Counted from the stretch's first letter, positions 1 through 32,000 are shown. The stretch: 32,000 bases of DNA from an uncultured Acidobacteriota bacterium (GCA_963827655.1 CAWHCF010000022.1:170083-202082); one strand, 5' to 3'. Made by a program: numbers and translations. The notes: a model not told the origin generated them from the sequence alone.

Positions 1-1485
1 GAAGGCATTAGGGATCATGCGGCCGGTGATCGTAAAGCCGCCCTGAATGTCTTCGAAGAAAAGGCCGAACGGCTTGTTTTCAGCCTTTAGCTGCTCGATC
101 AATTTGACTTTCAATTGCTCCCGTGTGAGCGCGGCCGAGGTTTCGACAAACAGGTTGGATTGTCGCGCCACGGGCCGCAGGCCAGGCGACTTCCGCCCAT
201 GTCCGTTGGACCGGGCAAAACCCTCAATCGGAGAACGAGACATGAGGAAACTCTTGAAAACTCCTCTGTCGATCACGGGGACCCGCCGCGCCCGAACGCC
301 CTGGTTGTCAAAATTATAAGAACCGATCAGGTCCCAGTCTTTAGCCCGGCGCAGCGTAGGATCGAAGAAGATGTTGAAGGTTTCGGGCAGCAACTGCTCG
401 TTGATCTTTTTCTTGAAGGTCTGTCCCTCCTCCTCCCGTTTCTGCCGGTGCCCTTCGATGCGGTGGCCGAAGACTTCATGGAGGAAAACGCCGCTCGCGC
501 GGCCGGACAGGATCGCGGGCCCGATGTACGGATCCACAACGGGCGCCTTGCGCAGGGCATGCAGATCCTGAATGATCTTCTGAACTGCTCTGAGAACCGT
601 CGCGTCGTCAGGCAGTCCTTCCGGAGTGAATGCGAAGAAGGACTCGTAGCGCGGCAATTCCATTCCGTCTTCCGCTTTCGTGAACGCCGAAACGAAAAGG
701 CGATAGTAGCGCTGCGACGTTTGCAGTTCCGAACCCTCACTGTTCGTGAACCAGCGGGTCTCTGCATTCGCAGAAAGGTAGGCGTTCGCTTCGTAAATAT
801 CTCCGTATTTCGCAAATGGAGCCGTGTATTTCCTGAGCTTTTCTTCCCAGGCTTTAGAATCCAGGCTGATCTTCTGAACGGGCTCTATGTGTTTCTCGGG
901 CTGCTCCTGCGAAAAGTCGGGAGACTGATCCTCGGGTTTCACCATGACCTGAACGTTGGTTCGCACTTTGGTGAACGCTTCGGCGGCGCTCTTGTACCGC
1001 CGGTCGGTGTGGTACCAGAGCAGTTGACGTATTGCCTCAGGGTTGTCCTCAATCGGAGCTTCAACAAAGGAAAAACGATCAGAGAAGTCGAAGCCAGGAA
1101 AACTGCCGCGGATGTCGTGAGTATTGTCGATGTTGTAGTCACCGACTCTCACGTCGATATCCAACTGACGGCGCCGGCTCTCCGAGCTGTTGACAAGCTT
1201 GCCGAAGGCACTGTTCACGTTGACGGTATGGGTGTCGGTAATCTCGTAGCTCAAGAAATAGGGCGGAACGGCCTGTTTCTTCAGCGTCTCCATTGAACGG
1301 CTGAGTTCCGCTTTCATTGCATCCAGAACTGGCGCGGGGCCCGTCGCCGGGAAACCGGTACTGAATGCAAGCATGGACAGGCAAAAGGTCAGAATCGAGG
1401 CCAGATGTAAACGAAGCGCTTTGCGGCCGTAGCGGATCGGCGACCTCTTGACTAGATCGCAACCGGGATTGACAGAATCTCTCAT
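1..1485 (-). CDS. TldD/PmbA-family (peptidase U62-like) metallopeptidase with a signal-like N-terminus. The C-terminus runs off the left edge of the window.
   Basis: Absent from the ORF track because there is no stop in the window. Manual minus-strand translation from ATG 1485-1483 gives an open 495-codon frame ending exactly at nt 1. It reads MRDSVNPGCDLVKRSPIRYGRKALRLHLASILTFCLSMLAF..., YFLSYEITDTHTVNVN, HEVFGHRIEGHR (an HExxxH-type site at about nt 440-475) and FGLFFEDIQGGFTITGRMIPNAF at the edge. The + strand ORF 115..1296 is its antisense shadow. Confidence 0.8.
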   Translation of the reverse strand, partial: MRDSVNPGCDLVKRSPIRYGRKALRLHLASILTFCLSMLAFSTGFPATGPAPVLDAMKAELSRSMETLKKQAVPPYFLSYEITDTHTVNVNSAFGKLVNSSESRRRQLDIDVRVGDYNIDNTHDIRGSFPGFDFSDRFSFVEAPIEDNPEAIRQLLWYHTDRRYKSAAEAFTKVRTNVQVMVKPEDQSPDFSQEQPEKHIEPVQKISLDSKAWEEKLRKYTAPFAKYGDIYEANAYLSANAETRWFTNSEGSELQTSQRYYRLFVSAFTKAEDGMELPRYESFFAFTPEGLPDDATVLRAVQKIIQDLHALRKAPVVDPYIGPAILSGRASGVFLHEVFGHRIEGHRQKREEEGQTFKKKINEQLLPETFNIFFDPTLRRAKDWDLIGSYNFDNQGVRARRVPVIDRGVFKSFLMSRSPIEGFARSNGHGRKSPGLRPVARQSNLFVETSAALTREQLKVKLIEQLKAENKPFGLFFEDIQGGFTITGRMIPNAF

Positions 1486-1603
1486 AGATCCCCCTCTCCA
1501 GTCTTCAGAGCGCTGACTGTCAGACTTGATGTCGAAACGGGCCAACGGTTGGGCGGGGTCCCGCGGGGATTGAGCCGCCGTCCGCCCGCTCAACGGCACG
1601 CGA

Positions 1604-1653
1604 CTCAATTAATTGTGATTTCAGGAAAGAGATCGTTTCCTGAATCAATTGAG
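1604..1653. repeat. AT-rich palindrome between the DUF1501 stop and the TldD-like start (possible operator or weak terminator)
   Basis: Perfect 9-bp inverted repeat TTCAGGAAA (1620-1628) / TTTCCTGAA (1636-1644) with a 7-nt loop. It is extended by CTCAATT (1604-1610) / AATTGAG (1647-1653). The stretch is locally AT-rich, about 135 nt upstream of the TldD-like ATG. Confidence 0.5.
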
Positions 1654-1795
1654 AGTGTGTGTGGGCCTCCGCTTCAAATCGTAACCGGTGTGGCTCCGAG
1701 GTATGACCATGATGATATCATGCTTCCGCACAGTCGCGAAGCTGTTGCGCGACTTGAAAACCTCTTGTCGGAACGAAGAGCATGAGCGACATTGG

Positions 1796-1863
1796 CTCTT
1801 CGTGTCTTTGAGTCTTAGAGGTATTTGTCAGACAGCTTAATCACGACGACACGAAGAACCACA
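1796..1863. repeat. Dispersed intergenic repeat family 1 (TCTTCGTGTC-type), inverted pair
   Basis: CTCTTCGTGTCTTTGAGTCTTAGAGG (1796-1821) resembles the copies at 24488-24528 and 31614-31650. GACGACACGAAGAACCACA (1845-1863) is the inverted partner. The 10-bp exact inverted core is TCTTCGTGTC (1797-1806) / GACACGAAGA (1848-1857). Confidence 0.55.
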
Positions 1864-3306
1864 TTATTGCTTTTCGATTACTTCCTTGATCACGTGACCA
1901 TGCACATCGGTAAGCCTTCGGTTAATGCCGTTGTGATAGAAAGTCAGTTTCTCGTGGTCGAGCCCGAGCAGGTGCAAGACGGTCGCGTGGAAATCGTAAA
2001 TAGTGGCTACGTTCTCGACCGCACGTCTGCCGAAGTCGTCTGTAGCACCATAGCTGACGCCGTGCTTCACCCCCGCTCCGAGCATCCAGACCGTAAACCC
2101 GTCCGGATTGTGATCGCGGCCAAGCGTGCCAGCCTGATGCGTTGGCATACGGCCGAACTCTGTAGTCCAGAGAACCAACGTGTCGTTCAAGAGGCCGTGG
2201 CTCTTCAGGTCTTTGATGAGCCCCGCCGTAGGACGGTCCAGAATCGGGCAGTGCCTTTCGTAATCCGCCTTGAGTGTCTTGTGCGCATCCCAGTTCAGCA
2301 GGCCATCCACGCCGGATGCGCGAGAGCCACAAAAGAGCTGCACAAAGCGAACTCCCCGCTCAATGAGCCTCCGTGCCAGGATGCAATTGCGGGCGTAAGC
2401 GGCAGTCAGCGGATTAGGATCATCGGCGCCGTACAGGTCGCGCGTTGCCTTCGATTCCCTGCTCAGATCTGCCGCTTCGGGTGCTGACAATTGCATGCGG
2501 GCTGCCAGTTCGTAAGCCCGGACCCTGGCTGCCAGCTCTGAAGTGCCTGGATGCTCTTCCGCGTGCAGTTTATTAATGAAGCGCAGAAAGCTCAGCGTCG
2601 CCTCGTCTGCGTCCGAACTGGTCTCCTTCGGCCGAGCGAGGTTGCGGATTGGCTCGGCGTCGCTAAAAGTAATGCCCTGATACTCGGCTGGCAGAAAACC
2701 CGCGGTCCAGTTAGCCGGACCTGAAGGAGGAATTCCGCGAATATCAGGTATCGCGACGTAGGCAGGAAGGTTTTCGGTCTCGCTGCCCAGCGCATAGCTA
2801 ACCCAGGCACCAACGCTAGGGTAACCCTCGATGACGAAGCCCGTGTTCATCTGACAACATGCGGGGCCGTGGGTGTTGCTCCGGGCGGTCATGGAGTGAA
2901 TAAAGGCCATCTCGTCGACGAGCTGACCAAGGTGCGGCAACAACTCCGTGACGTACTTTCCCGTTGTGCCACAGCGCTTGAATTCCCACGGGCTGCCCAT
3001 GAGATTCCCGTTCGCCCCCTGAAAGGAGACGAGCTTCTCTTCACCCGGCAGCGGCTCTCCATTGCGTTTTTGTAGTTCGGGCTTGTAATCGAACGTGTCC
3101 ATATGCGACACGGCGCCCGGACAGAAGATCTGAATCACCCGTTTGGCTTTCGGCAGGAAGTGGGGTTGTCGCACGTCGGCCGCTAATTTGTTTCGCTCAA
3201 GGAGCAGGCAGGCGAAGGCGATGCCCTTCAGGCCGTCACCGATTTCACCGAGAAACTGTCTTCGATTCACCCAATGGTTACATGACATGAACAAACTCGT
3301 TCGCAT
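1864..3306 (-). CDS. DUF1501 family protein (sulfatase-like fold, Tat-type signal)
   Basis: 480-aa ORF. The N-terminus [23 protein letters not shown] carries an RRxFL twin-arginine-like motif. Conserved DUF1501-type blocks were recognised by eye ([34 protein letters not shown]). The gene overlaps the stop of the upstream DUF1553 gene (alternative ATG at 3288). Confidence 0.85.
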
Positions 3307-6166
3307 TCAGCAGGGCGCGGCAGAAAACCGACAGCCCGTGTCGATTAATCAACTCCAGAGCCGCCGCCTTTTCCTGCGGCTGCGGTGCGCGCCCGAAGGC
3401 GAGCCTGTAGGCGCGCTCGACCTGCGCGCCTCGGTCCGTCTCTCCTGTTTCGCGAACCAGGCGCTCAGCAAGAAAGGCCGCCTGGTCCACAACGAAACGA
3501 CTATTGAGAAGGGTGAGCGCCTGAAGCGGACTGGTAGTCACGACCCGCTTCGGCTCCGGAAGCGTTGAGTCCGGGCAGTCATGGGTGGCCAGCACGTCGT
3601 CACGAACCGATCGAGCAAACTGGTGGTACACCGAACGCCGGAAAGTCTCCTCTGGAAATTCCTCTACCGGAAGATAGGTCGCCACGTTATCTACCGTGTA
3701 TTTGTAGAGTTGAAACCCGGGACCACCCACATCCCGTTTCAACTTTCCACTCACGGCGAGGATGGTATCGCGAATCGCCTCTGCCTCCAGCCGCTTGGGC
3801 GGGAAACGCCAAAGATAGAGCGCCTCGCTGTCGGCAGCCGCCGCCTTGGCGTCGTACTTGCTCGATTGCCGGTAGGCGGCCGAGAGCATGATTTCGCGGT
3901 GAAAAGGTTTGAGCCTCCATCCGAGTTCCACGAGCCGATTCGCCATCCATTCGAGCAACTCCGGATGCGTGGGATGCCCGCCATTGAATCCGAAATCACT
4001 GGGTCTATTGACCAGGCCGCGGCCAAAGTGGTAGTGCCACAGTCTATTCACCAGCACCCGTGCCGTGAGTCCGTTGCGGTCGTCGGCAATCCAGCGAGCC
4101 AGCGCGAGGCGGCGCGCGCCTTCCGGAGCGTTCGGATCCAGCTCGAAACCGGGAAGCATCCTGCTCATTACGGCGAGGCTGCCGGGAGCGATGACTTCTC
4201 CCTTATCCGCGGGATTGCCACGTTTCAGGATTCGCGTCGACTCCTGCGGTTCGGTAAACCGTCCGATATATGCGGTCGGCAATTTGGGGATTTCACCGAT
4301 CCGTCTCTCTAATTCCTTGCTGCGCCGGCTCAGCGCCTTCCACTGCTCTTGCTCTGCGCTCGAGAGCACCTCGAGCAGGAAAACCTCTTCACGTTCTCCC
4401 TGGTCAAAGGGCAGGCGCTTGGAGGAATCCACGAGCTTCGCCCAGTTTACGCCGTCAATCGACGTCTCAAAGACGTACTTGACCGGAACTTGAGTGAGGA
4501 ATCTCCCCTGAAAAGCGCCTGACCGGTCGCGCGACCAGAAAACCCTCGCGATCCTGTGTGTCCTGGGAAATTCGATCGTGACTTGACCCATACCGCGTTC
4601 GCTCGAAATCCAGAGCTTATCGAACTTGCCGTCCACCAGGTTCTCTACCTCGTACGCCTCGGTCCCGGTGCCGGTAGACCGCGTCGATCTCGCGCTCGCG
4701 CGGGCGCCGGTGGATTGGAGCGCAACATTTGCAGGGCTCGGCTCGTCCGTCCAGATTTCGAGCTCGTCCATTGCGGGCGGGCTGTTCTGCGGAACCGCTG
4801 CCTCCACGCTCATCCGCACGAAGCGAGCCTCGATAGGATTAAAGGTCTCTTCGGTTCCCCGCGGCTCGACCGGCGGCTTGTACCTGGCCGCAATGGTATC
4901 GCGCTGTTGTTCCACGAGACGGGCGGTCTTCGCCTTCAAGCCGGACATCTGATCAAGGATTTCTTTCAGCTCCTTCCTGAGTGGTTCCTCGGCAGCACGG
5001 CGATGCGCTTTTTCTTCTGCGGTGGCCAACTCGCGCTCGGCGTGTTCCACACCTGCAAATGCAGCCTGGATGCGATGGTAATCTGCCTGCGAGATTGGAT
5101 CAAACTTGTGGTCGTGGCAGCGCGCGCAATTCACGGTAAGGCCCAGGAAGCCCATCCCGGTTGTCGCCACAATATCATCGAGATCGTTGGCACGCTTCTG
5201 CAGTTCGCCTTCAACGTTTTCGATTTTCACTGTGTCGTGGATTCCGGCAACCAGAAAGCCGGTCGCGACCTCGACGTCGGGATTGTTCGCCGCGACCTGA
5301 TCCCCGGCCAGGTGCTCGATTATCATCCGGTTGAAGGGTTTATCCTGGTTGAAGGATCGAATCACGTAATCGCGCAAAGGCCAGGCGCGCTCTCGCAGAT
5401 GGTTCTGCTCGTAGCCGTGGCTCTCACCAAAGCGGATCACATCGAGCCAGTGCCGGGCCCAGCGCTCGCCGTAGTGAGGTGACGCGAGCAACCGGTCGAT
5501 CAGCTTCTCGTATGCGTCAGAACTCTCGTCGCTAACAAACGCCTCCACCTCGCCGGGAGTCGGAGGGAGGCCGAGCAGGTCGAAGGTTGCACGCCGAATG
5601 AATGTTCTCCGGTCGGCTGGTGGTGACGGCTGCAGGCCTTTCTCGTGAAGCTTCGCGTAGATGAAGCGATCGATGGGCGAGGCCGACCAGCCAGCCGGCG
5701 AGCCATCAATATTCGGCGGCCGAACCACAGTCAACGGCTGCAACGACCACCAGTCCGGCCCTGCCCGCGGCCGAACTATATTCTTGCCAAGGACTCCAGT
5801 CCACGGAGCGCCGGCTTCGATCCACCTGCGGATGATCGCCTTCTCACCGGCGGGAAGCGGGTCGCCGGGAGGCATCTCGTCCGAAGCGATTCTCTTGAAC
5901 AAAAGACTGTCGTCGGGGTTACCCGGCAAGAGTGCCGAGCCCCTTGTGCCCCCTTTGCGCGCCGCATCCAGGCTATCGAGGAGCAAACCCGAGGTTTTCA
6001 ATTGAGCATTGTGGCAGGAGAGGCAGCGCTTCTCGAGAATTGTCTTGGCCTCCGCCTCGATTCCGGTGCCATCCTGGGCGCGCAGCGAGAATCCGCAAAC
6101 CGCTGCGAGGAGGACGGCCAAGACTCCTATCCGCCCGGCAAGCGCTTTCGACCGCCGACTATTCAT
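3278..6166 (-). CDS. PSCyt1 (planctomycete cytochrome c) - DUF1549 - F5/8 type C (discoidin) - DUF1553 multidomain protein
   Basis: The ORF track gives 3278..6490. I prefer the ATG at 6166-6164, which has a GGAGGGAG Shine-Dalgarno about 7 nt upstream and starts a signal peptide [31 protein letters not shown]. Motifs seen: CLSCHN (heme c), [20 protein letters not shown] (DUF1549), FVRMSVEA...ELEIW (discoidin-like) and [11 protein letters not shown] (DUF1553). Confidence 0.85.
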
Positions 6167-6616
6167 GTTTCTACTCCCTCCGCCATCGGGCGACCCAGCT
6201 TGTGGCGCCTTCAGTCCGAAGCAGAGAATCCTGTCACGGCTGATAATAGCCAGTATTAGGGTCAACGTGAAGGAGGTTTTCACGAGGTGACGGCTAGCCA
6301 CCGTACCTGTGATCGGAGGTTCTTCTTTTGGAGTGCGTCCCGGCCGCGCGTCGCTTGCGCGTCTGTTCAACAGATCTGGCTGCGGGAAGCGGCGCGTTCT
6401 CGTTTCGGCGATCCCGCCGGCGTTATCGCAGCGCTCAGCGTCGGACTCGAGTGTCTCGGCCGCCAAGGCAGTTCGAATGAGCTCGCCCAAATGAGTTCGA
6501 TGGTAGAGGGCGTCGATCGTTTGGCCCTGCTCTCCTGATCACACGGCGCTCGTGACGGCTGTCCCCATGCTCGATCACCGCGTGACGCGCAGATGCCCCA
6601 CATGGTCCAGTGGCCG

Positions 6617-6985
6617 TTACTTCTGGCCAACACGTTTCAGAGAAAGCCTTGCATTATCCGTCCTGTCGCCTCTGGTTCGTTTCATCTCGCCTTTGATTTC
6701 ATTCTCGGTGGCTTTCAAGTCGAAGTGGATCGTCCCTTTGCCTGTGGGTATTTCAAACGTCAGCTTGTCGCCTTCCACTTTGCCGTTCTGCATCGGATGC
6801 TGCTCATCCTCGGTGGGTCCGCCGCTTCCAGAAAGCTGGCCGCCCTCTTGTTTTAAAATCATGAAGACCGGCTCGGATTTTGCTTCGTCCTGCACGTCGA
6901 CGAATCTTCCGGACCATTTGCCGGAGACGTCGATGGCAGCAAGTGGCAGAGCCACGAACGCGACCGCAAGAAATAAAGTTCTCAT
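6617..6985 (-). CDS. Small secreted hypothetical protein (122 aa)
   Basis: An internal ATG at 6985-6983 is preceded by AGGAGG at good spacing. The product MRTLFLAVAFVALPLAAIDVSGKWSG... has a clear signal peptide. The longer ORF-track start (7135) would read through a heptamer repeat tract. I recognised no family. Confidence 0.6.
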   Translation of the reverse strand: MRTLFLAVAFVALPLAAIDVSGKWSGRFVDVQDEAKSEPVFMILKQEGGQLSGSGGPTEDEQHPMQNGKVEGDKLTFEIPTGKGTIHFDLKATENEIKGEMKRTRGDRTDNARLSLKRVGQK

Positions 6986-7108
6986 TGTATCCTCCTGGTT
7001 GGACATGCTGGCAGCTACAACGGACTTGCAGTCCTGATAGTTCGAAACATCTGGAGGGGAACAATTCTTCTTTTCTGCAGCCCTAACGAAGGGTTGACCC
7101 GTTGAAAT

Positions 7109-7147
7109 TGTCAATCGACAATCGTCAATCGTCAATCGTCAATTCAT
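7109..7147. repeat. Tandem heptamer tract. On the minus strand it reads TTGACGA TTGACGA TTGACGA TTGTCGA TTGACAA.
   Basis: The + strand reads tcaatcg acaatcg tcaatcg tcaatcg tcaattc (7111-7145). The tract abuts or overlaps the ADOP stop codon (7144-7146) and lies about 125-160 nt upstream of the small secreted protein gene. Confidence 0.7.
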
Positions 7148-9684
7148 TCATATCTCAGCGCCACCGTTGGGTCGGTGCGTGAGGCTCGCCTCGCCGGCAC
7201 GTAGCCGGCGAGAGTCGCGACTGCCAGCATCAACAGCGTCGCCATCACAATGGTGGCCGGGTCGGTGGGTTTCAACCCAAACAGGTACTTCTCGACCAGA
7301 CGCGTGGCTGCCAGTGCACCGGGGACACCCAGGACGATCCCAATCCCGACCAGCAGCATTGTTTCCCGGAGAACCATCCGGAGCATGGCCGAGCGCTGCG
7401 CGCCCAGAGCCATGCGGATGCCGATTTCCCGAGTCCGCCGGACCACGGCGTAAGACATGAGACCGTAGAGGCCGACGCAGGCCAGGAGCAGGGCCAGCGC
7501 GCCAAAGAAACTCAACAGCTTGGCGATCAACTGCTCGTCGGCCAGAGTTCGGTTGACCTGGTCTTCCAGCGTCCTGACATTCCGAATCACGAGGTTGCTG
7601 TTGATCTCCTTCAGCGCCTGGCGGATTTGTCCGGTCATGGCGGAGGGGTTTCCCACCGTGCGCACCTCGATAGCGGAAACACGACCCTGGCCTTGCACCC
7701 AGGGAAGATAGGTCATGCGGGGGGTCTGCTGGCGCAGGTTGTCGTATTTCGCATCCTGAACCACGCCGACAATTTCAACCGCCTGGTCCCGATCCAGTTG
7801 CGCCGCAAAAGGGATATAGCGCCCGAGCGAGTCTGATTTGGGAAAATAAACGAGCTTCCCCAGGGGGCTCTGCTGACCAAAGTAGTGTCGCGCCATCGTT
7901 TCGTTGATGACGCCGACCTTGGGTGACGTTGCCGTGTCCTCGTAGCCGAAGTCGCGCCCGAGCAGCAATCTCATCCCGAGCGTTTCAAAGTAGCGGTTGG
8001 ATACCCAGTTTTGCCGGACATCGCCATCGGTTTCGGGATTCACATTGGAGCCCGGCACGCGCACGGGCGCGGTGGTTGCCGATCCACTCAACAGGCCATA
8101 TTTGGAAAGGCTGGCCGATCGCACGCCCGGCAGGGCGTTGAGCCGCTGGTGCACCTGAGGGCCCAGCGCGGCGATTTCAGGCGGCTTGAGCGCGGCCGGA
8201 TCGGCCATGACCGTGATTGAGAGGACGTTGTTGCGCTCGAAGCCGGCGTCGAACGCCCGCAGATTCTGCAGGCTGCGGATCAGCAGCGCGGCGCCCACCA
8301 GGAGCACAAGAGAAAGCGCTACTTGCGAGATAACCAGCGTCCGGCTAAAGCGCTGTCTGGGCGGGCTGCCGCTCTGGCTGCCGGCGCTTTCTTTCAGCGC
8401 AGGATTCAGATCCACGACCGCTGTCAGGAGCGCCGGTACCAAGCCAAAGAAAATCCCGGTCAAAAGCGAGACGGCCAGCGTGAAGCCGAGCACACGCCAT
8501 TCCGGGCGAAGATCGAGTTGTATTGGAGAGCCCCCGCCCGAGGCAAGCCCGAGCAGAAGCTCGCTGCCCCACGCCGCAAGGAGCAGACCCGTGGCACCGC
8601 CCATGATGGCAAGCAGCATGCTTTCCGTGAGTAGTTGCCGGATCAGCCGGCCACGGCCCGAGCCGAGGGCCAATCGAATGCCGATTTCCTTTTGCCGTGA
8701 CGCCGATCGCGCCAGCAGCAGATTAGCCACATTGCAACAGGCGATGAGCAAGACCAATCCGACCACGGCCATGAGCAGCCGCAGCGGCTGCGAAAAACGC
8801 ATTCGCAGCGCGGCAAAGCCTTTGCTGCCGGGCTCGAGTTCCACCCGGACCTCTTCGAGCTTGGGCGCGCTGTGGATCAAGCTACCTTTTCCGCTCAGGA
8901 TCTCGTCGGCCAGCAGTTGACGATACAGGAACGTCAAGGCCGTTGTGGCCTGCCGCTCATCGGTACCGGGTTTCAAGCGTCCCATCGTTCTGAACCAGGT
9001 CGCAGTGCGCACTTCCAGGAGACTCCTCGGCTCCAGGCTGGGTTGCATCCGAATAGGAAGCCAGATGTCGGGAAGTACCCCCACCGATTCGCCAAAAAAC
9101 TCCCGGGGTGTGACGCCTACGATCGTGAAAGCTGCGCCATTGAGCATGATGGTCCGCCCCAGGATCGAGACGTCGCGGGCGAACTGGCGTTCCCAGAAGC
9201 CATGGCTGATGACGGCGACAGGGCCTTGCGGTCCCCCCACGCCAGGCACCTGGTCATCTTCCGCGGTAAACACCCTCCCACGCATGGCGTTCACGCCGAG
9301 AACGGAGAAGTAGTTCCCGGAGACGAGCCTTCCGCGCAATCCCCCTGCGAGCTGCAGCTCGCCGTAGCCCTCCATGCTGACCCGCAGCACGTCAACCGAA
9401 CCGCTCGCAAAGATCCCCGACAGCGCGTCCTGACGCTGGGAAATCTCGCGAAAGATCGGGAAGTTGAAGTCGCGGCCTCGATTGCCGTGAACCGGTCTGA
9501 CGACGACGAGCTGCTCCGGATTCTCGACTGGAAGCGATTTCAGGAGCACAGCGTCTATCAAGCTAAAGATGGCGGTATTCGCCCCAATGCCGAGAGCCAG
9601 AGACAGTACCGCCACCGCCGTGAAGCTGGGACTCTTACCCAGCATCCGCACGCCGAACCTCAGATCCTGCCAGAAAGTCTCCAT
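7144..9684 (-). CDS. ADOP-family duplicated permease (MacB/FtsX-like, two MacB periplasmic + FtsX halves)
   Basis: The ORF track gives 7144..9945. I prefer the ATG at 9684-9682, which has GGAGGAG upstream and gives METFWQDLRFGVRMLGKSPSFTAVAVLSLALGIGANTAIFS, the canonical ADOP N-terminus. It is duplicated internally (second half around LLIACCNVANLLLAR and the C-terminal TDPTVALRYE). It is a paralogue of 18682..21102. Confidence 0.85.
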   Translation of the reverse strand: METFWQDLRFGVRMLGKSPSFTAVAVLSLALGIGANTAIFSLIDAVLLKSLPVENPEQLVVVRPVHGNRGRDFNFPIFREISQRQDALSGIFASGSVDVLRVSMEGYGELQLAGGLRGRLVSGNYFSVLGVNAMRGRVFTAEDDQVPGVGGPQGPVAVISHGFWERQFARDVSILGRTIMLNGAAFTIVGVTPREFFGESVGVLPDIWLPIRMQPSLEPRSLLEVRTATWFRTMGRLKPGTDERQATTALTFLYRQLLADEILSGKGSLIHSAPKLEEVRVELEPGSKGFAALRMRFSQPLRLLMAVVGLVLLIACCNVANLLLARSASRQKEIGIRLALGSGRGRLIRQLLTESMLLAIMGGATGLLLAAWGSELLLGLASGGGSPIQLDLRPEWRVLGFTLAVSLLTGIFFGLVPALLTAVVDLNPALKESAGSQSGSPPRQRFSRTLVISQVALSLVLLVGAALLIRSLQNLRAFDAGFERNNVLSITVMADPAALKPPEIAALGPQVHQRLNALPGVRSASLSKYGLLSGSATTAPVRVPGSNVNPETDGDVRQNWVSNRYFETLGMRLLLGRDFGYEDTATSPKVGVINETMARHYFGQQSPLGKLVYFPKSDSLGRYIPFAAQLDRDQAVEIVGVVQDAKYDNLRQQTPRMTYLPWVQGQGRVSAIEVRTVGNPSAMTGQIRQALKEINSNLVIRNVRTLEDQVNRTLADEQLIAKLLSFFGALALLLACVGLYGLMSYAVVRRTREIGIRMALGAQRSAMLRMVLRETMLLVGIGIVLGVPGALAATRLVEKYLFGLKPTDPATIVMATLLMLAVATLAGYVPARRASRTDPTVALRYE

Positions 9685-9963
9685 CACTCCTCCGTTGTGA
9701 AAACCAGTAGCGCACGAGCCGTGCCAACGACTCCGTCGCTCGAAGCTATTGAGTGAGTTAGCGCATACCGAAAGGCAGGCAGTTGCCCGACGGATAGAGG
9801 TGTCCGCTATTGGGATGGGAATCCTTCGAAAGCGAACAGTCCACTTGCGCTTCATCGCGGCTTCGTGATTAGTAGCCGCCTGGACGTCGCACATCGCCAA
9901 TCTGGCACTGAAGCCGAACCGTCGTGTCCGTTGGAACGACACCAAAGGTTAAGTGGAAAAGTG

Positions 9964-12882
9964 TTAAGGCTTCCACTCCGCCATCCAGATGTTGCCCGTA
10001 CGCTCGCCCATAGGGAACACGATCTTGTCTTGGGCAACCGAGATTTCAAGGAGGCTGGGAGGCACGCTCGAGATGGAGCGCCGGGCCCCGTGCAGATGAT
10101 AGACAGGCTCGGCTTCGCCGAGTGGGCGCTTGGTTTTCGGATCCAGCCGTTGGCCCCAGAGACAAATGTAACCGTCCCGAGCCGAGCGGAAATAGAGCGA
10201 GTTGCTGTCCGGCGACCAGCGCGGAGTACTGTCCAGCGTTGCGCCGTTCGTCACCGCGATCCAAGTGCTCTGCCCGATTGCCGACATTCCTTGAAATGGC
10301 GCGATGAACAGTCGAACCTGGTCTCCAACGATGGCATCGAAGGCGATCCAGCGCCCATCGGGGGCGAAATGGGACCGCAAAAGGGGGTACTCCGGATGCT
10401 TGAGCACGATGGCCTTCTCTCGCGAAGCGACGTCCAGCAGACCGATCTGTTTTCGATCCATTGGCCAGTAGAGGAGGTACCTATTATCGGGGGACCAGTC
10501 CCAGGCCAGAAAGCAGTCGTCGCACACGTTTGCAGGGAGGGCATCTCCCGAGCGGACACCGCTGAGGGATGAAATGTTTACCTTGGGCTTCCCACCCGCC
10601 CAGTCGTTGTAAGCGATCTTGGATCCATCCGTGCTGATGGCCGGGCGACTCTCAAATGCCGGCGAGATGGTGATGGCTCTCTCCTCTCCCGTCCGGAGTT
10701 CCTTCGCCCAAACATCAAAATTGCCCGCTCGATCGGACGCAAACACCAGTCGCTGACCGTCGCCTGAAATAGCGGGCTGAACGTCGACGGAGGTGGCTTC
10801 GGTCAAGCGGCGGAGCGGGCCATTGGCTGCTGCTTCGCGATGATTGATCGGCAGACTCCAGATGTTGACGTTCGTGGTCAAGTTAGAAAAAGCGATTCGG
10901 CGTCCGGCTGACGTCGCAGGAGAATCTTCCGTGCCCGCTCCAAAGGTGAGCCGCTGGGGAGCATCCGTAACGCGCCAGTCTGTGGACGAAACGGCAACCT
11001 GCCAAATATTCCTGCTGTCCCCAACATCAGCCGCAAAAAGAACGCGGCCCTCGGCGGTCCAGACAGCGGGAATCAGCATCACGGCTGGCAGGTTGCCGCG
11101 TGTCGTCGGAAGTCCGTGCTTGCGCAAGGCTGCCAAAGCTCCTGTTCTGACCACGGGCCCGTTGTCGAGCGGTGTGACCCACCAGTCCCAACTCTCCGAC
11201 GGTGGCGGGTTTCCGAGCTGATCCCCTAAAAACAGAATGTGCTTTCCATCCGGGGCCCAGACAGGAAAACGGCTGACGGCGAACTCTGGCTGAAGCTGCC
11301 TGGGAGGTCCCCCGGTGATGGGAACAACAAAGGTCCGGCCGGCGTCAAGGCCCACCCAGTAGGCGATCCAGCTCCCATCGGGCGAGAACCGGGGTCTGCG
11401 TCCTTGCGCGGCGAACTTTGTCGCTTGTCCTCCCAGAGCAGAAACAACATAGACAGCGCCACCGTCCCGCTCGGAGCGGAAGGCGATCTTGGTCCCGTCA
11501 GGCGAAAAGGCCGGCTCGTGGTCATCGGCTGGATCCGTCGTCAGGCGGATCGCATCTCCTTTACCCACTTGCTGGACCCAGATGTCGAGATTGCCCTCCC
11601 CGCTGCGGTCCGATGCGTAGGCCAGCAGCTTGCCATCCGGCGACAGGGCGGGATCAGTGGTCAATCCCGAATCCGAGGTCAGCCGCGTGAGAATCGGGGC
11701 GGGGTTCGAGGGCCCCTGGCGGGTGAGCCACCACGTGAGACCCGCAGTGGCCCCCACCAAAGCCAAGCCGGCGATCGCCGCGGCGAAATAGCGACGCCGC
11801 GTGTTGATGGACGGCGGCACGGGAATTGGAGACGATGGGTGCCGGGCCAGGCGCAGTTGAAAGCCCAGATCACGCGCGGACTGGAACCGTTCTTCGGGCT
11901 CCTTCTCCAGGCAATGCCGTACGATTTGCTCGAGCTGTGGCGATACCTGCGCAATCGGTGGCGGGTCTTGCTTAAGAATCGCATTCATCGTCTCGACGCT
12001 CGTATCGCCCAAAAACGCCCGCCGGCCCGCTAGCATCTCGTACAGAACCGCCCCCAGCGCGAAAATGTCCGACCTATGATCAGCCGTTTGCCCCTGCACC
12101 TGCTCAGGCGACATGTAGGCAGGCGTTCCAAGAACCATTCCGGGAGCGGTCTCGGTCGGGACCTGATTCTGCTGCTCCGGCCCTGGTTGCACCAGCCTGG
12201 CCAGCCCGAAGTCGAGAATCTTCACGCGGCCGTCCCTGGTGATGAAGATGTTCTCCGGCTTGAGATCCCGGTGCACGATACCTTTATCATGGGCGGCAGC
12301 CAGGCCCTGGGCGATCTGGCCGGCATATTCGATCGCTTTACCTTCAGGGATGGCGCCGCCGGCGAGCCGCTGGCGCAATGTGGCTCCTTCGAGCAGCTCG
12401 GTGACCAGGTAGGGCGAATCCTCTTCTCTGCCGATCGCGTAGATCGCCAGGACATTGGGATGGTTCAGCATGCCGGCCGCTCGCGCTTCCTGCTCGAACC
12501 GCCGCAGGCGCTCCGGATTGCGGGAGTATTGTGACGGCAGAATTTTGATTGCCACTTGCCGGTTCAGAGCCGGGTCCAGGGCCCGCCAGACTTCACCCAT
12601 GCCGCCAGCGCCGAGCGGAGCAATCAACTCGTACGAGCCCAGGCGCTGTCCACGGGCCAGCCGCGGCGCTTCGTCGGCGAGGGCGCGCGCCGCCACCTCC
12701 ACAGCGGGTGATTCCAGAAAGGGGTCGTCTGGTTTGTGTGCTTCGAGCAGTGAGACAACTTCCCGGCGCAATTCGGCATCACCTGCGCAACTCTGGTCGA
12801 GAAACGCGGATCTCGCGGATGGGTCATGATCCAGGGCGGCCTGATAGATCCGCTCGACCTTTTGCCAGCGCTCCGGCGTCAT
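9964..12882 (-). CDS. Ser/Thr protein kinase with one TM segment and C-terminal TolB-like (PD40/WD40-like) beta-propeller repeats
   Basis: 972 aa. Kinase motifs: GAGGMGEVW, AIK, HRDLKPENIF, DFG and SPEQ. The TM segment is YFAAAIAGLALVGATAGLTWWL. At least 9 SPDG/APDG-type repeats follow (SPDGKLLAYASDRSG, SPDGTKIAFRSERDG, SGDGQRLVFASDRAG ...). The start ATG overlaps the sigma gene stop (ATGA, 12879-12882). Confidence 0.9.
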   Translation of the reverse strand: MTPERWQKVERIYQAALDHDPSARSAFLDQSCAGDAELRREVVSLLEAHKPDDPFLESPAVEVAARALADEAPRLARGQRLGSYELIAPLGAGGMGEVWRALDPALNRQVAIKILPSQYSRNPERLRRFEQEARAAGMLNHPNVLAIYAIGREEDSPYLVTELLEGATLRQRLAGGAIPEGKAIEYAGQIAQGLAAAHDKGIVHRDLKPENIFITRDGRVKILDFGLARLVQPGPEQQNQVPTETAPGMVLGTPAYMSPEQVQGQTADHRSDIFALGAVLYEMLAGRRAFLGDTSVETMNAILKQDPPPIAQVSPQLEQIVRHCLEKEPEERFQSARDLGFQLRLARHPSSPIPVPPSINTRRRYFAAAIAGLALVGATAGLTWWLTRQGPSNPAPILTRLTSDSGLTTDPALSPDGKLLAYASDRSGEGNLDIWVQQVGKGDAIRLTTDPADDHEPAFSPDGTKIAFRSERDGGAVYVVSALGGQATKFAAQGRRPRFSPDGSWIAYWVGLDAGRTFVVPITGGPPRQLQPEFAVSRFPVWAPDGKHILFLGDQLGNPPPSESWDWWVTPLDNGPVVRTGALAALRKHGLPTTRGNLPAVMLIPAVWTAEGRVLFAADVGDSRNIWQVAVSSTDWRVTDAPQRLTFGAGTEDSPATSAGRRIAFSNLTTNVNIWSLPINHREAAANGPLRRLTEATSVDVQPAISGDGQRLVFASDRAGNFDVWAKELRTGEERAITISPAFESRPAISTDGSKIAYNDWAGGKPKVNISSLSGVRSGDALPANVCDDCFLAWDWSPDNRYLLYWPMDRKQIGLLDVASREKAIVLKHPEYPLLRSHFAPDGRWIAFDAIVGDQVRLFIAPFQGMSAIGQSTWIAVTNGATLDSTPRWSPDSNSLYFRSARDGYICLWGQRLDPKTKRPLGEAEPVYHLHGARRSISSVPPSLLEISVAQDKIVFPMGERTGNIWMAEWKP

Positions 12883-13445
12883 CGCTTCAACTCACGCTTC
12901 AGCCAAGCCTTGGCTGCTCTCCAGTCTCTTCCCACAGTGTCCGTCGAAATTTGCAACGCTTCAGCTGTCTCCTCCAGGCTCAATCCTCCGAAGAAGCGCA
13001 ATTCCACCACGCGCGCTTTGCGCGGATCAAGTTTGGCCAGTTCCTGAAGCGCCTCGTCCAGCGCGACCAGATCAGAATCGACGTTTGTTACTACACCCAG
13101 CCCTTCCCCAAGCGTCACCTGGCGCCAATCGCCACCGCGCTTCTGATACCGTCGGTTGCGAGCAAAGTCTACCAGGATTCGACGCATCAATTGGGCCGCC
13201 ACGGCGAAGAAGTGGGCGCGATTCTGCCACCGTACGCGGCTGGAGTCCACGAGCTTGATATAGGCCTCGTTCAGCAGGGCCGTGGTCTGAAGGGTGTGTC
13301 CAGCGTGCTCGCGACGCATGTAGCCCTCCGCAAGGCGGTGGAGCTCGTCATAGACAAGCGGCATCAGGCGGGACAACGCATCCTGGTCGCCATTGCCCCA
13401 AGCCATCAACAGCTCCGTGACGTCCTGATGGGACTGGCCGCTCAT
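12879..13445 (-). CDS. ECF-type RNA polymerase sigma factor (TIGR02999 / ECF43-like, kinase-associated type)
   Basis: The ORF-track start at 13454 is a GTG. The ATG at 13445-13443 gives MSGQSHQDVTELLMAWGNGDQDALSRLMPLVYDELHRLA..., typical of this subfamily. The region-4 HTH is LSLEETAEALQISTDTVGRDWRAAKAWLKREL. The gene is translationally coupled to the kinase. Confidence 0.85.
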   Translation of the reverse strand: MSGQSHQDVTELLMAWGNGDQDALSRLMPLVYDELHRLAEGYMRREHAGHTLQTTALLNEAYIKLVDSSRVRWQNRAHFFAVAAQLMRRILVDFARNRRYQKRGGDWRQVTLGEGLGVVTNVDSDLVALDEALQELAKLDPRKARVVELRFFGGLSLEETAEALQISTDTVGRDWRAAKAWLKRELKR

Positions 13446-13553
13446 CGCGTGCACCGGATGCCGACACTATAGCATCCCTGTAGCTTATTTATGCGGAGTT
13501 TCCCGGCCAGATCGCGCCTATACCTGGGTGAAACCAAAAAAGGAGGTTTTAAG

Positions 13554-14846
13554 ATGATCATGAAATCCGCCATACAGTTCCTCGTGACGAGTGGGCGTAA
13601 CGACAAACAATCCCTGTTGGTGAGGCCGCGCCGGCTGGTGGTGACTTTTGCCATAACCCTTGCCTTCGCCCTCGCCCGCCTCGCGACTGACCCGGCTGCC
13701 TTCGCCGGGAATGGCAACGAACACTGGGTGGGGACCTGGAGCACCGCTCTGCACGCCCCGGACGCGGGCTTCGGTATAACGAACTCTGGCTTCAACAATC
13801 AGACTCTGCGCCAGATCGTGCACACGAGCGTCGGCGGCGATCGGGTGCGCGTGCGGCTGTCCACGTTCGGGGCCAGTGCCCTGGTCATCGGCGCGGCGCA
13901 CATTGCCCTCCGCGGCGCGGGCGCGGCGATCGTGCCGGGGTCGGATCGGACGCTGACCTTCGGCGGCCAGCCGTCCATCACCATCCCGCCAGGCGCGCTC
14001 GTGCTGAGCGACCCGGTGGATCTCGACGTGCCCGCGCTCGGCGACCTGGCGGTGAGCATCTTCGTGCCCGGAAGTACCGGACCGGCGACGTGGCACTTCG
14101 AAGCGCTGCAGACCTCGTACATCTCTCCGCCCGGAGATTTCACGGCAAGCGCCGTCATGCCGGTTGACTCGACGACGCAGGGATGGTTCTGGCTGGCCGG
14201 CGTGGAGGTGATGGCATCCAAGCAGACGGGGGCGATTGTCACCTTCGGCGACTCGATCACGGACGGTACGAGGTCAACACCGGACATGAACAACCGGTGG
14301 CCGGACCGGCTCGCCCGGCGGCTGATGGATCAGCCGGGCAATCACAAGATGGGCGTGCTGAACGAAGGGATCGCCGGTAACCGAGTCCTCCATGACATCA
14401 TCGGTCCTAACGCCTTGGCCCGGTTTGACCGCGACGTGCTGTCCCAGACCGGAGTGACGCACGTGATCGTGCTCCTCGGGGGAAACGACATCGGCTTTGA
14501 GGCGTTCAGGCCCGCCGAGGCTGTGACCGCCGGTCAGATCATCGAGGGCCACAGGCAGTTCATCGGGCGCGCGCACGCGCGAGGACTCAAGATCTACGGC
14601 GCCACCCTGACCCCGTTTGAACTCTTATCGCCGGCGCAAGAGGTCAAGCGCCAGGAGGTCAACAGGTGGATTCGCACGAGCGGCGAGTACGACGCGGTGA
14701 TCGACTTCGACGCGGTCATGCGCGACCCGAGCCTCCCAACGCGATTAAACCCGGACTACGACAGCGGGGACCATCTGCACCCGAACGACCTCGGCTACCA
14801 GGTGATGGGCAACGCCATCGACCTGAAGCTGTTCAAGAACCACTAG
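13554..14846 (+). CDS. SGNH/GDSL-family hydrolase, secreted
   Basis: The ATG at 13554 is preceded by AAAAAAGGAGG. The ORF-track ATG at 13491 has no RBS. The block I motif is VTFGDSITDG, and the C-terminal DHLHPN is the catalytic Asp-x-x-His. The N-terminus is signal-like. Confidence 0.8.
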   Translation: MIMKSAIQFLVTSGRNDKQSLLVRPRRLVVTFAITLAFALARLATDPAAFAGNGNEHWVGTWSTALHAPDAGFGITNSGFNNQTLRQIVHTSVGGDRVRVRLSTFGASALVIGAAHIALRGAGAAIVPGSDRTLTFGGQPSITIPPGALVLSDPVDLDVPALGDLAVSIFVPGSTGPATWHFEALQTSYISPPGDFTASAVMPVDSTTQGWFWLAGVEVMASKQTGAIVTFGDSITDGTRSTPDMNNRWPDRLARRLMDQPGNHKMGVLNEGIAGNRVLHDIIGPNALARFDRDVLSQTGVTHVIVLLGGNDIGFEAFRPAEAVTAGQIIEGHRQFIGRAHARGLKIYGATLTPFELLSPAQEVKRQEVNRWIRTSGEYDAVIDFDAVMRDPSLPTRLNPDYDSGDHLHPNDLGYQVMGNAIDLKLFKNH

Positions 14847-14863
14847 CCCAGAAAAAGAGCGAT

Positions 14864-14932
14864 AGTCACCACAATCCCGAACACAATTATCAGACGTTTT
14901 TGAGCTGGCTTAATTCGGGGATTGTGGTGACT
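14864..14932. terminator. Long hairpin between convergent genes (probable bidirectional terminator)
   Basis: AGTCACCACAATCCCGAA (14864-14881) pairs with TTCGGGGATTGTGGTGACT (14914-14932). The stem is about 18 bp with one bulged base and the loop is 32 nt. It lies between the SGNH stop (14846) and the cyclase stop (14983). Confidence 0.55.
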
Positions 14933-14982
14933 GTCCCTCGTCAGTATCGCCTCCTTGTCCCGCAGCGCGCATGCCGACACGT

Positions 14983-15630
14983 TCAGAACAGCCGGCCATC
15001 TTCAATGGCAAATGCCCTGCAGGGACAGCCGTCACCGCTTTCGATCCTTAGCGGCAGCGCCGCGAAGAACACCTTCTCGGTCTCGACCTCATCCAGGTTC
15101 GTCAGTCCCTCGACAATGGTCACGCCTCCACCCAGTAGGATCTTGTGGATGTGTGTCAGCTCTTCCCTGTTGTTTACGTCGGCCACGGAAGGCGGTTCGA
15201 CGCCAAGAAGCTTCACCTTCCGCTCCACGCACCAGCGGGCGAGCTCTTCGGCCACGCGCGGCAGGTTGTCGCGGTAGTATTGCGGCTCGTCCACATGCCG
15301 GCTCCAGCCGGTGCGGAGCAGCAATGACTCCCCCGGCTGGAACCTGTCTGCCACGCGTCCGAGCTGCGTCACGCCGATGAGGGTCTTTGCCTTAATGCCG
15401 TCAAGATTTACTACCCAGGCCGGGCCCATGCAGCGGTCGAGAGGAATCTGATCGATAGTTTCGGGGCCGGCGGCGAAGTGTGCCGGCGCATCCATATGGG
15501 TGCCCGCGTGGGAGTAAAGGTGGAGCGTGCGCGCGTTCCAGCCGTCACGCTCGATCGACTTCGTGGTTTCGAACTCCACGCCACGCATGCCGTGACCGAG
15601 CGTCAGAGTAAGGTCGATAATTCGCATCAT
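14983..15630 (-). CDS. Putative cyclase family protein (kynurenine formamidase-like)
   Basis: 215 aa with the HAGTHMDAPAHF metal-binding motif and overall length typical of the cyclase/arylformamidase family (PF04199-like). Confidence 0.75.
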   Translation of the reverse strand: MMRIIDLTLTLGHGMRGVEFETTKSIERDGWNARTLHLYSHAGTHMDAPAHFAAGPETIDQIPLDRCMGPAWVVNLDGIKAKTLIGVTQLGRVADRFQPGESLLLRTGWSRHVDEPQYYRDNLPRVAEELARWCVERKVKLLGVEPPSVADVNNREELTHIHKILLGGGVTIVEGLTNLDEVETEKVFFAALPLRIESGDGCPCRAFAIEDGRLF

Positions 15631-15734
15631 GGAGCTCTTTGGGCCAGGACCAGGCCGGCTGCAAGTAACAATCGCCGGCGGTATTCGGCAAACAAGGAGC
15701 CGGTCACTTCATTTTTGTACCACAAGGGAGAGTT

Positions 15735-17543
15735 TCACGAAGCGGTCGAATCAATTCCCGACGCGGCTGCTTTCGATGACTCTTCCTTGAGTTTCACAAC
15801 CGTGTAGCCGACCTTGGCAAGTATTTGCGGAATGCCTCGTACCAGCTTTCGATCTTTCTCCTTCTCCTCCTCGGCTAATGTCCCTTCCCCAATTGCCGCG
15901 GTTTCGGCCGGCGTGTAGAGTCTGGCCATTTCCTCAAACGACAGCAAGCGCCACGGGAGAAGATCCTTGTGCAGCTTCTGTTCCTTGTTCGTTTCGGCGG
16001 CCCAGCGCCAACCCGCCTCAATCTTCGCCTTCATCCATCGCCCGTGTTCCATTTCCGCCAGGGACTCAAGCGCAGAGCCGGCGAAGTCCGGGAAGGTTTC
16101 GTTGCTGCGGGCGGGAACCATGATGCAGCCGACTCGGGCCAGCTTGCTCGGTATGTCTCGCACGAGGCCGCGATTCTGTTCCCTTTCGTCTTCAGGCAAC
16201 TCGGCAAACGCTTTCAGCGAACTGTGAGTCCTGAGTTCATCATTGGTCTGGGGTCCCCAGCGGTATCCCTTGGCTCGTAATTCTTCACAAAACAGTTCGT
16301 GCGCAGCTTCGGCCAGTTTTTCAAGCAGTTCCCCTTCCAGATCCATCCGGTGTATCAGGGCCAGGAAATCCTGTCCATCCACGTGCAGGTCGAGCTGCGC
16401 CTCCGAGGGGAGGCTGGAGCGCTCGAACCGGGTCTTGCCCCCGAGCAGGCTCATCGCGATGATCGCCTCCATCGATCGGACTCCGTGTTTGTAATCCTGC
16501 GTTTCCAGGAAAGCGCGCAGCACACCTTGATCAATGTTCATTAGCTGCTTGCCTTCTTTCTTGTGGAGCAGCTGAGGCGCGTTACGCTGAAGCGCCGAGC
16601 GCAGCAGGATACCCCGGCGGATGATGTAGTAGGGATCAGGGGGAGCCGGAGTATCATCAGCAGGTTTCTGACGATTCGGGCCCAGGATATTGACGTACCC
16701 TTTGAGCCGGCTGATGAAATCCGGTCCCTTGGCTGCGCGGAACTTCTCCGGGCCCAGCCTTTGACCAAAGGTTTCCATGCTTGAGCTGGTGCCGCCTGCG
16801 AAGACGAAGATTGAGCGCCCGATGGGATGAGTGATCTGTCCTTCCTGAAAGCTGCCGTCCTGCATCGGAGCCAGGAAGTAGCGCAGCCAGCCGAGCGCAT
16901 TTCCTGCCAGCGCCGTGTCGAACTCATCCCAGAATACGAGCGGAATCAAACCCGACAATCCTACGTCGCGCACCTGGTGCAGCGCCTGAAGCAGTTCCCC
17001 GGGGTCATTGCGCTGCGAGAGATTGAACTCCAGCACCTTGATTTGATCGGGCAGAAGTGAATTAGCCACTTCGATGATGCCGAAAGATTTGCCGGACCCC
17101 GGAGCTCCGAAGACTGCGATGGACAACGGCCGCTTCTGACGGCTCTGGCGGCAGTATTCACTCACCAGCGTACGAATGCTGCGAAAGCTTTCGATCTCGC
17201 GCCGATCCACGGTCAGTAGATTGCCGAACTGTCCGAGCGGCACGCCCTGCAATGCGCTCTCGGCTCCTTCGATCACAGTCTGCCGGGCGATCTGGTCCAG
17301 AGCGCCGGCGCGGCGATCTTCCAGAATGGTCCACAAAGCCGGATGCGGCGCTATTCCCGTTCCCGCCGCGGGCTGGGTCAGGAAGCGCGCTTCACGCACC
17401 TCGGTTTCCGCGAAGAGTTGTTTCTCGCCGGCCAGCTCCGTCAGCGATCGATCCGATGGGAAAGGCCAGTTGAGCCCTGGACGCGACTTCCCCCCTGACG
17501 CCAAATCCTTCCACATGAAGCTTGCGCATCGCAGCCAGGCCAC
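15735..17543 (-). CDS. AAA+ ATPase with two C-terminal RyR-type (ryanodine-receptor repeat) domains
   Basis: Walker A is GAPGSGKS (17085-17108) and Walker B is LVFWDEFD. FVFAGGT is sensor-1-like and KGPDFISRLKG is Arg-finger-like. RyR-like repeat 1 spans about aa 406-476 (16116-16328): AHELFCEELRAKGYRWGPQTNDELRTHSSLKAFAELPEDEREQNRGLVRDIPSKLARVGCIMV. Repeat 2 spans about aa 494-584 (15792-16064): EHGRWMKAKIEAGWRWAAETNKEQKLHKDLLPW...EEKEKDRKLVRGIPQILAKVGYTVV. The ORF-track start (17543) is a GTG. Alternatives are ATG 17516 and GTG 17399. Confidence 0.75.
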   Translation of the reverse strand: MAWLRCASFMWKDLASGGKSRPGLNWPFPSDRSLTELAGEKQLFAETEVREARFLTQPAAGTGIAPHPALWTILEDRRAGALDQIARQTVIEGAESALQGVPLGQFGNLLTVDRREIESFRSIRTLVSEYCRQSRQKRPLSIAVFGAPGSGKSFGIIEVANSLLPDQIKVLEFNLSQRNDPGELLQALHQVRDVGLSGLIPLVFWDEFDTALAGNALGWLRYFLAPMQDGSFQEGQITHPIGRSIFVFAGGTSSSMETFGQRLGPEKFRAAKGPDFISRLKGYVNILGPNRQKPADDTPAPPDPYYIIRRGILLRSALQRNAPQLLHKKEGKQLMNIDQGVLRAFLETQDYKHGVRSMEAIIAMSLLGGKTRFERSSLPSEAQLDLHVDGQDFLALIHRMDLEGELLEKLAEAAHELFCEELRAKGYRWGPQTNDELRTHSSLKAFAELPEDEREQNRGLVRDIPSKLARVGCIMVPARSNETFPDFAGSALESLAEMEHGRWMKAKIEAGWRWAAETNKEQKLHKDLLPWRLLSFEEMARLYTPAETAAIGEGTLAEEEKEKDRKLVRGIPQILAKVGYTVVKLKEESSKAAASGIDSTAS

Positions 17544-18534
17544 TCTGGATGCCCTTGCCGATGTCGGGCTGCTCGCTCGAAAGCATCAGCTGCCTGGCAA
17601 TGCCGGCCGTGAGACAGGAAGTGTAGCCGATCATTCCGCCGGGATGACTTTGTCCCCACATACCCTCGATGACCGCGGGATCGAAGAACAGCCGGCATTT
17701 CGGTCCGCCGCCCGCTTCTCCCCCGCCCTGTGACCGCGACAGGAGAAACGCGCCGTCCGTATGGAACGAAATCACAACATGAGCGCAATGAGAGAGCGCA
17801 TTGACGCGCGGGTTATAGACCAGTTCCCAAGCCAGGTCTTGCGCGGTGCGCTCCCAGGAGAGTTCGCGGCTGATCTGCACTTCCGTCAGGCGCAGATCAT
17901 TGACCGTCATGACCACGATCAGCCGTTCGGCGCAACTCTGATGCAGGTGCTCCCACAACTTGCCCTGAGCCACGGGTCGAGCCATCTTCAAGAGAATCCA
18001 GGGACGCCGCCCTTCCGTCGTGATGGCGCGAGGCCAGAGTTCCGGATGCTCGCGAAAGCCCAGGTCCGCATCGTCGAGCACTACGATCCTGGCTTCCGGG
18101 GTATCGTCCACCACGAGCTTCCAATCGGCGCCTGGCACTCCATCGACCGCGCTGCGATCCAGTCCCAGAAACTCCTCCACGCGCCAGGCCGGTTTCTCTC
18201 TATCGAGAGGCGATTTGACGCCGTACTTGAAGAGGGACCACAGGGCGTAGGAGTGATGGTAGCGTCCATCGCCCGGATGGACCGGCTCCGCGGGCGCGCC
18301 CGTCTGACGGACTTCGCATTGTGCCTGCCCGGCCCCGCGCAACTCCCTGGCGACGGCGTCGATCAGATCGGCCAGCAACGCCGCTCCTCCCCGCTGCCAG
18401 TAAGCGCGAGTACAGTCGTCCGCATTCCACCCTGCCCCGCCGCCTTCCGAACGCCGGGTGCGGGCGAGATTCCAGTCAATCGATACATCCCCGGTAACGA
18501 CAACCGCGTGCTGCAAGCCGTGAGTGTCGGCCAT
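17392..18534 (-). CDS. Hypothetical protein with weak resemblance to the ribokinase/PfkB fold. The kinase signature is degenerate.
   Basis: 380 aa. The ATG at 18534 has AAGAGGAG 8 nt upstream. Alternating beta-strand blocks are arranged as in PfkB kinases: VVVTGDVSIDWNL, GGAALLADLI, IVVLDDADLGF, LIVVMTVNDLRL and HVVISFHTDGAFLL. The expected DTxGAGD motif is replaced by HPGGMIGYTSCLTAGIA. The coding call is solid. The fold call is a guess made by eye. Confidence 0.6.
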   Translation of the reverse strand: MADTHGLQHAVVVTGDVSIDWNLARTRRSEGGGAGWNADDCTRAYWQRGGAALLADLIDAVARELRGAGQAQCEVRQTGAPAEPVHPGDGRYHHSYALWSLFKYGVKSPLDREKPAWRVEEFLGLDRSAVDGVPGADWKLVVDDTPEARIVVLDDADLGFREHPELWPRAITTEGRRPWILLKMARPVAQGKLWEHLHQSCAERLIVVMTVNDLRLTEVQISRELSWERTAQDLAWELVYNPRVNALSHCAHVVISFHTDGAFLLSRSQGGGEAGGGPKCRLFFDPAVIEGMWGQSHPGGMIGYTSCLTAGIARQLMLSSEQPDIGKGIQSGLAAMRKLHVEGFGVRGEVASRAQLAFPIGSIADGAGRRETTLRGNRGA

Positions 18535-18561
18535 AATCCCACTCCTCTTTAAGCCTGTGGC

Positions 18562-18590
18562 ATTCTTATATCAGCAAAACAAATAATCAA
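18562..18590 (-). promoter_or_regulatory. Candidate sigma70-type promoter for the PfkB-like/AAA-RyR unit
   Basis: The minus strand reads TTGATT (18590-18585), a 17-nt spacer, then AAGAAT (18567-18562). This lies in a conspicuously AT-rich patch (ttgattatttgttttgctgatataagaatgcc) about 30 nt upstream of the ATG at 18534. Confidence 0.3.
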
Positions 18591-18620
18591 GCACCGCCGA
18601 CACTGCTTTCCTCTCGCAAG

Positions 18621-18659
18621 GATTCTTCGCGTTTCTTGGTGTCTTGGTGGCTGGTTTCG
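18621..18659. repeat. Dispersed intergenic repeat family 1 copy
   Basis: gattcttcgcgtttcttggtgtcttggtggctggtttcg aligns with the reverse complement of 24541-24579, the reverse complement of 26801-26828, and 31614-31650. Confidence 0.6.
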
Positions 18660-18681
18660 TTATGCGGAGTTTTCGAACTTC

Positions 18682-21102
18682 CTATTCGTAGCGCAAGGCG
18701 GTCATCGCATCGACGCGGGCGGCCCTGCGGGCCGGCAGGTAGCACGCAGTCAGAGCGACCAGCAGGAGAACCAAGCCCACCCAGACCATGGTGACTGGAT
18801 CGGTGGGGCTGGTTTCGAAAAGCAGACCCTGGACGAGGCGCGTCAGGGCCAGCGCCCCGATGACCCCGACGACCAGGCCGGCGGCGACGGGAACGGTCCC
18901 ACCGCCCACCACCAGCTTGATCAGGTCCCAGGAAGAAGCTCCCAACGCGGCGCGAACACCCAGTTCTTGCGTGCGTTGTGCAGTGACGTACGAAAGCACG
19001 CCGTAGATTCCCACGGCGGCCAGCAGGAGCGCCAGTGCCGCGAACACCCCCAGCAGCAGCGTGCGTAACCGCGTCCCGGCTACGGATTCGGCCTTGATCT
19101 GTTCCAGCGCCCTGGCGTCGGGCAGAGCCTGGTTCTTGTTGATACGCCAGATCGACTGTTGAATCGACTTGATGAGCATCGAAGGATCGCCCGCGCCCTT
19201 GGCTAGAAGGCTGACGCCGACTATCGGGCTCTGCGCGTAACTGACGTACACGCCGGCGTCCGTGCTGTCCAGGCCGCTTACCTTCTCGTCTCCGACAATC
19301 CCGACCACCTCCCATGGCACCTCGGGGCCGAGCTCGCGCTTGCCGGTGATGATCTGCTCGATGACAACCTGCTTGCCGATCGGGTCTTCATCGGGAAAAT
19401 GCCGCCGGACGAAAGTTTCGTTGATAACGATCACGGGCAACGATCCTTTGACGTCGCGGTCGGCGAGTCCGCGCCCTCTCCGGATCGGCATCCCCAGCGC
19501 GAAGAAATAGCCGGGCGTGACGATCTTGAAGAAGCAGGCTGGACGCTTGGACTGCTCGTAGGCCCTTCCCGCAATGCGAAAAGGCATGCCAAAGCTCCAG
19601 CCTTGCAAGGGGAGGGCGGAGGTAAAAGCCGCTTCCTTTACGCCTGGAACGGCCCGAACCGTTTCCAAAGCCTGATTCAAGTAGGTCGTCAACCGCGCGC
19701 CGTCCGTATCTTTGTCCATCATGAGCTGGAAATACATGGTGACGACATTGGTCGAATCGAAGCCCGCGTCAACGTTGGTCAATCGCTGAAAGCTGCGGAT
19801 CAGCAGTCCCGCACCCGACAGCAAAATGAAGGCCAGGGCGACCTCCGACATGATGAGCGCATTGCGCGACCAGCGCTTCCCGCGGCCTACGAATCCACGG
19901 CCGCCTTCCTTCAGGGCCTCGGCCGCATCGCGACGCGACATCTGCAGAGCCGGAGCCAATCCAAACAGCAACCCTGTGACCAGCGCCAGCGCCGCCAGGA
20001 AAAGCATGACGCGAAGATCTATTCCGACCTTTGCGTAGGTAGGTAGAAAGAAGGGCGGCAAAAGTCTGTGGATACCGTGAAAGAGCCCGTAGCCCAGCGC
20101 CAGGCCCACGGCGGCGCCGAACGCCGACATCAGCAGGCTTTCGGTCAAGAGCAGTCGGACGAGCCGCCGGCGTCCGGCGCCGAGCGCTGCGCGGATGGCC
20201 ATTTCGCGCGACCGCATCGTCCCGCGCGCCAGCAGGAGGTTGGCCAGGTTGGCGCAGCCAATCAACAGCACCGCTCCTACCGCCGCCATCAGCACGATGA
20301 GCGAAAGCCGCAACTGTGGTCCGACCATGCGGTCGATCCATCGGTCGATCGTAACTCCCCAATCCTTCTTCATGGCGGGGTACTGTTCGGCGATGCGCGC
20401 GGCAATCGCGCTCATCTCTGCCCGCGCCTGTTCCAGGCTCGTTTCCGGCTTCAGGCGCGCGACGGCGGTCAGGTAGTGGAAATTTCTGGTTGCGGTTTCC
20501 GGTTTGAAGGCAAGCGGAAGCCAGATGTCGGACCATCCACGGTCGAACTCGTTGTCGCCCGGCAGCACACCGATGATGGTGTAACTCTCGCCGTCCAGAG
20601 TCAGATCGCGTCCCAGGATGCCGGTGTCGCTGCCAAAGCTCGATTGCCAGATCCGGTGGCTCAGCACTGCCACGCGATCTTTGCCCGGCAGATCCTCGCC
20701 ATTTGCGAAGGCCCGGCCCAGCGAAGGTCGAACGCCAAAGATGTCGAAGTACGGAGCGCTGACCAGCCCGACCCGGAGCTGGCGCGGCTCCCCGCTGCCC
20801 GACAACGTAACAGTCTTCCCGCTCGAGGCCGCGATCATCTGGAAGACGGTGTTCTGCTTCTGCCAGTCGAGAAAGTTCGCGGCGGAGATCACGTTCCGCG
20901 TCCCACCGGGAGGTTTCTCCCAGAGCTGAACGATCCGCTCGGGCTCGGGATAGGACACCGGCCTCAGCAGCACGCCGTCAAGGAAGCTGAAAATCGCCGT
21001 GTTGGCGCCCAGGCCGAGAGCGATGGTCAACACCGCGACCAGAGTGAAGCCGAGATTTTTGCGGTAACTGCGCAAGGCGAAACGAACGTCGTCCCACAGC
21101 AT
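18682..21102 (-). CDS. ADOP-family duplicated permease (MacB/FtsX-like), second paralogue
   Basis: 806 aa, starting MLWDDVRFALRSYRKNLGFTLVAVLTIALGLGANTAIFS. The internal second half lies around LLIGCANLANLLLARG, and the C-terminus is TDPVTMVWVGLVLLLVALTACYLPARRAARVDAMTALRYE. The architecture matches 7144..9684. Confidence 0.85.
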   Translation of the reverse strand: MLWDDVRFALRSYRKNLGFTLVAVLTIALGLGANTAIFSFLDGVLLRPVSYPEPERIVQLWEKPPGGTRNVISAANFLDWQKQNTVFQMIAASSGKTVTLSGSGEPRQLRVGLVSAPYFDIFGVRPSLGRAFANGEDLPGKDRVAVLSHRIWQSSFGSDTGILGRDLTLDGESYTIIGVLPGDNEFDRGWSDIWLPLAFKPETATRNFHYLTAVARLKPETSLEQARAEMSAIAARIAEQYPAMKKDWGVTIDRWIDRMVGPQLRLSLIVLMAAVGAVLLIGCANLANLLLARGTMRSREMAIRAALGAGRRRLVRLLLTESLLMSAFGAAVGLALGYGLFHGIHRLLPPFFLPTYAKVGIDLRVMLFLAALALVTGLLFGLAPALQMSRRDAAEALKEGGRGFVGRGKRWSRNALIMSEVALAFILLSGAGLLIRSFQRLTNVDAGFDSTNVVTMYFQLMMDKDTDGARLTTYLNQALETVRAVPGVKEAAFTSALPLQGWSFGMPFRIAGRAYEQSKRPACFFKIVTPGYFFALGMPIRRGRGLADRDVKGSLPVIVINETFVRRHFPDEDPIGKQVVIEQIITGKRELGPEVPWEVVGIVGDEKVSGLDSTDAGVYVSYAQSPIVGVSLLAKGAGDPSMLIKSIQQSIWRINKNQALPDARALEQIKAESVAGTRLRTLLLGVFAALALLLAAVGIYGVLSYVTAQRTQELGVRAALGASSWDLIKLVVGGGTVPVAAGLVVGVIGALALTRLVQGLLFETSPTDPVTMVWVGLVLLLVALTACYLPARRAARVDAMTALRYE

Positions 21103-21153
21103 GCCCTATTAGACTCGGGCTCGGAGGAAAAGGTTACCCGTGAATTGTCGAAG

Positions 21154-21182
21154 CCACTAAGAAAACGCGAAGACTCGGAGAG
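21154..21182. repeat. Degenerate family 1 repeat copy
   Basis: ccactaagaaaacgcgaagactcggagag resembles accactaagcctccaagacacgaagaaacaccaagaat (24541-24578). Confidence 0.35.
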
Positions 21183-21275
21183 AACAGTTAGTGCTGCTGT
21201 TCGTAATTGCGGTGACGTATTTTGGCAGTGGGGCCTGAAGAGCCGACTGAGAGTAGGCCCGGCCGTCTTGAAAAT

Positions 21276-21378
21276 CCCGCCCCTGAGAAGCTGTGAAAAA
21301 ATTCAGCGAACGGCTCTCGATTGACCGGCAGCCGTCTGGCTTTTGTGGCGCGGGTCATTAGAGACCGTTGCAAAACTC
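21276..21378 (+). repeat. Dispersed element family 2, copy 1 (carries a 41-nt internal insertion). It forms the 3'-exon-side arm flanking the group II intron.
   Basis: cccgcccctgagaagctgtgaaaaaatt (21276-21303) plus gtggcgcgggtcattagagaccgttgcaaaactc (21345-21378). The 35-nt stretch 21344-21378 is the reverse complement of 23501-23535 with 2 transitions. Confidence 0.6.
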
Positions 21379-21380
21379 AG

Positions 21381-23489
21381 ATGCGACCCGCAGAAGTGGC
21401 TACACACTTTCTGAGCAATCGACATAGGTAGGCGGTCACTCGCTGTGCCTGTTACACCACGTGCATACGGGTCCGTACACGGCGGTTCGGCTGGTAGGCC
21501 CGGTGAAGAGCTGCTAACCTCGGAAGCCCCAGAGAGTCAAAGTGGGCGTTCGGTAGTGCCCGCATCAGAGTGGAAGAGTTGCTCAGCTGCCAAGGCCCGT
21601 GGCTGCAATTAGCGAGCTTGTATGCGGAGACCGCATCTAGTCCCAGCTTCCGCAGTCCCTTGTATCGGCCTTTGCAGGTCTTCCACTGCTTCCACTGCAC
21701 ACACCTCAGCCTACGGCGAATCCACGAGTCCAGTTCTCGGAAAACCGTGGGTGTTTCGCAAAATCGAAAGTACGCCATCCACCCTCGCATGTAGCTTGCT
21801 AGGTCGGATATGCGCCTCGTCCTGCTGATCCCCCGGCTCCGCTGCGTCAGTTCCCGTATCCGATCCTCGAAGCGTTTGCGCGCCTTCGGCGCTATTCGCC
21901 GCCTCGGCGCCTTCTCGCCTGTGAAACTGAATCCCAGAAACTTTCGCTTCCACGGCGCCGCCACTGCGCTCTTCTCCCCGTTTACCTTCAGCTTCAGCTT
22001 CTTCGTGATGAATGCGCTTAGGCTCTCCATCACTCGCTGCCCTGCTCGTTCGGTCCGCACATAGATGTTGCAGTCGTCCGCGTACCTCACAAAGCGGTGC
22101 CCGCGTCGCTCCAGCTCCCGGTCCAGGTCGTCCAGCATCAAATTTGATAACAGTGGCGAAAGTGGGCCCCCTTGCGGCGTCCCCTCCTCCGTCGGAATCA
22201 CCACGCCGTCCTCCATTACTACTCCCGCCTTCAGAAATCCGCGCAGCAGTTTCAGCACTCGCTTGTCCTTCTCCCGTTTCGCTACTCGCCCCATCAACAT
22301 GTCCTGGTTGACTCGGTCGAAAAACTTTTCCAAATCAAGATCCACGACTATCCGATAGCCCGCCGCTATGTGTTCCTGCGCTCGTGCCACCGCCTGATGT
22401 TGCGATCGACCCGGTCGAAATCCATGGCTGTGCTCGGAGAATGTCGGGTCCCACCGCTGTTGCAGTACCTGCAGTACTGCCTGCTGATAAATCGATCCAG
22501 CACGCAGGGAATCGATAGATTCCTCACCCCTCCGTCCGGTTTCGGTATCTCCACCCGTTTCGCCGGCTTCGGTCTGTAGGTCCCTCCCAGCAGTTCTTCC
22601 CGATGTTTCGGCCAGTTCTTCCTCAGGTACTTGGGTAGTTCCTTGACGGTCATCCCGTCTATCCCAGGTGCCCTTTGTTCCGCTGTACTCGTTTCAACGC
22701 CTTCCTCAGGTTCTCTGGTTCACATATCTCCTCCATCAACCGCTCGACTGTTCCTTCGCTTTCCGGTTCCTGGTCCGCCACGCGCAGTTCGGCCCTTCCG
22801 TCGTCCTCGGAGCTTCACTCCTCGGTTCTTCCGTAAAGGCCAGCTCTAGCTGGTTCTTCTGCCGCTTCCTACTCGTGAGTCCCATCCCGTACTTGCGTCC
22901 CCATTTACCCTCCTGTCCAGAAGGGCACCGTTCAGGCCTTCACCAAAACGTTCCCGGACCGGCGACCCCTTCTCGTTTCTCCCCTTTCGGGTGAGTATCC
23001 CGGTCGAGTGGTCCGACTGCTCCTGGCTACTATGCCCTCTGCTGACTCCTGCATTGAGCTCAGGGGCTCTCTCGATTCCCTCAGTCCTCTTCCGGACACA
23101 ATGCAGATCTCCCGAGGTAAGTATGACCGCCTTCCGCACACAACCGCCGGATCTACGCTGAGTGAACTTGATGGATATGGACTTCGCGGTCAAGGGGCCG
23201 CTCGTCCGTCGCCTCGCGCCTCTTATCCGGTTTTTGTTCATCGGCTCGTGCGTTTGCTCGACGCTTCCTTCAGACCCCACCTCACGGTGGGCGCCCTTGC
23301 GCTTTGCTACCCTTCACCTCCATCAGGTTGGGGAAAGACTTTCACTTCCAAGCTGTCATACAATGCTCGGCGCACCCCCTGTGGCGACGGGCCATTGGCC
23401 CGTCGCAATTAACGTGATCGCTATGCCTTAAGCTTAGAAGTTCAGTAGTGCCCCTCGGGAACCGGACGGGCTTGATAGCCCGTCCGCAC
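21381..23489 (-). mobile_element. Group II intron (about 2.1 kb) with a decayed intron-encoded protein. The boundaries are tentative.
   Basis: The minus strand begins GTGCG at 23489-23485 (an alternative GTGCG lies at 23375-23371). About 600 nt of structured, non-coding, purine-rich RNA-like sequence follows (GGAAGTGAAAGTC, GGTCTGAAGGAAGC), then an RT/maturase ORF. The proposed 3' end, ...GGGTCGCAT at 21381, leaves only 71 nt after the ORF stop. I found only a non-canonical domain V-like helix, AGCGAGTGAC / GTCGATTGCT (21444-21414), with no GNRA loop, followed by a hairpin CAGAAAGTG..CACTTCTG (21413-21391). Confidence 0.75.
21452..22885 (-). pseudogene. Group II intron reverse transcriptase/maturase (no endonuclease domain), interrupted by three -1 frameshifts
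   Basis: Four consecutive frames read as one protein. (A) MGLTSRKRQKNQLELAFTEEPRSEAPRTTEG. (B) AELRVADQEPESEGTVERLMEEICEPENLRKALKRVQRNKG. (C) (A)PGIDGMTVKELPKYLRKNWPKHREELLGGTYRPKPAKRVEIPKPDGGVRNLSIPCVLDRFI. (D) QQAVLQVLQQRWDPTFSEHSHGFRPGRSQHQAVARAQEHIAAGYRIVVDLDLEKFF...YADD...GWMAYF... The first-base position modulo 3 steps 1, 2, 0, 1, so each junction lacks one base. The junctions lie between about 22740 and 22815 for the first, at about 22671 for the second and at about 22487 for the third. Confidence 0.8.
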
Positions 23490-23500
23490 ATGAACCGGGC

Positions 23501-23565
23501 GAGTTTTGCGACGGTCTCTGATGACCCGCGCCACAGACCAATTTTTTCATAGTTTCTGACGGGCC
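23501..23565 (-). repeat. Dispersed element family 2, copy 2 (5'-exon-side arm flanking the intron)
   Basis: The reverse complement reads ggcccgtcagaaactatgaaaaaattggtctgtggcgcgggtcatcagagaccgtcgcaaaactc. It matches copy 1 (21276-21378) and copy 3 (30826-30870). Confidence 0.6.
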
Positions 23566-23641
23566 TTCGGCCCTAGGCGACAACACAGCTGACTCCTACC
23601 GCTCCTGCCCAATAAGTCAGCGTATTTATGAGCCAACCAAC

Positions 23642-24472
23642 TTAGTGACCGAGGTGCGTGTGAAGCCAGTCTACCATCTTCTGTTTATAAGCCTGGAATT
23701 CAGGGGTCCGCTCCCAGCTGCCGACTCCATGAGCGCCCCCTTCAACCGTGAAGATCTCGCAGCGCGCGCCGGCTTGCTTCATCTTTTCGCACATCAGTAC
23801 CGATTGGTCGTATGGAACCAGATCATCCTTCGTTCCGTGGATCAGAAGGTATGGAGGCATGTCTTTGAAAACGTGGGTAATCGGCGAGGCCTTCCGCAGC
23901 AGCTCAAAAGACTCATCATTGAGTTCCGACAAGCCGAGGAATGCCTTGATCGAGTCCGAAAGAATCCGCTGTGAGCGCGCGCGTGATGCCAGATCGTGGG
24001 GACCGTAAAAAGAAACGACGGCAGCAACGCGCGCATTCGGTTTTTTCCGTGTGCCTGCAAACGACACCAGGTGGCCGCCCGCCGACTCGCCGACAAGCGC
24101 TATGCGATTGGGGTCCGCCTTGTATTGTCTCGCGTGGGTCTTGACATACTCAACCGCACTCTCGACATCTTCCACCGCGGCCGGGAAGCGGTATGCCGGC
24201 GCCAGCCGGTAGTTGATCGTGAACCAGGCGAACCCGCCTCGGGTCAGCGGTTCAAACAGCGGCTTCACGAAAGTCTGTTTATCGCCACGGGTGAAGCCCC
24301 CGCCGTGAACCACGATCACGGTCGGAAAAGGCCCCGCGCCGTCCGGCACATAGGCGTCAAGCGTGAGCCGGACATCACCCTTGCTGGCGAATTCAATATC
24401 GGTGCGGAGTTCAGCAAAAGCCGGCACTGAAAGGAGCAAAATGGAAACAAGGATCTTCATGGCACTCTCCAT
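23642..24472 (-). CDS. Secreted alpha/beta-hydrolase (esterase/lipase, HGGG-type)
   Basis: Motifs: VVHGGGF oxyanion motif, GESAGGH nucleophile elbow, and the C-terminal GGAHG histidine region. The signal peptide is MKILVSILLLSVPAFA. The second ATG at 24460, with GGAGAG upstream, is the more likely start. Confidence 0.8.
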   Translation of the reverse strand: MESAMKILVSILLLSVPAFAELRTDIEFASKGDVRLTLDAYVPDGAGPFPTVIVVHGGGFTRGDKQTFVKPLFEPLTRGGFAWFTINYRLAPAYRFPAAVEDVESAVEYVKTHARQYKADPNRIALVGESAGGHLVSFAGTRKKPNARVAAVVSFYGPHDLASRARSQRILSDSIKAFLGLSELNDESFELLRKASPITHVFKDMPPYLLIHGTKDDLVPYDQSVLMCEKMKQAGARCEIFTVEGGAHGVGSWERTPEFQAYKQKMVDWLHTHLGH

Positions 24473-24487
24473 CTCATCCTAAGTGCT

Positions 24488-24579
24488 ATTAGTGTTTCTT
24501 CGTGTCCTCGTGTCTTTGTGGTTAGAGCTGCCTAACAAATACCACTAAGCCTCCAAGACACGAAGAAACACCAAGAATC
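24488..24579. repeat. Family 1 repeat, inverted pair forming a hairpin between vapC and the esterase gene
   Basis: The copies are 24488-24528 (attagtgtttcttcgtgtcctcgtgtctttgtggttagagc) and 24541-24579 (accactaagcctccaagacacgaagaaacaccaagaatc). The exact 15-bp inverted core is GTGTTTCTTCGTGTC (24492-24506) / GACACGAAGAAACAC (24558-24572). Confidence 0.65.
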
Positions 24580-24614
24580 TTTGCTCAAGAAGAAGACAGC
24601 CCGACGAGTGACAC

Positions 24615-25031
24615 TTAGTCTTCAATCCACAAGAGATGACCCGCCAGAGTACTGCGCTTGAGGGAATTAAAGAATCTCCGATCAGCAGTCACCATAGGGC
24701 AACGCCGTGAGACCGCCAAGGCAAGATAGAGACTGTCATACAGACTGCGGCGGTGTTCAACGGAAATATCCAAGGCAATCTCGAGCATCGGCCCGGAGGG
24801 ATAGAGCTTCACGGGTGAGACAATGAGATTTCGGATAATCTCTTTAGCCGAGGTCGGTGGAATTTCTGCGCGCATCACTTTCTTCCACAATGCGTTTCCG
24901 GCTTCCGTGAGAATCAGGTCTGGAGCGATCAGTTCGTCATTTCCGTTCAAAAACCGAATGGCCGCTTCGCTGTAGATCTCCGGCACAAACCATTTGACGA
25001 CAATACTGGCATCGACAACGTAACATGTCAT
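24615..25031 (-). CDS. vapC: PIN-domain toxin (VapC family)
   Basis: 138 aa starting MTCYVVDASIVVKWF. Conserved acidic positions are spaced as in a PIN domain (D7, E43-like, D-rich C-terminal TADRRF). There is a 4-nt ATGA overlap with the upstream antitoxin gene. Confidence 0.85.
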   Translation of the reverse strand: MTCYVVDASIVVKWFVPEIYSEAAIRFLNGNDELIAPDLILTEAGNALWKKVMRAEIPPTSAKEIIRNLIVSPVKLYPSGPMLEIALDISVEHRRSLYDSLYLALAVSRRCPMVTADRRFFNSLKRSTLAGHLLWIED

Positions 25032-25261
25032 CGCGCCCGATCTTCACGAATTAGAGCGGCGCTATCGCTGTGCCTCCGGCGCGCCAGTTTTCTTTGCACT
25101 TTCAGCGCCAGCTTGCGAAATTCCTCGACACTCGGCGTTTGGACATTTCGTTCCAGGATTGTTTTTACTTCAGCCTGCAGAGATCGTCCATTCTGCTCGG
25201 CGCGCTCTTTCAGGCGTTCAACTAGTTTGCGATCCAGGTCTCTGACTAATATCTCAGGCAT
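25028..25261 (-). CDS. vapB: Ribbon-helix-helix antitoxin (FitA/VapB-like)
   Basis: 77 aa. MPEILVRDLDRKLVERLKERAEQNGRSLQAEVKTILE is a typical Arc/MetJ-type RHH N-terminus. The gene is paired with a PIN toxin. Confidence 0.8.
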   Translation of the reverse strand: MPEILVRDLDRKLVERLKERAEQNGRSLQAEVKTILERNVQTPSVEEFRKLALKVQRKLARRRHSDSAALIREDRAR

Positions 25262-25280
25262 TAGCGCACTCCGGTAATTC

Positions 25281-25299
25281 TGATAGCATTATGATAGCA
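25281..25299. promoter_or_regulatory. Direct repeat TGATAGCA-N3-TGATAGCA, candidate VapB operator
   Basis: tgatagcattatgatagca lies 20-38 nt upstream of the vapB ATG (25261). RHH antitoxins commonly autoregulate through short repeats in this position. Confidence 0.35.
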
Positions 25300-25305
25300 C
25301 GCATG

Positions 25306-26790
25306 TCAATTACCCAGCCAGGCCAGGATCCTGGGCCACTGCTGGTACAGGGCAATGCCGGAGATGCCGCCGTAAAAAATCGAGCACAACACCAGGCCGG
25401 CAAGCATCACGCGGGGGGGCCGCAATTCGCGCGGGAGAAGCGTCAGACTCACATACAGGACGTGCAACGCCGAAAATGACAGGGCAAAATTCACCAGGAC
25501 CGCGGAGGCGATCGCGAGCACGAGCGGGTTGGGAGTCAACTTCAGCAAGACCATACCCCAGAGGCCGTAGACGGCCAGCAGCAAGTAGTAAACGTATTTC
25601 ACCTTGTTTCCCGGGAGATGCCGCAGCCCCTGAATCCCGGTCCAGAACACATCGGTCCAGCGCCGGCTGATGCTGTCTAACACGGAAATCTGGCTAGGGA
25701 AGAAAATAACAAAGCCGCAGAGCAGCGTCAGGAACCAGAAAGCGCTTCCATGGCGGACAGACACAGCCTCGGCAGTCATGGCCGCGACGGCATTCCCTTC
25801 CACGTCCTGAACCCCGCGGATGAACTCGTAGGAGAGCATTGCTGGAAGCGCCATGCCAACGACACAAGCCGGAGCCCAGAGAAGAAGCTGATCGCGAAGG
25901 ATATGCCGCAACCAGCCTCTCCATTTGATCATATTTTCGCGGGTGATCTCGAAAACCTTGCCTGAGTGCGAAAGCCTGACCGACTTCCCGCCAAGCGCGC
26001 TCGGAATCGCGCCCACCAGGGATCCCATGCCCCAGCCCTTGTCGCGCGCGTAGTTCGAAAATGACGTGTTATGCAAGCCCCCGGCGCCCGCGGTGGCGGC
26101 AAAGGCTGCCAGCGTGGCCCAGCTGAAATCGCCGGGCGGCAGCGCCCCGAATCGATACAGGCCCGAAAGAATCTCCCACTTGGTATCCCAGCTCACCAGG
26201 AACACGGAAACAAAGCCGAGGTAGGTCAAGACCAGCACCAGCTTGGCGCCCATTACCCGTTCAAGGGAGTTGTAGATCTTGCCCCCGAAGATAAGCGGCA
26301 CGAACGCCGCCAGGAAGATCGCATAGCTCAGGTCACGAACCAGAGCGCCATCCTGAGCCGTGGGGAGCCGCCGCAGAATGACGGCCGCCAGGGGGACTGC
26401 CGCATTTGCGGCCAGGAAAGGGAAATAGGTTCCCAGATCGAGGATGAGATAGAAAATGGCCCAGGCTCGCGGCCTGGATGATGTGCGAAAAAATCCCACA
26501 AAAATCGACTCGCCGCTGTACAGCGCATAGCGCATGACCGAGAGGTTGTAGGTCACCTGCAGCAGGATCGCGACCGTTGCCAGCCAGAGAACCTGGCCGC
26601 CATACTGGGCCGTAACCAGCGGACCCAGCAACCACTCCCCGCCGCCGATGTTTGATCCCGCCATGAGCAATCCCGGCCCCAGGAGCAGCCTCCAGTCGGC
26701 CGCATGAAAAACAGGGGCAGCAGGTAGTTCTGACTGCTCCCAGCGCGGAAGGCCGGGAGCGCGCGGGGGCGCATCCACAATGCTGATCAT
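25306..26790 (-). CDS. Nramp-like (divalent metal transporter family) polytopic membrane protein
   Basis: The ORF-track start at 26796 is a TTG. The ATG at 26790 gives MISIVDAPP... The block LLGPGLLMAGSNIGGGEWLLGPLVTAQYGGQVLW matches the Nramp GPG...G.G signature region. About 11-12 hydrophobic segments are present. Confidence 0.65.
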   Translation of the reverse strand: MISIVDAPPRAPGLPRWEQSELPAAPVFHAADWRLLLGPGLLMAGSNIGGGEWLLGPLVTAQYGGQVLWLATVAILLQVTYNLSVMRYALYSGESIFVGFFRTSSRPRAWAIFYLILDLGTYFPFLAANAAVPLAAVILRRLPTAQDGALVRDLSYAIFLAAFVPLIFGGKIYNSLERVMGAKLVLVLTYLGFVSVFLVSWDTKWEILSGLYRFGALPPGDFSWATLAAFAATAGAGGLHNTSFSNYARDKGWGMGSLVGAIPSALGGKSVRLSHSGKVFEITRENMIKWRGWLRHILRDQLLLWAPACVVGMALPAMLSYEFIRGVQDVEGNAVAAMTAEAVSVRHGSAFWFLTLLCGFVIFFPSQISVLDSISRRWTDVFWTGIQGLRHLPGNKVKYVYYLLLAVYGLWGMVLLKLTPNPLVLAIASAVLVNFALSFSALHVLYVSLTLLPRELRPPRVMLAGLVLCSIFYGGISGIALYQQWPRILAWLGN

Positions 26791-26800
26791 GATCAAACAC

Positions 26801-26828
26801 CAAGACGCGAAGAAACGCCGAGAATTTT
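26801..26828. repeat. Dispersed intergenic repeat family 1 copy
   Basis: caccaagacgcgaagaaacgccgagaat lies between the Nramp-like start and the hydrolase stop. It aligns with 24551-24578 and with the reverse complement of 18621-18650. Confidence 0.55.
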
Positions 26829-26848
26829 TCCGGAGAAGGACGCCAAGA

Positions 26849-29152
26849 TCACTTCAGGTGCTTCTCCAGGAACCGGAAGGTTCCCTGGCCGTTGATGGTA
26901 TGGCCGCCATTGAAGAACTCGATTTCGGTGCGATCGCCCAGGCCGAACTGGTCGTACAGCCGGCGGACCTTGGCGTACTCCGATGCCACCCATTCATCCG
27001 GCGCAACGGTGTCGGCATGACCACGCTCGACCATGAATGGCCGCGGAACCAGCAGGTAGACCATGTCCGCGTAGTTGAATGTGCTCCCCAGATCGAAGTA
27101 GGGCATCTCCCATTCGACTGTGAACATGAAGCTGTAACGGCTCTGCGTGGAAACGACCTTGCGCGCCCAGTCGTTGAAATCGGCGGAGCAGATCGAAAGG
27201 CAGTAACGTTCCAGCAGCGGTGGAACACGCACGGCCGTCTCACCACCGTAGCTCAGCCCGTAGAAGGCGATGCGCTTGGGATCGACCTGAGGCAACGTTT
27301 CCAGCCAATTCAGAATCTGCTCATGCTGCGCCAGAATGAAAGAGAAGAGCGACGCTTTGACCGCATTGGCTTTCCGGCTTAGAAAACGATAGCGATCTTC
27401 ACCACGATAAGGATTATGCGGGGCGAACGTGATGAATCCGCGTTCCGCCAGCCTGGCGGCGAAGTCGTGGTAGGCGCGGTGGTCGCCTTCAATAGTATCC
27501 TTGGGGACAGCGCCCCGGCCGTGCTGGCACACGATCACGGGCCGCTTCTCACCGGGTTTAAGGTCCTTCGGCACCAGCAGGACTCCCCAGGCAAACACAT
27601 CCGGGAAGACGTCCAGCACGACTTCGTAACCGGTCCACTTCGGGTTGTCGTAGATCTTGCGCGATCGCGGATTGAGCGCCAGCAGCGGATCTTCCAGCCT
27701 GCCCAGGACCTCGTCCCAGAAGTATTTCCGGTGCTTGCGGGTTTGTTCCAGGAACCGGTCGAGCGAGGGTGTCTTGGGATCGACGTCCCATTGGAGGAAC
27801 CGGTCGCGCGCGCGATCGGAATCGCGCAGCAGTAACTGAACGTGGTTCTCAAGCTCCTTGACCTGCCGCTTCTGGCGTGCCGCCGGATCGAGTTTTTTGC
27901 GCCGCTCGACCGGCAGCCGGTCGGAGATCGGTATCTGGGAGCGACTCCCCAGCATTTGCGCCAGCTTCCCAGCCGCCTCCGGCGACCCTGGTCCTGCCGG
28001 CCCGCCGCCAGCATCTCCCACGAGATAGGCTTTCTTCTGGAAGCCCGGCTGGATCAGAGCAGACATCCGGTTGAACTCGGCCTGCACGTTCGCGAATGGA
28101 GGAGTGACGATTCGACCCTCGGCGCCTCCTCCACGCCGCCCCGGGCGCGCGGGAGGAGGACCGCTTATCTTCGGCGCCGCGCTCCACTCGACTACCAGCC
28201 CGCGCGGGGCAATGAGGCTCGCTATTTCAGCGCTGCCGAATTCTCGCAACAACCCGAAGACGTTGCGATAAATCGGCTCCTCCCAGATTCGCTCCTGCGG
28301 ATCGAAATAGCCGCTCACCAGACACGCCTCGATTCGCGGGTCGGTCGCCGCCGCATAGAATGCGATCAGCCCACCCTCACCATAGCCGGCCACCGCGATT
28401 TTCGCGTCGTTGCCGGCGCGCTGCTTGAACCAGTCCACGACGGAATGCACCTTCTGCACTTCGTATCCGATGATGTGCCGTCCCATGTTATATGCCTGGC
28501 GATAGATCCACTCGCGGTGCGGCTGGTTGGTCCAGGCAACGTCCGGACTACCCGACCACTCATCGGAGCGATCGATCAGCACGGGAACCACGACCTGGAA
28601 ACCATTCTCCGCGAACCGGCGCGCGAACTGGGATTGACTCTCGACCCCGGGGGCCAGACCAGCGATTTGCTCCGGCGTCTGATCGGCGTCCGGGAGCGCA
28701 ACCAGGCAGCCGACCGGCGGGTCCTTGGGTTCCAGTAACAAACCTTCACCTGTCACTCCCTCCAGCACGCGCCACCGCACCTGATAGATGCGATAGCGAT
28801 CCGTTTCGGAAACCAGTGCCGGATTGTCGTCGTCGCCAAATCGCTCCATCACGACCGCAACCCGCGGATCGGCGAGCCCGATGCTCTTGGCAAAGCGCTG
28901 GCGATTGGGCCGGATCGATTCGTCATAGGCCTCAGCCGAGGCGAAATCGCGGTTCCAGTAGTTGGCGCGTTTTGCGGACGATCCCGCGATCTTTTGCTCG
29001 ATGAAACGGTGAAGGCCGTCCATCATTTTCGTCGAGAGATCACCGTCCCACGTCAGGGGCTGCGTGTTGGGGAGGGTAACAACCTGGAGGGCTGGAACAT
29101 CGCTGATTATGAACAGCAGGGCAGCGAACGCAAGAACGTGTTTCAAATTCAT
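26849..29152 (-). CDS. Secreted two-lobed alpha/beta-hydrolase (acetyl-xylan-esterase / dienelactone-hydrolase-like tandem)
   Basis: 767 aa with signal peptide MNLKHVLAFAALLFIISDVPALQ. The C-terminal lobe has the nucleophile elbow IAFYGLSYGGETA (Ser634, codon 27251-27253). The N-terminal lobe has the aligned IAVAGYGEGGLIA, with Gly258 (about 28379-28381) in the nucleophile position. Confidence 0.75.
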   Translation of the reverse strand: MNLKHVLAFAALLFIISDVPALQVVTLPNTQPLTWDGDLSTKMMDGLHRFIEQKIAGSSAKRANYWNRDFASAEAYDESIRPNRQRFAKSIGLADPRVAVVMERFGDDDNPALVSETDRYRIYQVRWRVLEGVTGEGLLLEPKDPPVGCLVALPDADQTPEQIAGLAPGVESQSQFARRFAENGFQVVVPVLIDRSDEWSGSPDVAWTNQPHREWIYRQAYNMGRHIIGYEVQKVHSVVDWFKQRAGNDAKIAVAGYGEGGLIAFYAAATDPRIEACLVSGYFDPQERIWEEPIYRNVFGLLREFGSAEIASLIAPRGLVVEWSAAPKISGPPPARPGRRGGGAEGRIVTPPFANVQAEFNRMSALIQPGFQKKAYLVGDAGGGPAGPGSPEAAGKLAQMLGSRSQIPISDRLPVERRKKLDPAARQKRQVKELENHVQLLLRDSDRARDRFLQWDVDPKTPSLDRFLEQTRKHRKYFWDEVLGRLEDPLLALNPRSRKIYDNPKWTGYEVVLDVFPDVFAWGVLLVPKDLKPGEKRPVIVCQHGRGAVPKDTIEGDHRAYHDFAARLAERGFITFAPHNPYRGEDRYRFLSRKANAVKASLFSFILAQHEQILNWLETLPQVDPKRIAFYGLSYGGETAVRVPPLLERYCLSICSADFNDWARKVVSTQSRYSFMFTVEWEMPYFDLGSTFNYADMVYLLVPRPFMVERGHADTVAPDEWVASEYAKVRRLYDQFGLGDRTEIEFFNGGHTINGQGTFRFLEKHLK

Positions 29153-29237
29153 TTCCTGTCGACTCCTTTACCGATGACATCGAGTCCCGGTGGCAAGTGC
29201 GCTGATCACATACGCCCCCGAACGCGAAGTTCCGCTG

Positions 29238-29267
29238 TTGACAGCCGTGACCCGGCGCATCTAGAGT
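29238..29267 (+). promoter_or_regulatory. Candidate sigma70-type promoter for the sulfatase gene
   Basis: TTGACA (29238-29243), an 18-nt spacer, then TAGAGT (29262-29267), about 50 nt upstream of ATG 29318 in the divergent intergenic region. Confidence 0.3.
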
Positions 29268-29317
29268 GAACACCGTCGACAAAATCCAAGAGCTGTCCAA
29301 TAAAAACAGGAACAAAC

Positions 29318-30832
29318 ATGTTCAAGAACATCACTCGATTTCTCGCCCTCGGACTCACGGCGCTCGTTTGCTGGTACAACGGTGAGGCCGCGCAAACGCC
29401 TGCCACAACGGGCGCGAGGCCCAACATCCTTTTCGTCTTTACCGACGACCATGCCTACCAGTCGATCGGGGCTTACGGCTCCAGGATCAACAAGACGCCG
29501 AACATGGACCGGCTGGCACGGGAGGGAATGCTGTTTCGCAATGCATTTGTCACCAACTCGATCTGCGCGCCCAGCCGGGCAGTGATTCTCACGGGAAAGT
29601 ACAGCCACCTCAACGGCGTGCTTGACAACGTACTAACGTTTGATGGATCGCAACAAACCTACTCCAAGCTGCTTCAGAAAGCCGGCTACCAGACCGCCCT
29701 GATCGGCAAGTGGCATCTGAAGAGCGATCCGACCGGCTTTGATTACTGGCAAATCCTGATCGGGCAAGGCCCTTATTATAATCCGCCCATGATCGAGAAC
29801 GGGACTAAGGTCACGCACACGGGCTACACAACCGACATTATCACCGATATTGCGCTCGATTGGCTGAAGAACCGGCGTGATCAGAAGAAGCCGTTCATGT
29901 TGATGTACCAGCACAAGGCGCCGCACCGCGACTGGCAGCCCGGCCCGAAATATCTGACCAGGTATGACAACATGACGATTCCTGAACCGGATACTCTTTT
30001 CGATGACTACTCCGGCCGCGGCTCGCCGGCCAAGACTCAGGAAATGAGCATCGAGAAGTCTCTTAACGAAACGGATCTCAAGCTGGTGCCCCCGAAGGAC
30101 CTCACTCCGGAGCAGCGCGGGCCCTGGGACGCCGCTTATAATCCCGCCAACGCGGCCTTCCGCAAGGCCAACCTATCAGGCAAAGAGCTGGTGCGGTGGA
30201 AGTACCAGCGCTATATCAAGGACTACCTTCGCTGTATCGATTCCGTGGATGAGAACCTCGGCCGGGTCCTGCAGTACCTGGACGAGACTGGCCTGGCGAA
30301 AAACACGGTCGTGATTTATTCGTCCGACCAGGGATTCTATCTGGGCGAGCATGGGTGGTTCGACAAGCGCTGGATGTACGAGGAATCGCTGCGCACGCCG
30401 CTCCTGGTCCGCTGGCCAGGCGTGGTCCAACCGGGAAGCGTCAATCACGATATGGTGCTCAACCTCGACTATCCGGAGACGTTCCTCGACATTGCCGGGG
30501 TTGGAGTGCCGGCCGACATGCAGGGGCGCAGTCTCAAACCATTGCTCATGAACAAGACGCCGAAGGATTGGCGCCGGAGTATTTACTACCACTATTATGA
30601 GTATCCCGGCCCTCACAGCGTGCGGCGACACTACGGCGTGCGCACCGATCGTCACAAGCTGATCCACTTCTACCAGCTCAACGAGTGGGAGCTGTACGAT
30701 CTTAACAAGGACCCGAAGGAGCTCCGGAGCGTGTACGGCGATCCAGCCTATGCCAAGATCCGCGATGAACTGGCCGCCGAGCTCAAGCGCTTGCGGACGT
30801 TGTACAAGGTGCCGGAGGACACGCGCCCGTGA
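29318..30832 (+). CDS. Formylglycine-dependent sulfatase (N-acetylglucosamine-6-sulfatase/arylsulfatase-like), secreted
   Basis: 504 aa with a signal peptide. Motifs: [10 protein letters not shown] and the CxPxR site [15 protein letters not shown] (Cys83 codon 29564-29566). Confidence 0.9.
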
Positions 30833-30870
30833 GATGATGCGAAAGAATTGGGTCTGTGGCGCGGGTTATC
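30826..30870 (+). repeat. Dispersed element family 2, copy 3 (overlaps the sulfatase stop codon)
   Basis: cccgtgagatgatgcgaaagaattgggtctgtggcgcgggttatc aligns with cccgtcagaaactatgaaaaaattggtctgtggcgcgggtcatc (reverse complement of 23521-23563) and with copy 1. Confidence 0.55.
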
Positions 30871-30875
30871 GTCAA

Positions 30876-30988
30876 GAAATGACATGAGATGAAATTGATG
30901 ACAAATGGGAAACCGGCTGGCTGGCACCGGGATCCTTGAGACTACCCACATTGGTCATTTGTCATTGGTCATTTTTCATTTGTCATTT
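30876..30988. repeat. Imperfect palindrome built from GTCATT/AATGAC oligomers between convergent genes (possible bidirectional terminator)
   Basis: The left arm is aaatgacatgagatgaaattgatgacaaatggg (about 30877-30909). The right arm is cccacattggtcatttgtcattggtcatttttcatttgtcattt (30944-30988). The tract lies between the sulfatase stop (30832) and the YceI-like stop (31024). Confidence 0.5.
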
Positions 30989-31023
30989 AAGCACACTCCA
31001 AGGCGCCGCCTTGGACTGCGGCC

Positions 31024-31593
31024 TTATCGCTGCGCGGCCGCATGGCTCTTTTCCCCCCAGAGTAGAAATCTGAGGAGCATATTGTCCTTGGTCCGAATCA
31101 AGCCCAGGGCGGATGAAGGAGGAGTCAAATTGTAGTCGCTGAAACTCACCTGGGAATTGCCATCAAGTTCCAGCCGGTCGTCGCCGATCGACGTGATGGC
31201 TACATCCGCCGCCACCGGTTTACTGATGTCCTTGATCGTGAGTGTGCCGCTGATGTCGAATCGGCTTGACGCCTTCCGCGCGACCCGGTTCGAGGCAAAG
31301 GTCAACCGGGGAGGCTGATCGGCCGCGAGAATAAGATTCAAAACCTCTGCGAGAACCTGCTTGCGCTCGGCCGGCTTCAACCATTCATCGCGGCACACAG
31401 CGCTTCGCGCTTCGATCACGAGTCGAATGGAAGATTCTTCCGGCTTGTCGCGGTTGTAAAGAGCTTCGCCTTCGTATTGCTCGAAAAACAAGACGTGCTT
31501 CTTGCCTGTCCTGAGACCACTCTTGAAAATCTCGAGCGCGACTACGCTCTCATTCGAGGGACCGATCTGATAGGGTGCTGCGTTGCTGGTCAT
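31024..31593 (-). CDS. YceI-like family protein
   Basis: 189 aa. The central and C-terminal pattern is FASNRVARKASSRFDISGTLTIKDISKPVAADVAI...LDGNSQVSFSDYNL..PSSALGLIRTKDNMLLRFLL. It matches the YceI-domain layout (F.S..v...G.LT..G.tkpv...v..........f.i.rsdfg). No signal peptide is evident. Confidence 0.55.
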   Translation of the reverse strand: MTSNAAPYQIGPSNESVVALEIFKSGLRTGKKHVLFFEQYEGEALYNRDKPEESSIRLVIEARSAVCRDEWLKPAERKQVLAEVLNLILAADQPPRLTFASNRVARKASSRFDISGTLTIKDISKPVAADVAITSIGDDRLELDGNSQVSFSDYNLTPPSSALGLIRTKDNMLLRFLLWGEKSHAAAQR

Positions 31594-31613
31594 AGTTTTT
31601 TGAGAATACCATG

Positions 31614-31650
31614 GATCCTTCTTCGAGTCTTCGTGGTTAGTGCGGTTTCG
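31614..31650. repeat. Dispersed intergenic repeat family 1 copy
   Basis: gatccttcttcgagtcttcgtggttagtgcggtttcg lies between the glnA-like stop and the YceI-like start. It aligns with 18621-18659 and 24488-24528. Confidence 0.5.
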
Positions 31651-31654
31651 AGAG

Positions 31655-32000
31655 CTAATAATACGCGAGATAGCGATCGAGTTCCCAGGGATGCACCTGG
31701 CCTATGTATTCCTGCCACTCGGCCCGCTTGGCTTCGATAATATGGTTGGAGATGTGCGTCCCCAAGGCTGCCTGCAAGAACTTGTCTTTCTCAAATGCTC
31801 GAATAGCTTCGCTCAAATCTCCCGGCAGGTTCTGGACTCTCAGCCTGCGCCGCTCACGCTGGCTCATGCTGAGAATATCCTTGTTCACCGGTGGGCCCGG
31901 GAGAACCTTGCGGCGGATGCCATCCAGTCCGGAGCGCAGGATCGCGGCCAGACAAAGGTAGGGATTACACGCAGGATCCGGCAGGCGAAACTCGCACAGC
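31655..32000 (-). CDS. glnA: Glutamine synthetase, C-terminal fragment (the N-terminus lies beyond the right edge)
   Basis: Manual translation upstream of the 77-aa ORF-track fragment stays open to nt 32000. It reads ...PDPACNPYLCLAAILRSGLDGIRRKVLPGPPVNKDILSMSQRERRRLRVQNLPGDLSEAIRAFEKDKFLQAALGTHISNHIIEAKRAEWQEYIGQVHPWELDRYLAYY. This is the conserved GS C-terminal region (NPYL..AA.L.aGLDGI). Confidence 0.85.
   Translation of the reverse strand, partial: LCEFRLPDPACNPYLCLAAILRSGLDGIRRKVLPGPPVNKDILSMSQRERRRLRVQNLPGDLSEAIRAFEKDKFLQAALGTHISNHIIEAKRAEWQEYIGQVHPWELDRYLAYY

Follow-up and report, generated by a model that had tools for sequence, protein, structure and literature searches.

We found that the locus at 15735-18534 (minus strand) of the window, the 32,000-nt stretch of DNA analyzed here, is best read as a single gene broken by a +1-nt frameshift. 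The intact product would be ~930 aa long and would consist of a PfkB-like domain, an AAA+ ATPase, and two RyR repeats. Relatives of this gene adjoin TIR and SLOG immune-signaling genes, so bacteria probably use the family protein to read alarm molecules of the ADP-ribose type. On balance, we favor, by a modest degree of belief, the notion that it is the signal-reading AAA+ component of Thoeris-like, TIR-driven nucleotide-signaling conflict systems. We infer this role from gene neighborhood and residue conservation.

The window contains two minus-strand ORFs, one of 380 aa (17392-18534) and one at 15735-17543, that overlap by 152 nt. The sequence-only reading had taken them for a two-gene module. 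Judged from alignments, the two ORFs are one gene split by a single extra base. An intact orthologue (P0121; 930 aa, 95% identity) covers both ORFs and has the same gene neighborhood. The main features of the gene are as follows.

15735-18534, minus: single PfkB-like–AAA+–RyRx2 gene, ~930 aa product, broken by a +1-nt frameshift (orthologue P0121)
18542-18549, minus: Shine-Dalgarno sequence AAGAGGAG, 7 nt upstream of the ATG (18532-18534)
17439, minus: extra G shifting the frame (MAFFT alignment of the window gene with the L087 gene)
17392-17394, minus: premature stop in the shifted frame, the end of the 380-aa ORF

At the site of the extra G, the window reads GACGGAGCTGG and the orthologous gene of locus L087 reads GAC-GCGCTGG. 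The base lies in a conserved linker, between LAFPIGSIAD and ELAGEKQLF. The sole further indel between these two genes is an in-frame 6-nt insertion at 17360-17365. Intact homologues are one polypeptide each (~870-950 aa), and nearly all of the related loci checked had one open frame throughout; the exceptions were L045, which is frameshifted, L078, which is truncated, and a few loci cut off by a contig end. The window gene has no other stop and, by its dN/dS (0.22 overall, 0.17 past the break), is under purifying selection; a value of 0.22 indicates that the break is either recent or a sequencing error. With one frameshifted gene, there would be no separate "pseudo-kinase sensor protein", and the practical message for the window is to annotate the two ORFs as one frameshifted gene.

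The signals flanking the gene fared unevenly. The strong ribosome-binding site proposed upstream of the first ORF is present, as listed above. By inspection, the candidate GTG and ATG starts of the downstream ORF have no ribosome-binding site. A sigma-70 scan of the minus strand found no promoter at 18534-18590, where one had been proposed, and the "dispersed repeats" said to bound the unit (18621-18659) have no second copy in the window at <=3 mismatches.

We found that the N-terminal domain has the fold of PfkB kinases, as had been proposed, and that the kinase signature is replaced.

17440-18534, minus: PfkB/ribokinase-like N-terminal domain, aa 1-365 (AF2 model and Foldseek)
18466-18504, minus: invariant motif GD..D (conservation)
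18364-18399, minus: invariant motif GG (conservation)
17587-17646, minus: GGMIGYTS at the place of the kinase GxGD (predicted secondary structure)

The AF2 model (pLDDT 90.4, pTM 0.91) was compared with the PDB using Foldseek. Every one of the top 50 matches was a PfkB kinase (TM 0.36-0.63, E 6e-10 to 7e-7, probability 1.0); the best was HldA (E=6e-10), followed by ketohexokinase and ribokinase. The relationship is at the level of the fold only, with TM scores of 0.4-0.57 and identities of 10-16%. A Pfam search of the domain returned nothing at E<=0.1, PfkB (PF00294) included, and a profile of the domain retrieved zero PfkB chains from PDB sequences at E<=10. Besides GD..D and GG, the motifs LDDADLGFR and NDLR..SWERTAQD are invariant. 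By their position, rather than by residue-level alignment, the strand-1 GD..D and the GG look like kinase sugar-binding motifs. At the GxGD position the sequence is PGGMIGYTSCL, in which G303 is invariant and Y304 nearly so, and a helix (304-318) begins there; this equivalence comes from secondary structure rather than from residue-level superposition. By our reading of the model, the domain would therefore lack the GxGD anion hole and the catalytic Asp, in agreement with the sequence-only reading.

The central module appears to be a complete AAA+ ATPase, again as had been proposed.

16344-17348, minus: AAA+ ATPase with N-linker helices, alpha/beta core, and helical lid (AF2 model and Foldseek)
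17085-17108, minus: Walker A, GAPGSGKS (sequence)
16917-16940, minus: Walker B, LVFWDEFD (sequence)
16785-16808, minus: FVFAGGTS, strand 4 and candidate sensor 1 (conservation)
16698-16718, minus: SRL, candidate Arg finger (conservation)
16467-16487, minus: HGVRSME, candidate sensor 2 (conservation)

Foldseek matched the model of this module (pLDDT 88.3) to 446 PDB entries at E<=1e-3, with AAA+ proteins in the top 50 places. Matches at E 1e-6 to 4e-5 included the NBD2 of ClpC and ClpB, NtrC1, PspF, and Rpt; ClpC1, DmpR, ORC2, and NSF were also found. The motif residues were invariant or nearly so in 43 sequences. G81, G84, G86, K87, S88, D141, and E142 of the module were invariant, as was S213-R214-L215 ahead of strand 5, and H288-G289-x-R291 in the lid was nearly so (>=90%). 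The Arg-finger and sensor-2 roles are assigned by position, not from a modeled oligomer. Against Pfam, the window protein matched AAA_22 and AAA_16 below threshold only and did not match PF00004, a model that the relatives P0210 (26.6 bits) and P0375 (24.4 bits) passed (cut-off 21.2). We rejected an assignment to the STAND NTPases (nSTAND5, PF25199; cut-off 34), for which the window protein scored 17.8 bits and relatives <=24; the fold matches are AAA+ proteins.

The C terminus contains two tandem RyR repeats, and the second has the ~25-aa insertion noted earlier. Pfam PF02026 matched the window protein in two stretches (E=7e-21, 74.6 bits, cut-off 27.4) and scored 67.4 bits with P0121.

16113-16325, minus: RyR repeat 1, pocket-equivalent residues H/F/H/N (Pfam and RyDEP alignment)
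15789-16070, minus: RyR repeat 2, pocket-equivalent residues H/W/H/D (Pfam and RyDEP alignment)
15879-15953, minus: ~25-aa lineage-specific insertion in repeat 2, between the second His and the Asp (alignment)

The insertion is present in P0121 and P0149 and absent from P0137 and P0173. In single PDB alignments, the family profile (729-887) aligned to RyR residues 824-1003 (E=5e-25), and it covered both repeats of Repeat12 of RyR1, RyR2, and RyR3 (E 5e-25 to 1e-17). Conservation across the family was high in repeat 2 (H 39/40, W 39/40, H 38/40, D 40/40) and in repeat 1 (H 41/41, F or Y 41/41, H 34/40, N 40/40). The equivalent residues of the phage protein RyDEP, H75/W78/H100/D117, bind and cleave TIR-made 2'/3'-cADPR (PMC13232231, a 2026 preprint). 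The earlier view that no function is established for bacterial RyR domains is outdated for the phage members. The sole evidence that RyR domains bind cADPR comes from that preprint and concerns phage proteins, and the ligand of the family could be ATP, ADP, or AMP rather than a TIR product. The phage homologues tested, although highly conserved relative to RyDEP, were sponges and not enzymes (PMC13232231), so the pocket residues do not predict catalysis.

The gene belongs to a large, unnamed family. A profile of the N-terminal domain found 2177 clusters at 50% identity, in which the domain was always N-terminal and always fused to an AAA+ ATPase. In a GTDB set with one genome per species, at least 492 loci matched; they come from numerous bacterial phyla and from some archaea, and the family is widespread among Acidobacteriota and Chloroflexota of soil and sediment. 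The family occurs patchily, and its members in different phyla, archaea included, are 50-70% identical; this pattern suggests horizontal transfer. We found no name for it in Pfam (N-terminal domain), NCBIfam, or PADLOC, and a literature search found no paper describing a PfkB-like–AAA+–RyR family. This agrees with the earlier impression that no system with this three-part architecture has been described.

We found that many relatives lie next to genes typical of conflict systems. We surveyed 82 distinct related loci and report raw counts: a SLOG-like partner gene of ~185 aa was present in 42/82, TIR genes encoding TIR-WD40/TPR/LRR proteins in 26/82, and genes for membrane TrkA_N-RyR proteins in 18/82. 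Any of the three was present in 55/82, and about a third had none. Of the 69 loci with enough flank, 32 had the SLOG-like partner immediately downstream in the same orientation. At times it is fused to SLATT membrane domains, which Pfam describes as "SMODS and SLOG-associating 2TM effector". Long forms of the partner carry SLATT_1, SLATT_3, or DUF4231 domains, and short forms have weak matches to YpsA, YAcAr, and DprA (SLOG). The term SLOG-like reflects the SLATT fusions and the weak YpsA/DprA matches and is thus provisional; neither a PDB profile search nor an hhalign comparison against a phage DprA-like protein supported a SLOG identity. A fusion/fission event also links the partner to the family protein: in a split form examined at one locus (L089), the partner rather than the PfkB-AAA protein bears the RyR repeat(s). 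The TIR neighbors combine TIR_2 with WD40, TPR, or LRR and match ThsB-type PADLOC models. Their conserved Glu, which we take to be the catalytic residue, was present in 28/28 alignable domains. No PADLOC model matched the PfkB-AAA+-RyR protein, the partner family, or the TrkA_N-RyR protein. The survey found no conserved metabolic neighbors in the 82 loci and no transporter gene conserved beside the family gene. These neighborhoods fit the earlier guess of a role in NTP-dependent conflict or signaling.

The window copy is solo. None of the TIR, SLOG-like (by tblastn), or TrkA_N-RyR partner genes was found within the 32 kb. Together with the extra G, this suggests that the copy either became a pseudogene very recently or is an intact solo gene apart from an assembly error. 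A close relative is likewise solo and has the same flanks, with a MacB-type permease upstream and a cyclase downstream. The group II intron and vapBC pair reported nearby are indeed present, but their proximity has no demonstrated meaning.

Our results are most consistent with a signal-reading function, for which we propose the following steps. A TIR-repeat sensor would turn NAD+ into an ADP-ribose-derived signal. The RyR pair would bind this signal and may cleave it, since repeat 2 keeps the His/Trp/His/Asp set of RyDEP. The PfkB-like domain would bind a ribose-containing ligand without phosphorylating it. Like ligand-gated AAA+ activators of the sigma-54 type, the AAA+ module would then have its assembly and its ATP hydrolysis switched by ligand binding. 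The output would act with the SLOG(-SLATT) and TrkA_N-RyR membrane partners and either drive an effector response or reset the signal.

A more far-reaching version of this notion is possible, and we offer it only tentatively. Host tandem RyR repeats might be cellular receptors for TIR-made cyclic ADP-ribose isomers, and the signal might gate both the AAA+ machine and the membrane TrkA_N-RyR proteins. In that case the PfkB-like domain would provide a second pocket, non-catalytic, in which a ribose-containing product binds. Such a prokaryotic immune module might be ancestral to the eukaryotic Repeat12 and the mirror image of the counter-defense by phage RyDEP.

Our results might also indicate that the protein terminates or resets the signal, which we consider rather unlikely. 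The RyR pair would hydrolyze the TIR-made signal and the AAA+ motor would dismantle TIR/SLOG assemblies, guarding the host against self-activation; Trip13/Cap6 in CBASS is the comparison. Repeat 2 keeps the catalytic dyad of RyDEP, His and Asp, in 39-40/40 sequences, the AAA+ fold is closest to Clp/Hsp100-type remodeling ATPases as well as to sigma-54 activators, and solo copies without effectors exist. However, no canonical aromatic-hydrophobic-Gly pore loop is visible on inspection of the AAA+ sequence, repeat 1 has Asn at the acid position, and the phage homologues conserved with RyDEP were sponges, not enzymes (PMC13232231).

It is quite unlikely that the protein is a housekeeping sensor of adenine nucleotides or energy. 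In such a sensor, the RyR and PfkB-like domains would read ATP, ADP, AMP, or a nucleoside, and the AAA+ module would regulate ion transport with TrkA_N(RCK)-RyR proteins. The same residues bind adenine ligands in Repeat12 of animal RyR, TrkA_N (Pfam PF02254) is an NAD/ATP-binding regulator of K+ transport, and ordinary genes (permease, cyclase, lipase) surround both the window copy and its close relative. In contrast, the commonest neighbors across the family are TIR-repeat and SLOG-SLATT genes, which are typical parts of conflict systems. The patchy cross-phylum distribution, suggestive of horizontal transfer, and the lack of a conserved transporter gene also argue against this function.

It is highly improbable that the overlapping ORFs encode a two-component module of distinct proteins, with a pseudo-kinase sensor acting alongside an AAA+-RyR ATPase. 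The window as given does hold two such ORFs, and a true split exists in the family: at L089, a 736-aa PfkB-AAA protein is followed by a RyR-SLOG fusion. However, that boundary is a different one, after the AAA+ module, with the RyR repeat(s) moved to the partner. The two-protein version is already contradicted by the single frames of the 95%-identical orthologue and of nearly all relatives checked; the 1-nt insertion within a conserved linker and the downstream starts that lack a ribosome-binding site also count against it. We give almost no credence to a metabolic sugar or nucleoside kinase operon: the PfkB fold is there, but the domain has no PfkB Pfam match, has IGY where kinases have GxGD, is always fused to an AAA+ ATPase, and has no conserved metabolic neighbors in the 82 loci.

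If the signal-reading function is correct, the family would supply TIR/ADP-ribose immune signaling with its first RyR-domain component on the host side. It would complement the newly reported phage RyR enzymes and sponges that destroy or sequester TIR/ADP-ribose signals. The Thoeris-like catalogue would gain a receptor module (the RyR pair, perhaps with the pseudo-ribokinase) and an AAA+ transducer. The origin of RyR Repeat12 would likewise be placed in a concrete prokaryotic setting, as would the connection between cADPR and RyR channels, which has long been debated.

Each part of the protein resembles a known system and differs from it. The N-terminal domain shares a predicted fold with HldA, ribokinase, and ketohexokinase, along with a conserved strand-1 Asp and GG that are sugar-motif-like by position. 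Unlike PfkB kinases, it falls outside the profile, has GGMIGYTS in place of GxGD and the catalytic Asp, and is always AAA+-fused. The AAA+ module has some of its best structural matches in the enhancer-binding proteins NtrC1, DmpR, VpsR, and PspF, and ClpB/ClpC NBD2 match it equally well. The enhancer-binding proteins share with the family the logic of sensor domains that flank an AAA+ core and control its assembly, but the family has no GAFTGA loop, DNA-binding domain, or sigma-54 context.

Thoeris consists of ThsB (TIR) and ThsA (SIR2-SLOG). As in Thoeris and TIR-SLOG(-SLATT) systems, family relatives have as neighbors TIR proteins that retain the conserved Glu, as well as SLOG-like or SLOG-SLATT proteins. 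In contrast to Thoeris, the family loci have no SIR2 or Macro effector, their TIR proteins bear WD40, TPR, or LRR arrays, and the window itself has none of the TIR, SLOG-like, and TrkA_N-RyR genes.

The tandem two-repeat unit and the adenine-ligand pocket residues are common to the family and eukaryotic RyR Repeat12 (R12). The family unit is attached to an ATPase rather than to an ion channel, without SPRY or transmembrane regions, and the membrane RyR relatives in family neighborhoods are TrkA_N-RyR proteins, not RyR channels. RyDEP (Mycobacterium phage DyoEdafos gp78) shares PF02026 with the family, and repeat 2 of the window protein keeps its H75, W78, H100, and D117. RyDEP is a 138-aa stand-alone phage homodimer that evades Thoeris (PMC13232231). 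In contrast, the family repeats, the first of which has F/Y and N for W and D, are host-encoded, lie in tandem on one chain, and are fused to AAA+ and PfkB-like domains.

We found that this locus is a single gene with a broken reading frame. The sequence-only reading had described two overlapping minus-strand ORFs. Both exist, 17392-18534 (380 aa) and 15735-17543 (602 aa from a GTG), with a 152-nt overlap, but they are not two genes, as intact homologues are single-chain. Whichever of the ORFs is taken, its homologues are single chains of ~870-950 aa with both parts included. The closest homologue, the intact orthologue P0121 (930 aa, 95% identity), runs '...LAFPIGSIADALAGEKQLFAETEV...' uninterrupted over the point at which the window changes frame. 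The contig that carries it (L087, 5367 bp) can be aligned over its full length to window positions 20551-15189 (94.7% nucleotide identity), and the two copies therefore have the same flanking genes, a MacB/FtsX-type permease on the upstream side and, downstream, a PF04199 cyclase. Only two indels distinguish the window gene from L087: an extra G at 17439 and an in-frame 6-nt insertion at 17360-17365. In tblastn comparisons, the frame was continuous in nearly all related loci checked; the exceptions were L045 (frameshifted), L078 (truncated) and a few loci that leave the contig end. dN/dS between the window and L087 was 0.22 for the whole gene and 0.17 past the break, with no further stop. The break therefore either arose very recently or reflects a sequencing error.

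An apparent second frame break, no more than 5 kb from the RyR gene, is relevant to the question of indel errors in the assembly. It is in a group II intron, whose reverse-transcriptase/maturase ORF looks split over two frames. The intron and a vapBC pair had been noted near the gene; both are present, but nothing ties either to it.

21452-22653 and 23025-23291, minus strand: group II intron (Rfam D1-D4 models at 23025-23291)
22366-22653, minus strand: RT-N-terminus-like ORF of 95 aa
21452-22390, minus strand: RT ORF of 312 aa, with an RVT_1 match from profile position 63 on and GIIM
24615-25261, minus strand: vapBC-type pair, PIN toxin and FitA-like RHH antitoxin, ORFs overlapping by 4 nt

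The split appearance of the RT ORF, 5 kb away, leaves sequencing error as an option for the window gene. In the vapBC-type pair, the FitA-like ribbon-helix-helix antitoxin (77 aa, E=5e-14) precedes the PIN-domain toxin (138 aa, PF01850, E=3e-13). We rejected programmed frameshifting because the orthologue reads without a shift and, in other database members, the gene is broken at differing positions. Our first search for N-domain homologues gave mainly truncated or frame-broken proteins, which we treat as a property of the search and of the assemblies rather than as biology. Five N-domain relatives (P0003, P0004, P0007, P0017 and P0071) end in out-of-frame tails at varied points of the AAA+ region. 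Public assemblies thus commonly break the frame of this long gene, and at more sites than one.

The N-terminal domain has the fold of a PfkB-family kinase. The upstream ORF product had no match in Pfam (including PfkB), NCBIfam or PADLOC, and a profile of the domain found no PfkB chain among PDB sequences. Sequence-profile searches of the PDB were uninformative for this domain, for the AAA+ region and for the neighboring partner protein described below, and domain calls required fold searches. An AlphaFold model of residues 1-363 (pLDDT 90.4, pTM 0.91) gave 50 best PDB fold matches that were all PfkB/ribokinase-family kinases, with HldA best (E=6e-10), followed by ketohexokinase and ribokinase, at 9-16% identity and TM 0.36-0.63. 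The proposal of a degenerate PfkB-like domain thus holds for the fold, and a link at the level of sequence is absent. A strand-1 'GD..D' and a 'GG' dipeptide are invariant in the family. At the site of the kinases' GxGD anion hole and catalytic Asp, the domain has '...PGGMIGYTS...', with the Tyr opening the helix; judged from secondary structure, this segment is probably the counterpart of the GxGD position.

The middle of the protein is a predicted AAA+ ATPase, as had been proposed. Pfam P-loop matches to the downstream ORF product were weak, as were profile matches of the region to Mpa, Vps4 and Rpt in the PDB (E~0.03). A model of 16344-17348 (pLDDT 88.3) matched ClpC1, ClpB NBD2, NtrC1, PspF, DmpR, proteasomal Rpt subunits, ORC2 and NSF (E 1e-6 to 4e-5), so that several AAA+ clades match alike. 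Membership of the window protein in the STAND class was unsupported. Walker A, Walker B, the 'SRL' Arg before strand 5 and the 'HGVRS' lid Arg were invariant or near-invariant in 43 sequences.

The two RyR-type repeats were confirmed (PF02026, E=7e-21, 74.6 bits, cut-off 27.4). With the family profile, both repeats align in one stretch to Repeat12 of RyR1/2/3 (E down to 5e-25), and the same profile matches Bacteroides thetaiotaomicron 'putative ryanodine receptor' structures. The ~25-aa insertion noted in repeat 2 (15879-15953) is genuine and specific to the lineage. In phage DyoEdafos, the RyR-domain protein RyDEP acts as a glycosidase through a His75/Asp117 dyad, with Trp78 stacked on adenine and His100 touching phosphates; further phage RyDEP homologues are nanomolar sponges, and animal Repeat12 binds adenine ligands and, according to the authors, conserves the same residues (PMC13232231, preprint). 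We took RyDEP (gene 78) by accession and aligned it with both window repeats. At the pocket positions, repeat 2 has His/Trp/His/Asp and repeat 1 has His/Phe/His/Asn. Among the 40-41 family members with a residue at the position, the repeat 2 residues are kept in 38-40, and the acid position of repeat 1 is always Asn. A tblastn search of 50,697 phage records with repeat 2 gave one weak match only and did not retrieve RyDEP.

The family is large and widespread. The N-domain profile matched 2177 cluster representatives (50% identity) among 1.84 billion proteins, always at the N terminus. Members fall into length groups of ~870-950 aa (two RyR repeats), ~700-790 aa (without RyR) and ~1050-1190 aa (RyR and an extra C-terminal tail). 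In five proteins of 1050-1190 aa (P0364, P0366, P0409, P0435 and P0474), the region C-terminal to the RyR repeats has no Pfam match. Among GTDB genomes, taken at one per species, at least 492 loci matched. The best 80 of these are all from metagenome-assembled genomes, of Acidobacteriota, Chloroflexota, Aminicenantes, Ignavibacteriota, Actinomycetota, Planctomycetota, delta- and alphaproteobacterial lineages, and methanogen or Halobacteriota archaea. N-domain identity of 48-72% across these groups suggests horizontal transfer.

Relatives of the gene are associated with TIR, SLOG-like and membrane proteins. We clustered the flanking ORFs of 82 distinct related loci and searched them with profiles. 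At least one of three neighbor types was present in 55/82 loci. The first, a small partner of ~185-200 aa with the motifs 'GVTGHR', 'LAEGADR' and 'WDG....GGT', was directly downstream on the same strand in 32 of the 69 loci with enough flank and was found anywhere in 42/82. Its family has at least 2901 members, every one annotated as hypothetical. The small form has no Pfam family and matches the SLOG families YpsA, YAcAr, cpYpsA and DprA weakly; longer forms are fused to SLATT_1, SLATT_3 or DUF4231, two-TM effector domains whose definition rests on association with SLOG. Because of these matches and fusions, we treat the partner as a putative SLOG-type domain. An hhalign comparison of its profile with the DprA-like (SLOG) protein of phage DyoEdafos gave no support (probability 1.3%).

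TIR-domain proteins (TIR-WD40, TIR-TPR and TIR-LRR) were present in 26/82 loci. They match ThsB-type PADLOC models; the other components of the system had no PADLOC match. A conserved TIR Glu, taken to be the catalytic residue, was present in 28/28 alignable domains. In TIR-WD40 proteins (L014:8906-11020, L017:9289-12447, L018:8748-12908 and similar), a hydrophobic stretch, 'AVIWTVGIGLVVAVVLGVVAW', lies between TIR and the WD40 propeller and suggests single-pass membrane proteins with Toll-like topology. The third neighbor type was found in 18/82 loci, mostly directly after the SLOG-like partner:

L046:7805-9598, L011:9252-11066, L077:5509-7332 and 15 others: recurrent TrkA_N-RyR membrane protein of ~600 aa

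It consists of an N-terminal membrane region, TrkA_N (RCK-type) and a single RyR repeat at the C terminus, whose pocket residues are H/W/H/N in L046, the one checked. The protein is a candidate membrane effector. For variants without RyR, neighborhoods came from two short contigs only, one of which has a split form:

L089:345-3627: 736-aa PfkB-like-AAA+ protein without RyR and, 5 nt later, a RyR-SLOG-like fusion protein

The partial fusion product has one Pfam RyR match, upstream of which the sequence resembles the end of a preceding repeat. Seen in this one split variant, the fusion and fission pattern points to physical cooperation between the RyR repeats, the SLOG protein and the PfkB-AAA+ core.

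The window copy stands alone. Partner, TIR and TrkA_N-RyR genes are absent from the 32 kb, and neighbors are ordinary and Acidobacteriota-like (MacB-type permeases, a Ser/Thr kinase with PD40 repeats, an ECF sigma factor, a GDSL lipase and PSCyt/DUF1501 proteins). L087 has the same solo arrangement with the gene intact, and about one-third of related loci are likewise solo, which makes a stand-alone role possible for such copies. We rejected a functional tie to the downstream cyclase (PF04199): the pairing occurs in this lineage only, and the cyclase is not among the conserved neighbors. The strong RBS proposed upstream is borne out by a good Shine-Dalgarno; a sigma-70-type scan called no minus-strand promoter at 18534-18590, where one had been suggested. 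No second copy of the supposed dispersed repeat (18621-18659) was found in the window. Two duplicated MacB_PCD/FtsX permease genes, 7144-9945 (minus strand, 933 aa) and 18682-21102 (minus strand, 806 aa), are paralogues that share short DNA repeats (family D1, at 7399, 8659 and 20176), and this paralogy explains the sole repeats found in the window.

What the data show is this architecture, its conserved ATPase and pocket residues and, in relatives, an association with TIR, SLOG(-SLATT) and TrkA_N-RyR genes. On balance, we think it probable that the family protein is a nucleotide-signal-reading AAA+ component of a TIR/SLOG conflict system; any specific output is much less certain. A TIR-repeat sensor would make an ADP-ribose-derived signal, which the RyR pair would bind and repeat 2 might cleave. 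The pseudo-ribokinase domain would bind a ribose-containing ligand, and AAA+ assembly and ATP hydrolysis would be under ligand control. Output would pass into the SLOG(-SLATT) and TrkA_N-RyR membrane components or reset them. Reading the protein chiefly as a signal terminator or reset machine, for which the glycosidase-like residues of repeat 2 might speak, seems unlikely to us, and a housekeeping adenine-nucleotide sensor linked to ion transport, with the TrkA_N-RyR protein as its companion, is a little less likely again. The two-protein module of the sequence-only reading is highly improbable given the single-chain homologues, and a metabolic kinase, despite the fold, is the least credible of all.

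As a family-level lead this is strong and timely; we infer function throughout, and the window instance is a broken solo copy. A literature search that included the two large comparative-genomics surveys likeliest to mention them found no account of the PfkB-like-AAA+-RyR architecture or of host RyR-TIR/SLOG neighborhoods, and PADLOC and NCBIfam hold nothing for the family. TIR/SLOG nucleotide signaling is already known as a kind of system; the PfkB-like-AAA+-RyR protein, the partner family and the TrkA_N-RyR companion seem to be parts that have not been described before.
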